A stretch of 64,000 bases of DNA from Candidatus Heimdallarchaeota archaeon (GTDB lineage: Archaea > Asgardarchaeota > Heimdallarchaeia > Heimdallarchaeales > Heimdallarchaeaceae), in assembly GCA_030668825.1 (NCBI GenBank), contig DAOVET010000002.1:15666-79665 (forward strand), written 5' to 3'. Of this stretch, positions 1 through 64,000 are shown piece by piece. Made by a program: the position numbers and the translations under genes. Below the pieces are notes generated by a model, which worked only from the letters and a program-made list of their open reading frames with translations, did not search any database and had not been told where the DNA came from. How positions within the stretch are numbered: the stretch's first letter is position 1; every line of letters starts with the position of its first letter.

Positions 1-1010
1 CTGATGAAATTGAAAATGAATTTTTCAGGTTACAGCAAATCAAAAGTGCAGCTGAAATCTTAGTTAGAACTGAGACTGAAAACCTTTCTAAACTTGATGT
101 GGAAATCAACAAGATCACTCATGATATAGTAGATATTGAAAAGACTGTTACAGTACAACAAAAACAGTATGATGAAATCAGAAAGAAACTTAATCATCTA
201 AATGAAGAGATTAAAGAACTCTCAGGAAGAAGAGACAAAAATCTAAAATTGATAAGTTTTCTTGAAATAGAAATCTTAGATTTAAAAGAAGCATATGAAA
301 ATCTGAATAAAGAAGCAAAGGAGAAAGGGGAACCTCCTGAAAGTATTCGTTCAGACAAAGAAGAAATAGCCTCCGAATATAATAAAGTTAAAGGACAATT
401 AGAATTATTAGAAATTACACCAGAAGTATCACAAGATAGCATCGAAAAACAAGAACAACAAGTAAGCATTTTGCAAGATGAAGTAAAAAATGCTGAAATT
501 CATCTAAATAATCTTAAAAAAGATTTAGAAAAAAGAATTGATGAATGGGAAGGGGGTCTACATAATATTGTAGACCATCTGAACAAGATGCTGAATTTAC
601 TTCTTCAAGATGTTTTTGTAAATGTATCGATCCAAATTCGAAATTATTATGATGAGAAGTATGCAGGATTACATATTGAAGCTGAAACAAAGGGAGATAA
701 TAGAAAATATAGACAGCTTTCGGGGGGAGAAAAAACACTATTAGCTCAAGCAATCATTTTAGCTCTTCACATGATAAATCACTCACCAATTCATGCAATA
801 GATGAATTTACTCAAAAACTTGATAAGCGAAACAAAGCACTTGCTTTTTCCATGGCTTTAGCAACTTATAAAATCTCGAAGGAGAATAGGATAATTACTC
901 CTCAATTTATTCTTATAACTCCCTCTCTTGATGATGTAGAACTCTCTGAAGAGTTTACTCACAAAGTATTGATTGAGAGTAAAGTAAAACCTCATGAGGT
1001 GAAAACATGA
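1..1010 (+). CDS. SMC5/6-related SMC ATPase, C-terminal part (5' end outside window)
   Basis: Frame is open from base 3. Long coiled coil, then ABC signature LSGGEK, Walker B/D-loop PIHAIDEFTQKLD and terminal QFILITP; these resemble SMC5/SMC6 rather than canonical Smc. Confidence 0.88.
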   Translation, partial: DEIENEFFRLQQIKSAAEILVRTETENLSKLDVEINKITHDIVDIEKTVTVQQKQYDEIRKKLNHLNEEIKELSGRRDKNLKLISFLEIEILDLKEAYENLNKEAKEKGEPPESIRSDKEEIASEYNKVKGQLELLEITPEVSQDSIEKQEQQVSILQDEVKNAEIHLNNLKKDLEKRIDEWEGGLHNIVDHLNKMLNLLLQDVFVNVSIQIRNYYDEKYAGLHIEAETKGDNRKYRQLSGGEKTLLAQAIILALHMINHSPIHAIDEFTQKLDKRNKALAFSMALATYKISKENRIITPQFILITPSLDDVELSEEFTHKVLIESKVKPHEVKT

Positions 1011-1777
1011 CTGATCAAGATATTCTAGATGAAAGTTCTGATACAATTTCAGTCTACATTGAAGAAAATAGAGAATGGGTTGAGAACATATTTCAACTAG
1101 TTTTTGAGCTCAAGAGGAAATATGGTAGATCGATAAGAAAGAAAGAAATTGTGAGACTTCTAGAATCAGAGGAAGATCGGTCTAAAGTTTCTGATGCTTA
1201 TCTATATTTACAGAACAAAAAAGAAAGCCTTCTGGATTCTGCTCTTTATGAAGATTTTATCAAAATGAATGATTTGAGAGAAAATGATTTTCTAGAACAG
1301 CTGCTTTATCCTCAAGAAAGGTTGAAAACCTTTGCAGACAAAGTAAGAAGTTTATGTGTTCCAATAACTTATTTCTCAGGAACAACTCAAACATCTTATG
1401 AAGAACCATTAAATGCTCTAACAGAAGAAATCATTGAATTGGAATCAATTGAAAATATTGAACTTTTTGTGAAAAAATACCAGAACTTCTTTAAGAAATT
1501 AACAACTAATTTTATAGATAAAGGTGAAATTTTGAATATTGAAAATATAATTAAAGACAAACTGATAGGTAAAAAAATCAAAAAGGTGAAGATTAACGAA
1601 CTTTTGACATCTTTAGAAGCAGAGATTTTATCTAAAATGATAAGTGAGAAAAAGATTCATGTCATTTTAGAGAATGATGTACTGATTTTTCAAACTGAAA
1701 TAAAGGATGAGGAATCTGATGGTGTCTCAAGTTCAGTTCTCCTCTCACCTAAGAACCCCAAAGTAGAGCGTGACTAA
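1007..1777 (+). CDS. putative kleisin-like SMC partner
   Basis: ATGA overlap with the SMC gene; 256 aa, acidic and helical; C-terminal winged-helix-like segment (LEAEILSKMISEKKIHVILENDVLIF). The function is inferred from context. Confidence 0.5.
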   Translation: MTDQDILDESSDTISVYIEENREWVENIFQLVFELKRKYGRSIRKKEIVRLLESEEDRSKVSDAYLYLQNKKESLLDSALYEDFIKMNDLRENDFLEQLLYPQERLKTFADKVRSLCVPITYFSGTTQTSYEEPLNALTEEIIELESIENIELFVKKYQNFFKKLTTNFIDKGEILNIENIIKDKLIGKKIKKVKINELLTSLEAEILSKMISEKKIHVILENDVLIFQTEIKDEESDGVSSSVLLSPKNPKVERD

Positions 1778-1779
1778 TA

Positions 1780-2385
1780 ATGGAAGAAAACCATCTGGAT
1801 CAATCCATTGATTCAAATGAGATTGCTGAAGAAAATAATTTCTTACCTTCTTCTATTTCAGATGAAGAAAAAGGAGAACTATTTAGAGAGTTAACTACAA
1901 TTTTATCTAGAAAATGGATAAAAGATAAAGTGACTGTTTTTGGTTGTTCTGAACTTGATTTATTATTGGCAACACGTTTTGATGTTCAAACCTTACGTGA
2001 AACAATTGATGAATACAAAGCATTTGTTCAAATTTTAGGACTAAATGTAATTGATTATGACATGGATGGTGAAAAGTGGTACTGCTTAAGATCCTCTCAT
2101 TACGCGCCTTCTGATTTACAATCTCCTGAATTAATAGTATTGGGGACTATAATTGCTTATCTTGAAAGTGATAAACAAAAACCAATAACTACAGAGAGGA
2201 TTAAAGAAAAATTGGTGGTCACTGGCAGGATGAAGGAATACCTAGTTGATAATAGTTTGAGGAAATTAACAAGACTCGGATATTTCAAGAAGCAACAGAA
2301 CGAATGGGAATATAATTATCGGACCTACATAGAGTTTGGTGATGAGGAGAGAAAAAAAATTGTAGAGGAGTTCAGAAGGATTTGA
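1780..2385 (+). CDS. putative KITE-family tandem winged-helix subunit (ScpB/Nse1/Nse3-like)
   Basis: 201 aa with two WH-like units (…YKAFVQILGLNVIDYDMDGEKWYCL…; …VDNSLRKLTRLGYFKKQQNEWEYNYRTYIEF); 2 nt after the previous gene. Confidence 0.6.
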   Translation: MEENHLDQSIDSNEIAEENNFLPSSISDEEKGELFRELTTILSRKWIKDKVTVFGCSELDLLLATRFDVQTLRETIDEYKAFVQILGLNVIDYDMDGEKWYCLRSSHYAPSDLQSPELIVLGTIIAYLESDKQKPITTERIKEKLVVTGRMKEYLVDNSLRKLTRLGYFKKQQNEWEYNYRTYIEFGDEERKKIVEEFRRI

Positions 2386-2834
2386 ATGAACAAGAAGCAA
2401 TCTATTGCTATATTCGTTGTACTTTCTGTAATCAGATGAAAACTCTAAGAGATGCTGCACTAGAAGGGTGGGAAGTTTGTGATAGATGTCAATTAGTATT
2501 TTGTAATGAATGTAAGAAAAACACTGAAGAAGAATTCTGTCCAGGGTCTGTCTATACTACAAAACATACTGCTAGTTTTGGACTTCTTCCAATAGAACAA
2601 ATTATTGAAACAGCAAACAATATAGAGAAACAACCTAAGGAAAGCAAGTTTATTTCTAAGATATTTTTTGAAAAAGAAAAAAAGAAAATTGAAATACTCA
2701 AAAGTAACAAGAAGAAAAAGGAACCAGCTGATTTTAGTATCGTAAGATTTCGGGAAGAACAGTGGAGAAAATTTGGTACTGTTTTAGTCAAAAGGAAAGA
2801 TGGTAAATTTCTAACTTGGGGTCAATTAGAATAA
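2382..2834 (+). CDS. RING-like zinc-finger protein
   Basis: CTFC-x16-CDRC-x4-CNEC-x8-CP…H; TTGA overlap with the upstream gene. Confidence 0.65.
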   Translation: MNEQEAIYCYIRCTFCNQMKTLRDAALEGWEVCDRCQLVFCNECKKNTEEEFCPGSVYTTKHTASFGLLPIEQIIETANNIEKQPKESKFISKIFFEKEKKKIEILKSNKKKKEPADFSIVRFREEQWRKFGTVLVKRKDGKFLTWGQLE

Positions 2835-2863
2835 CTAAAAGAAAAAAGAAAAATGGACAGGGA

Positions 2864-5767
2864 TTATATCCCTGTAATTGCTTCTGCTCGAGAGCCTAGT
2901 ATTACATTTGTTATGAAGAGACTAGTTATTTGCAATAACATTAGAAGTACTCCTATAGCACAGAAAATTTGGAATTTTAAAGGATTCCATGCCATATACC
3001 ATGTTATTGTTCCAGCTTTTGATGAGAATATCAAAAATATCGTCGTAGAGACTTCTGATAGACAATATAAGAAGGAAACCAGCGAACCAGCGAATATATT
3101 GAGGGAAATTAATGGTATAGTAATCCTTGAAAAAGTTCTCATTCTAGAAGCACCTAAATTGATGGAAGCTTCTTCTAAAACTACATCCACTTGTTGTAAA
3201 CCCGCATACGCTGATCGTACCGTAAATGGTATTTTTCTTATTGTATAGCTCATTATTAGCAGCGTTACTGCAACCCCAATGAATGGATCTAACTTCAATC
3301 CTGCTGTGATGTTGGCCATCATTTTGTTGAACCATGAAGGGTTCCTAGATGCTATACCACTCCAATCAAAAGTTCGATAATAACCAATGGCTAAGACAAT
3401 ACCTGGGATTGCAATAGGTAATGTTACAAGTGCATCTAAAATCTTCTTCCCTCTAAACTCCTTTCTGGCTACAACATACGCGGCAACTGAACCAATTACG
3501 ATAATTAAAAGTGTAGCAAGGACACTATAAACTAGCGTGTTAATTATATACGGTGGTATATCATACGTTGAAGATACAAATATCACTTTATAGTTTTCAC
3601 CCGTGAAAGCTAGATCTGAGGGTTTCGTACCTCCAAGCGTTTCCATAAACGACATCAGGATGACTCCTGTATGCACCAATAATGAGAATGCAAATAGTAT
3701 GATCAAAAATGGATAGATGTATAATAACTTCCATTTAGCTTTAGACATCCTGTATTGTCCTGCTCTACCTTTACTTACCATTGCATATGTTCGTAAAGAT
3801 ACATACTTCCGGATCGCAAAGAACCCAATAAGTGCAATAATAAGGAGTATACCTCCTAATACACAGACCTCCGGCTTAATCTCTGCAGCTCCTGCTTTCT
3901 TGTATTCTGAAAATACATAGTAAGGTAGAAATTTACTAGCAGCTGTATCTCCCATTGCTGTGAAGATGATTGGGGTTCCTACATCTTCCATAGAAAGAAT
4001 CAAAACTAATATAGCTCCAGCCCCGATTCCTGGCATAGCCAATGGCAAAGTAACAGTGGAGAATAAACGAAATTTTCCTGCTCCAAGATTCTCTGCTGAT
4101 TCTTCCATGCTTGGATCTATGTTCAAGAAGGATGAAAAAGCATTGAGATAAACTAAAGCATAGAAATGAGATGTTTGAACAAACACAATAGCAAACAGCC
4201 CTGAGAAGATTAGCTTTGTTTGGAATGCTGGAATTAAGAAGAAGTTATTTAGAAATCCGTTAGGTCCTAGAATTAACCTGAAACCCATTCCTGATATGAA
4301 CGGTGGTATAATGAGAGGAGCAAGTGCTAGTAAACTTACAAGTCTTTTTCCAGGAAATTCATACCTTGCTAAAACGAAAGCCAATGCTGTACCAAGTATT
4401 ACTGAAAAAATAGTAGTCAAGATTCCAAGAATAATAGTGTTAAGAACCACACCATGATCTTTTCCACTTAAAGTTATAACAGTAATTTCTATAGTATCTT
4501 CATATTCTGCGATCAGAGGTAATTCAATTAAAACTTGAGACATATCTAGGATTTGAGTACCACCTTTTAGTTGAGAGAGGAAAATGCGGTTTGTTGTAGT
4601 ATCAATGAAAATATCTGCTGTTTTATACACAACTGTATAATAGCTGTTGATGCTTACAAGATTTGATGGATCAGTAATGTCAAAAATTCGAACACCAAGA
4701 TCATTCAAAGAGAAATCAAAAGAGACAAAGTAACCATAATTGTTTACAATCTGAACATCGTATAATTTACCAACAACAGTTTCGTCATAATACTCAACAA
4801 GTGTCATATTTAATGGGTCTGTAATGTTGAAAATACCTAAACCATCATTTCCTAAGGTGATGTAAGCTAAATCTCCAACTATATCTATATCTTGTGCCCC
4901 CATAGTCCCATTTTCTGGATCATGAATAATATGATATAACTGTGCGTCAGTATACTCTGCTAACAGTAAAGGATTTTCTGGATCAGAAATGTCAAAGATT
5001 TTAACTCCTGTTGTGAAACCTACAACATAGACAAGGTCATTATTAATAACAATATCAAATACATCTGTATCAATGGTTACATTAGATAGAATGGTTGGAT
5101 TTATTGGGTTTGAAACATCAATTATTGCGAAACCCTTTCCATTGATATCTAGAATAGCTAAATTGTTTTCAACAGCGATAAAATCAGTAGTATCTGCTAT
5201 ATCATACATATGACACATAGGTGCAAAGCTTTCTCGAACATTAGAAATGTTAAAAATTACCAATCCACCTCTACCTGCAGCAGTGTATAATAGGTCATCT
5301 TTTACAACTAATTCATTGAAACTACTAATTTCTTCGTAATACTGCCTTATTTCCGTAGTCTCATTATGTTGCGAGACATCTAGAATCTCTATACCTTCGC
5401 TTCTTTCAGCAACAAACGCAATATTATTATCAACAGCAATTGCTTCTGCTGGACCTCCATAATCTTGTTTATCCTTTGAAAAGAAATGGGTTTGATTATC
5501 TCCTGGGAAATTGAAGAATAAAGTTTTAGTAAAGACATTAGCTATAGGGGCACCAGACCACTGACCATTGAAATAAACAGCACCAGATAGAACCGAGAAT
5601 AGTGGGATTACCATCCACACAATAAAAACAAAAGACACAAGGACGATGATGAAATTTGTCGAAGGTTCTCGTAATAGTTTAACATAAAGAAAATTAATTA
5701 ATGATCTTCTCTTTTTGCCCTTTCCCTCTTCACTTGTTTTTTTACTAGAGCTAGCCATTTTATTCAA
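2864..5767 (-). CDS. Fe3+/thiamine-type ABC transporter permease (FbpB-like, two TM domains) with inserted LVIVD-repeat domain
   Basis: Two EAA loops (MEESAENLGA; LEEASINLGA) and P-x-x-I-P motifs; about 320 aa of 'IFDISDPENP'-type repeats after TM1. Confidence 0.85.
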   Translation of the reverse strand: MNKMASSSKKTSEEGKGKKRRSLINFLYVKLLREPSTNFIIVLVSFVFIVWMVIPLFSVLSGAVYFNGQWSGAPIANVFTKTLFFNFPGDNQTHFFSKDKQDYGGPAEAIAVDNNIAFVAERSEGIEILDVSQHNETTEIRQYYEEISSFNELVVKDDLLYTAAGRGGLVIFNISNVRESFAPMCHMYDIADTTDFIAVENNLAILDINGKGFAIIDVSNPINPTILSNVTIDTDVFDIVINNDLVYVVGFTTGVKIFDISDPENPLLLAEYTDAQLYHIIHDPENGTMGAQDIDIVGDLAYITLGNDGLGIFNITDPLNMTLVEYYDETVVGKLYDVQIVNNYGYFVSFDFSLNDLGVRIFDITDPSNLVSINSYYTVVYKTADIFIDTTTNRIFLSQLKGGTQILDMSQVLIELPLIAEYEDTIEITVITLSGKDHGVVLNTIILGILTTIFSVILGTALAFVLARYEFPGKRLVSLLALAPLIIPPFISGMGFRLILGPNGFLNNFFLIPAFQTKLIFSGLFAIVFVQTSHFYALVYLNAFSSFLNIDPSMEESAENLGAGKFRLFSTVTLPLAMPGIGAGAILVLILSMEDVGTPIIFTAMGDTAASKFLPYYVFSEYKKAGAAEIKPEVCVLGGILLIIALIGFFAIRKYVSLRTYAMVSKGRAGQYRMSKAKWKLLYIYPFLIILFAFSLLVHTGVILMSFMETLGGTKPSDLAFTGENYKVIFVSSTYDIPPYIINTLVYSVLATLLIIVIGSVAAYVVARKEFRGKKILDALVTLPIAIPGIVLAIGYYRTFDWSGIASRNPSWFNKMMANITAGLKLDPFIGVAVTLLIMSYTIRKIPFTVRSAYAGLQQVDVVLEEASINLGASRMRTFSRITIPLISLNIFAGSLVSFLYCLSEVSTTIFLIFSSKAGTITWYMAWNPLKFQIFCAIGVLLMLLQITSLFITNVILGSRAEAITGI

Positions 5768-5925
5768 CCAAATTTGGTTAGATAGAGATGTAATATCTTA
5801 ATGCTTTTTGAATTTTATCCCTATTTTTAAAAAATATGAAAGAAATATGAAAACATAAATAAATAATTATCTTCTGAATAAGTAATTGAAACACAAAAAA
5901 AAGAAAAAAAGAAAATTAGCAGTAT

Positions 5926-7419
5926 TTACTTCTTCTTTCTCCTAAGTAAAACCATTGTAGCCACAAAAATTGATGTAATGAAGACAGGGATCATACCAAA
6001 AGCATTTGTCGTTTCTGTTTCTGGAATCAAAATCCCAAGTATAGTATTATACTTTGTTTGAGCAAAATTTCTCCATTCTCCATCTTTTATTGCAGAAAAA
6101 GTTGCATTCAATTGATATTGCGTATTCCAGTCTATAGATTCCTGCAAGGTCATTCCCGGTACTCCGAGATCTTCTATTAGTTCATTGAAGAATGTACTAT
6201 TAATTTCACCATCTCTTAATTGTGTTACCATCTCACCCCAAGTATTTCTTAGCAGGGTGTGAAGTTGTTCAATTGTATTGTGGAAATAGTAAATGGTTGT
6301 AGCTAAGTTAGAAGTAGCAAGATCTTCGTCGAAGTCTATACCTACATTATCCAGTGTTTCATTGAATAGTAAGTATAAATCAGGTCTTAATTGTCCATCT
6401 GGGGTGTGAAAAGCATCTTCATTAACTGGTAATCGGTCTATACCTTCAGTTAACCAGATAGCTTGACCTTCTGGAGTATTTACGTATGTTAGAAACGCTG
6501 CAGCAGCATCATAGTCATCAACATTGATACCCATAGCGATAGGATCACCATTGACAATTGATTGACCTTGTGGGATTATGTACTCACAATCAAGATTCTC
6601 TCCCATGGCTATTATTCCATAAAAGTCGATTGTCATAGCAATTCCCACTTCACCACTAACTACAGCAGCCCTTGTAGCTACTGATCCAGGATACATTCCT
6701 GAATTAGCACCCATTCTTGTCAGAATCGACCATCCTACATCCCAACCAAATGCTTGGAGGATAATTTGGTAAATTCTTGTATTGGATGTGGTTAAAGGTG
6801 GATCACCCATACTAATAGCTTTAACACTAGGACTGATGTAATAAATTGGACTGGCTAATTCTTCCCAAGTTTTTGGTACTGGAAGAGCATGAGTGGTTAA
6901 GAAATCATGATTAACAGTAAAACCAAAAGAAGAGATAGCATTTGCTGCCCAAACAAGACTTCCATTTGGTGCAAACGACTTCATACTTGCACCTGCTAAT
7001 TCAGCAGGAACACTGTCGTTTATTGCTGTAAATAAAGCAGCATCAGTTACAGGATCAATGTGTTTTAACAAACCCCAATTATCCATAGTGTTGAACAAAG
7101 CTGGTCCACCACCCCATGCAAGATCCACAGATTTCGAAGGATCCTCTAGAAGTTTCTTCCATCCGGCATCTGTTGAAGCTTGTCTGAAATCAAATGAAGT
7201 AACACCTAATGCAATCGCTTCTGGAGTCGCTAAGAAAGCAGCTTGAAATGCGTTTGTTAGAGTTGTATCATGTCGAGTAACAATGGTTAAGGTAACTGCA
7301 TTAAGCTCTGGATTTGATGAGTTAGCAGTATCAACTTCAGCGTTAATCATAAAAACGGCTGAACCCATTGATATCGATGCAATTAAGAAAACTAGAATAG
7401 CTATTCTTTTTATATTCAT
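5926..7419 (-). CDS. ABC transporter substrate-binding protein, C-terminally anchored
   Basis: Signal peptide from MNIKR (7419); DLAWGGG, PKTWEEL and GDP…SNT motifs of Fe/thiamine-type SBPs; C-terminal TM + RRKKK. Confidence 0.85.
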   Translation of the reverse strand: MNIKRIAILVFLIASISMGSAVFMINAEVDTANSSNPELNAVTLTIVTRHDTTLTNAFQAAFLATPEAIALGVTSFDFRQASTDAGWKKLLEDPSKSVDLAWGGGPALFNTMDNWGLLKHIDPVTDAALFTAINDSVPAELAGASMKSFAPNGSLVWAANAISSFGFTVNHDFLTTHALPVPKTWEELASPIYYISPSVKAISMGDPPLTTSNTRIYQIILQAFGWDVGWSILTRMGANSGMYPGSVATRAAVVSGEVGIAMTIDFYGIIAMGENLDCEYIIPQGQSIVNGDPIAMGINVDDYDAAAAFLTYVNTPEGQAIWLTEGIDRLPVNEDAFHTPDGQLRPDLYLLFNETLDNVGIDFDEDLATSNLATTIYYFHNTIEQLHTLLRNTWGEMVTQLRDGEINSTFFNELIEDLGVPGMTLQESIDWNTQYQLNATFSAIKDGEWRNFAQTKYNTILGILIPETETTNAFGMIPVFITSIFVATMVLLRRKKK

Positions 7420-7563
7420 TTTATAATCAACCTTCTTATTGATATCTAATAATATCAAATAATTATCTAGCATTCAGACTATAAAGTTTTTGCACTATTG
7501 ATAAAAATGGTTTTTTAAGAAAAGCAATATGTAATAAATTCTTAACAATAGAAATAGCAATAA

Positions 7564-8085
7564 ATTAACAATTATTACCAAAGAAATATAGCGCCCACAA
7601 TTTTGACATCTATGGGAGTAGATTTTTCTACTTTAACTCCTGCATTTGATGGTGGAGCACAAACTGGAATCCCTTTCTGGGGTTTCGAAGACAATGATGT
7701 ACCCGTTATCAAATTAGCTTCCTACAAATATCTTGACGGTCAATTTCAAGAATTAACTGAAGAAACTAAGATTGCAGATGTTTTCAATATTAGTTTATCA
7801 ACTTTTGATTGGTGTAACGAATTAGTAGGTGAACTAGAAGTTGAAGGTCTAATTTTTGAATCTATAAATTCAAAATGGTCAAATGTCTGGTTTTCTAATA
7901 TTGATCTAACAGAGCTAAAAAATGGAGAAAAAACTTTTCATTTCACAGTAACTGATCCATTTGGAAATATCGGAACTTATGATATAACAACCAATTTAAA
8001 ACAAGCCTCAATATCGACATGGCTCTCAATTACAGTTTTTCTTGTAATTGTAACTTATCTCGTTCTAAAACGAAGAAAAAAATAA
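7564..8085 (+). pseudogene. C-terminal remnant of a membrane-anchored alkaline-phosphatase/sulfatase-superfamily protein
   Basis: The frame after the stop at 7561 reads NIAPTILTSMGVD…FDG (DIAPTIL…G…DG motif). It has a C-terminal TM + KRRKK but no signal peptide or catalytic N-terminus. Confidence 0.5.
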
Positions 8086-8105
8086 CTTTCTTTTTTCTTA
8101 TTTTT

Positions 8106-9707
8106 CTAATGAAAATTTACTTTTTTCTGTTCATATCCTATTTTATTTCCATTATCATCTTGAAATATCAATTCAATGAATGTGGGACCTAAAAAGTTTG
8201 TAGCAGGAATTTCAACCATTTTAGGTTCATGAGAGTTAGCTTCTAAGAGCATTGGATAAAGGTGATTGGTATATATTCCACCTCTCGTAAAAGATACTCT
8301 CAGAGTTCCTATTATTCCTTCCTCACTACGATTATATAGATGAACTGGGATACTGAAAGGTTTGTGAATTGGTGCTGTATCTGATGTTGTTACTCTTATT
8401 TCAATGGTTTTATCTTGTTTGTCCAGATCCAAGCTTGGTAATGAAAACTTCCAGTTGAGGTTTTCGAACATAGTACCTTTAGTTTTCTCGTAATCTTCAT
8501 TACTAGTTCTCTTCTTTCCCTCAGCTAAGCCTTTATCCCACTTGACTTCTTTGTGAGCATGTATGGATATTTCGTGTTGATTCATATCATCATAACTGTA
8601 ACGCACTTCTCTGATGTTTGAATCCCCTAAAGTATTTCCTCTCTGCAAGATTATGCAACTAGGATTTCTATACAAATATCTAAAATCGTGTTGCAAAGTA
8701 GGGTCTATTGGGAACCAAATGCCATTTGCAAAAAACTCAGCTTGTGAGTGATGAACCCAGCCTTCATATTCACTTAGGATGATACTTGTAGTTAATCTAG
8801 CGGGAACATTACCTGCTCTACATAAACTTACGAATAGGGATGAAAATTCTGTACAATCTCCTAATTTGTTTTCTATTGCGTATGTAGCCCCATAATCTCC
8901 ATCTTGGGGAACATAGACTAAATTCTCCTTTACATACTTCAAAAAAGCTAAAACTTTACTTAGTGGAGGATGGGAAAGGTATTTTTTTGCTATATTAACA
9001 ATGCTTTCATTAGAGGATTCAAGAAATGGTTCGGATTTAGTATATTTCTGGTAGACCTGAGGATAAAGGGTTTCGATATTTTTTTCTTCACCTCTTAAAC
9101 GTGTAATATCGTAAGCAACCAAACGAGTAACGATATCTGCTTTATACGCAATAGTTATCTTTTCTCTAGGATTAATTTGATGAAAATAAAATCTTAGCCA
9201 TCGATTCCCATCATTATCAGTAATTAGTTTTGTTGGCTTGTGATTGCTCTCAGCGTTCAATACCTGCTGAATAGGAGAGATAGATGGCGGAATCATAACA
9301 TCAAGAACAAAGTTGTTCAGAGGAAAATTATTTGGATTTTTTAGTTGAACTCCATAGAATAGAATCCAGCGATAAATCAAATGTTTATTTGTACGGATAT
9401 TTACCTTTTCTCTTATTTTATAATCTCCTTCAATTTGGAGAAAATAGGTACCAGAATATAAATCAGGAGTTATTGGAAACGAGTAAATTTTCTGTAAGCC
9501 TGTTTCTTCTAATCTTACTTGATCAGAATCGATAATAGTACCAATGGGAGAAATTAGGAGAATGTGCAATTTCTGATTTTTTCTACTCCCCACAAAAGGA
9601 ACAGCTTCCTCTTTACCTGAGATTAATATACTGTCCCCTATCTCTAAAGCCAAATCACTAGATAAAGGTCTTGCCTTATTCTGTTTAACATGAACAATAT
9701 TAATCAT
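8106..9707 (-). CDS. transglutaminase-like domain protein
   Basis: GDCTEFS…CRAGNVPAR…HSQAEFF…WFPIDPT (Cys-His-Asp triad). Confidence 0.85.
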   Translation of the reverse strand: MINIVHVKQNKARPLSSDLALEIGDSILISGKEEAVPFVGSRKNQKLHILLISPIGTIIDSDQVRLEETGLQKIYSFPITPDLYSGTYFLQIEGDYKIREKVNIRTNKHLIYRWILFYGVQLKNPNNFPLNNFVLDVMIPPSISPIQQVLNAESNHKPTKLITDNDGNRWLRFYFHQINPREKITIAYKADIVTRLVAYDITRLRGEEKNIETLYPQVYQKYTKSEPFLESSNESIVNIAKKYLSHPPLSKVLAFLKYVKENLVYVPQDGDYGATYAIENKLGDCTEFSSLFVSLCRAGNVPARLTTSIILSEYEGWVHHSQAEFFANGIWFPIDPTLQHDFRYLYRNPSCIILQRGNTLGDSNIREVRYSYDDMNQHEISIHAHKEVKWDKGLAEGKKRTSNEDYEKTKGTMFENLNWKFSLPSLDLDKQDKTIEIRVTTSDTAPIHKPFSIPVHLYNRSEEGIIGTLRVSFTRGGIYTNHLYPMLLEANSHEPKMVEIPATNFLGPTFIELIFQDDNGNKIGYEQKKVNFH

Positions 9708-9978
9708 GTGAAGCCACTACTTAGTAATGCAAATCGGCAAAGGATTATTGTACTTATACCTGTTCCTGCTATCAAAACTAGCTCAAAAATTTAATTTAAA
9801 TATACGTATTATTGTCGGAGTGTCTGAAGTAACTGTTTTCTCTATTTCCCCAATTCATTCCAATTATTGAAATAAACTGTATTCTGGGGATTTATAGTTT
9901 TTAGTCTTATTTTTGTCGGGAATCCCGTTTCAATTTTTTAATCAGAAAAGTTTAATTAGGAGAATATTTCTGTATTAA

Positions 9979-9994
9979 GTGCACAACTGTGCAC
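9979..9994. promoter_or_regulatory. palindrome GTGCACA-AC-TGTGCAC next to the ribosome-binding site
   Basis: Perfect 7-bp inverted repeat immediately 5' of GGTGA (9995-9999) and the ATG at 10005. Confidence 0.4.
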
Positions 9995-10004
9995 GGTGAA
10001 ATAA

Positions 10005-11018
10005 ATGAAAAGAAAATATATTTTCAGTTTAATTCTAATTGTGGGAATGATTACCGGCATGACAACAACAAATGCATATACTACTACACTTGATTTCACT
10101 GGTGTAACAATCGCATTTGATATCTCTCATGGAGGTTATCACACAACAGAAGCAGACTTAGCTCCCATAATAGGTAATTTAACAGCTGCAGGTAACACAG
10201 TTATCTACATTAATGAAACTTGGGGAATACCCGATAATGTAGCCGCTTTATTCCTAACACAATCAGACGACAATTATACAGCTGCTGAACGAGCAGATAT
10301 TAAAACTTGGTTTGAATTAGGAGATAAATTACTCTGGGTAGCTGGAGACTCTGATTTTGGTGGTTACTACAATCCATGGTCAATAAATCAAGTTCTTGGA
10401 ACCTTAGGTGCTATAGTCAGAATGGCTGGTGTTTCAATTGAAGATTCAGTATACCACGATGGGTCAGCCTATCGTACTGCTCCAAATCAAATTGGTTATG
10501 GAAATGCATTATATGATGATTTAGCTGTCGAACTTACAACTGGTATGACTGCTGGTATAATCGCACATGGTCCAACTGCAATTATGGCATGGAATGGATT
10601 TGATTACAGAGATCTAAGATTAGGAAAATCAGTCTTTCCACTAAAAGTTAATGTGATTATGACTTACAGTGAAAACGCAACTGCTATTGATTCAGATACT
10701 AGCGAGGGCGTTTTAGACATATATGCTGGAACAACTGGAGGACTCTACCCAGCTGTTGTACATGAAAACATGACTGATGTTGGAAGTCACATAATCGCTA
10801 CAAGTGAAGCTATCTATACAAACTACAAGTTTATGTATGGACAAAACACCGAAAATGGCGTATACAATAATGGTACTCACTATGGTCAAATGTTAGTTAA
10901 TAACATCCTCAACTACTTCGTAGTTGAACCAGAAGAACCAACCAAAACCAATGCATTTGCTCTAATTCCATTAGCTGCAATTGGTGTAATTTACGCTATT
11001 TCCCGCAGAAAGAAATAA
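10005..11018 (+). CDS. secreted, C-terminally anchored protein with GATase-like/DUF4350-type domain
   Basis: Signal peptide; IAFDISHG, YTAAERADIKTWF and LWVAGDSD motifs; C-terminal TM + RRKK. Confidence 0.65.
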   Translation: MKRKYIFSLILIVGMITGMTTTNAYTTTLDFTGVTIAFDISHGGYHTTEADLAPIIGNLTAAGNTVIYINETWGIPDNVAALFLTQSDDNYTAAERADIKTWFELGDKLLWVAGDSDFGGYYNPWSINQVLGTLGAIVRMAGVSIEDSVYHDGSAYRTAPNQIGYGNALYDDLAVELTTGMTAGIIAHGPTAIMAWNGFDYRDLRLGKSVFPLKVNVIMTYSENATAIDSDTSEGVLDIYAGTTGGLYPAVVHENMTDVGSHIIATSEAIYTNYKFMYGQNTENGVYNNGTHYGQMLVNNILNYFVVEPEEPTKTNAFALIPLAAIGVIYAISRRKK

Positions 11019-11156
11019 TCCACTTCTTTTCTTTTTTCTTTTTCTTTTAGTTTAAAGTAAATCCCTATGGGAAGATATTTTTGAGGAAATAATTTTTCAT
11101 CTAAATTGTTAAATATCAATTTCTTAAATGATAATTGTAATAAAAGAGTGAGAAAC

Positions 11157-11570
11157 ATGGTTATCATATGGGGTTACACACCTTCTGAAGCTCTACCAAA
11201 TAGCAAAATCATTGGAGAAGGAGTTAACGAAATCAAGCAGCTATTTTCAGCTATACTTTTTAAAACTGGAATTAAGGGAATTTGTGTAAATCTAGAAGGA
11301 ATCTCAAAAAAACCTGTTGTTAAACTAAGTTTGGTGATTGATTCTGAATCAATCTATGAAACTAGTTTTTCACCAGAAAGAGCAAGAGAATACTCATACG
11401 AATTGGATGAGACAGTTTTTCCCAAAACAAAAATAGAGGTTGTGATGTCGGTTTCCAATGGATCAGTTGAAGTTGCTATTTCTCCAATTGGAATAGGAAT
11501 GGGGTTTCAAAAACAGGATGGTGAATTTGTTCCAACAAATCACTTAGCTCTAGGCGTAATTATTCTTTAA
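11157..11570 (+). CDS. hypothetical protein (beta-rich)
   Basis: ORF; the ATG at 11157 is preferred to the upstream TTG. Confidence 0.55.
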   Translation: MVIIWGYTPSEALPNSKIIGEGVNEIKQLFSAILFKTGIKGICVNLEGISKKPVVKLSLVIDSESIYETSFSPERAREYSYELDETVFPKTKIEVVMSVSNGSVEVAISPIGIGMGFQKQDGEFVPTNHLALGVIIL

Positions 11571-12073
11571 TACTCTAGTTTCTTTCTCATTGATAGTAAT
11601 TTAACAGAATAACCCAAATTCTCGTAAAATTCCGCACCACCTTCATTCAGAAGATGCACATACAACGTTAATTCATCAGCTTGATTCTCTCTAGCAAAAT
11701 CCTTCTCGAATTTTGCCATCAGTTTCGTACCTATTCCTTGTCGTCTAAAACTTTCAAATACTGCTATGTCTGAGATATGAGCTATTACTCGTTTCTTGAA
11801 GAAACCTGAATGTTTCTTTGTATAACCAAACAAGAACCCAATTATTTCTTCTTCTACTTTAGCCACATAAACTATTTGCGTTGGCTCATGTAATGCTTTT
11901 GAGACCATAAAACTGAAGTTTATTTTTCCATCTTTATCTAAGGTAAAATCCTCATCGATTTGTGAATGCCAATCTATAGTCTCAACCCAGATATTTACAA
12001 TGTCTTTGACATCCTCTTTTTTTGCCTTTGATATTTTTACTTCTCTTAGGGCATCTGTTTTTGGGTTCATCAT
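11567..12073 (-). CDS. GNAT family N-acetyltransferase
   Basis: IAVFESFRRQGIGTKLM acetyl-CoA motif; N…A…FYENLGY. Confidence 0.9.
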   Translation of the reverse strand: MMNPKTDALREVKISKAKKEDVKDIVNIWVETIDWHSQIDEDFTLDKDGKINFSFMVSKALHEPTQIVYVAKVEEEIIGFLFGYTKKHSGFFKKRVIAHISDIAVFESFRRQGIGTKLMAKFEKDFARENQADELTLYVHLLNEGGAEFYENLGYSVKLLSMRKKLEY

Positions 12074-12225
12074 ATGATAGTATACTTACTAGTTTCTATT
12101 TTTTGCTATAGGTAAGACTCAAGAAATTTGTTTAGAAGATAGTGAGCAATCTTTTTATTATTCATTTTTTTACTCGTCTATTAGTACTTATGGAACATTA
12201 GAATTATGTATAGGTGAAGTAATTC

Positions 12226-13482
12226 ATGTTGATAAATAACCCAACAAAAAAAGTTGATTATAAAGAGAGAGATTTGTCAAATATTCTCAAATTTAGAGAG
12301 AAAAAATTTATCACAGATTTAGATGTTTTCAATAAGCAAGTGTTAGTAAGAGTCGATTACAATGTTCCAATTGATAAGAATGGGAAAATTACAGATACAA
12401 GAAGAATATCAAATACTTTACCAACTCTTAACTATTTGCTAAAAGAGAAGTGCAGAATAATTCTGATTTCACATCTAGGAAGACCTGATGGAAAAGTTGT
12501 AGAATCTCTTAGAATGGACCCCATTCATAAGAAATTGAAGGAGTTCTTTCCAGAAACCAATGTCTACAAAGTAGATGACTGTATTGGGAAAGAAGTGGAA
12601 AGCAAAGCTTCCAAGTTGAAGAACGAAGAAATACTTCTTCTGGAAAATCCGAGATTCCACAAAGAAGAAAAAGATAATGATCCAGAATTTGCAGCAAAAT
12701 TGGCTAAACTAGCTGATGTCTATGTAGACGATGCTTTTGCTACTGCTCATAGAAAACAAGCTTCGACTTATGGGGTTTGTTCATTTTTCAAAGAGAAGGG
12801 ATATGGTTTTCTTGTAGAAAAAGAGTTGAAATTCTTGTCATCCAGTATAGAAAAACCTCAAAGACCATTTACAGTAATTTTAGGAGGAAAAAAAGTTAAA
12901 GACAAACTTGGAGTGATAAAGAATCTAATTGGTTTAGCAGATAATATCTTGATTGGGGGCGGTATGGCTTATACATTCCTTCTAGCTAAAGGATATCAAA
13001 TTGGGAAATCTGTCAAGGATTTATCTAAACTTGAAGAGATCAGAGATTATCTCAGAGATGAAACTCATGGAACTAGAATTTTCATCCCAAAAGATGTGCT
13101 AGTATGCGATGAAATTGAAAATCCAAAGAAAATAAAAATTGTTCCGGTAACTGAAATTGGAGAAAATGATATAGGCGTAGATATTGGTCCTGAAACCATC
13201 AAAATTTTTAATCGCATCTTAGCAGAATCAAAACAAGTTGTATGGAATGGACCTATGGGTGTTTTTGAACAGAAAGAATTTGAAAATGGAACAAAAGAAA
13301 TAGCTAGATATTTAGCTGAAAGCGATATTGTTACGATTATTGGTGGGGGAGATAGTGCTGCAGCAATTGAGAAATTTGATTATCAAGACAATATGTCATT
13401 CATTTCTACCGGTGGGGGTGCAAGCCTTGATGTTATGCGAGGTGCCCTTTTACCTGCAATCGATTGTTTATCAGATAAGTGA
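12226..13482 (+). CDS. pgk: phosphoglycerate kinase
   Basis: RVDYNVP, SHLGRP, LLENPRF, DAFATAHR, WNGPMGVFE, GGGDS, STGGGASL. Confidence 0.97.
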   Translation: MLINNPTKKVDYKERDLSNILKFREKKFITDLDVFNKQVLVRVDYNVPIDKNGKITDTRRISNTLPTLNYLLKEKCRIILISHLGRPDGKVVESLRMDPIHKKLKEFFPETNVYKVDDCIGKEVESKASKLKNEEILLLENPRFHKEEKDNDPEFAAKLAKLADVYVDDAFATAHRKQASTYGVCSFFKEKGYGFLVEKELKFLSSSIEKPQRPFTVILGGKKVKDKLGVIKNLIGLADNILIGGGMAYTFLLAKGYQIGKSVKDLSKLEEIRDYLRDETHGTRIFIPKDVLVCDEIENPKKIKIVPVTEIGENDIGVDIGPETIKIFNRILAESKQVVWNGPMGVFEQKEFENGTKEIARYLAESDIVTIIGGGDSAAAIEKFDYQDNMSFISTGGGASLDVMRGALLPAIDCLSDK

Positions 13483-15072
13483 TTAAAACATCCATATGAA
13501 ATATAACAAGAGAGAAACAATAGCTCCCATAATAATACTAAAAAGATTAACAAAATCATTTCTTAGCCATTTAACACCAGAATAATATTCTGTCTCCACT
13601 TCACAATGTACTTTTTTCTCTGTAATTTTTTCACATATAGTACATCTGTTTAGTTTCTGAATGGTACAAGCAAAAATACTATCAAAATATGAACCTATTA
13701 AACCACCCACTATTACGGGAATGATGAACGCCCACATTGAAGTAGGGAATACAGTAAAATTATCAATGAAGCTAACTCCAAATCCTGAGAATGCAATAAT
13801 TACTGCTCCTAAGACTGAAGCTAAAAGACCTAGTATTGATACAGCGCCAGGTGATCCCTGTTCAGCTTTAATCCATGGTTTGATAGATGACCTTGGTTTG
13901 AATTTAGATAAAGCACCAATTTCTGTTCCAAGAGTATCAGCTAAACTAACAGCAATTGCCCCTCCAGCAATAACAGTGATAATGGGGTCTCTAAAAAGTA
14001 TCACTAAGAAAGCTAAAAATGCGGGTAAAACGCTATTGACCATTGCTTGAACGCTATCTCTTCGAGTATCACCCTTCTCAAATTCTTGACTTATGGATTT
14101 CTTCTTGTTTTTTCCAAGAAAAGTAGTTAAACTTCCAAGAACAAAAAATGTGATATACATAACTCCCCATGTCCACGAACCAAGACCAAGAATTACTAAA
14201 CCAAAGTATAAACCAGCTAATGCTCCATCCCAGGTTAATGCCTTAAGAATGATTCCAGAAACAGCTAATAACAAACCAACAGCTGCTCCCGCTATTATGG
14301 CATTATTTGATAGTGATGAAACAAAGGAAAACGAAGTTTTATACAGAATAAACAATACAATTGCATTTGCGGCTGGAACTGCAATATTATCAAATCCTTT
14401 AGGAGTTAATGCTTCAACAAAAGCTGTAATAAAACCAGTCAACAATCCAAGATAAACAGATAATACAACCGTTTGAGATAGGATCAAACAACTGATTGTA
14501 ACTGCTCCAAAGGTTGCAAATGCAGCAGACCAACTTCCTAGTAATGTTTTTGTCCCTCCCCAAATATTGTATGCTTTGTCATTTCCAAACTTAGAGCCTA
14601 TTACAGCACTTATTCCATCCCCCCAAACTAAAGGCATGAATGCTCCAAAAAGAATGATATTTGTTGGATTGGTTTTATCTGGACTGAAGAATAAAACAAC
14701 CAGAGTAGTTAAAGAAATTGCATAAAAAACTGTACCATAAGTATGTCCTTCGCTTACACCTTTTAATCGGAATTTCTTAATCGGGGAGCCAGGACCTGTA
14801 AAATAAGTGAAGGGAATAAAGAAAACCGGTCCTATCATTGCAAACCATATATTGGTAAAAACAAAAGGAAATAAGAGAACTACATTCCCTACAGATAGAT
14901 GAACAATTTTCCTTGAGGTGCTTCCTGATACTTTATCTTTTCTTCTTAGAATTTCAGCGATGAAAAGTGAAAGGAGAACAAAGACAAAAAGTGCTGCTAA
15001 ACCAATGATGTCAGAAATTGCTATTTTAGTAGGTAATGAGAAATCCAATTTATTTCCTCTTTTAATTCTCAA
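13483..15072 (-). CDS. fusion of phytol/dolichol-kinase (CTP-dependent) domain and DUF92 (TMEM19/VTE6) domain
   Basis: N-half: RKIVH, GDGISAVIG, KTLLGS, E…GFDNIAVP. C-half: R…QAMVN, ADTLGTEIG, GAVSILG, GSYFDSIF, NDFVN. Confidence 0.85.
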   Translation of the reverse strand: MRIKRGNKLDFSLPTKIAISDIIGLAALFVFVLLSLFIAEILRRKDKVSGSTSRKIVHLSVGNVVLLFPFVFTNIWFAMIGPVFFIPFTYFTGPGSPIKKFRLKGVSEGHTYGTVFYAISLTTLVVLFFSPDKTNPTNIILFGAFMPLVWGDGISAVIGSKFGNDKAYNIWGGTKTLLGSWSAAFATFGAVTISCLILSQTVVLSVYLGLLTGFITAFVEALTPKGFDNIAVPAANAIVLFILYKTSFSFVSSLSNNAIIAGAAVGLLLAVSGIILKALTWDGALAGLYFGLVILGLGSWTWGVMYITFFVLGSLTTFLGKNKKKSISQEFEKGDTRRDSVQAMVNSVLPAFLAFLVILFRDPIITVIAGGAIAVSLADTLGTEIGALSKFKPRSSIKPWIKAEQGSPGAVSILGLLASVLGAVIIAFSGFGVSFIDNFTVFPTSMWAFIIPVIVGGLIGSYFDSIFACTIQKLNRCTICEKITEKKVHCEVETEYYSGVKWLRNDFVNLFSIIMGAIVSLLLYFIWMF

Positions 15073-15102
15073 TTACTTCAGAGATAGCAAGTCATTAAAA
15101 AT

Positions 15103-15702
15103 CTACTGCTCGCTAAATGCATCTCCTTTATTAAAGCTCTCTACTGCTTTTGCTCTATCAACAGCATCAACCATTCCATCACATCTGGGATGATAAAACT
15201 GATCGCAGTTTCTACAAACTTGTTCATTCTTCCTATTTCTAAATCCAGTAAAATAAGCTCTGCTTGTAAAGTAGAGAAAGAGAGTTATGAGAATGACTGC
15301 AAACGCCCACCAATTCATTGCCTGAGCAAGGGTAACTATAGAAAGAATGATCGATAAACCTGCTGAAATCATAGCAATTCCAAGAAGGAAACGACATATG
15401 TCTTTAATTAAACGAGGAGGTTCAAGAAACGCACTAATGGGGGTAAAAATGAATAAAGACACTGTGGCAACAAAAGCCATCCAGAATGTTACTTTAAGAA
15501 CAAAAACCATTATAGGTGCTAGAATCAAACCAGCAATCATCCCGCCATAGAGATTAATACATCCTCTACATACTTTGTGACCCCTTATTATATACATGTG
15601 ATCATCGAAATTCTTACACAATGGATGATGAGCTAATCTATATGGGGAAAGCATCCACTTTTCTCGTCTAGACATCTTTTCTTTCTGCTTCATCTTTATC
15701 AC
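15103..15702 (-). CDS. DUF2085-like membrane protein with Cys/His motifs
   Basis: AHHPLC…H…VCRGC, four TM helices, C-terminal CxxC…C. The true start may be 15693 or 15675. Confidence 0.6.
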   Translation of the reverse strand: MIKMKQKEKMSRREKWMLSPYRLAHHPLCKNFDDHMYIIRGHKVCRGCINLYGGMIAGLILAPIMVFVLKVTFWMAFVATVSLFIFTPISAFLEPPRLIKDICRFLLGIAMISAGLSIILSIVTLAQAMNWWAFAVILITLFLYFTSRAYFTGFRNRKNEQVCRNCDQFYHPRCDGMVDAVDRAKAVESFNKGDAFSEQ

Positions 15703-17677
15703 TTAAATATATCACATATAATGTATTTATGGCAATACTACTTATCAAATATAGTAGTATTAACAAGTTCTCTTCGCTAATCTTGTCTTGAAATTCTGTT
15801 ATTTTAACACTCATTCTTGTAAACATCTGATTAAACTTTTGTTCTAGGAGTTGATTACCAAATGTTACGTTAATGGGATTAAAATGCTTTTTTAATAATT
15901 CTATAAGAATTAATTGCTTTTGTTTAATTATTAACTGAAAATCTAATGGAAGTTTTTCCGTCCAATCAATTTTCTGAAGATATTTTTTTGAGATATATTT
16001 GTGTTTAATACTGAAAAAAATTGAATCTAGCAAGGTAAGCAGGTCTACTAAAGACAGCTCACTTAATTTCTTATTATCCAAAGATAAGACTTTAAGTACC
16101 TCTTCTAAAGGAGGTTCATCTTCATTTTCTGAATTGATTTCTTCTGTATCTTTTTTTATTCTGACACTCATTTGCTTTAATATTTCTTCTTTTTTTTCAG
16201 TCGAAGAAAAATTTAGAATGTTGTGTAATGTCTCTTGTAGAATATACAGAGAACGCTCAATTTCTGAAAACTTCAATAAAACAGTAAATTCATCCTTTAT
16301 GTTTTTTAACTTAACATTTTCTAATAAATAGAAAGTTCTAAGAATAAGTGAGTATCTCTGCTTATTCTTTACTTGAACATATCTGAATATGTTCTTCAAA
16401 ACTTTAATACATTTACGAAAATCTCCTTGTAAAAAGTATATCTCAAAAAGCATATCCAATATTTCTGCTATAGCAGAATCTTTGTATTTAACTGCTAAAT
16501 CCCTTCCTTGTTCTGCAAATACTGTAGCTTGTTCATACTTCCCTAACTTAAGATATATTTGCGCTTTAGAATGGTAAATTGCGATAAGACTCCGCTTGTC
16601 TTTAATTTCTGCTCCTATTTCTTCAAGCTCATTCAGTATCTCTAATGCTTCATCTAGTTTATTCTGAATAACTGCTACCTGACTCAGCATCTGTTTTAAT
16701 TTTCCATAATCTGGTAACATCTCAACAAATTTCCCTTGTGTCAGACGATGAATACTATCAATTCCCAGCTTAATTACGTTCCTTGCTTTGATAACTTGTT
16801 TTTCTTTTAACAGCGCTTCAGCAAAGATATCTATAAGGGGAATATGAGCTCTGGTAATCTCAACTGCTTCCTTGTTTTCTAAATATTCAAGATTAGTTAT
16901 CACTTGATCAAAATTCTTAAGACTATAATACAATCTTGCTTTGGTATTGAGTACGCTGTGGAATCCTTTCTCATGATTAATTTCCTTGAACACTTCTTCA
17001 GCTTTAATCAGAAATTCGTTGGCAAGTTCCTCGTTAAGTTGATTTGCATATATAGAGCCAAGATTTAGAGAAACTGTAGCTTCTCCTAGTATATCTTTAG
17101 TTTGTTTTCTCAAATTTAGACTTTTGAAATAATAATTAATAGCTTCATCATACTCACCAAGATAGAAATGCAACCCCCCCAAACTAGAATATGTGTGTGC
17201 TTGACCTTCTTCATTCATGTAAATTTGATCTATAGATAATGCCATCTGAAAGAGTTTCTTACTCTCCTCGAAATTTCCCTGTTCCATGTGGAGATTAGCT
17301 AAATTATGGTATATTGCAGCTCTAGTATCATCGTTGAGTGAAGACTCATGAAGTTCAAGTAATTCGGAATAAATCTCCATAGCTTGTTTTTTTTCACCTA
17401 TGCGTCTTAGAATCTTGGCATATTCTATTTTTGCATCAAATACCTCTTTCTTAGGAAGTTGATGTAATTCTAGTATTTCCATCACTTCTTTAATATTCTC
17501 AAAAGCTTGCTTATTTTCACCTAAGAAATAATATGCCTTTGCTAAAACAAAGTAATAGTTTTTTTTATCTATGTTACTCATTTTTTGATTTAATTCTCTA
17601 TGAGCTAACTTGATAATACTGGTGTAATCATGATCTTTAAACATTTTTTGAAGTTCTTCAGCTAAATAGTCAACCAT
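15668..17677 (-). CDS. tetratricopeptide repeat protein
   Basis: Repeated TPR motifs (AAIYHNLANLH…G…EES…F; AHTYSSLGGLHFYLGEYDEAINYY). Confidence 0.85.
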   Translation of the reverse strand: MVDYLAEELQKMFKDHDYTSIIKLAHRELNQKMSNIDKKNYYFVLAKAYYFLGENKQAFENIKEVMEILELHQLPKKEVFDAKIEYAKILRRIGEKKQAMEIYSELLELHESSLNDDTRAAIYHNLANLHMEQGNFEESKKLFQMALSIDQIYMNEEGQAHTYSSLGGLHFYLGEYDEAINYYFKSLNLRKQTKDILGEATVSLNLGSIYANQLNEELANEFLIKAEEVFKEINHEKGFHSVLNTKARLYYSLKNFDQVITNLEYLENKEAVEITRAHIPLIDIFAEALLKEKQVIKARNVIKLGIDSIHRLTQGKFVEMLPDYGKLKQMLSQVAVIQNKLDEALEILNELEEIGAEIKDKRSLIAIYHSKAQIYLKLGKYEQATVFAEQGRDLAVKYKDSAIAEILDMLFEIYFLQGDFRKCIKVLKNIFRYVQVKNKQRYSLILRTFYLLENVKLKNIKDEFTVLLKFSEIERSLYILQETLHNILNFSSTEKKEEILKQMSVRIKKDTEEINSENEDEPPLEEVLKVLSLDNKKLSELSLVDLLTLLDSIFFSIKHKYISKKYLQKIDWTEKLPLDFQLIIKQKQLILIELLKKHFNPINVTFGNQLLEQKFNQMFTRMSVKITEFQDKISEENLLILLYLISSIAINTLYVIYLSDKDEAERKDV

Positions 17678-17711
17678 TTTTCCATCATCAATATATTAGA
17701 TATGCAACAAG

Positions 17712-18269
17712 TTAGCTTCTATCTTCTAGCACTATTGTATTAGCTACGAAATCTCCTATTCTTCTACCTTCATCATTACATAAAGGAACAAAAACATCTA
17801 TTATACTAATAAAACATAATGTTCGAACACATGCTTGCCCTGCTGTAATTGGTAAACCTGTATCATAATCAACCACCATTAGTTTCATCATCCCTTTTCC
17901 AAAACCTTTACCGGTTTCAGGAATAATGTCTCTGAAACACCCTAGAGGTGGACAGAAAGAAGAAATACAATTATCAATAATATAAGCTACAAACCTATCA
18001 CCATAACTAGCTCTTAACTGAGCGTATGCATGCTTGGGAATACCACCACCAGATACTGGCATTGGTTGAGCAGGAGCATATGGTTGTGTTGGTGCATAAG
18101 GTTGAGGTGGAACATATGGAGCTTGTTGAGCAGGTGTCTCATATTGAGGTTTTTGAGCTTTCGGAGATGGAGCTGAATCCTCTACTAATTTTTTTCCGCA
18201 ATTTAAACAAAACTTATCTGCTGTAGCAGTAGATGAGCCACAATTTGGGCAGAAATATTTTTTGGACAA
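17712..18269 (-). CDS. zinc-ribbon + Pro/Gln/Tyr-rich linker + RDD family protein
   Basis: CPNCG…FCLNCG; QPYAP repeats; RFVAYIID…GK…L.VV…RRIGD.VA.T.V (RDD). Confidence 0.8.
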   Translation of the reverse strand: MSKKYFCPNCGSSTATADKFCLNCGKKLVEDSAPSPKAQKPQYETPAQQAPYVPPQPYAPTQPYAPAQPMPVSGGGIPKHAYAQLRASYGDRFVAYIIDNCISSFCPPLGCFRDIIPETGKGFGKGMMKLMVVDYDTGLPITAGQACVRTLCFISIIDVFVPLCNDEGRRIGDFVANTIVLEDRS

Positions 18270-18370
18270 TTTAAAACACCACTATATTATATTAACTGTC
18301 ACTCTCCCAGTATTTAAGTATATTTTAATTAAATGAGAGAAAAAATATCTTAGCCAATTTTGAATCCAAA

Positions 18371-19594
18371 TCATTTTGATTCCTTAATGATTTTAGTATA
18401 TGCTTTAAGTAGTTTTTTTCCTACTACAGGATAATCAAAATTTTTAAGAGCGTGTTTTTGTGATTTGAAAGCAACTTCCTGGATTTTCTCTTTATTCTTA
18501 ATTATACCCAATACCTTGTCAACTAGTGCAACTTCATCATTTGCAGGATATAACCAATCACAATTAGGGGGTATCATCTCATTCATTGGAGGTTTATCAA
18601 CCGCTATCACAGGCAAGCCAGAAGCCATTGCTTCAATAAGTGGAGTACCAAAACTACCTTCTTCAGCAGGATAAAGAAGAACGTCACCTATATGAAACGC
18701 TAATAGGAGCTCTTTATCATCAATGTATCCTGTTATTATAACTGAATCTTCAATCCCAAGATTTACTACATCTTCTTTTATCTTTGATAGAAGGGGACCA
18801 TCTCCAACGACCAGAAAAGCAATTTTTGCGTTTCTTTTAAGTATCTCAGGGAAATATTGAACCACTTCATGTTGGGATTTTCTGTTGATATACGGACCCT
18901 GCATTAAAACAATGGATTTTCCTTGATCCAAATCATATTTGTCTCTAAAGGATTCCAAATCCTCCAGTTTTGGAATTTGTGAGAAAGTTTTGCAATTTAG
19001 TGAGTGGGGAATGATGATTACTTTCTCTTTCATACTTTTTGATAACCTTTTAATTTTTTCTAATAAAGAAGCTGATGTTGTTACTATATTATCACAGTAT
19101 TTCACAATTCGTCTAAGAAGTCTAGAATATGGGCGTTTTACCCACATTCTTGATTTGAAATTCCCAATTGTAACTGCTCCATGAACAGAAACAACTAAAG
19201 GGATGTCTATTTGATTCCTTTTCTTAGCTTTAGCAAAATAAAATGCTGCTACTTCAGTTGCATGTATCAGATATATATCCACTTCTGATTTCAGTTCAGT
19301 ATATACATCAAATGCTTGCTTAGAGAAACTTCGGTGATTTTTAGCATAGAAATGTGTTAAGGTGCTATAGGCACCTCTTGCAGAAATTTGTTCTGGAAGA
19401 TAATAAAAATGGATGTTTTCTCTATTCAATAATTCATCATTTGAGGACAGTTTTGTTGTGGTTGCAACATAGATTTCTATCCCTTGGTTTGCTAATGAGT
19501 GTACTAATGAATATGCATACCTACGAAGCCCCGCCATAGGTCCAACATAAGGAGGTCCTATCTCTATCGTAGGAATGAAGATAGAGAAAGCCAT
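18371..19594 (-). CDS. glycosyltransferase family 4 (GT-B)
   Basis: SFGTPLIEAMASGLPVIA; VVGDGP. Confidence 0.9.
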   Translation of the reverse strand: MAFSIFIPTIEIGPPYVGPMAGLRRYAYSLVHSLANQGIEIYVATTTKLSSNDELLNRENIHFYYLPEQISARGAYSTLTHFYAKNHRSFSKQAFDVYTELKSEVDIYLIHATEVAAFYFAKAKKRNQIDIPLVVSVHGAVTIGNFKSRMWVKRPYSRLLRRIVKYCDNIVTTSASLLEKIKRLSKSMKEKVIIIPHSLNCKTFSQIPKLEDLESFRDKYDLDQGKSIVLMQGPYINRKSQHEVVQYFPEILKRNAKIAFLVVGDGPLLSKIKEDVVNLGIEDSVIITGYIDDKELLLAFHIGDVLLYPAEEGSFGTPLIEAMASGLPVIAVDKPPMNEMIPPNCDWLYPANDEVALVDKVLGIIKNKEKIQEVAFKSQKHALKNFDYPVVGKKLLKAYTKIIKESK

Positions 19595-19697
19595 GTGTAG
19601 AAATTTAAAGTAACTACAAAAGCATTTTGGTGAAATTCTATTTTATATAGAACATTCAATATTTGTCCAACCACAATAATAAAAAAAAGACTATCGC

Positions 19698-20495
19698 TTG
19701 TTAGTACATATGATAGATATAGAAGATGTAATTTACGACCAAGTTTATGAGAACGGTTTTTCATCAAAATCCTTACTGTTAATAAGAGAAAATCTTAGTC
19801 AAATATCTGCAGAATTTCTTACTGATCTCTTAGTAGAAAATATCAATGTTCATACGCAATATAGTATATTAATAGAGTTCCTTACAGAGATATGGTCCCA
19901 AAATACTAACTCCAGTTCAAATTTACTAAATTATATCAGTGGAGTTCTCCATAAACTGTTTTACCTTGCTCGTGAATATCCTTTAGGGAAAGAAATACCT
20001 GACTATGTTACTAATGAGATTACTGAATTTCATCAAATGCTATGTGATTTTAGATTAGAATGCTTGGAACAGGACGTAACCCTACAAGATGAATCTATTA
20101 AAAGAATTAATTCATTCAAAGAGCTTTTTGAAATTATAGATCAACAAACAAAATTACCACAAAATATTAACGAAATGTTTCGAATAGGTGCAACATTATT
20201 TTATCTATTTTCTCAAAATGAAAATCAGAAGTTAAGAAATATTGATGAACTTAGTCTCTATCTCTCAAGATGTTTAATCCTTTGGAGATTAGATGCTTTA
20301 ACTGATGAAGAAATTCAAATATGTTTTGAACAAGCAACAGTTAAATTTTCTGAAGAGCTGAATTTAAAGAAGTTTGAAAATATCTTGGCGTTAGAAATAC
20401 AAAATTATCAATTCTTACAATATGGAATCAGCCATGGGATGATTAAAAATACTGCAAGGACATTCTTTGAAATTTATTCAATTAAAAAAGCTTGA
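19698..20495 (+). CDS. hypothetical protein (all-helical)
   Basis: 265-aa ORF; the start may be the ATG at 19710. Confidence 0.6.
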   Translation: MLVHMIDIEDVIYDQVYENGFSSKSLLLIRENLSQISAEFLTDLLVENINVHTQYSILIEFLTEIWSQNTNSSSNLLNYISGVLHKLFYLAREYPLGKEIPDYVTNEITEFHQMLCDFRLECLEQDVTLQDESIKRINSFKELFEIIDQQTKLPQNINEMFRIGATLFYLFSQNENQKLRNIDELSLYLSRCLILWRLDALTDEEIQICFEQATVKFSEELNLKKFENILALEIQNYQFLQYGISHGMIKNTARTFFEIYSIKKA

Positions 20496-20504
20496 AATAT
20501 CAAT

Positions 20505-20942
20505 TCAAGCAGTTTTTCTACTATTTACATATGATTTTAGTTCTTCTGAAATTCTTGAAGCTTTTTTAAACTCTGGTGCTAAGTAATTCAACAAATCTCG
20601 GGGAATTTCTTTTCTACTAAATATGTTCAGCAGGATTTCATCCAAAACGTCTGTTTGAAGATCTGGATTTTTTAACATTTCCTTGACAGTTGTTATTTTC
20701 ATACTTGAGGGCAAGTTATCTTCTAACATTGTAATAGACGACCATGCCTTGAGTGTAGAATAGACTGACATATCTGGGGTAACAACATCCAATGCCATTC
20801 TAAAACGCCATTTCTTGACTTCTATAGGTGAATTATCAGTAGCTATAGCCCTACCAAGTTTCATAGCATTATCTTGACTTGGTTTTTGACTATACTTCTC
20901 AATTAAATCTCTTATCTTACCCGTTGTGACCTCTTTGCTCAA
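20505..20942 (-). CDS. hypothetical protein
   Basis: 145-aa ORF with a GGGGA RBS-like motif upstream. Confidence 0.65.
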   Translation of the reverse strand: MSKEVTTGKIRDLIEKYSQKPSQDNAMKLGRAIATDNSPIEVKKWRFRMALDVVTPDMSVYSTLKAWSSITMLEDNLPSSMKITTVKEMLKNPDLQTDVLDEILLNIFSRKEIPRDLLNYLAPEFKKASRISEELKSYVNSRKTA

Positions 20943-21253
20943 TTATATCCCCATCTTTTACTTATTAGAATCTAGTACTGGGGAATATATATATCTTGCT
21001 CTTTAAAGTTCCGTAACTGTTAGTTTCGAGAAAAACAGAAGTTGCCACCTTCTCATAATACACCTTATGTTAGAGATGACTTTGTGAAAAAGGTAGTCTA
21101 AGTATAGCTAGGATAACCTTGTGGCAAGGTTTTATGCGTTTTATGAGAAAATTATCATTCTAGATAGTTTGCCAGCGCTTGAAAGAACCAAAATTGTGAT
21201 TTTTGGAGAAAGATGAAAAAGTGTAAGACTTAATGTGTCCTACCTTACTCTTC

Positions 21254-22456
21254 TCACGATTTAAATAGGTTATAGAAGGCCAACATGGAATAGATAGCTG
21301 TTCCTTTCCACAAAATATCTTCATCGACATCGAATTTAGGATGGTGGTGAGGATGAATTATTCCTTTCTCTTCATTATACAAACCAAGAGCGATGAAGGC
21401 ACCTTTAGTTTCATTAAGATAGAAAGCAAAATCTTCTCCGCCCATAGTTAGCTCAACTTCCTGAACTTCATCAAGTTGTCTTAGAATCTCAATAACATCA
21501 TCAACACTTTCGTCATTATTGATTGTTGGTGGATAATAAATTCCACCTATTTCAAATTCTACAGTTCCTTCACATCTCCAAGCCTGACTATAACCTTCAA
21601 CTATTTCTCGTATTCTTTTCAATATGTGTTCTCTTACATCATTACTAAAAGTTCGGAAGGTTCCTTCTAATTTTGCGGAAGAGGGAATAATATTGTGAGC
21701 ATCGCTACCTTCTAACATTGGTATTGAAATAACGGCTTTTTCCAGAGGATCAATCTCTCGACTAACTATCTTTTGTATTGCATTATAGATATCAACAAGT
21801 ACTGCCGTTGGATCAAAGGTTTGATGAGGAGATGCTGCATGACCGCCTTTTCCCTTTATCTCAATTATGAATTGATCAGAAGAGGCGAGGAATGGTCCTT
21901 TTCTGGTAGCTATGATGCCACTTTGTTCTTCTCTCCATACATGAATACCAAATATCTGATCTATATCTGCAATATGTCCTTCATCAACTATTTTTTTTGC
22001 TCCTCCACCTCCTTCCTCTGCGGGCTGGAAAATCAATTTAATTTTACCAGTTAGTTTGTCTCTATGTTTGTAGATAATATGAGCTGCTCCAAGTAACATG
22101 GCAGTGTGGGCATCGTGACCACATGCATGCATCTTTCCAGGAATTTTGCTACAATAAGGTTTATCGTTATCCTCTGTTACATTAAGTGCATCAATATCAG
22201 CTCTTAATGCAATAACCCTTCCCTCTTTTCCTGAATCAAATGTAGCTATTATACCCGTTTTGGCCGTTTTTTGAATATCGTACCCTATCTTCACCAGTTC
22301 CTGCTCAATAAGAGCAGAAGTTTTTTCTTCTTCATATCCTATTTCTGGATACATGTGAAAATGTCTTCGTTTTTCAATTACATAAGCTTCCTTTTCTTTA
22401 GCTTCATCAATAAGAAGCTGTTTAAATTCATGAATATCCATAGGATTTCTCTTCAT
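21254..22456 (-). CDS. M20 family amidohydrolase/carboxypeptidase
   Basis: RRHFHMYPE, LRADIDAL, MHACGHDAH, FQPAEEG, GKGGHAA, GGEDF, HHPKF. Confidence 0.95.
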   Translation of the reverse strand: MKRNPMDIHEFKQLLIDEAKEKEAYVIEKRRHFHMYPEIGYEEEKTSALIEQELVKIGYDIQKTAKTGIIATFDSGKEGRVIALRADIDALNVTEDNDKPYCSKIPGKMHACGHDAHTAMLLGAAHIIYKHRDKLTGKIKLIFQPAEEGGGGAKKIVDEGHIADIDQIFGIHVWREEQSGIIATRKGPFLASSDQFIIEIKGKGGHAASPHQTFDPTAVLVDIYNAIQKIVSREIDPLEKAVISIPMLEGSDAHNIIPSSAKLEGTFRTFSNDVREHILKRIREIVEGYSQAWRCEGTVEFEIGGIYYPPTINNDESVDDVIEILRQLDEVQEVELTMGGEDFAFYLNETKGAFIALGLYNEEKGIIHPHHHPKFDVDEDILWKGTAIYSMLAFYNLFKS

Positions 22457-22646
22457 CCTTGTTATTTTTATCTTTCTGTTTATCTATGGTTCTTTTCTGT
22501 TTCCAAAAAAGTGTAAATGTATTTTCGAATATGTGTTGGATAGTGTGGATAAAGATTTAAGAAAAACGTTTTCAGTGCCCAAATATTGTAAAACCACCGA
22601 AATGAGCAAAAACTTTGAGGTTCATCTTCAAGGAGGAAAAAAAAGA

Positions 22647-23948
22647 ATGAACGATAATGAATATGACGTTATTGTAGTTGGAGCTGGCTGTGCTGGACCA
22701 GCAGCAGCAAAGAAAGCTGCAGAACTTGGTTTGAAGGTTCTAATACTTGAGAAATCGCAAGTTCCAGGCGATAAAAATGTTTCAGGAACTTGTCTAAACG
22801 GTGCTGCTCTTCTTGAACCAGATCTAAACTACATCGTGGAATGTCCCGTAGAAAGAACGATTAAAGAAATGAGAACTTATCACATCAATAGTGATAGAAC
22901 AACAGTTTTTCATGAAATACCATCAAAAGGAATTCTTCTTCTTTCAGTAAGAAGAGATCATCTTGATCCTTGGCATACAAAAGAAGCCAGAAAAGCTGGA
23001 GCTGAAGTTAAATTATCCACAACTGTTATCGATATTATTGAAGAAGATGATTACATTAAAGGAGTTGTAACAGACTCTGGAGAAAAATTCTATGGTAAAG
23101 TAATCATTGATGCAGCTGGTGTCAATTCAATTGTTGGTCGTAAAGCAGGTTTAATTCCTAAACGAAAAGGTCAGAACATGATTCTCTATGTTACTGTTGC
23201 TGTTAAATTGGGAGAAGAAGTGATTAATGAGAGATTTGGTGATTGCATCGAATACTATCTATCTCCAGGAATTCAATATAAAACATGGCCATGGATCTTT
23301 CCAAAGAAAGATACAGTTACACTTGGCACTGGAGGATATATGGATGAAAATCTGATTAATGATGAATTTCCAAATGTAAATCAATATATGGAGAATTTCT
23401 TGAATCTTCCAGTAGTCAAGAAGAAACTTGAAGGAGGAGAAATTGCTTCATGGGGATTGCACTTAGAGTACGATGAAGCAATTGAAAGAAGAGTAAGAAA
23501 TGGATTGATTTTGACTGGAGAGGCAGGAGGTTTTGTAATTCCATTCCTAGGAGAAGGAATGCCTGAAGCATTCTTTACAGGGATTTATGCAGCTAAAGCA
23601 GCAGCTGAAGCAATAGAAGCTGGAGACTATTCAGAAACAAAACTCTCTGAACGATATGAAGAACTGATAGGCGAGAATTTCTTTATGCAAGCATTTAGAC
23701 ATATTGCAGCTGTTAACAAAGAATCCATTCTCAGTAAAACAGATGAAGAAGTTACCCAGATGATGCAGCAAGTGATTATGGGAGGAGGATTCATCTCTAA
23801 TGCAATACACTCTAAATGGTTAAAAGGTGTTGAAGAGGAGAATTTTGAATTAATCCAAGAAGCATATGATTTCCTAGAATTAATCCAACCCTATGCTGTA
23901 GTTGATCCGGATTTTGAGAGATTATACAATGAGAGGAAGAGCAAATGA
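22647..23948 (+). CDS. FAD-dependent oxidoreductase, FixC/geranylgeranyl-reductase family
   Basis: YDVIVVGAGCAG, EK…GDKNVSG, WIFPK, GEAGGFV…GEGM; AGGAGG RBS before the ATG at 22647. Confidence 0.88.
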   Translation: MNDNEYDVIVVGAGCAGPAAAKKAAELGLKVLILEKSQVPGDKNVSGTCLNGAALLEPDLNYIVECPVERTIKEMRTYHINSDRTTVFHEIPSKGILLLSVRRDHLDPWHTKEARKAGAEVKLSTTVIDIIEEDDYIKGVVTDSGEKFYGKVIIDAAGVNSIVGRKAGLIPKRKGQNMILYVTVAVKLGEEVINERFGDCIEYYLSPGIQYKTWPWIFPKKDTVTLGTGGYMDENLINDEFPNVNQYMENFLNLPVVKKKLEGGEIASWGLHLEYDEAIERRVRNGLILTGEAGGFVIPFLGEGMPEAFFTGIYAAKAAAEAIEAGDYSETKLSERYEELIGENFFMQAFRHIAAVNKESILSKTDEEVTQMMQQVIMGGGFISNAIHSKWLKGVEEENFELIQEAYDFLELIQPYAVVDPDFERLYNERKSK

Positions 23949-24205
23949 AAGTTGAGATGAAAGTAGAATATTATCCAGGAGAAACTGGAGAGTTCATTAA
24001 GGTAATTGAAGACAATTGTGTAGGCTGTGGAGAATGTGCAAAATTCTGTACAAGAGATGTTTGGCAACCAGATGGTGCAATCTATCGACCAGTAAATCTC
24101 AAACAATGTGTAGAGTGTGGTGCTTGTTGGAATGTCTGCGAATATGAAGCTGTTGACTTCAGCGAACCTAAAGGTGGAACTGGAGTTCGATTTAGTTATG
24201 GGTGA
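23945..24205 (+). CDS. 2x[4Fe-4S] ferredoxin (FixX-like)
   Basis: CVGCGECAKFC and CVECGACWNVC; C-terminal P.GG.GV.F.YG as in FixX. Confidence 0.9.
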   Translation: MKVEMKVEYYPGETGEFIKVIEDNCVGCGECAKFCTRDVWQPDGAIYRPVNLKQCVECGACWNVCEYEAVDFSEPKGGTGVRFSYG

Positions 24206-24552
24206 GAATTATGGCTGAAATGGACGAAGTAATGGAGATTCTTGAAGCACAAAAAGCTAAATATACTAATCAAAAAGTAGCTAAATTTTTCAAAACATGG
24301 TCTAAGAAACTCCAATATCACTTTACAGATATCGATGAGTATTATATAATTGAGTTGGTGAAAGGAGAACCTAAACCTATAGTGAAAGAGAAACTAGAAA
24401 ATCCGGATATTATGTATTCAATGAGCACTGATACTTTTGTTGAAATGAATACTGGGCAACTTTCTGGATTTAAAGCTTATCAGCGAAAGTTACTAAAAAT
24501 TAAAGCTACAATGCCTGAAATTATGAAACTTCAAAAATTAGATAAGCTTTAG
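24202..24552 (+). CDS. SCP2 sterol/lipid-binding domain protein
   Basis: PDIMYSMSTDTFVEMNTGQLSGFKAYQRKLLKI pattern. Confidence 0.8.
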   Translation: MRIMAEMDEVMEILEAQKAKYTNQKVAKFFKTWSKKLQYHFTDIDEYYIIELVKGEPKPIVKEKLENPDIMYSMSTDTFVEMNTGQLSGFKAYQRKLLKIKATMPEIMKLQKLDKL

Positions 24553-24648
24553 TTATTCTTTTTTTCTTTATTCCTTCTATTGCATTTGGTTAGTTTTTGG
24601 CTTATAATAAGTCTTAATAATTCCAGAAGGAAAATCAAGTTGAAAAGA

Positions 24649-26814
24649 ATGGTAGAATTACGAGGTATTGTCTCAGGTTTAGATTGTGCTAATTGCGTTG
24701 CTAAAGTTACTAGGCATTTGCAAAACGCAGTTGGTGTAAATAATGTACAATTAAACCTCGTGTCTACTAAGCTTATCGTAGAATATGATAAGGAACAGAT
24801 TAGTGAAAAAGAACTTATAAAGAATATCAAACAATCAGGATATAAGTTTGATAGCACTTACGAGCATAAATCATTCTTTAATATTAGACACAACAAAAAC
24901 CTTCTTCTCGCTATTTTTGGACTAGTTTTCCTTATTATTGCTTTAAGCACAAGTCAATTTCTACCTCTTAATTATAACTTGTTTTTTTATGTTCCTACTA
25001 TAGTAATTGGTGGAATTCCTGTTTATCTGAAAGCTTTTGGCTCAATTAGAACCAAAACAATTGACATAGACATTCTGATGGTTCTTGCTATAATTGGGGC
25101 AATGATAATAGGTGAGTGGGAAGAAGCAGCAGAAATTGTTGTTCTCTTTTCAATAGCGGAATTGTTAGAAGCATTTTCAATGGACAAAGCTAGACAATCA
25201 ATAAGAGAGTTAATGGATTTAACACCACCAACAGCAACTAGATTAATTAAAGGAAAAAAACACGAAGAAGTTCCTCTAGGTGATTTAGTTGTTGGTGATA
25301 GAGTAAGTGTTAAACCAGGAGCAAGAATTCCAATAGATGGAAAAATAGACTGGGGAAGAACAAATGTTGACCAGAGTCCAATAACTGGAGAATCTATCCC
25401 AGTCAATAAAGATGTTGGAGACAAAGTATTTTCAGGGTCTGTCAACATTGATGGTTATATTATTATTCGAGTAACACGGATGCCTGAAGAAAGTACAGTG
25501 GCTAGAATCAGGCAGCTGATAGAAGAAGCAGAGCAACAGAAATCAAAAAGAGAACAATTTATCCAAAGGTTTGCAAAATATTATACACCAATTATGGTGG
25601 GAATTGCATTATCAGTGTTTCTAATTTCTGGGATTTTTTTGAATATCCCAATTGATCCTTCAGTTCTTAAAGAAGGGCTCTATCAGAGTTTAGTAATTCT
25701 GGTAATCTCATGTCCTTGTGCTTTAGTGCTATCGACACCAATAACTGTAGTGACCGCAATAACTAGAGCTTCAAAAAGAGGTGTTTTAATAAAGGGAGGT
25801 AAATATCTTGAAGCTATATCTGACTTAGACACCCTAGCATTGGATAAAACTGGGACCTTATCAACTGGAAAACTAAAAGCTTACAAAGTTGAAGCTTTAG
25901 AAGGTTATTCTGAGAAGGAAATTATCGAAATAGCATATGGTTTAGAATATCATTCAGAACATAAAATTGCAGAAGCAATAATCAATCTGGGAAGAGAAAA
26001 CAATTCAAGATTGTTTGGATACAAAGATGTTGAAATAATGCCTGGGATGGGAATCAAAGGAACAAGAAAGAAAGTAACTTACTATCTAGGAAATGAATCG
26101 CTTGTTGATAGAATCATAGGTTTAGAATCTTGTGATTTACACTGTGAAGAAACTGAGAGTATTGTTAGTTATGTTTTAGACGATAAAACAATCTTAGCTC
26201 ATATTCACATGTCTGATGAGTTGCGAAGTGAAACCAAAGAAGCTGTCAATTCACTAAAGAAACTTGGAGTAAAAGATATTGTAATGCTCACTGGTGATAA
26301 TGAAGAAGTAGCATCAAAAATTGCTGAAGAATTAGATATTAATTATGAAGCAGAACTGTTGCCAGAACATAAAATGCAGTTTATCAAAAATCTCAAAGAA
26401 AAAAATCAAACAGTGGTTATGGTTGGTGATGGAATAAATGATTCACCCGCTTTAGCTCTTTCAGATGTTGGTATTGCAATGGGGGCAGCAGGAACAGCAA
26501 TTGCCATAGAAACAGCTGATGTTGTGCTTTCCTCAGATAATTTGTTCAGTCTACCTTATCTATTCAAACTAAGTAAAGAAACTAAAAGAACTATTCAAAT
26601 TAATATCTACTTATCCTTGTTTATCAAATTCTCATTTTTTGTACTTGTTTTAATTAATGCAACACCAATTGCCCTTGGGACATTTCTAGGAGCGAATTTA
26701 CTTTGGCTAGCTGTGCTAATTGGAGATATGGGAGCTTCATTATTGGTTATATTAAATGCAATGAGAGTTGGTAGAAAGAAGTTTTATTCTGGAAAGATGT
26801 TGCCAAAGAAATAA
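24649..26814 (+). CDS. heavy-metal P1B-type ATPase (ZntA/CadA-like)
   Basis: HMA motif GLDCANC, TGES, CPC, DKTGT, MLTGD, GDGINDSPAL. Confidence 0.95.
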   Translation: MVELRGIVSGLDCANCVAKVTRHLQNAVGVNNVQLNLVSTKLIVEYDKEQISEKELIKNIKQSGYKFDSTYEHKSFFNIRHNKNLLLAIFGLVFLIIALSTSQFLPLNYNLFFYVPTIVIGGIPVYLKAFGSIRTKTIDIDILMVLAIIGAMIIGEWEEAAEIVVLFSIAELLEAFSMDKARQSIRELMDLTPPTATRLIKGKKHEEVPLGDLVVGDRVSVKPGARIPIDGKIDWGRTNVDQSPITGESIPVNKDVGDKVFSGSVNIDGYIIIRVTRMPEESTVARIRQLIEEAEQQKSKREQFIQRFAKYYTPIMVGIALSVFLISGIFLNIPIDPSVLKEGLYQSLVILVISCPCALVLSTPITVVTAITRASKRGVLIKGGKYLEAISDLDTLALDKTGTLSTGKLKAYKVEALEGYSEKEIIEIAYGLEYHSEHKIAEAIINLGRENNSRLFGYKDVEIMPGMGIKGTRKKVTYYLGNESLVDRIIGLESCDLHCEETESIVSYVLDDKTILAHIHMSDELRSETKEAVNSLKKLGVKDIVMLTGDNEEVASKIAEELDINYEAELLPEHKMQFIKNLKEKNQTVVMVGDGINDSPALALSDVGIAMGAAGTAIAIETADVVLSSDNLFSLPYLFKLSKETKRTIQINIYLSLFIKFSFFVLVLINATPIALGTFLGANLLWLAVLIGDMGASLLVILNAMRVGRKKFYSGKMLPKK

Positions 26815-26854
26815 TTTAATAAAGATTTTTACTAAAGAAATATTGGTAGAGTTA

Positions 26855-28708
26855 ATGAGTAAACCTGTGAAACCGTTCAACAAAGCTATTGTTTACATAT
26901 TAATTGGTATTTTAGTCATTACTTCAATATTCGCTGTAATGATGTTTGGACCACGTCCTGGTCCACAAAGCAAGATGTTTAATTCTACACTTAGGTATTA
27001 TACAAAAGGGACAGAAAAATTATTTTACACAGATTATGCTCAATCTATCGTTCAAGATATCAAAGAAGTAGGCATTTTTGTTACCGATTATCAGATGGAG
27101 TATTCAACATTTTTAGATCAGGTTATCGGAGCGAAAGAATATGAAATGGCAATAATTGAGATTGAGGGTCAAAATGCCCCTCATTTTGAATTTTTATTTA
27201 AGGAGGGTGCAAGTTTAAACGTTTTCAATTTTCAAAATGCAATGGATAATGGTACTACGCTTAATATAATCAACAATATAACTCAAGAAATGGATTTCTA
27301 TGCAAGAAAAAATCTTTTCTTTACATTACAAGAACATCTGATGGATAATGTAGTTCCAATGGTACCCATTTTTACTCCAGCAAGAACATTTGCTTATTGG
27401 GATAACTTAGAAGGGTTTACAAGTAAGTGGGGAATATCTGATAGCCTACCATACATGTCCTTTAATGGATTACATAGCAATCAAGAATCAGTTACTGAGC
27501 TAAAAATAGGTATTGGAGGATGGTTTGATTTATGTCCTCTAACAATGAGGGAAGCTGGGGAGAAATTACTTATATCTCTTATCATGGATAAATTAGTTCA
27601 TCTGGATGAAAAAGGAGCTCCTACAAAATATGGGTTGATAGATAGTTGGGAATATCTTAATCAAACAACTTTATTGCTTCATGTAAGAGACAATGTTCAG
27701 TGGCAACCTGATGTGGATGGGATTTTTACTAGTGAAGAGTTTTCAGTTTATGATGTTATTTTTACTTTAGATATAATTAGCAGTATACATGCAAACGTAA
27801 ACTATCAACTCTATAAGTGGATAGATTCTTATGAAGTATATAATGGTACAACAGTCGCAGTTCACATTGATTCAGTTCCAGAAACAGTAGAAAGGGAATC
27901 TTATGCTTTTGCCCTCGAAGATTTGTCAGTTTATAGTTACCCTGAATACTATTTGGATGTTGAGAGCACAATTGAAGAAATAGTTGAATCAGCGAGATGG
28001 ATTAAGTATAGAGAAAATCCGTTTGGAACAGGAAAATACAAATTCAACGCAACGGAGAGTCATATAGATCTTACTGCTTTCTTAGAAAGATTTGACGGTT
28101 GGCATGGAATAGGGGTAGATCCTGGTAAGACTACAAACCTAGTTTTTGAAACCATTGAAGCTCAAACTGTTCCTGATAGTTACTCAATGAACTTAGAATT
28201 ACAAGAGGGGAGCAAGATAGACATAGCTGATTTTGGGAAGGATCCCGCAATGGAAATAGCAATACCTGATGATAACTTCAGGGTTGATTATAAAGTAGAA
28301 AACTCATTAATTTTCATAGCATTCAATTTAGAGAATGATGTCTTTGGAGGAACTAATAACTATGTACCAACCAATGAGACAGGGGTGTCAAAAGCCTTAG
28401 CAATACGTAAAGCTCTATCATCACTAGTCCATAAAACATTTCTGAATAATGCTTTTCATGAAGGAAAGTATAATATAACTGATTCACCAGTTTCTTGTTA
28501 TTATACAGATTATTATTATCAAAGTGTAACGAAGTATCCATACAGTATCTCTGAAGCCATTGAGTTCCTAAATTTGGCTGGATTCAACATATCAACAGAA
28601 ACAAATGGATCAGTAGAAGAATCAAGTTATGGAGTAATCAGTTCTGTTGTGGCTCTTGGAATCTTTACAGCAATTACGATTACATTAAGAAAAAGAAAAC
28701 AAAGGTGA
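26855..28708 (+). CDS. family-5 (peptide/nickel) ABC substrate-binding protein, circularly permuted, with TM helices at both ends
   Basis: LHVRDNVQW…DVIFT, PFGTGKYKF, IRKAL and YPYS…A..FL..AGF motifs; the normally C-terminal motifs come first. Confidence 0.8.
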   Translation: MSKPVKPFNKAIVYILIGILVITSIFAVMMFGPRPGPQSKMFNSTLRYYTKGTEKLFYTDYAQSIVQDIKEVGIFVTDYQMEYSTFLDQVIGAKEYEMAIIEIEGQNAPHFEFLFKEGASLNVFNFQNAMDNGTTLNIINNITQEMDFYARKNLFFTLQEHLMDNVVPMVPIFTPARTFAYWDNLEGFTSKWGISDSLPYMSFNGLHSNQESVTELKIGIGGWFDLCPLTMREAGEKLLISLIMDKLVHLDEKGAPTKYGLIDSWEYLNQTTLLLHVRDNVQWQPDVDGIFTSEEFSVYDVIFTLDIISSIHANVNYQLYKWIDSYEVYNGTTVAVHIDSVPETVERESYAFALEDLSVYSYPEYYLDVESTIEEIVESARWIKYRENPFGTGKYKFNATESHIDLTAFLERFDGWHGIGVDPGKTTNLVFETIEAQTVPDSYSMNLELQEGSKIDIADFGKDPAMEIAIPDDNFRVDYKVENSLIFIAFNLENDVFGGTNNYVPTNETGVSKALAIRKALSSLVHKTFLNNAFHEGKYNITDSPVSCYYTDYYYQSVTKYPYSISEAIEFLNLAGFNISTETNGSVEESSYGVISSVVALGIFTAITITLRKRKQR

Positions 28709-28713
28709 AATAA

Positions 28714-29433
28714 GTGAATAGAATAAATGAAATAAAAAATCTGGATCTCGAAGGAAAACCTTTGATACAATCATTTAGTGGGAGTGGAGCAATAGGAACA
28801 ATACTCTCTACATTTCTAGTGAAAGCATTGAAAATGGAACAAGTAGCAGTAATTCATGCAGATGAGCTACCACCAGTAGCAATAATCAAAGGGGGATTGA
28901 TAGAACAGCCGATAAGAATATTCCAAAATGACAAAATAGCTTTAATGTCTTGTGAAGTGAACATTCCTTACAATACTGTTTCAGATTTTATAGAAATGTT
29001 AATTGATTTTTATATTAAAAGTGGAGTCTCGCACATCGTACCAGTGGGGGGATTACCTGTCTTACAAAACCAATTTGAAGAAATTGAATGTTATGGAATA
29101 GCAAACAAACAAGAAACACTCACATTTCTAGAGGAAAAGGGAGTACAACTTCTAGAAGAAGGAATAGTATATGGAACAGTAGTTGAAACTTTAGAACTAT
29201 GTACTACAAAAGGGTTTGATTCGAGTTTTGCACTGTTGGTTGAATGTGACCCAAGTGTAGCTAGTTACGATTCAACAAAGAAACTAGTTCAAAATCTAGC
29301 TAAAATATTTGATTTTAAATTTGATGAAGAAGAATTTGAAAGTGTTTCAAATATTATCAGAACAAGGATAGAAGAAAGCACAAGATTCTTAAGAGAAGAA
29401 GCAATGGACAAAACAAGAGAAAGTCACCTCTAA
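28714..29433 (+). CDS. PAC2 family proteasome assembly chaperone
   Basis: F.G.GAIGTI, LPPVAII..G….PIRIF, VGGLP. Confidence 0.85.
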   Translation: MNRINEIKNLDLEGKPLIQSFSGSGAIGTILSTFLVKALKMEQVAVIHADELPPVAIIKGGLIEQPIRIFQNDKIALMSCEVNIPYNTVSDFIEMLIDFYIKSGVSHIVPVGGLPVLQNQFEEIECYGIANKQETLTFLEEKGVQLLEEGIVYGTVVETLELCTTKGFDSSFALLVECDPSVASYDSTKKLVQNLAKIFDFKFDEEEFESVSNIIRTRIEESTRFLREEAMDKTRESHL

Positions 29434-29538
29434 GACAAAGACTTCCATTAGGTGAGTTAAGCTGTTTTTTCTCTAAAACCTTGAATCTGAAAAGAATGGG
29501 GTTTTTTGTCGCGTTTTAACCTCTCAACAAAGATTACA

Positions 29539-29552
29539 AAAAAGTTTAAATA
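29539..29552 (+). promoter_or_regulatory. BRE-TATA promoter of the putative ncRNA
   Basis: AAAAAG-TTTAAATA (TATA at 29545-29552), about 22 nt before the 5' arm of the terminal helix at 29574. Confidence 0.55.
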
Positions 29553-29573
29553 TGTTCAAGGACAATTTTACTT

Positions 29574-29925
29574 GGTTAATGGCAGGCTATTTAGGAGCCA
29601 AATGGTTAGGTCAAAAAGGGACTGCAAACTGAACAGGAAGAGATATCCGATGCTCAGGGACAAGGTTGAACCCCTTTTTAGATGGTTTGAACCCCCATTT
29701 GGGCTTAGTTAAGACCTCCTAAGCCTGAAATCCCCCAGAACCAGACTTCGGTCTGGAATCAGACACTTATTTTGTCTGAAAAAAAAGGACCAGACATCTT
29801 CTGTCTGCCAGAAAGGTATGGTCTTGCTTGACCAGATCCTGGAACCCCCCTCAACCAAAACCCCGAAGCATCGAGTTAGAATAGCCTTCCTGTTCAGGCA
29901 GAAAACCCTTTAGGGTTTCTTAACC
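29574..29925 (+). ncRNA. unidentified ~350-nt structured RNA
   Basis: GC-enriched intergenic island. Ends pair (GGTTAA/TTAACC); nested long-range helices including a perfect 12-bp pair; at least five local hairpins including a cUUCGg tetraloop; upstream TATA and downstream T-rich tract. Confidence 0.65.
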
Positions 29926-29945
29926 TCTTTTCCTTTTAATTTCTG
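29926..29945 (+). terminator. pyrimidine/T-rich tract after the putative ncRNA
   Basis: TCTTTTCCTTTTAATTTCTG directly after the closing helix, typical of archaeal oligo-U termination. Confidence 0.4.
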
Positions 29946-30005
29946 TTCATTGATTTTTTGTGTTTTTTTTGTGTTTTTAAGCTATATTGCAATAATAATA
30001 TCATT

Positions 30006-32183
30006 ATGAAAAATTCAGATGCAAATATAGACCTTAGTAAGCTTCTAAATGATTCATACATAAGTGATCAATTCAATAACCTAGCTAAAGAAAAGAAGAA
30101 ATTTATTGAAGAGTTGACAGATGAGGAAAAGAAGATTTATACTGAAACTATATCTTATATTTTCACAGAAGAAAAATCTGATGCTAAAGTGTCTCGTAGT
30201 TTTGCAGAACCCTTTCAGGTGACATGGAGAAAAATACACTGCCAAAAAGATTTCTTGCGCACTGCTATTTTACCCAAAATCACAAAAGATGTTCTTGTTA
30301 AGGGTTTTCCTACAAGAATAGGAAGCCACCCTGGGTTTGATGATGTCTTCTTAGGAGTTGATTCCAAAGGAAAATTTGTCTTTGGAGTATTTGAACTGAA
30401 AACAAACAAGATTGGAAGTACTTCCCATAGACTCGATAAAGGAACCGAAGCAAGCAAATTGATAGCATTTAATTTGCGAAAAATGAGTACTAAATTTGTT
30501 GAAAAACTAGTTCTTGATGGTGTGGATTTGAAAAAGGCTCAACGTATTGGAAACGCTCTATTTAATAGATTCAGAATGTCAGCAACTGCAATCGGTTTTG
30601 ATTTTCAAAGAAAAGTATCAAGTATGGATATTGTTAAACTATTCCATAATTATTTTGATATACAGCTTATAAATAAAATTCTTGAAGCTGCAATTAAACA
30701 AAATCAGCTAATATCTTTAATAAAAACCTGCTATGCTTTCAAGAAGGAAATCAAAAACAAATATGTTACTGTTGTTAAAGATAAAACTACTGATGTCACA
30801 AATCTAATCAATCTAAATTACAAATACAAAAAAGGTAAAAAAATTGAAATTCCTATCAGTGGTGATTTCTTTAGGATTGATTATGATTTACATACCAAGG
30901 AGTTTAAATTTCCGCAGTTTTCTAGCTCTGCTTTAGGTGTTACTACTTTATCATTTGAGCAGAAAAGAGCTTATTTCAGTTTGAATAAACTAATTAGAAA
31001 AGCACTGAAGAAAGTTGAGCTATCAATTGTGGATGAAAGTGGGGAATTATTGCAAACAAATGAAATAATTAAAAGATTAAATTCAATGCAATCATTTGTG
31101 TATAAAGCACTGATTAAATCAAGAGTTTTTGATGATTTTCAGGTTTTTCATAAAGGTACAATGTTTTTCTTTCTTGAAACTTTATCAAGTGAGAGTAATG
31201 AGAAGAAAATATCTAGATATTTGAAGAATTATTCAAGCTATAAAGGAATAGCTAATTATCATTATCATCAAAAATGGATAGTTCCTTCTATTTTAGACTT
31301 AGGTATTTTTGTGGGAAATTTAAAAGAAGAAAATGAAAACTCGCGTAAATTCAGATTATTTCTGTATAAACATCTACTTGATGGAAGTTCTACTGATACA
31401 AAAGATATGGATATTGAAGAGATTGAAGAGCTTATAACCTCAAATTCTGAATTAAGAGATTATCTTATTGGAAATTTCAGACGTGATATAAGATTACCTG
31501 ATGGTTATTTCTGGACTCAAGCAATAAATTCCACACACTTGAAGAAAGCTTTGGTATTTTGTAATGTAAGAGATAGCAAACCCAAAAAGATGTATGGTTG
31601 TAATTTATATACAAGCTATGATTTTCAATACCTTCTAAAGGATTTGGAACTCGATTCCATACTCCTTCAAAATCCTATTACATTTGGAATTAATGAAGGT
31701 AGGTTAGTAGCAGATTTCAATACAGATAGGAATGTTAAGATTGCAAAAGTATGGATAGAATTTTTATCAGAAACCACAGATATTCCAAAGAATACACTAC
31801 AAAGACTCAATACTCATCTAGGACCTGGTGGTGGGATAGATCTATTATATCCACAAACTAACTGTGAATTACTCAGAATGTTGGTTGTAATTCTATTAAA
31901 ATTCCAAGAAAATTGGGACAAATTAACATTATACATTATTCAAGAAATAAAAACAAAACAAGTACAATGGGAAATTGAAACTTTAAAAAAGAACAACCCT
32001 GTTATATTTGTTAACAAAAGGAATCAAATAACAATTAATGGTGAAGAAGCAATCATAAGATTAGGAACATTAGATGGAACTAATTGGAGAACAACAAGAC
32101 CATTATACTGTTTAGCAAACAGCTCTTGTTGGTTTAATAATATCATCTCTATCTTCAAGAGAGCATACCAAGAAATTATTTAA
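30006..32183 (+). CDS. orphan ~725-aa protein with PD-(D/E)xK nuclease-like motifs
   Basis: AE…HPGFDDVFLG…FGVFELKT near the N-terminus; further LPDGYF and GGGIDLLY…QEIKT motifs. Confidence 0.6.
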   Translation: MKNSDANIDLSKLLNDSYISDQFNNLAKEKKKFIEELTDEEKKIYTETISYIFTEEKSDAKVSRSFAEPFQVTWRKIHCQKDFLRTAILPKITKDVLVKGFPTRIGSHPGFDDVFLGVDSKGKFVFGVFELKTNKIGSTSHRLDKGTEASKLIAFNLRKMSTKFVEKLVLDGVDLKKAQRIGNALFNRFRMSATAIGFDFQRKVSSMDIVKLFHNYFDIQLINKILEAAIKQNQLISLIKTCYAFKKEIKNKYVTVVKDKTTDVTNLINLNYKYKKGKKIEIPISGDFFRIDYDLHTKEFKFPQFSSSALGVTTLSFEQKRAYFSLNKLIRKALKKVELSIVDESGELLQTNEIIKRLNSMQSFVYKALIKSRVFDDFQVFHKGTMFFFLETLSSESNEKKISRYLKNYSSYKGIANYHYHQKWIVPSILDLGIFVGNLKEENENSRKFRLFLYKHLLDGSSTDTKDMDIEEIEELITSNSELRDYLIGNFRRDIRLPDGYFWTQAINSTHLKKALVFCNVRDSKPKKMYGCNLYTSYDFQYLLKDLELDSILLQNPITFGINEGRLVADFNTDRNVKIAKVWIEFLSETTDIPKNTLQRLNTHLGPGGGIDLLYPQTNCELLRMLVVILLKFQENWDKLTLYIIQEIKTKQVQWEIETLKKNNPVIFVNKRNQITINGEEAIIRLGTLDGTNWRTTRPLYCLANSSCWFNNIISIFKRAYQEII

Positions 32184-33372
32184 CATAATTTGGTTCTTCC
32201 CCCTTATCTTCTAGATCTTGTTGTTCAGTTGGATATACTGTCTTTCTTGACGATTTCACTATTTTACTAAAAACTCTATAACTACCAATAGAAACCAAGA
32301 TAATTGAGAGAATGATGAGAGCTTTCAGCATAATGTCAAGCCAGAGATTTAAGGAGTGTTTCTGAACATCTTCAGGATTTAACACCAACATGAAATTAGA
32401 AGGGTAAAACTCATAGAGAGTGCTTAAAACCAACAATAATACTATCCTTAGTGTAAAGAATATTGTTATTATCAAAGCTGTTCTTCCTACAACCCACAAT
32501 GACGGATACTTTTCTTTGTTTAAAACTCCCCTTATAGAATTGGATTTTCCTCTTATTTTCCTATAATGGTAATAGATTGAACTTGTATATTCTACATTAG
32601 GGTTTTTCGATAATTTTCTCTGCACTCCGAAAATAAATTGAATAACATGATAAGAAAACCCAGCAAGAGCTATATAAAAACAACCTATTGAAAAATAGTG
32701 GAAAATGTCATAGAGTAAACACCAAGTGTAAGAAATTAACTGTGGAAAATAGAAGTAAGGATTAGTATATAAGAAACTAAACATAAAAACCGAAATGAGA
32801 AGAAAAATTATTTTCCTCACAAACATGTTATCGTCATTATAACTGTGAGCTAGTCTGTTTCCTACTCTATTCTCAATTTCTGTTACTTCACGTGACATCT
32901 TATTATAACCAATAATATTAAACAGGGCTAAACCTACAAACACACCAATAGTTAATGCCCAATTAATCTCAAATGGATTGGAACGAGTAAAGTCGAAATA
33001 TTCTGTAAAATTTATTGAAGTAGATTCATCATAGAACAGTAAAAACAACTTATTAGATGAGTTAATGTATTGATTTAGGAGTTTAATCACCAAAAGAGTA
33101 TCAACTAATACACTAAGACCCCTACGAATTCGACAATTTTCAGTTATCTCAAAATCATTAATCGTCACTTCAAAACCAATGATTTTTGGTAATTTCTTTA
33201 GTTCTACGTGAACTTCTTTGTAATCTTCTAGAACTTCTATATTTTCAATAATTATGTCCTCTACAGATCCTTGAGCTGTTTTAGTATTTAGGAATATAAT
33301 AACGAATAAGAGAGTAATCAACAAGCATCTTTTCATTATATATTTATAGAAAAAAGTGCATATATACACCAC
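32176..33372 (-). CDS. hypothetical polytopic membrane protein
   Basis: Signal-like N-terminus and about five hydrophobic helices. Confidence 0.6.
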   Translation of the reverse strand: MVYICTFFYKYIMKRCLLITLLFVIIFLNTKTAQGSVEDIIIENIEVLEDYKEVHVELKKLPKIIGFEVTINDFEITENCRIRRGLSVLVDTLLVIKLLNQYINSSNKLFLLFYDESTSINFTEYFDFTRSNPFEINWALTIGVFVGLALFNIIGYNKMSREVTEIENRVGNRLAHSYNDDNMFVRKIIFLLISVFMFSFLYTNPYFYFPQLISYTWCLLYDIFHYFSIGCFYIALAGFSYHVIQFIFGVQRKLSKNPNVEYTSSIYYHYRKIRGKSNSIRGVLNKEKYPSLWVVGRTALIITIFFTLRIVLLLVLSTLYEFYPSNFMLVLNPEDVQKHSLNLWLDIMLKALIILSIILVSIGSYRVFSKIVKSSRKTVYPTEQQDLEDKGEEPNYVK

Positions 33373-33451
33373 AAAAATATCTTACAAAAATATTCGATAT
33401 GGAGGGAAACTTTAAAGTATTAACTTGAGAATTAGAGGGTTAAGATGATGA

Positions 33452-33946
33452 AGAATTCTTGTAGACAATCAAGAAATTCTTCATTATACTGAAAATCAAC
33501 TGGCTGATTACAGATGTAAAACTGTAGGTTTAATCTATCAGTCTTACAATTTAGCGCAGTTCTTGACTGTCAAAGAAAATATAGAGTTTCCAATGTTATT
33601 GGCAAAAACACCACTAGAAAAAAGAGAAAAACGTATTGAAGAGCTAACAGAATTTCTAGAAATTAGTAGATACATTGAGCAAAAACCTGAATTCTTGAGT
33701 GGAGGGGAACAACAACGAGTTGCGATTGCTATTGCCTTAGCAAATAATCCTCCAATAATATTAGCTGATGAGCCTACAGGTAATATTGATGTAGAAACAG
33801 CAGAAACAGTTTACACCAATTTATCTCATATGTGCCAAATCTATAACACAACTCTTGTGATAGCCTCACATGATCCAAAAGCCTCAGAATATACAGAAAG
33901 AGAGGTAATTCTAACAGAATTAGAATCCAATAAGATAAGAAGGTGA
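33452..33946 (+). pseudogene. 5'-truncated ABC ATPase (LolD/MacB-like)
   Basis: Has the Q-loop (GLIYQSYNL), [23 protein letters not shown] and SHD, but two in-frame TGA stops at 33446-33451 precede it and no Walker A is present. Confidence 0.8.
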
Positions 33947-34100
33947 AAATTAGTAGAAGAAAGAAACTTATCGAATATAGAAAAGCCTGTGATGATTTAT
34001 GTAAATTTAATGGAGCTAGCTATGTTCCTTTAAATTGAAGGTGAGTTATAATGATATGTAAATACGAATTATTCACTTTTTTGTTTTTGAATTATGGAAC

Positions 34101-35516
34101 TTAAAAATATTTTTCTAGTTTCTTAGTAGAGAGAACCAGTACAATTAAAGAAATTGAAATGGTGCTGTATCTCTTCTGAGATTTAGAATTCAAATCAGAA
34201 GTAAAACGAAGACTATATCTGTTCAAATTAAAAAAATCTATTTCTGATATTGGAATACGATAATAGTAAATAGAACTTGGTCCCCAAGTAGCAGAAGTTT
34301 TTTTACTCCTATCAAAACTAGACCAAGCAAAATGGAAATAGTTTTCACTTAGATCGCAGTGAGCGTAAAATTCATTGTATTTTGATGTACTTGTTAATTG
34401 AACTTCCTCAAAACTCTCTCCATCGTATTTACCCAAGAATATGTCCATTTGATCACTATTGTTTAAGAAAGTTCTTCGTGTATATACAAAACGAAAAGTG
34501 CCATCTTCAAGAACGCAAATAGAGTCATCATAAAAAATCATGTTACCATAAAAGCTGACTATTTCTTGAGTAGTAGAATAAGTAGAGTTGAAAACTTTTG
34601 TAAGAAAAAGACGACTGATATTAGTTTCATGGCCACTTTCATAATAAAATACATTGAATGTGTTATCAGAAGGAATTATAGCTATAGAATATTGGGGAGG
34701 ATTACCTATTCCCAATTTATAAAGTTCCCAACCGTTTTCTGGCCAATTAATAGCTAAATAAGGATGCATATTGTTTTCATTTATATAGTTCCCCCATAGC
34801 AAAGCTATAGTAGAATTCACAACTTTGAAATCGCCAGGAGCTACTGAAAAATCATCAACGATTTCGGGTAACACCGTATGCATGAATATACCCTTGTTTT
34901 CTGTGCCATTGTAGATAACAGGTGTTTGAACACCAACGGTACTTCCATTTATTTGAAAAAGCTGATGCGTGATGAATGCAAACACAGCATCTCCAGAACC
35001 AGAAAATAGCCAGTTTAAAACAGGTTTTCTCACACCTACGCTACAATTGTAGGGCACATTTTCTAGAGCTGGATGTTCCTCCCAGGTATTATTGATTACT
35101 GTTAAAACCTCCCCTAGATCGTTTTCATATCCAGTTGTTGCATAAATATAAATAAAAGGTCTTTTTTGTGGGTCTAATCCAATTCTTATTTGAAAAAAAG
35201 TACCTAAAACCATCGAATTAAATCTTGGAATGAAAGCTATAGTGTCTTCCTTGAGATTTAATCTGGTATAGATCAAGTCTATGTCGTCTCCGATATCAGA
35301 TGTAGCATTAGAGAAACAGAAATGGGTTATGTTATCATTTTCTACAACCATGTCTGATAGAATACTTGCATTCCATAAAGCATTGGGATAAACATATTTA
35401 TCAGTAATTGGTTTCTTTGGTTGTTCGATAACTAGGTAATATATAGGTAAAGCAATCGCAAGGCTAATACTTATTAAAATCCCTATTGAAATAACAATTC
35501 TCAGATACTTTTGCAT
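34101..35516 (-). CDS. membrane-anchored extracellular protein, probable beta-propeller
   Basis: N-terminal TM; beta-rich repeats (HFCFS, HFAWS, IYYYR). Confidence 0.6.
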   Translation of the reverse strand: MQKYLRIVISIGILISISLAIALPIYYLVIEQPKKPITDKYVYPNALWNASILSDMVVENDNITHFCFSNATSDIGDDIDLIYTRLNLKEDTIAFIPRFNSMVLGTFFQIRIGLDPQKRPFIYIYATTGYENDLGEVLTVINNTWEEHPALENVPYNCSVGVRKPVLNWLFSGSGDAVFAFITHQLFQINGSTVGVQTPVIYNGTENKGIFMHTVLPEIVDDFSVAPGDFKVVNSTIALLWGNYINENNMHPYLAINWPENGWELYKLGIGNPPQYSIAIIPSDNTFNVFYYESGHETNISRLFLTKVFNSTYSTTQEIVSFYGNMIFYDDSICVLEDGTFRFVYTRRTFLNNSDQMDIFLGKYDGESFEEVQLTSTSKYNEFYAHCDLSENYFHFAWSSFDRSKKTSATWGPSSIYYYRIPISEIDFFNLNRYSLRFTSDLNSKSQKRYSTISISLIVLVLSTKKLEKYF

Positions 35517-35723
35517 TAGCTCACCTAATAGTCGTTCAATACATCTTATATAGCTTTTCTCGCATTCTACAGTTTGCCTTATATTAAAATTTCAAGATTA
35601 TAAGTATTATTTAGAGATTCTCTTTTAATTTGGAAATGTTTCAATACTCAACAAATCACTTTTAAATTTATAATCCTATCAGTATTGTTTGGAGATGATG
35701 ATTTTACAAGCACAAAAATTGTG

Positions 35724-37388
35724 CTATATCTTGCTTTTTCTTTTCGAACTAAATTTGAAATAACCAAATACAGCTAGTGGGATTAGTACAACTAAAGAAA
35801 GAAACGAGTAGTAAATGTTATTATTTCTATAGATTGGAGGTTCAGAAAGAGGATAAAGGTCTTGTGCATTTGCAAATCCATCTATATAATAGCTTCCCAC
35901 TACAACAAAATAGTCAGTCCAGTAATTCCCTTCTTCTGATTCTTCATCGTACCAAATATTATTTACACCATCGTCTTTAGCTTGAGCAGTGTTAAAATAT
36001 TGATTATTTTCTATGAAAGAATTATGATGTATTGAATTATTCCTTGAGTATAAATCCAGAACTACTCCCCATAGAAGGTTTTCACTTAAAAAATTGTAAC
36101 TAAGTTCATTTTTGGAAGAGCTTTCTAGAACTATACCTGCAAAATTTGAGTTACACGTATTATTGATGATCGCCATTCCTATGGAACCATAAGTATAGAT
36201 TCCGAGATTCCAATTATCAGAGCAAAAATTGTTTTGAATTGTTCCTTTAATACAATAACGTAGGGTTATACCTGTATGAGTATAGGATAGGTTTTGGTTC
36301 AATATTTGAATATTGGAACAATCTGCAAGAATTAACTGACCGTAAATAGGTTGGGTAATTTTTAGATCATCTAAACCCACAAAATAACCAAATTCTTTGT
36401 CATTAACCGAATTATTTTGGACAATGTAGGAGTGATAGTCTTCTCTGTTTAGTTCATAGAATTCGAAACCACTTCTATACAGAGCATTGTTAGTTATTTT
36501 TGACTCCTCAGCATCGATTAAGTATATCCCAATTCCATTACCAGAACAAATATTATTGTCAACTGTTACATTCCCCCCATTTACTATGACAATCCCCATA
36601 CCAGAGCAATGGTTGTTTGAAACAAAAGAATCATTGGATTCATAAAGCGCTATATTAGTCTGGCTATTATCTGTGCACAAGTTATTTACTACAGTTGATT
36701 TGTTGGATTGAGATAAACTTATGCCCCCATGGTAAGTATTTTCATAACATCTATTATCAGCTACGTACGATAAAGGTGATTCTTCCACAACAATCCCTCC
36801 CATACTATTTGAATTGCAAGTGTTATTATTAATCAAACACGCTTCACTTAGGTCTACAAATATCCCTAACCAACCATCCTGAATACACCGATTGTTTTCA
36901 ATTTGTGATTCAGAAGAGTTCCCAACATGAATACCAACAAAGCTATTATAGTTGCAAGTATTGTTAATTATTTTCGTGCCTGGTGAATGATTGATTCGAA
37001 TGCCTGTTGCAGAATTTCCCACACAAATGTTGTCTTCTATTATAGTTGTTTCTTTCCTTACAGAATCTATAACTATACCGCCCCTATAAGCATCTACAAA
37101 ACAATTCTGAATTTTAAAATATTTAGTCGTATTATGGATATAGATTCCTTTATCCTCAGAGGTTGTTATGTTCAAATTTTCAATCCTGAAAGGTTCTTGA
37201 GGAGTCCCAGTACCTAATAATCCATAATCTGTGAAATTTGAATCATTTGTTATTATAATTGGTAATGAGTCTAAGTAAGAAAAAGAATAGGGATAAGTAG
37301 TACTTTCTGAAACAATTATATTCTGAACAGTAATCTCAGTTGAGCTTATTAATATAACTAAAATAAACATTTGATATAATTTATTCAT
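35724..37388 (-). CDS. NosD/right-handed parallel beta-helix surface protein
   Basis: Many 'I.NNTC..N…GI' repeats, GNYWTDY…DLYPL, C-terminal TM + basic tail. Confidence 0.88.
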   Translation of the reverse strand: MNKLYQMFILVILISSTEITVQNIIVSESTTYPYSFSYLDSLPIIITNDSNFTDYGLLGTGTPQEPFRIENLNITTSEDKGIYIHNTTKYFKIQNCFVDAYRGGIVIDSVRKETTIIEDNICVGNSATGIRINHSPGTKIINNTCNYNSFVGIHVGNSSESQIENNRCIQDGWLGIFVDLSEACLINNNTCNSNSMGGIVVEESPLSYVADNRCYENTYHGGISLSQSNKSTVVNNLCTDNSQTNIALYESNDSFVSNNHCSGMGIVIVNGGNVTVDNNICSGNGIGIYLIDAEESKITNNALYRSGFEFYELNREDYHSYIVQNNSVNDKEFGYFVGLDDLKITQPIYGQLILADCSNIQILNQNLSYTHTGITLRYCIKGTIQNNFCSDNWNLGIYTYGSIGMAIINNTCNSNFAGIVLESSSKNELSYNFLSENLLWGVVLDLYSRNNSIHHNSFIENNQYFNTAQAKDDGVNNIWYDEESEEGNYWTDYFVVVGSYYIDGFANAQDLYPLSEPPIYRNNNIYYSFLSLVVLIPLAVFGYFKFSSKRKSKI

Positions 37389-37416
37389 TGTATACTTATC
37401 CCCTTTGTTATTTTAT

Positions 37417-37674
37417 TTATTGTGGTGTGATGCCCTCTATTGATAAACAGAATCCATTTCCATAATCATTCCATCTTGTTGGAGTTTGGTTTGCGTTGTA
37501 GTAATTAACTGACCCTACATAATGATTATACCACCACCATGCATCTATGAAAATATAATCGAAATCTGCAGTTATTGAACCTGCATATCCATGTTCAGAA
37601 GGATTTCCATTCCAAGAATAGTGCAGAAAACCCTTTGGGGTTTCAACTTTTCTTAACTTTTCTTTGTTTTTCAT
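37417..37674 (-). CDS. short hypothetical protein, possibly a gene remnant
   Basis: 85 aa; aromatic, extracellular-looking C-part without a signal peptide. Confidence 0.3.
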   Translation of the reverse strand: MKNKEKLRKVETPKGFLHYSWNGNPSEHGYAGSITADFDYIFIDAWWWYNHYVGSVNYYNANQTPTRWNDYGNGFCLSIEGITPQ

Positions 37675-37827
37675 GAGTTTTTTTGATGTTTCACTTGTTC
37701 CATAATTCTCTGAAAAAAAACTAAAATCTAGAAAATATTATTCTTGTTATTAGAAATTAGGTTTATGGCCTTTTTGTATAAATATTTATAGCTAAAACTA
37801 GTCATTTATGTTTAAGGAGTGTTTTAA

Positions 37828-38634
37828 ATGGAAGAAGAATCTAAAGATGATTTACTAGAAGAAGCTGAAGAGGAGCTTAGTGAAGAAGTAAAGGAAGAAC
37901 TCAAAGAAGAGCTTGAGGAGGAAGTAGAAGAGTTCAGTGAAGAAGAAAAAGAAGATCTCGAAGAAGAACTCGAAGAAGAACCTGAGGAAGAAATAGATGA
38001 GCTTGTAGAGGAACTTGAAGAAATTGCAGAAGATGAAGACGAAATAGAAGAGATCGAAGAAGAAGCAGTTGAAGAAGTAGTAGAAGAAGCTGTAGAGGAT
38101 GTTGTCGAAGAAATTCTTGATGAAATAGATGAAGAAGTAGAAGAAGAGGTTCTTGAAGATATTGTGGAAGAAGTGGTTGAAGAAGCTGAAGATGAAGCTG
38201 AGGAAGTGCAAATTGTTTCTGAACCAGAATATAAATCTGAACCTGCGCCAGAAGGGATTCCAGAAGATATCAAGAAATTAGGTGGTAACATCCAAATTAT
38301 TTTGAAAGATGTCGATGGTGATTTGATTCCATTTGGGTATCATTTACAGAAAGACAAACTAATTATCAAAGAAGATGAAGCAATGAAAGTTAAAATTGTG
38401 TTATCATGGTTATACAAACAAAATAGGAGCGTAGAAGAGATTTCTGATGCCACAAAACTAAGCATCGAAGAGATTGAAAAAATACTCATAAATCCTTTAT
38501 ACTTCGGTAAGATTTACTTCGAAGGAGCACTTGTGAAAGGCAATCATGAACCCATATTAACTGAAAGATATTGCAAATTAAATGAAATAAATACTGATGA
38601 AATTGAGGAAAAATATCTTTCCACAAAGAAATAA
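37828..38634 (+). CDS. poly-acidic protein with C-terminal serine-recombinase 'recombinase' (DNA-binding) domain
   Basis: aa 1-127 are Glu/Asp low-complexity; then PFGY…LII.EDEA..V…S…I…IL.NPLYFGKI…GNHEPIL. Confidence 0.75.
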   Translation: MEEESKDDLLEEAEEELSEEVKEELKEELEEEVEEFSEEEKEDLEEELEEEPEEEIDELVEELEEIAEDEDEIEEIEEEAVEEVVEEAVEDVVEEILDEIDEEVEEEVLEDIVEEVVEEAEDEAEEVQIVSEPEYKSEPAPEGIPEDIKKLGGNIQIILKDVDGDLIPFGYHLQKDKLIIKEDEAMKVKIVLSWLYKQNRSVEEISDATKLSIEEIEKILINPLYFGKIYFEGALVKGNHEPILTERYCKLNEINTDEIEEKYLSTKK

Positions 38635-38745
38635 GATTAAGGAAATTTATGTGCGGAAGTCTTACTTCCTATTCCTTTTTTAATTGTACTTTTTAATTCT
38701 CAATTTTCGTACTTTTTCTTATTAGAATACACAGTTAAATTCTTT

Positions 38746-39063
38746 TTAGCTAATTCCTTCAGCTAATAAATCCCCAATTGTGTCAGCAGTCATACTAAAA
38801 AAGGAGATGAGATCCTCCTTTGAATGCAAGAGTTCATACAGATTTTTCATCGGTAAATCTTGTCCTTCATCATCAACAAAAACAATTTCATACCCTAAAC
38901 CTTTCCCTAGGTTGCTTTGTTCTCTTAACCATTCTCTCTGTTCTTCAAAGAAATTCTGTAGAAATTCTTTAACATTGATTATATTACTTAACTTGTATCT
39001 AGTCAATTCAAGTTTTTTCTCACTTTCTTCAGCATAGATTTTGAATACCATTTTCCATGTCAA
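38746..39063 (-). CDS. hypothetical protein
   Basis: 105-aa ORF with an AGGTG RBS upstream. Confidence 0.6.
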   Translation of the reverse strand: MTWKMVFKIYAEESEKKLELTRYKLSNIINVKEFLQNFFEEQREWLREQSNLGKGLGYEIVFVDDEGQDLPMKNLYELLHSKEDLISFFSMTADTIGDLLAEGIS

Positions 39064-39246
39064 GTTTTACACCTTAGTTGTTTTCAACTACTAATGCTAC
39101 ATTTGATATATAAACCGATGAATTACTTTCTCGTGCTTAAATATGAATCTACGCTGAATCGCTTATTGTAGCGTTTTTTCTGAACCAAAAACTATAAGTT
39201 TTTAAACGTGCTTTCGACCACTAAAGTAGACAAGAAAGGTGATTAA

Positions 39247-39429
39247 ATGGGTCACGGATCGCTCCAAAAAGCAGGTAAAGTTAGAAAGCAAACTCCCAAA
39301 GTTGAAGGAAAAGAAAGACACAGTCCTATTCCCAGAAGGGGTCTAAGAAACAAATATGTTAAACGTGTTATTCTTGGTCGTTACGCTGGTCAAGCTCAGA
39401 GCATGGGAGCTAAACGTCGTTCCAGATAA
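39247..39429 (+). CDS. rps30e: 30S ribosomal protein S30e (eS30)
   Basis: HGSLQKAGKVRKQTPKV. Confidence 0.95.
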   Translation: MGHGSLQKAGKVRKQTPKVEGKERHSPIPRRGLRNKYVKRVILGRYAGQAQSMGAKRRSR

Positions 39430-39460
39430 TATCTTCTATTTATTGAAAAACTGTTTTCAA

Positions 39461-41050
39461 ATGATTGATCGAGATAAAGCTCTAGTTGAAATTAAAGAAA
39501 GGCTATTAATTTTAGAGGAGCCTAATAGAAAAATTCTGGATCAAGTCAAACGTGATATTGCTAAAAAATATAAACTGAAAGATTTTCCGAAGAACAGTGA
39601 AATTTTAGCAATTTGTGATACTGAAGAAAGAGAGTTACTACTTCCTGTTCTTATAAAACGTATTGTTCGAACTTTATCGGGAGTCGCGATTGTAGCTACA
39701 ATGACACGTCCATGGGCGTGTCCTCATGGAAAATGTATTATGTGCCCTGGGGGCCCAGAAATTGAGAAACCTCAAAGTTATACTGGATATGAACCTACAA
39801 CTATGAGGGGGATTCGAAACAATTTCGACCCTTATCTTCAAGTAACTGATAGAATGAAACAACTTGAATCTATAGGTCACTCAACTGAGAAAATAGATGC
39901 TATCATCATGGGAGGAACCTTTACCAACCAACCTGTTGAATATCAATTATGGTTTATTCAACGAATGTTTGATGCTTTTAATGAAATTGATTCCAAAGAC
40001 ATTAAAGAAGCACATAAACTCAATGAAACAGCTGCTCACCGATGTATCGGTTTAACAGCTGAAACAAGACCTGATCAGATAAATCACGAGAAAATTAATC
40101 ATCTTATCGAATATGGCGTTACAAGATTAGAAATTGGGGTTCAGTCTGTGTTTGATGATATTCTAGAAAAAATGCAGCGAGGTCACGGAGTTAAAGAAAC
40201 GGTTGCAGCTTTTCAGTTTATCAAGGATACTGGACTTAAGGTTACTGCACATATGATGCCTGGTCTTCCAGGATCAACATTCGAGAGAGATATTGAGTCT
40301 TTTGAAATTCTGTTTAATGATTCTAGATTCCGACCTGATGAGCTTAAAATCTACCCAACCATGGTAATTCCTGGAACTAAACTTTTCCAAGATTTTCAAA
40401 ATGGAGAATATGAACCCTTAACTAACGAATCTGCTGCAAATTTAATTGCTAAAATAAAAGAATTAATTCCTCCTTATGTAAGAATCAAGAGAGTGCTTAG
40501 GGACATACCTGCACATCAAATAGCTGCAGGTCCAAATAAGAGTGATTTGAGATTAGATATTCAAGCTATTCTCGAAAAACAAGGAAAGAAATGCCAGTGT
40601 ATTCGTTGCAGAGAAGTAGGTCATATCATTTATAAAAAAGGAATAAAAATAGATCAGTCAAAGATTGAGTTAATTGAGCGGTCATATGAAGCCAGTGAAG
40701 GAGTCGAACATTTTCTATCTTTTGAAGAGACACAATGTGATGCCCTTATTGGATTTTTAAGATTAAGAGAGCTAAGTGATAACATTATTCGTCCAGAGTT
40801 TGACAAATCTACGATTATTGTAAGAGAACTACATGTATATGGGGAACTTCGAGGTTTGCAGGCTTTGAAACGTGGTTCCCTACAATGGCAACATAGAGGG
40901 TATGGAAAAAAGTTACTTTCAAGAGCAGAAGAAATTGGGAAAGAAAAAGATTATTCTAAGATTTCAGTAATTTCTGGTGTTGGAGTAAGAGAATACTATC
41001 AAAAACAAGGATATGCAAAGGATGGCCCCTATATGTCAAAAAAATTGTAA
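39461..41050 (+). CDS. elp3: Elp3 tRNA uridine(34) acetyltransferase (radical SAM + KAT)
   Basis: RTLSGVA, CPHGKCIMCPGG, QSYTGYEP, ETRPD, LKIYPT, RELHVYG, QHRGYG, ISGVGVREYY. Confidence 0.96.
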   Translation: MIDRDKALVEIKERLLILEEPNRKILDQVKRDIAKKYKLKDFPKNSEILAICDTEERELLLPVLIKRIVRTLSGVAIVATMTRPWACPHGKCIMCPGGPEIEKPQSYTGYEPTTMRGIRNNFDPYLQVTDRMKQLESIGHSTEKIDAIIMGGTFTNQPVEYQLWFIQRMFDAFNEIDSKDIKEAHKLNETAAHRCIGLTAETRPDQINHEKINHLIEYGVTRLEIGVQSVFDDILEKMQRGHGVKETVAAFQFIKDTGLKVTAHMMPGLPGSTFERDIESFEILFNDSRFRPDELKIYPTMVIPGTKLFQDFQNGEYEPLTNESAANLIAKIKELIPPYVRIKRVLRDIPAHQIAAGPNKSDLRLDIQAILEKQGKKCQCIRCREVGHIIYKKGIKIDQSKIELIERSYEASEGVEHFLSFEETQCDALIGFLRLRELSDNIIRPEFDKSTIIVRELHVYGELRGLQALKRGSLQWQHRGYGKKLLSRAEEIGKEKDYSKISVISGVGVREYYQKQGYAKDGPYMSKKL

Positions 41051-41133
41051 GCTAACAAATTGTTTGTTTACAAAGCTAAATTTATATTTGCTTCTTCTTG
41101 ATATTTTTTAGAAAACAAATTACAGGTTGGAAT

Positions 41134-42126
41134 ATGTCTCAAAGCAATCGTTTAGCAATTCTATCTGATGTAGAACAAATTTTCCATACTAATGGATATA
41201 GTATTGCTAAATTATCTCAAGGAAGTAAAGCCTGTTTTGATATTATTGCTAAAAAAAGAGACCAGCTTATTATTATCAAAGTTGAACCCTATATTGATAA
41301 TTTCAACCGTGACAATTCTTTTGAACTAAAGAACATTGCAACCTTTCTTAATGCATCTCCTTTAATTATAGGTGAGCGAGGAAGACGTTTTTCAGAAATT
41401 GATGATGGCTTAGTTTTACTAAGGTATGGTATTCCTGTTGTTAGTAGTGAAACTTTTACCAATCTAATTTCTCATGGAGTACCTCCAATTATATATTGTA
41501 GTAAAGGTGGATATTTTGTTCAAATTAACAGAAAAATACTCCGTCAAGCAAGACTGGAAAAAAATCTGAGTTATGCAGATTTAGCACATCTTGTGGGAGT
41601 TTCTAGAAGAACAATTTACGAATATGAGCATTCCATAAACCCAACTCCTTCAACAGCAGCAAAACTGGAAGAAATATTAGATTCCCCGGTAGCACAAGGA
41701 ATCAAAATCTTCAATATTGACATTGAGAAAGAAACAAGACCACAATATTCAACTGAAAATCTTTCGAATTTTAAGGAGGAAATATCTGGAATTCTTGAAG
41801 AATTGGGCTTTTTTACTCAATTTTGGACTCGTCAATCTCCTTTTGATGCTTTTGGAGAGCAACAAAACCTAGATATTCATAGTGGGATGAACATTCTAGT
41901 CTGTGTAGACGATCTTCAACAAAAGAATATAGCTGAACGCGCAATTCTTACCCAAGATATAGCTACTTTGACTAAAAGAAGAGCAATAATGATTGTTGAA
42001 GACTCTGATAACCCTCTAACTCAAAACATACCAACTTTTACTGTAGATGAACTTAATCAGATGAAGAAAGCTTTTGATTTAGTTAAAAATTGGGTTAAAA
42101 AATATTCGAATATAAAAGAAAGTTAA
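41134..42126 (+). CDS. archaeal HTH transcriptional regulator (COG1395-like)
   Basis: CFDIIAKK…IIKV…ID; central Cro-type HTH (LSYADLAHLVGVSRRTIYEYE). Confidence 0.85.
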   Translation: MSQSNRLAILSDVEQIFHTNGYSIAKLSQGSKACFDIIAKKRDQLIIIKVEPYIDNFNRDNSFELKNIATFLNASPLIIGERGRRFSEIDDGLVLLRYGIPVVSSETFTNLISHGVPPIIYCSKGGYFVQINRKILRQARLEKNLSYADLAHLVGVSRRTIYEYEHSINPTPSTAAKLEEILDSPVAQGIKIFNIDIEKETRPQYSTENLSNFKEEISGILEELGFFTQFWTRQSPFDAFGEQQNLDIHSGMNILVCVDDLQQKNIAERAILTQDIATLTKRRAIMIVEDSDNPLTQNIPTFTVDELNQMKKAFDLVKNWVKKYSNIKES

Positions 42127-42135
42127 GTTGAGCAG

Positions 42136-42819
42136 TTACTTTTGCCCAACAATCATAATGTGATCTTTTTCGTAAGGTTCTAAATTTACTGTTTCAATAA
42201 TCTTCAGACCAAAAGATTCAATCTTATCAATTACTTCTTTGAATATTATTTTTGGATCTTTGGTTACATCAATACTTCTAGATTTTACAGCTAAAAAGAA
42301 ATATCCGCCATCTTTAAGGTAGGTTTTAACATTAATATCAAGAATCTCTGCTTGAGATGGTTGAGCAACATCCTCATAGACAATATCTACTTGGGGAACT
42401 ATGTTGCTATACTCTTCAGGAAATCTTGCGTCTGCATGAAGCGGTATAATATTTTTCCTTCTTTCAGCAACAACTATGAGATCTCCCATTGATCGAGCAG
42501 AAAATTCTACTGCAAAGATTGAACCTTCATCGCCTAAAATATCCGAAATGTGAGATACGGTTGTTCCAGAAGCGGCACCTAAATACAAAATTTTACTGCC
42601 TTTGGTTAGAGGGAATGTTTTAAGTTTCTTGAAAATAGCTGCACCTAGTTTGCTTTTGTAGGGGTCAAAAGTCCGATATTCGATTCCTTCTTCAGTTAAT
42701 AATCTCTCTGTATATACTTTCTTACCAGGATCAGCATTAATCGTTGCTAATCTCTTATTTCCGTCTCTAGTAGTTACCCAAAACAAATTTCCAAATTTAT
42801 GATTTTCTAGGTTTGACAT
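42136..42819 (-). CDS. flpA: fibrillarin-like rRNA/tRNA 2'-O-methyltransferase
   Basis: YR.FDPYKSKL, LYLGAASGTTVSHISD, AVEFS, DVAQP, LEPYEKDH. Confidence 0.97.
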   Translation of the reverse strand: MSNLENHKFGNLFWVTTRDGNKRLATINADPGKKVYTERLLTEEGIEYRTFDPYKSKLGAAIFKKLKTFPLTKGSKILYLGAASGTTVSHISDILGDEGSIFAVEFSARSMGDLIVVAERRKNIIPLHADARFPEEYSNIVPQVDIVYEDVAQPSQAEILDINVKTYLKDGGYFFLAVKSRSIDVTKDPKIIFKEVIDKIESFGLKIIETVNLEPYEKDHIMIVGQK

Positions 42820-42821
42820 TT

Positions 42822-44099
42822 TTATCTCCTCTTTTGGTAGGGTTTTTTATATTGAGGCTTTCTTTGACCTCCCTTTTGACCACCTTTGTAGCTTCCGCGT
42901 TTTTGCCCTGGTTGAGAGGGTTGAAAACTTCTATCAACCGGAGGTTGTTTGCCTTCAGGGGGATTCTTATATTTCTCTTTAATTTCATCTATTTTTTGTT
43001 CAACTTCAATTCGCAGTTGGTCTCCCATGAATTCTCCTTGAAAGAAATCTATTCTAGCAGCAATTGTGAGTCTTCCAGCAATAGCTCTGGATATATTACC
43101 TCTTTGCCACCATGGACAGCTGTGTATTTCGGGCATTTGATAGATAATACCATGTTTTGGTGGCTTAGCTCCAGTTTTTAATGCTCTGAAAAGAGCTTTT
43201 TCAGCACCTAATAACTGAACTGTACTTGCTGGTTTCATAGCTATTTCTCTCAATCCTCCAGCTAAAGCAATTAACCTAGCAGCGATAGAAGACCCTACTA
43301 TTGCTTTCATATTTGGAGCAATTCTTCCCATCTCTCTTTCTATCCAACTATCCAAATTCTCTCGTTCTTCATATAAATCGAGAGTTCTTTTCGCCATATT
43401 TTGTAGAGGACGCAAATCTTTATCCTCATAAGATGCTCCCATGGATTTTGATGCTAATTGAACAAGTTTCTTACTCCTCTCTATAGAGAATCCATAATCT
43501 TTGAGATCATCTTCTGTAAATTTCTGTCTTGTTCCAATTTCAGTGATGATTTTGCAAAGAGTTACATGATTTTGTACTTCTTTCAAAATTTCTGGGAAAT
43601 GAACACCATACCATTCTCTTATTCGAGATGAGAAAAGATTGGTGGTTTTATCTATGTCATCCATTGATAAAATTGCATGTACTACGTTTTTATCAATTCT
43701 TTGAGAACTATAAGCAACGCTTTTCTTTGAAAGATTTATGCTAACATCTTTCAATAGTGCAGTATATTCTGCTTCGTCTTTGATATACTTCTTTTGAATA
43801 AGGATTTCTGGAATCTTTGAGATTACAGCTTGATAATTTTCAGATTTAATAATGAGTTCACTCTTTATTCCCTTGCTTCTAGAAAAATTCTGAACGTCAG
43901 CTGAATTAGTTTCAATAGTTTTTTCCTTTAAGTCAGAAAAAATATCTTCTAATTCTTCAGAAATAGTATATTTCGATAAGTTGTGGATCTTTTCAGCAAT
44001 TTTTTCAGGATTCTTTTCATAAGCTGTAAACTCAATCAATTTATCTTGATTGTCGAATACAAAGAATCCTGAAATATTAGCTATGATTTTTATTGTCAT
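42822..44099 (-). CDS. nop5: C/D box RNP core protein Nop5 (Nop56/58)
   Basis: REWYG.HFPE, IAPN, PASTVQLLGAEKALFR, PKHGIIY; basic Gly/Gln-rich tail. Confidence 0.96.
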   Translation of the reverse strand: MTIKIIANISGFFVFDNQDKLIEFTAYEKNPEKIAEKIHNLSKYTISEELEDIFSDLKEKTIETNSADVQNFSRSKGIKSELIIKSENYQAVISKIPEILIQKKYIKDEAEYTALLKDVSINLSKKSVAYSSQRIDKNVVHAILSMDDIDKTTNLFSSRIREWYGVHFPEILKEVQNHVTLCKIITEIGTRQKFTEDDLKDYGFSIERSKKLVQLASKSMGASYEDKDLRPLQNMAKRTLDLYEERENLDSWIEREMGRIAPNMKAIVGSSIAARLIALAGGLREIAMKPASTVQLLGAEKALFRALKTGAKPPKHGIIYQMPEIHSCPWWQRGNISRAIAGRLTIAARIDFFQGEFMGDQLRIEVEQKIDEIKEKYKNPPEGKQPPVDRSFQPSQPGQKRGSYKGGQKGGQRKPQYKKPYQKRR

Positions 44100-44167
44100 C
44101 TCTTTTCCATAAAAACTGAAAATTAGGAGATAAAAAAGATTTTGATGATAATCTTATTTCTCATGTA

Positions 44168-44455
44168 CTAAGCCAAAGCAATAATTCTTTCTTTACTTAG
44201 AGTTATTAAATCCTTCAAATTGTTGTCCATTTCAGGGTTGAGTCCTATTAATGAAGATCTCATATCCTCGAAATTAGCACGGTTTACAAGTACAGTTCTT
44301 TCTAGTAACTGTCTAACGGTATATCTAATTGCTCGTGGTTTGGTTTCCTTCAAACTGTCAATTATCTCTTTTTGTGTTAATGCTCCCTTATTCCCTAATA
44401 AGTCAATCACTTCGATTGATCCTTTTGGTAGTTTTTCCCTTTTCATTGTAATCAC
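44168..44455 (-). CDS. small winged-HTH (MarR-like) regulator
   Basis: GALTQKEII…RAIRYTVRQL…NFEDMR. Confidence 0.75.
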   Translation of the reverse strand: MITMKREKLPKGSIEVIDLLGNKGALTQKEIIDSLKETKPRAIRYTVRQLLERTVLVNRANFEDMRSSLIGLNPEMDNNLKDLITLSKERIIALA

Positions 44456-44466
44456 TTTTGAGGCGG

Positions 44467-44546
44467 TGTGTAAATTTTATCCACATGTGTATATATTTTG
44501 CACAGTATATAAACCTTTCGTAAAACGCTGTGCAAAGGCTTGCACA
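44467..44546. promoter_or_regulatory. array of TGTG-N10/11-CACA palindromes around the TATA box of the wHTH gene
   Basis: Sites at 44467-44485, 44486-44504 and 44529-44546 (perfect TGTGCAA-N4-TTGCACA); minus-strand TTTATATA lies between the second and third. Confidence 0.55.
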
Positions 44547-44572
44547 CACGAAATGAGAAAAAAAATATGGAT

Positions 44573-47485
44573 TTATGTCGTTATTTTTCGGAATCTGAAT
44601 CTGATAACAGGAACCATAGCTAAAGAGACAAACAAAATAGCTATAACCCAATTAGTAATAGATCTAATTGTACTCAATTGATCCCAAAACTGAACATTAT
44701 TTAAGATTTCAAATCTTCCATCTGAGGGAGTATAATCTGTGAATTTTAGCGGAATATATAAAATATTCAATCCATACTCCTCTAGCGTAAAAGTAATTTC
44801 ATATTGACTCGATGTTGAATTATAGACTAGTTCAAGATTTTCAAATACTAAATTTGGGTACATTAGAGTTGCATTCAATTTGTTATTTCCACTTACATAG
44901 AAACTTCCATTCTTGAATCTGATTTGAACACCAACAGATACTGGTTTTCGGATGAATGTTTCCTCTGGAGTACTTTTTATTATGTACTCTGGTCTATGAG
45001 TATCAATAAGCCAATTGAATGTTTCATTCACTAATTGAGAGTTTTTATCATCCAAACCAAAAATATCTTTGAATGAATAATCTAATCCAGCTCTTGAAGG
45101 GTTACTTTCGTAGGAATCTGGTAACAAACCATGATCTGTAAATGGGTATCCTGAACCAAAAACCATTACTCTTCCGTTGTGATATTCCTTTGCTATTGCA
45201 GCATTAAAAGTATATTTTTCACTGTCTATAACAGTCTCAAATGTCGCTATAACGGTGTTGTTTTCGTTTGGATTATCCGAGAAAAAGACCGGTCTTCCCC
45301 AAAACATAAAAGAATCTACATCAAAATTTTCTGTTTCAATAATTTGTGCTTCATAGGGAACATAAGTAATAGGTATTGATTGTCCTACACTCATATTGAA
45401 CTGTTCTAGTAATTCATCACATGCATAATAATTGCTTGAAATTAATGGTTCATTATCTATAGATTTAGCATCAATAAATCTAATACTGTCAATCAAAAAT
45501 AGTAGGGAACCACCACTAGTAACAAAATCTTGGATATCATCTAACTCCTCTGAAGTAAAATTAAATTCAGGATCTGAGATGACTAGAATATCAATATTTG
45601 TAAAAGAGTAGTTTCCTTGATAATGATTGCGTATACGAAAACCTCTATCTTTCAAAATTCGAGTAAGATAATTGTGTGTCCCCACTGATGAAGATGCATC
45701 AAACCATCTGTTTTCTGTATCATTTTCATGAGAGTTATCGAATAGAACTGTCCCACCTAAATATCTTGTTTGAATTGAAATACTCATGGTTATAATAATT
45801 CCATCAGTATTCTCAAACAAAATTCCTGCGGTAATAGTTCTTATAGGTGTGTTTAGAGGAATTGAGATGTTAAATGCGAAGTGATTCCAACCTATAGAGA
45901 CATCTATTTGATTTGATAATTCAATGAATTGCGAATCTCCTGTGAGAGTTGTACTAATTTGTCCATCAAAAGATGAGATTAGTTTAATGATAAATTCAGA
46001 AGTTTCCCCCTCTACACATGAGTAAAAATACTCATTCACTGGAGAAATTCGCTTTGGTAATATTGTAAAAAGTCCAAGAGTTTCATAAGAATCTAAGTAA
46101 TAATAAGCTGCTAAAGGATTAACCATACCATTTCCTTGGTAAATAATTGGGAAATTCATATCATCTGCGGTTTCTAAAATTGCTGCTTCATATTTATGAA
46201 CTCCAAGACCTGGGAAAGCGTCTATTAATAAAGCAAAAACGCCACTAACAATAGGTGCAGCAACAGAAGTTCCTGAAACCCATCTTGAACCACCAGTTGA
46301 AGCATCACTTCCTTGAATGGCAATACCTGGAGCTAATATGTCTATTCCAACAGAAAAGTTGCGATTCAAACCTTTTGATGTAAATATTGCGAGATTATCC
46401 ATATATTCAGATGCACCAACAGAAATAACATGATCCCAGATTGCAGGAGCACCAATAGAAGCTCCTGAAGGACCATAGTTACCAGCAGAAGCAATTACGG
46501 GAATATCTAGTTCTGCTGCTTCATAAATTAGTTCTTCAATTGGATCACCCATTTCAGCAAAAGTAACAGATGTTAAACTAGCTGAAATCAAATCAGGATT
46601 CTGTTGGATTGCTTCGTCAAAACCTATTATTAACCATTCATCTTTTCCATATCCAGTTTTATCAAGAACTTTAATGTTGATTAATTGAGCATCAGGTGCA
46701 ATTCCATAATCGTCTGTTAGTTCTATAGTACCATCTTCATTTCTATATTTTCCATTTCCCGCTAAAACTGAAGCAATATGGGTTCCGTGACCTGAAAGAT
46801 CGTCTGAGTCTTCAAAAGCTGGAATTAAGTTCAGATCAATTACGATTTTAGGTTCATCATAGTTTCTTAAACTGTTTAAAGCTGGTGCTACAGATGCATT
46901 TAAGCCACTATCCAATAATGCAATACGAACTCCATATCCTGTCACTCCAGCTTCATGTATTGCATCTATTTCTAGAGCTTGACGAAGAACACTAAGATCC
47001 ATCAATCCTGAGATATCCATATCAACATTCTGAGGAATCTGAAAATCATATGTTCCAATTGGATATACATATTTCACTCTTAGGTTATTGAATCCCAATT
47101 GTTGTAAGGTTTCTTCAGTATATATAATTGATACAGCAGGAATTGATTTGAAAGTTCTTTCAATTAATGTACCGCTTTTCATGGTATTTTCAATGAACAT
47201 ATCCCTTTCATCAAATGAGAAAAATGATATCATTGCTCTTCCGTCAAATTTCATCAAGTCTTTGTAAATTTGGTTCTGTTCCATAGGAAATTTCCATCGT
47301 TGATCCTCGAGGATATTACTAGCTTTTATTATAGAGAAACTAGTCTCATCCGAACTCGTACTTGAATTGAGTACTGTCGAGGGATTCATCTGATAACCCG
47401 TTAGAGATGCATCTGTTTGAAATAACATGGGTAAGGGAAGAATAAGAAATGAAACTAGAAAAATGATGAATGGTTTATTTCTCAT
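44573..47485 (-). CDS. membrane-anchored S8 subtilisin-like protease with GATase/DUF4350-like domain
   Basis: Triad motifs LLDSG, GHGTHIAS, SGTSVAAP; oxyanion SAGN; later VLFDNSH…LVISDPE…FV.SGGSLL; C-terminal TM. Confidence 0.9.
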   Translation of the reverse strand: MRNKPFIIFLVSFLILPLPMLFQTDASLTGYQMNPSTVLNSSTSSDETSFSIIKASNILEDQRWKFPMEQNQIYKDLMKFDGRAMISFFSFDERDMFIENTMKSGTLIERTFKSIPAVSIIYTEETLQQLGFNNLRVKYVYPIGTYDFQIPQNVDMDISGLMDLSVLRQALEIDAIHEAGVTGYGVRIALLDSGLNASVAPALNSLRNYDEPKIVIDLNLIPAFEDSDDLSGHGTHIASVLAGNGKYRNEDGTIELTDDYGIAPDAQLINIKVLDKTGYGKDEWLIIGFDEAIQQNPDLISASLTSVTFAEMGDPIEELIYEAAELDIPVIASAGNYGPSGASIGAPAIWDHVISVGASEYMDNLAIFTSKGLNRNFSVGIDILAPGIAIQGSDASTGGSRWVSGTSVAAPIVSGVFALLIDAFPGLGVHKYEAAILETADDMNFPIIYQGNGMVNPLAAYYYLDSYETLGLFTILPKRISPVNEYFYSCVEGETSEFIIKLISSFDGQISTTLTGDSQFIELSNQIDVSIGWNHFAFNISIPLNTPIRTITAGILFENTDGIIITMSISIQTRYLGGTVLFDNSHENDTENRWFDASSSVGTHNYLTRILKDRGFRIRNHYQGNYSFTNIDILVISDPEFNFTSEELDDIQDFVTSGGSLLFLIDSIRFIDAKSIDNEPLISSNYYACDELLEQFNMSVGQSIPITYVPYEAQIIETENFDVDSFMFWGRPVFFSDNPNENNTVIATFETVIDSEKYTFNAAIAKEYHNGRVMVFGSGYPFTDHGLLPDSYESNPSRAGLDYSFKDIFGLDDKNSQLVNETFNWLIDTHRPEYIIKSTPEETFIRKPVSVGVQIRFKNGSFYVSGNNKLNATLMYPNLVFENLELVYNSTSSQYEITFTLEEYGLNILYIPLKFTDYTPSDGRFEILNNVQFWDQLSTIRSITNWVIAILFVSLAMVPVIRFRFRKITT

Positions 47486-47653
47486 AGGTATAGAATGGTG
47501 TTGTGACTTTTAGATTTTTCCCTAGTATTAATGGAATACTTCTCATTTTTATTGGAATATCAAATTGTCACAAACTGGATATCTTCTAATAACTTTAAAA
47601 TGGAAAGTCTTATATTTGAACAATTTGGATGAGTTCCAAGGTGAAATAACACT

Positions 47654-48049
47654 ATGCCATATCAGTGGTTAAAACGCTCACGAAGAAAACTATCAGGTGG
47701 TCTTATCCGAAGAGCAGCTTCAAAGAAGAAAAGAGATATGGGTAGATATCCAGCTGAAACCCAACTTGGTTCAAGAGTACTCAAACCAATTAGAACACGT
47801 GGTGGAAATCTCAAATATCGAACTCTAGTAGAGGAACATGCTAATGTTATAGACCAATCAACAGGTATCACACAGAAAGTCAAAATACTTAATGTTCTTG
47901 AAAACAAGGCAAACCGTGAATACGCAAGAAGAAGAATTATTACTAAAGGTTGTGTTTTAGATACAGAAATAGGTAAAGCAATAGTTACAAGCAGACCTGG
48001 CCAACATGGTAATATCAATTGCATATTGATAGAACGTAAGGAAGAATAG
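47654..48049 (+). CDS. rps8e: 30S ribosomal protein S8e (eS8)
   Basis: RTRGGNLK, RRRIITKG, TSRPGQHG. Confidence 0.97.
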   Translation: MPYQWLKRSRRKLSGGLIRRAASKKKRDMGRYPAETQLGSRVLKPIRTRGGNLKYRTLVEEHANVIDQSTGITQKVKILNVLENKANREYARRRIITKGCVLDTEIGKAIVTSRPGQHGNINCILIERKEE

Positions 48050-48094
48050 TAAATCTTCCAAATATTTTAATAACAATTCGAATAAGGCTATATT

Positions 48095-48433
48095 ATGTTG
48101 CGCAAAAAGCGTTATTTTGTTCTCTACCCAGAATATTTCAATAAACAACTTACACGTAAACAGGGTAGAAAAGTTTCTAAGAATAAAGCAGTAGATCAAT
48201 GCAATTTATCAAAAATAGTTTATGCATGTAAGTATCTAGAGCTGGAATATGAAGTTGAAAAAGACAAAAAATATTCTAAAAATAAGTGGGAGAGCGAAGG
48301 TAGAGTCATTGTTAATCCCGAAGGAATAACAAGCAAAACCGAGTTGATTAGAAGAGTAGCAAATGTATCTAGAAAACTCAAAAAAGTTGAAAAGTCTGGC
48401 GATTCAAAGAAACAAAAATCCAGATCCAAATAA
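48095..48433 (+). CDS. srp19: signal recognition particle protein SRP19
   Basis: LYPEYFN..LTRKQGRKV.K..AV; GRV.V; adjacent to rps8e as is usual in archaea. Confidence 0.92.
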   Translation: MLRKKRYFVLYPEYFNKQLTRKQGRKVSKNKAVDQCNLSKIVYACKYLELEYEVEKDKKYSKNKWESEGRVIVNPEGITSKTELIRRVANVSRKLKKVEKSGDSKKQKSRSK

Positions 48434-48452
48434 ATTAAAGAGTTTGATTAAA

Positions 48453-48773
48453 TTGGAGCGAGATAGAATAAAGAAGCTTGGTACTATAATGTTCTTTAGT
48501 GATCTAGGAAATGCAATACTAAAAAATCCCCCAAAACTTCCCAAAATTGGTTCTAATGTTGTCACTGAAAGAATGGAACATATTGGGAAAATTGTGGACA
48601 TTTTTGGACCGGTTAAATGCCCTTATGTAAGCATTAAAATCAAGCCCCAATATAAGGAATCATTTAATGTTAATACTTTGCTTTATGTGATTGAGCGAAA
48701 ACCTTCTAATGTAAGGCAGAGAAAAAAATCATATTCGTCGAAGTATAACAAGACAGTAAAAAGAAAAAGTTAA
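48453..48773 (+). CDS. gar1: H/ACA RNP protein Gar1
   Basis: PKIGS.V…IGKIVDIFGPV..PYVSIK. The start is uncertain. Confidence 0.88.
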   Translation: MERDRIKKLGTIMFFSDLGNAILKNPPKLPKIGSNVVTERMEHIGKIVDIFGPVKCPYVSIKIKPQYKESFNVNTLLYVIERKPSNVRQRKKSYSSKYNKTVKRKS

Positions 48774-48974
48774 AAATACTTCACTTTCCCCATTATTGTC
48801 GCTATAATTAAATTTATTAGAATTTTTAATTTTTTCAGAAATTTTTAAAAAAACTTGAACTGTGTTAAAACTTAAATATGCTGATGGAGAATGTATAACA
48901 AGAAGATAAGATTGTTGTTTGGGTACTTCGATATCAAAATGGATAGTGAAGGGATTCGATAACTTTCAGCTGGT

Positions 48975-49439
48975 GTGAAGAGAATGATGCCTGTTCAAAG
49001 AATTAAGGTGGAGAAAAATTATAGTATTGCCCTTGGGGATGAAATAATCGAGTTGATTGACAGAACTCAGAATAAAAATTTGCTCTACAGAGAAGTGTTA
49101 GATATCCTTGGTGGTCATGAGACTATCATTCGCAAATTAGATGAACTTCTTTATTCAAATAAAATTTTAAAAGTCCCTGTTACAGAAGGTAATGTTAAAG
49201 ACTATGTTTTAACAATTCCAAAGAAAAAAGAAACTGGCTGGATAACTATGGTCTGTCCTTGCTTTATTTGTGATAGGATAAGCGAATGTGCAATTAATAA
49301 TCCAGTAAATCCTGTATCTTGCAGACTTTACAATGAATGGTTAATTGAAGAAGATGAATCAAAGGAGATACAATCTTACAGATTCATTGAATATGATATC
49401 CTGGATGAAGACGATAGAGTGCGTATACCCTTGAAGTAA
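48975..49439 (+). CDS. TFE-beta / RPC34(RPC39)-like protein (winged helix + Fe-S cluster domain)
   Basis: C-terminal PCFIC…C…NPVSC..YNEWL after a WH-like domain. Confidence 0.75.
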   Translation: MKRMMPVQRIKVEKNYSIALGDEIIELIDRTQNKNLLYREVLDILGGHETIIRKLDELLYSNKILKVPVTEGNVKDYVLTIPKKKETGWITMVCPCFICDRISECAINNPVNPVSCRLYNEWLIEEDESKEIQSYRFIEYDILDEDDRVRIPLK

Positions 49440-49499
49440 TAAATAAAAGGACACAATTCTTATCAATAATGATTTTTAAAATGACTCAAATAAATCTAT

Positions 49500-50096
49500 G
49501 TGATTACTTTGAGTGATGATCCTTATACAAGAAAAGCAAGAGTAAGTGGTTTTAGATCACGAGCTTCTTACAAGCTTTTTGAAATAAACGACAAATTTAA
49601 TATTTTCAAAAAGGGTCAGCAAATTGTAGATTTAGGTGCTTCTCCTGGTGGGTGGTCACAAGTAGCTTCTAGAAAAATTGGAAGCAATGGTTTGGTAATT
49701 GCAATAGATAAAGCATATATTCAAGAATTTAAAGAGAAGAACATAACCATCCTTTTTCAGGATATTTTTAGAAAAGACCTAGCCACATTTCTCCTAGAGA
49801 ACTTTGGAAAATCAGATGTTTTAATCTCTGATTGTGCCCCAAATATCTCAGGGAATTATGATATGGACCATTCTATACAATCCATGCTTGCACATAGAGC
49901 ACTAGAACTTGCATCCAATGTATTATACATGGGAGGATCTTTTGTCTGCAAGATATTCCAGGGGAGTGAAACACAGGAATTTGTAAAGAATGTTAAAGAA
50001 CTCTTCAATGTAGTAAAATTATTCAAGCCAAAATCCTCAAGGAAACAGAGTTCGGAAATATACTTGATAGCTAAAGACTTCAAATCAGAATCATAA
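49500..50096 (+). CDS. rlmE: 23S rRNA Um2552 methyltransferase RlmE/FtsJ
   Basis: RSRASYKL, DLGASPGGWSQ, SDCAP, KIFQG, KPKSSR..SSEIY. Confidence 0.95.
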   Translation: MITLSDDPYTRKARVSGFRSRASYKLFEINDKFNIFKKGQQIVDLGASPGGWSQVASRKIGSNGLVIAIDKAYIQEFKEKNITILFQDIFRKDLATFLLENFGKSDVLISDCAPNISGNYDMDHSIQSMLAHRALELASNVLYMGGSFVCKIFQGSETQEFVKNVKELFNVVKLFKPKSSRKQSSEIYLIAKDFKSES

Positions 50097-50117
50097 GTTG
50101 TGTATTGGGGTGATTCA

Positions 50118-51293
50118 ATGACAACAGGTAGTTGGAAGAAAGTCAAAGAAGGAAATACAGAATTAGAAATAATTAAAGACGCTGAAAGAATATATGATGC
50201 TTCAGTATTCTATAATCCTAAAATGACAGTAAATAGAGATTTTACCCTTCTTATGCTAGAAACAATTTCCAGAAAACAAGGAAAGCCACTAACTTTTGTA
50301 GATGCTTTAGCTGGAACTGGGATTCGTAGTTTCAGGATATTAAAGGAATTAAGCTCTTCAACAATCAATCAAGTGATTATTAACGATAAAAATCCTAAAG
50401 CTATTGAGATAATTTCTAAAAATGCATTATTACTTGAAAACAAAGAGAAATTTGAGATAATTCACTCAGATGCTTCAGATTTACTTTATAAAATTATACA
50501 ACAGAAGCGATCAATAGATGTAATAGATATAGATCCATTTGGTTCTCCAATAAAATTCTTTGAAACATCGTTATATGCTCTCAAAAGAAATTCCGGGTAT
50601 CTATTTGCAACAGCGACAGATCTACAAGTTCTATGTGGAAAGTATTCAGAAGCATGTTTAAGAATCTACAATTCTTATCCAACACGCCACTATTTATGTC
50701 ATGAAGTTGCGTTAAGAATTCTACTATACAATGTAATCATTAGTGCTGGAAGACTTGGTCTTGAAATGAAGCCAATATTAAGTTTCCATCATGAGCATTT
50801 CTTGAGAATTAAAGTAAAAGTAGAGAAAAGCAAAGAAGCTGCTAATAGTCAGCATCAGCAAATCGGTTTACTATCTTTTTGTTCTCAATGTTCTTACTAT
50901 AGAACCTTTACATTACAAGAAACCTTTTCTTTATCACATTGTCCAATCTGCGACAACCCTTTGGAGAGAGCTGGGCCACTATGGTTGGGCGAGTTGAATG
51001 ATAAGCAATATCTTCTCTTAATGAACGACATAAACAAGGGAATGGAATTACCAAGTGAAAAGAGGATATCAAGATTACTAAAACTAGCTTTGGAAGAAAT
51101 AGATGAAATTCCATTTTTCTATAACTTTCCTCTAGTTACACGACATTCTGTGAATAGAGGAATAAAAATACAAGATATTATTGATGCTCTTACTGAAGCT
51201 GGATTTAAAGCATCTCGAACACCATTTGACCCAGAGGGATTGAAAACTGATGCAAAATATGGAGAGTTGGTACAGATAATAAACGATTTCTAA
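50118..51293 (+). CDS. trm1: tRNA (guanine26-N2)-dimethyltransferase
   Basis: VFYNP.M..NRD, AGTGIRS, DIDPFGSP, TATD, GPLWLG, zinc finger. Confidence 0.95.
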   Translation: MTTGSWKKVKEGNTELEIIKDAERIYDASVFYNPKMTVNRDFTLLMLETISRKQGKPLTFVDALAGTGIRSFRILKELSSSTINQVIINDKNPKAIEIISKNALLLENKEKFEIIHSDASDLLYKIIQQKRSIDVIDIDPFGSPIKFFETSLYALKRNSGYLFATATDLQVLCGKYSEACLRIYNSYPTRHYLCHEVALRILLYNVIISAGRLGLEMKPILSFHHEHFLRIKVKVEKSKEAANSQHQQIGLLSFCSQCSYYRTFTLQETFSLSHCPICDNPLERAGPLWLGELNDKQYLLLMNDINKGMELPSEKRISRLLKLALEEIDEIPFFYNFPLVTRHSVNRGIKIQDIIDALTEAGFKASRTPFDPEGLKTDAKYGELVQIINDF

Positions 51294-51298
51294 AGTAG

Positions 51299-51985
51299 GT
51301 GAAGAATATTACAAATCATGAGGAAATTATTGTAGGAATTGATGAAGCTGGAAGAGGTCCAGTTATAGGACCATTAGTAATATGTGCGTATGCTATATCA
51401 CGGAAAGATATAGACAAATTGACTAAACTCAAAGTTAAAGATTCAAAGCTACTTTCAAAGAAAAGAAGAGATGAATTATATTCTCAATTGATTCCTATTG
51501 CTGCAGATTACAAAGTCAAACATCTTTCTGCAGCTGAAATTGACGAATTAAGAAAGAACTATACTCTGAATATTATTGAACAGAGGATGATGCTGAAGTT
51601 AGCAAAGGATCTTAAAATAACCCCTTCAGAAATATATATTGATGCAGCTGATGTAAATGAGAAGAGATTTGGGGGAGTATTTGAAATTGAATTTTCTAAT
51701 GCAAAGATAATATCAAAACACAAAGCAGATATGCTTTTTCCTGTTGTCTCTGCTGCCTCGATAATTGCAAAAAAGGAAAGAGATGATGAAATAGAAAAGA
51801 TCTCCAATAGAATAGGCGAGGAAATTGGTTCTGGATATCCAGCTGATCCTATTACAAGAGAATTTTTGAAAAGATATTATGCAAAAAATAAGAAATTCCC
51901 TGCATATGTGAGAGAATCATGGGATACAGTTAACAAAATAAAAAAAGAACTTAGCGAGAAAAAAAAGCTTTCTGAATATTTCTAA
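51299..51985 (+). CDS. rnhB: ribonuclease HII
   Basis: GIDEAGRGPVIGPL, KDSK, HKAD…VSAASIIAK, GSGYP.D, R.SW.T. Confidence 0.97.
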   Translation: MKNITNHEEIIVGIDEAGRGPVIGPLVICAYAISRKDIDKLTKLKVKDSKLLSKKRRDELYSQLIPIAADYKVKHLSAAEIDELRKNYTLNIIEQRMMLKLAKDLKITPSEIYIDAADVNEKRFGGVFEIEFSNAKIISKHKADMLFPVVSAASIIAKKERDDEIEKISNRIGEEIGSGYPADPITREFLKRYYAKNKKFPAYVRESWDTVNKIKKELSEKKKLSEYF

Positions 51986-51991
51986 CTAAGA

Positions 51992-52633
51992 CTAAGTTAC
52001 AATAACTGTTTGTCTTCTTTTTTTAAGGATAAATGGAATTATTGCACCAGTTACTAATCCTATTGCATGTGCAAAAAAATTGACATTTGGACTACCAAAG
52101 GACATTATTAAGAAGAAAATTCCTCCTGATGCCAAATATCCCCAAAATGATTTTGTTTTTTCATGTTGATACATAAGAGCAAGAGCTGCCCCCAGTAATC
52201 CGAAAACACCTCCGCTGGCCCCCGCTGAGATAGAATAAGGTCCATATACAAAAGAGAGCAAACCACCCATTATTCCTGAAATAATGAATACGAAATAATA
52301 CTGCCAGGCTAATAATCGTTCTTCTACCTTAAAGCCAAAAACAAGTAAAAATAAACAGTTAGAGAGCAAGTGAAGAAGATCTACATGGACAAAAATCGAA
52401 GTAACTAATTGATAGATATGCCCTTGAAAAACCAAGTAATTATATTGACCAACTACAACTAATATCTCATCAGCTATAGATATAGCATCTCTGAAGGTAA
52501 CAATGTTACCCATAGACAATGTAATTATCCATAGAACAATATGAACAATGAGGATTGTCACTAAAATGTTCCTTGTAGGTAAATTTGTTTTCCAGAAAGA
52601 ACTCATGGAAAAACTTTCTTTATCTTCACTCAC
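51992..52633 (-). CDS. rhomboid family intramembrane serine protease
   Basis: H…HLLSN, GASGG, AHAIG. Confidence 0.92.
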   Translation of the reverse strand: MSEDKESFSMSSFWKTNLPTRNILVTILIVHIVLWIITLSMGNIVTFRDAISIADEILVVVGQYNYLVFQGHIYQLVTSIFVHVDLLHLLSNCLFLLVFGFKVEERLLAWQYYFVFIISGIMGGLLSFVYGPYSISAGASGGVFGLLGAALALMYQHEKTKSFWGYLASGGIFFLIMSFGSPNVNFFAHAIGLVTGAIIPFILKKRRQTVIVT

Positions 52634-52750
52634 AATTTATGAGAGAAAAAAAGTATTAAAACTGTTGCTGTTATAAAGTAAATTTTGAACTTTGAGATAT
52701 GAATAGACAAGTTTTTTATATGCAGATATTTGGTCAATTCGGGAATAAAA

Positions 52751-53257
52751 ATGGATATTAGTGGAACTATAATTGCTACTGTGAATGAACACGGTGAAAT
52801 TGACGTAGTTAGACATATCTATTTTGAATGCACAAACTGTACTGAATGTTGTAAGTTGAATAATATTCCTGTAACTGAACCAGATATTAGACTCATTCAA
52901 GATCATGGTTTTGAAATTGATCAGATGTTAGAAGAATTGAGTCCTGTTCTTATCGCAAACGAAAACCTTGAAAAAAATGGTTTAATCAAAGCCTATATTT
53001 TAAGAAAAAAACCATTTGTGAATGAGTGTGTTTTTCTTGATGAGAAAGGTTTGTGCAAAGTACATAAATTCAAACCACTGACATGTCAGCTTTATCCTTT
53101 TTCAGTCAAGAAAAATGAAAACAAGCTTTATGTCATAGTTCATCCTAAAAGTATCTGTGAATTCATTGAACTGGATGTTGAAGAATTAAGATCAAATACC
53201 ATTAAGATAACAGAGGATCTATTAGCAGCTCTCTTCGGTGAGAAACAAACAGAGTAA
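52751..53257 (+). CDS. YkgJ/CxxCxxCC family Fe-S/Zn cluster protein
   Basis: FECTNCTECC…CVFL…C.VH..KP..CQLYPF. Confidence 0.9.
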   Translation: MDISGTIIATVNEHGEIDVVRHIYFECTNCTECCKLNNIPVTEPDIRLIQDHGFEIDQMLEELSPVLIANENLEKNGLIKAYILRKKPFVNECVFLDEKGLCKVHKFKPLTCQLYPFSVKKNENKLYVIVHPKSICEFIELDVEELRSNTIKITEDLLAALFGEKQTE

Positions 53258-54666
53258 TGATAAACTTTATCTGTAACAATTACAGATATACCTCCATGAG
53301 CTTATTTAAAACAAATTTTATGAAGCTCGTTGAAGCATATCTTCAAAACAAAGGCTTTACCGTTGAGATGTGCAATATTTACACAAGAAACGTTGATTTC
53401 TATGAAAGCTACAAGAGAGTAATCATGTGTGCGTACAAAGATGATTTGCTCCTAACTATTCGCGCTAGAAGTGGAGAAGCATCTGATCCGTTTAGAGGAA
53501 CAGATGAACAAATTGAAGCTAAGCTTCAAGAACCAGCTCTAAAGCTATTAAGCTGTGTTTTATCTTTAAATTCAGGAATGGATCCAATTTATTGTGACAA
53601 ATTCAAAGGAATGAAAGCTGTTCCTGTTATTATAATGGAAAAATCTTCTAGAAATCATCCGCTTTACTATTATTTTGATGGGGATGCAAGAGAATCTAAG
53701 ACATGGTATAGGAAGAAGAACGTAGTTTATCTTCCTTGGGAGTGGCTAAAGGAATTCTGGAACGAGGATTTTAAACTATCATTAATGGATCAAGGATATG
53801 AAGTTTCAGAACCAATCGAACATGAACCAGAGATCCATATCAAGCAAGCAATAACTGAAATAGAAGAAGTATTAGCATCTAGAAGAATTGGAATAATGAA
53901 ATCTGTCCATTTAGATAAACCTACTCTTCCACCGTTAGCTCTCACTCTTACTCAAAATGATCAAATGATGATTTTTGTTGTGGATGAACCAGATGACAGT
54001 GTTCATCCCAAGCTTATGGACTTTGCAGTTTATCATTTTGGGACAAAAATAGATAAGTTCCCAACTACAGTTAAAGCTATATTCTTCAATATTTCAATAA
54101 TTGATAAGGATAAAAGTTACATGAATCCTTATGTTCCTAAAGATAACAAATTTGTAGAGGATCATTTTGAACATCCAATAGTCATAAAGACAACAACCAA
54201 GGGTTTTAAGTTGCTTCTAGAAGCTGCCACAATTGAAGAATTATCTGCGCTTCCACAATTAAGTCCTATTTCAAATCTTGAAATGAACAGTTTATTGAAG
54301 ACATCCTCTGGATACTGGTTTACTAAAGTTTTCAATGAAGCCAAGAAAAGGCTAAAAAATTTCTATTCATCAAAATGCCCCTATTGTTCTAATACCAGTA
54401 TTGTACATCAAGTCCCAAATTACGCTGTATCACATCTTAATCTTGATCTCAAACTAACAAAAGAAAATTCATATGTAGTTTATTGTGACGATAAGAGAAA
54501 TGGGTGTGGCTTAGGATTCATTATAGTAAAGGATAAGTTTCAAGGTGGTGTTCATGGGTTTTTTGTTGGAGGAGACCAACAATATGCACATGAAGTTGAT
54601 AATGCTAGGAGGCAAATTCAGTCAATAGGATTGAAGGCACAATCTTTTGTACATATTAAGCAATGA
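53257..54666 (+). CDS. hypothetical protein with degenerate restriction-endonuclease-like N-domain and C-terminal Zn ribbon
   Basis: LVEAYLQNKGFTVE…; CPYC…C…GCG near the C-terminus. Confidence 0.55.
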   Translation: MINFICNNYRYTSMSLFKTNFMKLVEAYLQNKGFTVEMCNIYTRNVDFYESYKRVIMCAYKDDLLLTIRARSGEASDPFRGTDEQIEAKLQEPALKLLSCVLSLNSGMDPIYCDKFKGMKAVPVIIMEKSSRNHPLYYYFDGDARESKTWYRKKNVVYLPWEWLKEFWNEDFKLSLMDQGYEVSEPIEHEPEIHIKQAITEIEEVLASRRIGIMKSVHLDKPTLPPLALTLTQNDQMMIFVVDEPDDSVHPKLMDFAVYHFGTKIDKFPTTVKAIFFNISIIDKDKSYMNPYVPKDNKFVEDHFEHPIVIKTTTKGFKLLLEAATIEELSALPQLSPISNLEMNSLLKTSSGYWFTKVFNEAKKRLKNFYSSKCPYCSNTSIVHQVPNYAVSHLNLDLKLTKENSYVVYCDDKRNGCGLGFIIVKDKFQGGVHGFFVGGDQQYAHEVDNARRQIQSIGLKAQSFVHIKQ

Positions 54667-55056
54667 TCAGATATGTACGAACTTAAATCCGTACCCGATT
54701 AATCCTTCTTCTCCATTTTTTGATAAAGTTCTGAAAACCATTCGAACTTTCATTCCTTCTGTAAGATCCTCAAATTTTGTATCTGTAATTTGTCCAGTTA
54801 CTCTAATTCTATCATCCAATTCGATGAGAGCAACTATGTACGGAGCGTAAAACATCATTTCTTTTGCAGTTTGCGATACTCTAGTAAAGTACAAAATTTT
54901 TCCAGTTTGAGCAAGTTTTACCTCTTCAATATTTCCACTAGTACAATCTGGACAACGTTGAGTGATTGGAAAGTTCTTCTTTTTGCAGTCATGACATAAG
55001 ACTCCTAGTGCTAGATATTTCTCCCTTCTTTCTCTCCATATTTTTGGTGGCTCCAT
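54667..55056 (-). CDS. DUF35 Zn-ribbon/OB-fold scaffold protein
   Basis: C..C….FP…CP.C; PY.VALIEL; YGFKF; in operon with thiolase and HMG-CoA synthase. Confidence 0.93.
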   Translation of the reverse strand: MEPPKIWRERREKYLALGVLCHDCKKKNFPITQRCPDCTSGNIEEVKLAQTGKILYFTRVSQTAKEMMFYAPYIVALIELDDRIRVTGQITDTKFEDLTEGMKVRMVFRTLSKNGEEGLIGYGFKFVHI

Positions 55057-56237
55057 TATTTATCCTCCTCCAAATTTGAAAAAATATTCACTAAAACACT
55101 TGCTCCTGTTCCCATAACATTCTGTGTTAGTCCATACTTAATGTCATCAACCTGTCTCTGGTCAGCTTCTCTTCTCATTTGTTGGACAATTTCGATAATT
55201 TGAGCAATTCCTGTTGCACCGAAAGGATCCCCTCTAGCTTTGAGACCTCCACTAGTATTTACACTAATATCTGAATTAATCTGAGTTTTTCCTTCAATCG
55301 TAGCACTGCCCCCATCTCCTTTTTGGAAGAAACCAAGATCTTCTATTGCTAGAATCTCTCCTATAGGATATGAATCATGTACTTCTGCAATACTGATATC
55401 CTTCGACGAAATTTGAGCCATTTCATAAGCCTTCTTTGAGGTAACTTGAGTTGCTAGAAGTGATGATAAGGTTTCCCTATGGTGTAGTGCAATTTTATCT
55501 GAACTTTGAGCTGAACCTACAACTTTAACCTTCCTTTCAATTTCTGTGTGGCTTTCCACAAATTCCTTGGAAGCTATTACTACAGCTGCGCTTCCATCAC
55601 AATGGGTTGCTGGATCAAATCTTCCTATAGGGTCTGAGATTCTCTTTGCATCCAGAAATCGTTTCAATGAGATTTCACGTCTGAATTGAGCGATCGGATT
55701 ATTCACTCCATTTTTGTGGTTTTTGACTGGAACTGACGCTAATTGTTCCATGGTTGTATTGAACTCCTTCATATGAGCTTGAGTCATCCAGGCATACAGA
55801 CTTGTTAACGTGGCCCCTTGCTCAAATTCCCATTGATAATCTATTGTGCCCCCAAGAATTTTCTCCAGTGTACTACTATTGACAAAATCACTTAATTTCT
55901 CTGTACCTAGAATTGCAATACAGTCTAGAAGACCACTTTTTATAGCAATGAAAGCTTGATGAAATGCTCCCGCTCCACTTGCATTTCCTACATCAATTTT
56001 TGTAATCGGTATGTTCAAATTACACTCTCTACTAACTTCTGCTCCTATGTAAGACTGACCGTTCCTATTTGAAACCAATGACCCAAAATATAGACTCTGA
56101 ATCAGATCCTTGCTAATCTTTGCATCTTGAATAGCTTTAGATAGAGCTTGCGATGCACTGGAACTAGGATTCAGTTCATAGTGCTCTCCAAATTTAGTCA
56201 TACCATATCCTATAACATAGACTTTTCTTTTACTCAT
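55056..56237 (-). CDS. archaeal thiolase-family protein with substituted catalytic residues
   Basis: G.GMTKFG, KNH.NG..NP.AQF, DGSAA, EVHD, N.SGGLKARG(D)P.GATG; the expected CASG reads NASG. Confidence 0.9.
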   Translation of the reverse strand: MSKRKVYVIGYGMTKFGEHYELNPSSSASQALSKAIQDAKISKDLIQSLYFGSLVSNRNGQSYIGAEVSRECNLNIPITKIDVGNASGAGAFHQAFIAIKSGLLDCIAILGTEKLSDFVNSSTLEKILGGTIDYQWEFEQGATLTSLYAWMTQAHMKEFNTTMEQLASVPVKNHKNGVNNPIAQFRREISLKRFLDAKRISDPIGRFDPATHCDGSAAVVIASKEFVESHTEIERKVKVVGSAQSSDKIALHHRETLSSLLATQVTSKKAYEMAQISSKDISIAEVHDSYPIGEILAIEDLGFFQKGDGGSATIEGKTQINSDISVNTSGGLKARGDPFGATGIAQIIEIVQQMRREADQRQVDDIKYGLTQNVMGTGASVLVNIFSNLEEDK

Positions 56238-56238
56238 A

Positions 56239-57282
56239 TTAACACCTCAATATCCCCTTGTATCTAGAATACTTACCATAGTTAATTTCTTCCTTGTTGT
56301 TCACATAATATTCAACTGTTAGTGGATATGATTTGAGTTCTTCAATCTCATCAGTAATTGAAAATGAAAATGCATCACTTCCAGCGCCACTGCCATATGA
56401 AGTCATAAATACTCTATCTCCTGGGTTGGAATTATTAAGAATATGTGCTAATCCTAGCATTGATGAAGCGGAATATGCATTTCCAATGTTCTTGCATATT
56501 AAACTGATATCGATTTGGTCAGTTGTAAAACCAAGCATTTTTGCAACTGTATGTGGAAACTTAGTATTAGGTTGATGAAATGTAACATGGTTATAATCTG
56601 AAGGTTTTGTTCCAAGTTCTTCCATTAATCCTTTGGAAGCATCAACAATATGTTGAAAGTATGCTGGTTGTCCTGTAAATCTATTCCCATGAGAAGGAAA
56701 TACTGCACCTTCTCTTCTCCAAAAGTCTGGTGTATCTGTAGTGATTGAATACGTCCCCTCTAGCTCTGCTACAACTCTCTCCTTACCAATTAGAAAAGCT
56801 GCACTTCCAGCTCCAGCTGTATATTCTAGAGGATCTCTTGGTTTAGCTTGGCTGTCATCTGAACCTATAGCTAATCCAAATTTTATCATTTCAGATTTAA
56901 CTAATCCAAAACACATTTGCATCCCAGCAGTTCCAGCTTTACATGCAAATTCCAAATCTGCAGCAGTTAATTCCTTTTCAGCATCAATAGCTGCTGCGAC
57001 AATTGTAGCTGTAGGTTTAACTGCATAAGGGTGAGATTCGCTCCCAACATAGATTGCACCTATGTCTTTAGGATTCCCTTTCCATCGGCTTATTGTATTT
57101 CTTGCTGCTTCAACAGACATCGTAGCTACATCTTCATCCGGTCCAAGAACTGATTTACTAAAAACCTGTAATTGTGAGATAATTTCACTTGGATCATCAT
57201 CCCAAACCTTAGCTATCTCCTCAATAGATATACGATATCTAGGGATATACGAACCATAGGATACTATACCTAATTTACTCAT
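56239..57282 (-). CDS. hydroxymethylglutaryl-CoA synthase (archaeal type)
   Basis: GSESHPYAVKP, EFACKAGT, TTDTPDFWRR, FHQPN, GNAYS, SYGSGAGSD. Confidence 0.96.
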   Translation of the reverse strand: MSKLGIVSYGSYIPRYRISIEEIAKVWDDDPSEIISQLQVFSKSVLGPDEDVATMSVEAARNTISRWKGNPKDIGAIYVGSESHPYAVKPTATIVAAAIDAEKELTAADLEFACKAGTAGMQMCFGLVKSEMIKFGLAIGSDDSQAKPRDPLEYTAGAGSAAFLIGKERVVAELEGTYSITTDTPDFWRREGAVFPSHGNRFTGQPAYFQHIVDASKGLMEELGTKPSDYNHVTFHQPNTKFPHTVAKMLGFTTDQIDISLICKNIGNAYSASSMLGLAHILNNSNPGDRVFMTSYGSGAGSDAFSFSITDEIEELKSYPLTVEYYVNNKEEINYGKYSRYKGILRC

Positions 57283-57408
57283 GATAATACCTTGAAAGAG
57301 TTTATTCATTATAGCTGTAATAGAAACTATAAGTTAATTCTAATCTTTACTATCATATTGATAATCAAACCATTAATTAAAATTTCCTACAAAGATATGA
57401 AATAAAAC

Positions 57409-58143
57409 TTAACTGCTATCCTCTTCCTCTTTCTTCTTTTGAGGAGGTTTAGCAATAACAACTCTTGCAGGTTTTAGTAAAATCCCTTCTAACATAAATC
57501 CCTTTGACACAACTTCTATTATTTGGTTATTAGCTTTTTTAGCATCTTCAACTGTGTATAGAGCTTCATGATATTTTGGATCAAATATATCATCAATTGG
57601 ATTTATAGCTTTAATTCCTAAAGTTTCGAAAGTGGATTTTGTATTGTTAAAAATAATCTTAATTGCTTCTTTAGAAGATTTCAAATCATTATTCTCATTC
57701 AAAACTGTAAGAGTTCTCTCTAAATCCTCATATAGGGTTGTCAGTTTTAGCAAAATGCTGCTTTTAGTGCGGGAATTGGAGAATTCTAGATCTTTTTGCA
57801 TTCTCTTTTTGAAATTTTCAAAATCTGCTTGAACCCTTTGAGCTGTATAAAGAAATTCGTCTTGCTTGATTTTCGCTTCCCTTAATTCTTGGTTTAATGT
57901 CCAGATTATTTCAGTTAATTCATCAACTTGATTATTATTTACCAGATTTAGTATTTCAACAGATAAATGATTTTTTTCAACTTCTTCTGGAATGAGCTTT
58001 ATTTCCTCTTGGGAAACTTGTTCCTCAGGCTCACTATCTACATCTACTTCAATGAATTCTTCTTCTTTATCAGGGTTGTCAGCTTTTTCAAACATAGGAA
58101 AAACCCACCTTTGAATCTCGTTTTTCAGCCCAATTACTGACAT
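57409..58143 (-). CDS. grpE: nucleotide exchange factor GrpE
   Basis: RVQADFENFKKR, FDPKYHEA, KGF…LLKPARVVI. Confidence 0.93.
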   Translation of the reverse strand: MSVIGLKNEIQRWVFPMFEKADNPDKEEEFIEVDVDSEPEEQVSQEEIKLIPEEVEKNHLSVEILNLVNNNQVDELTEIIWTLNQELREAKIKQDEFLYTAQRVQADFENFKKRMQKDLEFSNSRTKSSILLKLTTLYEDLERTLTVLNENNDLKSSKEAIKIIFNNTKSTFETLGIKAINPIDDIFDPKYHEALYTVEDAKKANNQIIEVVSKGFMLEGILLKPARVVIAKPPQKKKEEEDSS

Positions 58144-58304
58144 TTAAAATCTTCTATTCAACCAATAAAAAATCTCTTTTTGTTTGATTTCGAAAATATA
58201 AGTTTGGGTCCAACTAAGTATTTATTTAGAGTTTGTTAAAGAAAGCTCGTATAGGGGAGCTATAAGGCTCTCTCGAACTGCTAAAAACATTGAGTTGACA
58301 AGAA

Positions 58305-59525
58305 ATGCACGAGAAAGTAAGTGAAAAATCTATAAGGAATAAAGAAGCTATTAAGAAACTCATCAAGAAATTGCATGATGGGGAAGATCCTCAAAAGGTA
58401 AAAGAAGAGTTTAAAGAAGTCATTAAAAATCTCTCTTCTTTGGAAATTGCTCAAGCTGAGGAACAGCTTATAAAGGAAGGTATGCCTGCTGAACAAATTC
58501 ATCATATGTGTGATGTTCATTTAGCAGTTCTACAAGAGACCCTCGAAGAAGAGCGGGATTTAGCCCCTGAAGGTCATCCGATTCATATACTTATGCAAGA
58601 ACATGTAATACTGTTGGAGAATGTCAACAGATTGAGAGACATTCATAAAGAAATCAGCAAAAAAGATAAGTTTCCTGCAATTATCAATGAATTAACAGAG
58701 ATTGAGAAAATAGTTGATATAATACAAAAATCAGAAAATCATTATCTAAGAGAAGAAAATGTTCTATTCGCGTACTTAGAAAAATATGGTGTGACTCAAC
58801 CCCCCCAAATAATGTGGATAGAACATGATCGGATTCGTGATTTGAAGAAAAATCTGTTTAGTCTGATTAAAAACAAAGGCGACCATGATTTCCCAACTTT
58901 TCTAGAGAAATTCCACCTATATGCTCATGGTTTAGCAGAGATGTTAGCAAGTCATTTTCCAAAAGAAAACAAAATCTTATTTCCAACAGCTATGAAACTT
59001 TTAAAAGACTCAGATTGGGTTGAAGTTAGAAAGCAATTTGATGATATTGGATATTTCTCCTTATCTCCTGATGTTATTCCTGAAGACGCTAAAATAGACG
59101 AAACTAAATCTGTAATAGTTGATGAAAAACAGATTGATTTAGGTACAGGAGTCTTAGATTTGGAAATTCTTCAACAGATCTTCAAAACTCTGCCTGTAGA
59201 TACAACTTTTGTTGATAAAGATGATGTTGTGAAATTTTACAGTGAAGGTCCTGATAGAGTGTTTATACGAACTCCAAGTGTTATAGGTAGATTAGTTGAA
59301 AACTGTCATCCTTCTCAAAGTGTAGACAAAGTGATGAAAATCATTGAAAGCTTCAAAAATAAAACTCTTGACAAAGCTGAATTCTGGTTAGAGTTAGGGG
59401 ATAGATTAATTTTCATTCGATATTTTCCTGTTAGAAATAAGGCTGGAGAATACCTGGGCGTTCTAGAAGTTACACAAGATATAACTGATATAAGGAAAAT
59501 TGAAGGTGAAAAAAGACTCCTTTAA
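58305..59525 (+). CDS. DUF438 + hemerythrin + PAS domain protein
   Basis: EI…EEQLI.EG…CDVH; HP…EH; HYLREEN.LF; MW.EHD; KENKILFP; TFVD..D…CHP…G.LEVTQD. Confidence 0.9.
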   Translation: MHEKVSEKSIRNKEAIKKLIKKLHDGEDPQKVKEEFKEVIKNLSSLEIAQAEEQLIKEGMPAEQIHHMCDVHLAVLQETLEEERDLAPEGHPIHILMQEHVILLENVNRLRDIHKEISKKDKFPAIINELTEIEKIVDIIQKSENHYLREENVLFAYLEKYGVTQPPQIMWIEHDRIRDLKKNLFSLIKNKGDHDFPTFLEKFHLYAHGLAEMLASHFPKENKILFPTAMKLLKDSDWVEVRKQFDDIGYFSLSPDVIPEDAKIDETKSVIVDEKQIDLGTGVLDLEILQQIFKTLPVDTTFVDKDDVVKFYSEGPDRVFIRTPSVIGRLVENCHPSQSVDKVMKIIESFKNKTLDKAEFWLELGDRLIFIRYFPVRNKAGEYLGVLEVTQDITDIRKIEGEKRLL

Positions 59526-59586
59526 TCTCTTTTCCTCTTTTAACGTTCAACCACTGATTTTTTAAATATCCTTCTTTTAGTTTATA

Positions 59587-59658
59587 TGGCCAGAGCTTAT
59601 CATAGACCTCTCTGAGCAATGTTATGGCTAGCGGTGACGAGAGTGAGCTCTCTGGCCA
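59587..59658 (+). ncRNA. hairpin RNA with K-turn/K-loop motifs (H/ACA-like guide or structured leader)
   Basis: TGGCCAGAG/CTCTGGCCA 9-bp closing stem; internal CTC-T-CTGA … GTGACGA-GAG; TTTAAATA at 59561-59568. Confidence 0.55.
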
Positions 59659-59670
59659 AAATATCTGTAG

Positions 59671-60291
59671 GTGAAATTGGTGAAAATAGTAGTTCTCTCT
59701 GGGTTGCCTTTAAGTGGTAAAACAACTAATGCTAAAGTAATTGGGCCAAAATATAATATGCCCTTGTATGAAACCGGTACTGAAGTTTTAGAAGAAGTGA
59801 CAAGTAGAGGTTTTGAATTTACACCTGAAAATATTAAGAAGGTTACTGATGAATGTAAGCAGATTTCAGATAGCTTTTTTACAGAAAGGTTAATGAAAAA
59901 AATAGATAAACTTTCAAGTGAAGTCCCTGGGGTTTTTATCTCAGGAATAAGAGCTGTTTCAGAGGTTGAAATATTAAGAAAACATTATGGTGATGATAAT
60001 GTATTTGTGATTGCTTTTCACACTTCTATGAAAACTAGGTTCAAAAGGCTTGACAATCCAGATCGCATTGAAGAAACAAAAGGTGCCAAGGCAAAAGAAG
60101 ATGAGTTACTAAGAAACTTCGACAATTTCTTGGCTAGAAATAAGAAAGAACTTGGGTATGGTGTTGGAGATGTAATAGCTCTAGCCGAATATGTGATGAG
60201 TACTGAAAATAGAATCTGGCCCTATGTTACTTTGGATGAAAATCAGACAAGCTTTGAAACGATTATCAGAGAGATATTGAACCTTGAGTAA
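59671..60291 (+). CDS. P-loop nucleotide kinase, dephospho-CoA-kinase-like (COG0237 archaeal type)
   Basis: SGLPLSGKT; SGIR…EV; R..R…F..R…EL..G.G.VIA.A. The start may be 59677 or 59680. Confidence 0.75.
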   Translation: MKLVKIVVLSGLPLSGKTTNAKVIGPKYNMPLYETGTEVLEEVTSRGFEFTPENIKKVTDECKQISDSFFTERLMKKIDKLSSEVPGVFISGIRAVSEVEILRKHYGDDNVFVIAFHTSMKTRFKRLDNPDRIEETKGAKAKEDELLRNFDNFLARNKKELGYGVGDVIALAEYVMSTENRIWPYVTLDENQTSFETIIREILNLE

Positions 60292-60384
60292 ACAATCCAG
60301 AGTGTCAATTTTTATCACTCTATTTGTTAACTCCTAAACACTAAATGAATAACTTTATTTGATACGGTTCTAAAGAGAAGTTAG

Positions 60385-61362
60385 GTGAATGGGATGGTTC
60401 ATAATCCATTTGATGACGAAAATTCTAAAGACGATCCAAAGAAAGCAAAGTTAAGATCTCAAGCTCAACAGCAGTTTATACAGCAATTGCAACAAAGAAT
60501 TGCTAATCAGTCCAATAGAATTGAAGAATTGCAGGTAGAAATTTCAAAACTTAATCAAGTTATACAAAACAAAGATTTGGAAATACAAGAATATTCTAAG
60601 AGAGTAGAAGAAGAAAGAATGTTTTTTGAGCAAGACAAGAAAGCAAGAAGCGATCGAGAATATGAACTACAAAAAATTGTTCAGCAGAAAGAATTGGAAA
60701 TTAATGAACTTCAAGAAAGCTCACCACAATCAACTTTTAATCCTCCAACCCCCCTTCATGAACAACCTAGCGAATCAAGTGTTTCAAATATTCCTGAGTT
60801 AGATTTAGGTCCGGTTAACCATTTTGTTGATACTTTAATGGCTTATTACAAAAAACCAACAGATGATGTCTTTGTTTCTTCACTAAGAGATTTGGCTATT
60901 CATTGTAGTGAAAGTGGAACACCAGATCAGCAAATTCTAGGACTTCTTCTCAAAGCGGAGATGCCTATGACTGAAGATGAAATAAAACAAAAACTAAAAA
61001 TTGAACCTCAAGATATTTCAAGAGCAATTTTTAGGTTAATGCAAAAGAATTTCATTAAGAAGATTGGACGAGGTTTTGCTGTTATCTCATCAGAGTTTGC
61101 CGAAATGACAGATATATCAAAGAACTGGGGGGGTCTTACACCAGAGCAAGTATATGAAAATTTGATATCAGTTGTCTATGTTGAATCTGATAAAGATGAG
61201 CTAATACAAGCTTTTACAAAAGCCAGAGATGCATTAATGGAAATGGGTGTCCTTGCAACTCAAAGAAGACATGATATAAGTCAAATAATTGAAAAAATAA
61301 AACGACATCCTTTCACAAATAACGAACTAACTGAAACAATCAAATCATGGCTAGAATCATAG
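60385..61362 (+). CDS. coiled-coil + winged-helix hypothetical protein
   Basis: Gln/Glu coiled coil over aa ~20-110; wHTH (MTEDEIKQKL…ISRAIFRLMQKNFIKK). Confidence 0.65.
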   Translation: MNGMVHNPFDDENSKDDPKKAKLRSQAQQQFIQQLQQRIANQSNRIEELQVEISKLNQVIQNKDLEIQEYSKRVEEERMFFEQDKKARSDREYELQKIVQQKELEINELQESSPQSTFNPPTPLHEQPSESSVSNIPELDLGPVNHFVDTLMAYYKKPTDDVFVSSLRDLAIHCSESGTPDQQILGLLLKAEMPMTEDEIKQKLKIEPQDISRAIFRLMQKNFIKKIGRGFAVISSEFAEMTDISKNWGGLTPEQVYENLISVVYVESDKDELIQAFTKARDALMEMGVLATQRRHDISQIIEKIKRHPFTNNELTETIKSWLES

Positions 61363-63147
61363 GATTATTTTCATACCAAATGGTCCTCTGAAAATGAATT
61401 TTGCTTCTTTCTCTTCAACTTGTATGATGAGATCTATTGGAAAACCACCAATTGTAGATTCTTTAGGAATTACAACTTTGACCTTCCCTTCATATAGTTT
61501 GACTTGTCTTCCAGGACTCGTATCATAAGTAGAGAATGGTGTTTTTCGGATTAAACCTATTCTTGGAGAGTAATATGGATTCTTAAGAAGTATAAAGGAG
61601 TAAACTTCACCTTCTTTAATGAGAGTACCACTTTGGTAGATATAAAACCAATCTTGCAAAAAGATATCTAACTCCTCTTTCAAGACATATTCGTGAGAAA
61701 TCAATCTTTGTAATTCATTAATATTTGCTATACTAATTATTGGAAGTTCATATACTCCTAATTCCTGTAAATCTTCGATTCCTTGATAAATTTCCTCTGT
61801 ACATCGCTCCTTTATCGCAAAGTGAAGAACTACAAGTAATTCTAAAGTATCTTTTGAGAGAACTTGATCTTCAAGATTTAAAGCAAGGTAATGTGATTGG
61901 AGGAGTATCAATAAGGCATGTTCAAATTGCTCCTTTTGCAGTAAAATATAACCAATCTGAATGAGTAAGGAAATTTCATCTTTTTCTTCAATTACTGCTT
62001 TTTTATCTATTAGACCACTTTCCATTATGGTTGATGCTAAAATAACAGCTCTGGTGAGACCTAGTAAATCTAAACGATCTTGTTTTTCGCATAGAAATAG
62101 GAATTTTTCAGAATAATATCCTTTCAATCTTTCGTGATTATCTGTGACTAGAAAATAAACCATTCTTAGGAAATGAAGATCCATAAAAATGTCTGAAACA
62201 AGATTAGGGAAAATTGTAGAAATTTCAATAATAATATTCAGATGACCATCCAATTTTTCAAAATCCAGAAGTGTAAACTCAACTACACTAAGCAAGTAAA
62301 GTATTCTAGCTTTTAACCGAATAGATAACTCCTCAATATAACTTTCCTTTTCTAGAAGTGCAATTCGAAGTTCTAAAGATTGATCAGATAGTTCAATATA
62401 AGCTTCTTCAAGTTCTAACCTTAAAACTTCAAGATTCCCTTTTTCCATTTCTTCTACGTAATTTGGAAACTCAAATTCTAATTCATTCATTAGTTCGATA
62501 AGATTATTCTCTTCTACTAAGGTATGATATTTCGAAGTCTTCCTTTCTGGAGATATTTGATTTGCAGCAATAATATTCTGTAGCACATTGATTGCATGCT
62601 CTTGGATTTTTTTAATTCTAGTTACAGGATCAAACATTTGCCTTTTTTCAACAGAATGTCTGATCTCATCTGATAGAACAACATCATGGAGTTTTTCTAA
62701 AGCCTCATTATGAGCTTCATGAGAACAAGTGTTTCTTAGTAAGAATACAAATGAAGAGCTAATCAAAACAGGAACATTTAAAGATTCACAAGTTTTTACA
62801 AGCTTTAAATCACTAGATACCACAACTGCATTGACTTGTTTTGCTGCTACTATATTTGATAAATCATTAATTTGAGGAGACGAAAGCTCTTCCTTGTCCA
62901 AATTCTCTCTGTAATCTCTAACCTCTTTGATTGGGATTTTTATGATCTGAATTGGAGGCTTGATTCTTCTGCGAAGATACCAGCGAATTTCCTGCAAAAT
63001 ATAATTTGTAACAAAAAGTTCAATCCCCATTTCTGTTATTATTTCTAGGAATAGTGCAAATTCTGAAGGATTTGTTTCAAATCCACTGATAAAGAAATTA
63101 GTATCTAATACAAATTTATTGTTTTGTACCTTATTTGTGGATTTCAT
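61357..63147 (-). CDS. PIN-domain protein with long helical/TPR-like extension
   Basis: FVLDTNFF…E…D…VSSDLKL acidic PIN residues, followed by helical repeats. Confidence 0.75.
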   Translation of the reverse strand: MKSTNKVQNNKFVLDTNFFISGFETNPSEFALFLEIITEMGIELFVTNYILQEIRWYLRRRIKPPIQIIKIPIKEVRDYRENLDKEELSSPQINDLSNIVAAKQVNAVVVSSDLKLVKTCESLNVPVLISSSFVFLLRNTCSHEAHNEALEKLHDVVLSDEIRHSVEKRQMFDPVTRIKKIQEHAINVLQNIIAANQISPERKTSKYHTLVEENNLIELMNELEFEFPNYVEEMEKGNLEVLRLELEEAYIELSDQSLELRIALLEKESYIEELSIRLKARILYLLSVVEFTLLDFEKLDGHLNIIIEISTIFPNLVSDIFMDLHFLRMVYFLVTDNHERLKGYYSEKFLFLCEKQDRLDLLGLTRAVILASTIMESGLIDKKAVIEEKDEISLLIQIGYILLQKEQFEHALLILLQSHYLALNLEDQVLSKDTLELLVVLHFAIKERCTEEIYQGIEDLQELGVYELPIISIANINELQRLISHEYVLKEELDIFLQDWFYIYQSGTLIKEGEVYSFILLKNPYYSPRIGLIRKTPFSTYDTSPGRQVKLYEGKVKVVIPKESTIGGFPIDLIIQVEEKEAKFIFRGPFGMKIIL

Positions 63148-63148
63148 A

Positions 63149-64000
63149 TCAATTCCTTCTTTTGCGTTTCTTCTTAATAATTGAATAAGCAAGAATGCAA
63201 TAAAAAATTATCTGCTCAAAATGGAAAGGATGAGGTGTTTCAGTTATACTCACAAACTCAGGTTTAGTGATATTTTCTGATACGGATTCAATATAGTATT
63301 CAAAGAAGTAATTATTTCCAAAATCTAATTCAGGTGGGTCATAATATGAGTGATAGAATTCTTGAAACTCAAGAGAAAATGATTGAAGTTGACCACTTTC
63401 GGTATATGCCAACCATCCACTCATGTAGACTTTTGTATCTTGAATAAATAATCTTGGAACAACAGTTTGTGTATTATTTGATTGGTAATCAAATGAAAAT
63501 TCCCACAGGATGTGGTGAAGATCATCCCTTTTCAGATACTCAATGTGAAAATCTATTTCTCTAATGGTAAACAAAGAGCTTGTAACACCTGTAAGTGTAA
63601 ATTGAAACCCGTGAAACACTTGATGCAGTTGTTCCCATAGTTTTTCTGCCAGTATTGTCATCCCCAAATATTTATCCCATGTTGGTATGAGAACAGGAGG
63701 AATCTGTGCAATCCATGAACCGTGAACTGGCGTTGATGAGAAATAAGAATCGAGAAGTTTGTCATATACATAAAGCGTTTTTTGGAAATTTAGGCCAGAT
63801 TTGGAAAATAAATATCTTAGACCATATGTTTGATTCAATTGGTTAATCCAATGATCCCAAAGCTCTAGTTGGTCTTTAGTAGAATTCCTTAGTTGATAAA
63901 TTTCATGTCTAGAAGAACTATTCGTGATAAAGAATCGCATAAAAGGTGAATCTAATGGGGAGAGAATCTCTTCATAACTTTCTAATGAGATGACCAGAAC
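63149..64000 (-). CDS. hypothetical C-terminally anchored protein (5' end outside window)
   Basis: Frame is open to the window edge; ends in TM + KKKRKRRN. Confidence 0.65.
   Translation of the reverse strand, partial: VLVISLESYEEILSPLDSPFMRFFITNSSSRHEIYQLRNSTKDQLELWDHWINQLNQTYGLRYLFSKSGLNFQKTLYVYDKLLDSYFSSTPVHGSWIAQIPPVLIPTWDKYLGMTILAEKLWEQLHQVFHGFQFTLTGVTSSLFTIREIDFHIEYLKRDDLHHILWEFSFDYQSNNTQTVVPRLFIQDTKVYMSGWLAYTESGQLQSFSLEFQEFYHSYYDPPELDFGNNYFFEYYIESVSENITKPEFVSITETPHPFHFEQIIFYCILAYSIIKKKRKRRN

Follow-up and report, generated by a model that had tools for sequence, protein, structure and literature searches.

A probable dedicated gene for a circular, structured non-coding RNA in one family of Heimdall archaea

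Our analyses make it very probable that a short locus in the genome of a Heimdallarchaeota archaeon (G000) is a single-copy gene dedicated to a structured non-coding RNA whose mature form is a circle, a conclusion on identity and biogenesis, with function excluded, which is drawn because a bulge-helix-bulge motif, covariation of its stems, back-joined RNA contigs, and the genes for a splicing endonuclease and the RtcB ligase all occur together. The features of the locus within the window, i.e. the whole stretch of 64,000 nucleotides that was analyzed, are listed in Table 1. It is on the + strand that this region forms a genuine gene for a structured RNA, previously uncatalogued. A first-pass annotation of this DNA had proposed a novel large non-coding RNA, and this holds up: the locus has no Rfam match, is single-copy and syntenic, covaries, and is present in RNA libraries. 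The mature molecule does not span the extent given there (29574-29925) and corresponds to the excised part, about 29628-29903. The strand, which had been left in doubt, is settled as + because G-U pairs occur on that strand, a TATA box lies upstream, and the geometry of the splice motif fits. Both the upstream TATA and the T-rich tract downstream are where they had been annotated; the TATA box precedes the inferred, unmapped transcript start by ~22-25 nt, and the promoter block (G)TTTAAATAG was aligned in 17/17 homologues and is also found upstream of homologues in other genera. Judging by the letters alone, transcription would terminate at the T-rich run after 29917.

Table 1. Features of the proposed circular RNA gene and of the adjoining insertion (window positions)
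Feature	Position	Strand	Remark
Promoter, purine-rich stretch then TATA box TTTAAATA	29538-29552 (TATA 29545-29552)	+	sequence reading
5' leader ("5' exon")	29574-29627	+	variable hairpin, H1 5' strand, CUGC, first two bulge bases
H1 5' strand AAAGGGA	29615-29621	+	within leader
Central-helix 5' strand CUGC	29622-29625	+	within leader
5' bulge AAA	29626-29628	+	predicted cut after second base
Excised, circularised RNA (proposed)	29628-29903	+	276 nt; homologues 213-290 nt
H2 5' strand CUGAACAGGAAG	29629-29640	+	pairs with 29886-29897; closing stem of circle
Helix B 5' strand CGAUGC	29648-29653	+	pairs with GCATCG, 29868-29873
Inner helix GGUUGA / UCAACC	29664-29669 / 29851-29856	+	closes multi-branch core
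Hairpin with invariant loop GACCUCCUAA	29701-29726	+	stem varies between genera
First CAGAC hairpin, CCAGAC-UUCG-GUCUGG	29741-29756	+	in most genera; absent in g13
Second CAGAC hairpin	29760-29778	+	clade-specific insertion, 7/17 aligned congeners
Third CAGAC...GUCUG hairpin, then CCAGAA	29791-29815 (hairpin 29791-29807, then CCAGAACCCC)	+	
Optional hairpin UGGUC/GACCA	29811-29841	+	missing in 10/17 congeners
H2 3' strand, GCAG, 3' bulge AAA	29886-29904 (29886-29897, 29898-29901, 29902-29904)	+	predicted cut after 29903
3' trailer ("3' exon")	29905-29937	+	H1 3' strand, alternative hairpin, T-rich tract
H1 3' strand ACCCUUU	29905-29911	+	within trailer
Alternative trailer hairpin AAACCCUUUAGGGUUU	within 29905-29937	+	sequence reading
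~7.7-kb insertion	29920-37622	.	directly after RNA gene; absent in close relative G009
Direct repeat of gene 3' end	37623-37644	+	21/22 nt identical to 29898-29919

The leader and trailer pair to form a helix (H1), a 4-bp central helix CUGC/GCAG with an AAA bulge on each strand, and a 12-bp helix (H2), so that the order along the transcript is AAAGGGA / CUGC / AAA / 12 bp ... 12 bp / GCAG / AAA / ACCCUUU. This bulge-helix-bulge motif, of the kind that archaeal tRNA-splicing endonuclease takes as its substrate, holds in all five genera, fits the definition quoted for such motifs, and has the geometry of the tRNA-Leu(CAA) intron of the source genome itself. The 5' bulge reads AAA in 22/22 sequences, and the four pairs of the central helix are 100% paired, two of them being changed on both sides (CUGC/GCAG, AUGU/GCAU, and CUAC/GUAG, with GUGU/GCAC in genus g13). 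In H1 (8 pairs, 77.8% paired), 7/8 pairs are changed on both sides, and in H2 (12 pairs, 99.2% of cells paired) 4/12; the g13 version of H2 is CCAGAUAGGAAG paired with CUUCCUAUCUGG. Taken over the 30 stem pairs of the motif, 93.7% of cells are paired and 16/30 pairs are changed on both sides, where shuffles gave 5.3±1.4 (0/500 as high) and slid controls at most 5; the collection of homologues and covariation check suggested in the first-pass annotation thus came out in favor of a structured RNA. In the G000 clade, an A stands opposite an A beside the 3' bulge, which slightly relaxes it to what is in effect a bulge of 4 nt or a 1x4 loop. The leader sequence is conserved between clades only at paired positions. 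The 12-bp helix CTGAACAGGAAG/CTTCCTGTTCAG had been located correctly at first reading, and the meaning of the outer helices as a bulge-helix-bulge processing site with a circular product had been missed. With regard to the processing enzymes, two paralogues of the splicing endonuclease EndA (PF01974; C50, 100.8 bits, and C11, 54.6 bits) and an RtcB ligase (PF01139; C107, 529.9 bits) were found.

RNA of the locus, which the earlier annotation had suggested looking for by RNA-seq, is present in metatranscriptome contigs from three independent studies (runs X15, X16, and X19), and these contigs cover only 29626-29904. At the 5' bulge they are preceded by letters of the 3' end, and at the 3' bulge they continue with 29629 onward, so that all three runs carry the back-join ...CAGGCAG-AAA-CUGAACAGG... 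predicted for cuts in both bulges. The evidence consists of assembled, strandless contigs of relatives, which differ from the source genome by substitutions at 29766 and 29771 and by a 31-nt skip, and a circular-to-linear ratio is not derivable from them; no contig was aligned to the leader, the trailer, or the flanking genes, and these uncovered parts were not counted as absence. In the scheme that we propose, one ~350-nt transcript would be made from the TATA promoter, its leader and trailer would pair into the bulge-helix-bulge motif, EndA would cut each bulge behind its second base, and RtcB would join the ends into the 276-nt circle from 29628 to 29903, with the ligated leader and trailer as a by-product.

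The + strand folds with a minimum free energy of -120.1 kcal/mol as compared with -94.8±5.3 in shuffles (z -4.78; 0/100 shuffles as good), and the GC content of the RNA region is 0.44-0.48 versus 0.26-0.39 in the flanks. The interior helices were judged by eye and from single-sequence folds. Both nested helices of the first-pass annotation, CGATGC/GCATCG (helix B) and GGTTGA/TCAACC, are in place: helix B has 6 pairs, 100% paired, with three pairs changed on both sides, and the inner helix has 5 pairs that are invariant within the genus and a counterpart UUUGG...CCAAA in g13, read by eye. The GGCTTAG/CTAAGCC hairpin was likewise present, and its loop GACCUCCUAA occurs in 15/15 homologues shown; the stem that carries it differs by genus (GGCUUAG/CUAAGCC, GGCUUUU/AAAAGCC, and CAGACUU/AAGUCUG), and in g13 the flanking stem is replaced and the loop motif is partly paired. 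Three CAGAC hairpins do exist in the source genome, but only the relatives closest to it have the second, and the first, which reads CCAAAC-GAAA-GUUUGG in G041, is absent from g13. At the third, the block CUUCUGUCUGCCAGAA does not vary within the genus, and counterparts are seen in g10 and in g13, where it reads CAGAC-UUUUA-GUCUG-CCAGAACCCCC; none was identified in g11 and g12, and in the G008 group of g1 the invariant 3' strand has another 5' partner. The stems are thus real, but the proposal that they are repeated protein-binding sites is weakened because two of the three are lineage-specific. The TGGTC/GACCA hairpin (29819-29834) is also present, but it is optional among relatives and absent from the RNA contigs of X16 and X19, where it accounts for the 31-nt skip. 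Two further pairings fall within the leader and trailer, where the sequence is unconserved, and relatives do not share them: the terminal pair GGTTAA/TTAACC, which does exist in G000, and the GGCAGGCTATT/AATAGCCTTCC match, a 10-of-11 complement; the pseudoknot or switch proposed for the latter is not conserved.

Homologues occur once per genome in all five genera of one Heimdall (Asgard) family. BLAST found a homologue in 26/30 other genomes of the family and the motif pattern in 25/30, including both g13 genomes; outside the family, the pattern matched 11/369 genomes of the phylum versus 11 with the reversed control pattern. A partial covariance model (R1) found 24/30 in the family and 1/52 elsewhere in the class; it has only 5 base pairs and missed g13, and the lack of homologues outside the family therefore applies to searches of this sensitivity. 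A scan of genome contigs gave 33 stretches, with titles naming Heimdallarchaeota (18), other archaea (4), or bacteria or a methanogen (11); so large a collection is expected to contain a few 19-mers by chance. The two-motif pattern also met at least 119 metagenome stretches, and none of the 80 loci listed matches the RNA profile at E ≤ 1e-3; these pattern matches are chance. A match to f2 in G025 lies inside a coding region and was likewise set aside as chance. The source genome (2.76 Mb) contains a single full copy together with a decayed 3' fragment, and the gene is preceded by a solute-binding-protein gene in 16/16 loci and by a PAC2 gene in 14/16. A dispersed repeat of the MITE type, which had been named as a possible undoing of the RNA reading, is at odds with the one full copy and the conserved left flank.

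Several other accounts of the locus have to be weighed against a dedicated circular RNA. According to PMC12918454, pre-rRNAs of archaea are cut out at motifs of this type and pass through a circular form before they are re-linearised, and the circle could in the same way be a transient intermediate, as for pre-16S rRNA, of a working RNA that is linear, possibly permuted, and opened elsewhere; contigs cannot separate circles from permuted linear molecules. On the other hand, no second set of ends is seen in the contigs, though contigs show ends poorly, and conservation of the closing stem and the junction loop equals that of the core, so we regard an intermediate as improbable. Less probable still is that the element is an intron, with the leader and trailer as exons that belong either to a small host RNA or to the 5' UTR of an mRNA further downstream, and the circle as a by-product or selfish passenger. 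The architecture is exactly intron-like, G013 and G006 have a co-oriented ORF of ~225 aa within ~75 nt downstream, and no TATA box was read in the 45 bases after each module. However, conservation of the leader and trailer is limited to their paired positions, while that of the excised part is strong and accompanied by covariation, and in G001, G009, G000, and g13 the gene that follows is a different one or lies on the opposite strand. Nor did the locus show what would mark a tRNA or rRNA intron, the exons being unconserved, ARAGORN finding 0 tRNAs in the window, and Rfam giving 0 matches at the gathering score in the 64 kb scanned as encoded, i.e. unpermuted. A translated circle, suggested by the one + frame in G000 that runs across the junction with a single stop in 92 codons, has next to nothing to commend it: the longest stop-free stretch is 91 codons in G000 but 64 in the 96%-identical G009 and ranges from 37 to 99 codons over 24 circles, 11 of which have lengths that are not multiples of 3, the optional 31-nt elements shift the frame, and the substitutions are compensatory. 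The coding circle was rejected on the ground that its frame is broken in close relatives.

The earlier suggestion of a very divergent RNase P or SRP RNA, to which we give just as little probability, is refuted. The size, the GC richness, and the paired ends would suit it, and RF00373, the RNase P RNA model, has no match in G000, which made an RNase P identity attractive until it was dropped on the separate loci of the congeners: RNase P RNA is above the cut-off in 37/41 related genomes, and in 21/24 congeners, e.g. G001, the canonical gene lies at another locus than the circle gene. A full-length archaeal SRP RNA (RF01857) is encoded at G000:C32:15855-16162 (93.2 bits, E 1.2e-21), and at E ≤ 10 the region 29450-30050 gave two irrelevant weak Rfam matches, both outside the RNA, with no partial match to RNase P or SRP RNA. 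There is also a slim chance, lower than for the intron and higher than for a translated circle, that the locus is primarily a platform for DNA recombination (an attachment site or integron-like) in which RNA structure is incidental. The 3' end of the gene is a hot spot for DNA insertion. The locus of G009 aligns to G000:C45 up to window position 29969 and resumes at 37623; the G000 insertion of ~7.7 kb is bounded by a 22-nt repeat, whose far copy (family D8, 95%) contains GCAG, the A-run, and the trailer hairpin. Between the repeats lie ORFs of 741, 398, and 471 aa, for which no Pfam, PHROG, NCBIfam, or PADLOC family was found, an ABC ATPase fragment, and a NosD-like beta-helix protein. Partial copies of the last 35-75 nt of the gene lie downstream and co-oriented in 6/6 genomes with both on one contig, and the gene content between the copies varies. 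Against a recombination platform as the main role, the contigs indicate that the RNA is expressed and processed, and its many G-U pairs are sensible only as + strand RNA. A search for tyrosine recombinases gave none in the neighborhood (no match in G000, G004, or G013, and a single one in G001 on another contig), and the 19-mer of the repeat matched 0 viral contigs. The repeat boundaries vary and older copies decay, as for relics at hot spots in tRNA genes. The hot spot behaves in a tRNA-gene-like manner and, if an integrating element were found, the gene would be a second non-tRNA RNA gene so used.

With regard to the function of the circular RNA, the invariant features are a loop that resembles the 16S rRNA tail and repeated AACCCC tracts, the recurring (G)AACCCC runs having already been seen at first reading. 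The segment ACCUCCUA (29714-29721) equals the last 8 nt of the 16S rRNA of the congener G001, whose 3' end is ...GGAUCACCUCCUA, a post-hoc 8-nt match made to G001, the G000 assembly being without a 16S rRNA. Among 1399 ORF starts, GGAG/GAGG is ~3-fold enriched at -14 to -11. A tentative reading, to which we give perhaps one chance in a few, is that the circle is an exonuclease-resistant scaffold showing an invariant copy of the 16S 3' tail, i.e. the anti-Shine-Dalgarno sequence, together with C tracts, and that it modulates translation or small-subunit maturation. Such a scaffold would carry four to six single-stranded (G)AACCCC tracts and may titrate G-rich, Shine-Dalgarno-like mRNA leaders or, alternatively, a protein with affinity for either the 16S tail or C-rich RNA. 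Rather doubtful, when its two parts are taken jointly, is a circular mimic of the 16S tail combined with alternative back-splicing at the downstream copies: with its C-rich tracts, the mimic would compete with ribosomes or with maturation factors that bind the 16S tail for Shine-Dalgarno-like sequences, and the downstream copies of the 3' half of the motif could serve as alternative partners of the single 5' half, read-through transcripts then giving larger circles with whole ORFs, i.e. archaeal alternative back-splicing. No bulge-helix-bulge motif was placed by eye on the 16S processing stem of G001. A telomerase template was considered for the AACCCC tracts and rejected, G000 being without tandem G-rich arrays or GC-rich contig ends. 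As a side observation, UUGAACCCC is complementary to GGGGUUCAA in 4/30 tRNAs, which is recorded as a lead only for a link to the tRNA T-arm.

The likeness to known systems is closest on the side of biogenesis. Circular tRNA introns are described in PMC12558985, and the circle gene shares with archaeal bulge-helix-bulge introns the substrate motif and its geometry, the inferred enzymes, and the circular excised part; it differs in having no recognisable host tRNA or rRNA and unconserved "exons", and the excised RNA is 213-290 nt long, highly structured, and conserved across the family. In archaeal pre-rRNA, a processing stem formed by the leader and trailer contains the motif and the excised RNA is circularised, as described in PMC12918454 and 10.64898/2026.03.23.713588. 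The arrangement here is the same as for circular pre-16S/23S and 23S rRNA in that the leader and trailer of one unit form a motif-bearing stem that leads to circularisation, but the RNA is non-ribosomal and ~5-10 times smaller, its gene is preceded by a separate promoter, and it is confined to one family. In Thermoproteus, a permuted SRP RNA gene is restored by circularisation (PMC4731332), which also matures a non-coding RNA other than tRNA or rRNA through a circle; that RNA belongs to a known family and its gene is permuted, whereas here no family was matched in an unpermuted scan and the SRP RNA has a gene at another locus. The tRNA intronic circular RNAs of metazoans (PMC6614914) are stable non-coding circles made by the tRNA splicing machinery, but they are introns of eukaryotic tRNA genes without a conserved structured core.

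On the side of function, CsrB/RsmZ "sponge" RNAs and small RNAs that target ribosome-binding sites with C-rich loops are bacterial and linear; they are comparable in mode of action only, with repeated single-stranded motifs on a scaffold and a Shine-Dalgarno-complementary loop, and have no sequence or structural relationship to the circle RNA. The archaeal tRNA-Trp intron is a C/D box RNA; no C/D box motifs were read in the excised RNA. To our knowledge, the circles that archaea produce from bulge-helix-bulge motifs arise in the maturation of tRNA and rRNA, as by-products or intermediates, or serve to repair an SRP gene that is permuted. The present RNA was not found described in a literature search that left supplementary files, possibly with circRNA tables, outside its scope. 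Here, a whole transcription unit seemingly exists only for a conserved, highly structured circle of viroid-like size, which is abundant enough to assemble from sediment metatranscriptomes. The finding offers a new RNA family to model and a natural test case for the purpose of circularity in archaea, and the circle may give access to the control of translation in Heimdall archaea that are uncultured.

The structured RNA at this locus is real: the helices and hairpins named in the first-pass annotation were all recovered in place, and the plus strand folds at -120.1 kcal/mol against -94.8 ± 5.3 in 100 dinucleotide shuffles (z -4.78; minus strand, z -2.91). GC content peaks at 0.44-0.48 over the RNA, against 0.26-0.39 in the flanks, and a mechanical ORF listing gave a 68-aa frame as the sole ORF spanning the region. 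The first-pass annotation had left covariation to be examined, and the four outer helices, to which the formal pair count was confined (22 sequences, 93.7% of cells paired), proved compensatory: both bases vary in 16 of 30 pairs, compared with 5.3 ± 1.4 in 500 shuffles, none of which reached 16, and a control with the partner strand slid by 1-3 columns gave five such pairs at most. Many of these pairs are G-U when read on the plus strand, which fixes the strand of the RNA as plus, contrary to the earlier view that some G-U pairs favored the minus strand and left the matter uncertain. As in other structured RNAs, the alignment consists of an invariant core broken by optional hairpins inserted at fixed sites. 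Because MAFFT misaligned the interior of the distant genera, the interior helices were judged by eye, outside the formal count, and appear likewise compensatory; for example, the loop-bearing hairpin stem reads GGCUUAG/CUAAGCC, GGCUUUU/AAAAGCC, or CAGACUU/AAGUCUG according to genus, and another hairpin CCAGAC/GUCUGG or CCAAAC/GUUUGG.

Features of the RNA locus and its flanks (window coordinates)
Feature	Position	Remarks
Upstream genes	24580-29433	heavy-metal P-type ATPase (HMA, E1-E2 ATPase), family-5 solute-binding protein, PAC2-family protein
TATA box TTTAAATA	29545-29552	upstream of the RNA; read from sequence
RNA gene	~29574-29937 (+)	
Predicted excised circle	~29628-29903	
Splice motif, 5' side		outward-in: AAAGGGA (H1), CUGC, AAA, CUGAACAGGAAG (H2)
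Splice motif, 3' side		CUUCCUGUUCAG (H2'), GCAG, AAA, ACCCUUU (H1')
T-rich run	after 29917	read from sequence
Direct repeat, left	29898-29919	22 nt
Insertion	29920-37622	~7.7 kb
Inserted ORFs		741, 398, and 471 aa; no family match
ABC ATPase fragment	33563-33946	127 aa; within the insertion
NosD-like beta-helix protein	35724-37388	within the insertion; weakly similar to phage tail-spike families
Direct repeat, right	37623-37644	22 nt
Acidic-repeat protein	37828-38634	268 aa

Judged from its sequence, the set of outer helices is a bulge-helix-bulge splice motif, the central helix of which covaries as CUGC/GCAG, AUGU/GCAU, and CUAC/GUAG and, in the genus g13 of the same family, as GUGU/GCAC. The in-genome reference for its geometry was the tRNA-Leu(CAA) gene (G000:C11:8680-8794, G000 being the source genome), which carries a canonical 30-nt intron with a clean motif of this type. 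Its order of elements (anticodon stem, 4 bp, bulge, intron helix, 4 bp, bulge, anticodon stem) is the same as in the RNA gene; in the intron, the 5' cut falls after the second base of the first bulge and the 3' cut in the second bulge. The source genome encodes two endonuclease-family proteins (188 and 190 aa) as well as RtcB. Symmetric cuts in both AAA bulges followed by ligation would yield a junction with three A residues. The stretch is contained, whole or in part, in 20 public runs, of which six are RNA libraries containing a small share of it, and in contigs aligned from four RNA runs belonging to four studies, every aligned piece lies inside 29626-29904. In runs X16 and X19, contigs starting at 29626 carry just before it the 13 letters leading up to and including 29901, and contigs ending at 29904 run on into the letters of 29629 onward; one 208-nt contig from run X15 joins 29845-29882 and the next 18 letters to 29626-29777. 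At the back-join, ...CAGGCAG-AAA-CUGAAC..., there are exactly three A, the number that such cuts and ligation would give. Compared with the source genome, the RNA contigs have substitutions at positions 29766 and 29771 and lack 29811-29841, a trait of some congeners, and therefore derive from relatives. The run index samples words of 31 letters, longer than the 12-nt inverted repeat, so the join is probably not an assembly artefact; as assembled contigs, these data are blind to strand, amount, and circular-to-linear ratio. The circle would measure 276 nt in the source genome and 213-290 nt in 24 homologues.

Known identities were considered for this RNA. The comparison with known families proposed in the first-pass annotation gave no match to Rfam 15 at gathering score across the entire 64-kb window, and at E<=10 two weak, irrelevant matches, on the opposite strand downstream of the RNA; ARAGORN found no tRNA in the window, and telomere-like repeats are absent from the source genome. 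The suggestion of a very divergent RNase P or SRP RNA was wrong. The archaeal SRP RNA lies at C32:15855-16162 (E 1.2e-21), its 93.2 bits being slightly below the Rfam gathering score of 96.5, so that annotation at that threshold would miss it. RNase P was briefly attractive, as the assembly (2.76 Mb, 138 contigs, 90.6% complete) contains no match to its RNA, and was dropped because 37 of 41 related genomes, 21 of the 24 congeners among them, have an RF00373 match above cut-off, at loci that differ from the candidate (in the congener G001, C1:492966-493289 compared with 620477-620816 for the candidate homologue). The lack of an RNase P gene therefore reflects a gap in the assembly, as does that of the 16S rRNA 3' end; congeners possess both, and these gaps call for caution over any claim of absence from this genome. 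A coding circle was likewise rejected: the source genome has one plus-strand frame with a single stop, but this frame is not kept in homologues. The longest stop-free stretch is 64 codons in the 96%-identical genome G009 and 37-99 codons over 24 circles, 11 of which have lengths that are not multiples of three.

By BLAST, the RNA occurs in 26 of the 30 other genomes of the family: in 22 of the 24 congeners (genus g1), each with one full-length homologue, and in 2/2 genomes of g10, 1/1 of g11, 1/1 of g12, and 0/2 of g13. A two-motif pattern (the invariant loop and CCCCAGAA) matched 25 of 30 family genomes, among them both closed g13 genomes, where the locus is a clear homologue with different neighbors. 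The same pattern matched one of 16 genomes in the three other families of the order and, in a set of 400 from across the phylum, 11 of the 369 that lie outside the family, a reversed control pattern also matching 11. A small covariance model, built on the central domain, detected the RNA in 24 of the 30 family genomes and in one of 52 elsewhere in the class, with limited sensitivity since it misses g13. Public contigs with an invariant 19-mer of the gene are titled Candidatus Heimdallarchaeota archaeon in 18 of 33 cases. In all 16 loci examined, the gene follows the solute-binding-protein gene, and in 14 it follows the PAC2 gene, these two forming its conserved left flank. The copy count left to be made by the first-pass annotation indicates a single-copy gene, with one full copy and one decayed 3' fragment at G000:C27:870-943, which holds the last ~70 nt in a divergent intergenic region and carries mutations in both splice-motif strands, that of 12 nt and that of 4 nt.

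The 3' end of the gene is an insertion hot spot, a second phenomenon. Relative to G009, the source genome carries a strain-specific insertion of ~7.7 kb immediately 3' of the RNA gene, bounded by a direct repeat. Wherever partial copies of the final 35-75 nt, comprising the trailer hairpin and the 3' half of the motif, share a contig with the gene, they are downstream of it in the same orientation (six of six genomes: G001, G004, G013, G006, G021, and G016). Of six extra copies in G001, two lie in divergent intergenic regions and four begin 0-30 nt from the stop of a co-oriented ORF; in G013 and G006, the gene-adjacent copy begins at the stop codon of a ~223-225-aa co-oriented ORF, and a second G013 copy lies ~20 nt past the next ORF. 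In G004, just two of the five extra copies are this close behind an ORF. The ORFs that separate the copies are unrelated in family, comprising small secreted proteins, membrane zinc-ribbon proteins, and an HTH protein, and older copies are decayed. Integrating elements leave this same pattern at tRNA genes; however, no tyrosine recombinase was found near any of the four loci examined, nor did any viral contig contain the 19-mer. Since any of these copies makes a competent 3' half-site for the one 5' half-site, alternative pairing in read-through transcripts is possible, if speculative. On its right, the hot spot has a conserved neighbor in G009, G013, and G004: the acidic-repeat protein, with a long, very acidic GAA/GAG-rich region of 17 overlapping repeat copies. 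A stretch of G001 (C1:619000-638500) carries five clustered paralogous NosD-like beta-helix genes (~510-545 aa, minus strand) and several paralogous ORFs of ~215-225 aa with N termini resembling signal peptides, interleaved with copies of the 3' end of the RNA gene.

Single-stranded elements invariant in all genera are GACCUCCUAA (a hairpin loop in most genera), CCCCAGAAC, CCAGAACCCC, and further (G)AACCCC tracts. Eight loop bases are identical to the 16S rRNA 3' end of G001, and Shine-Dalgarno-like GGAG/GAGG is enriched ~three-fold 11-14 nt before the starts of 1399 long ORFs in the source genome. The RNA might, very tentatively, act as a stable scaffold for Shine-Dalgarno-like or other G-rich RNA, or for a protein reading the 16S tail or C-rich RNA. 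The T-arm of four of 30 tRNAs is complementary to the tracts, which may offer a lead only. The 16S rRNA gene of G001 (L103:1470-1500, minus strand) has ~30 extra bases between ...CUGCGGAAG and GGAUCACCUCCUA, near its 3' end, which could be a small insertion, an expansion, or a mini-intron of the last helix. The literature describes circular rRNAs and circular omega RNAs as well as tRNA introns, and a paper on the Thermoproteus SRP RNA reports a further case. Full-text searches covering main articles found no description of a stand-alone circular noncoding RNA in Heimdall archaea. The RNA is a new family, produced by an already known mechanism.
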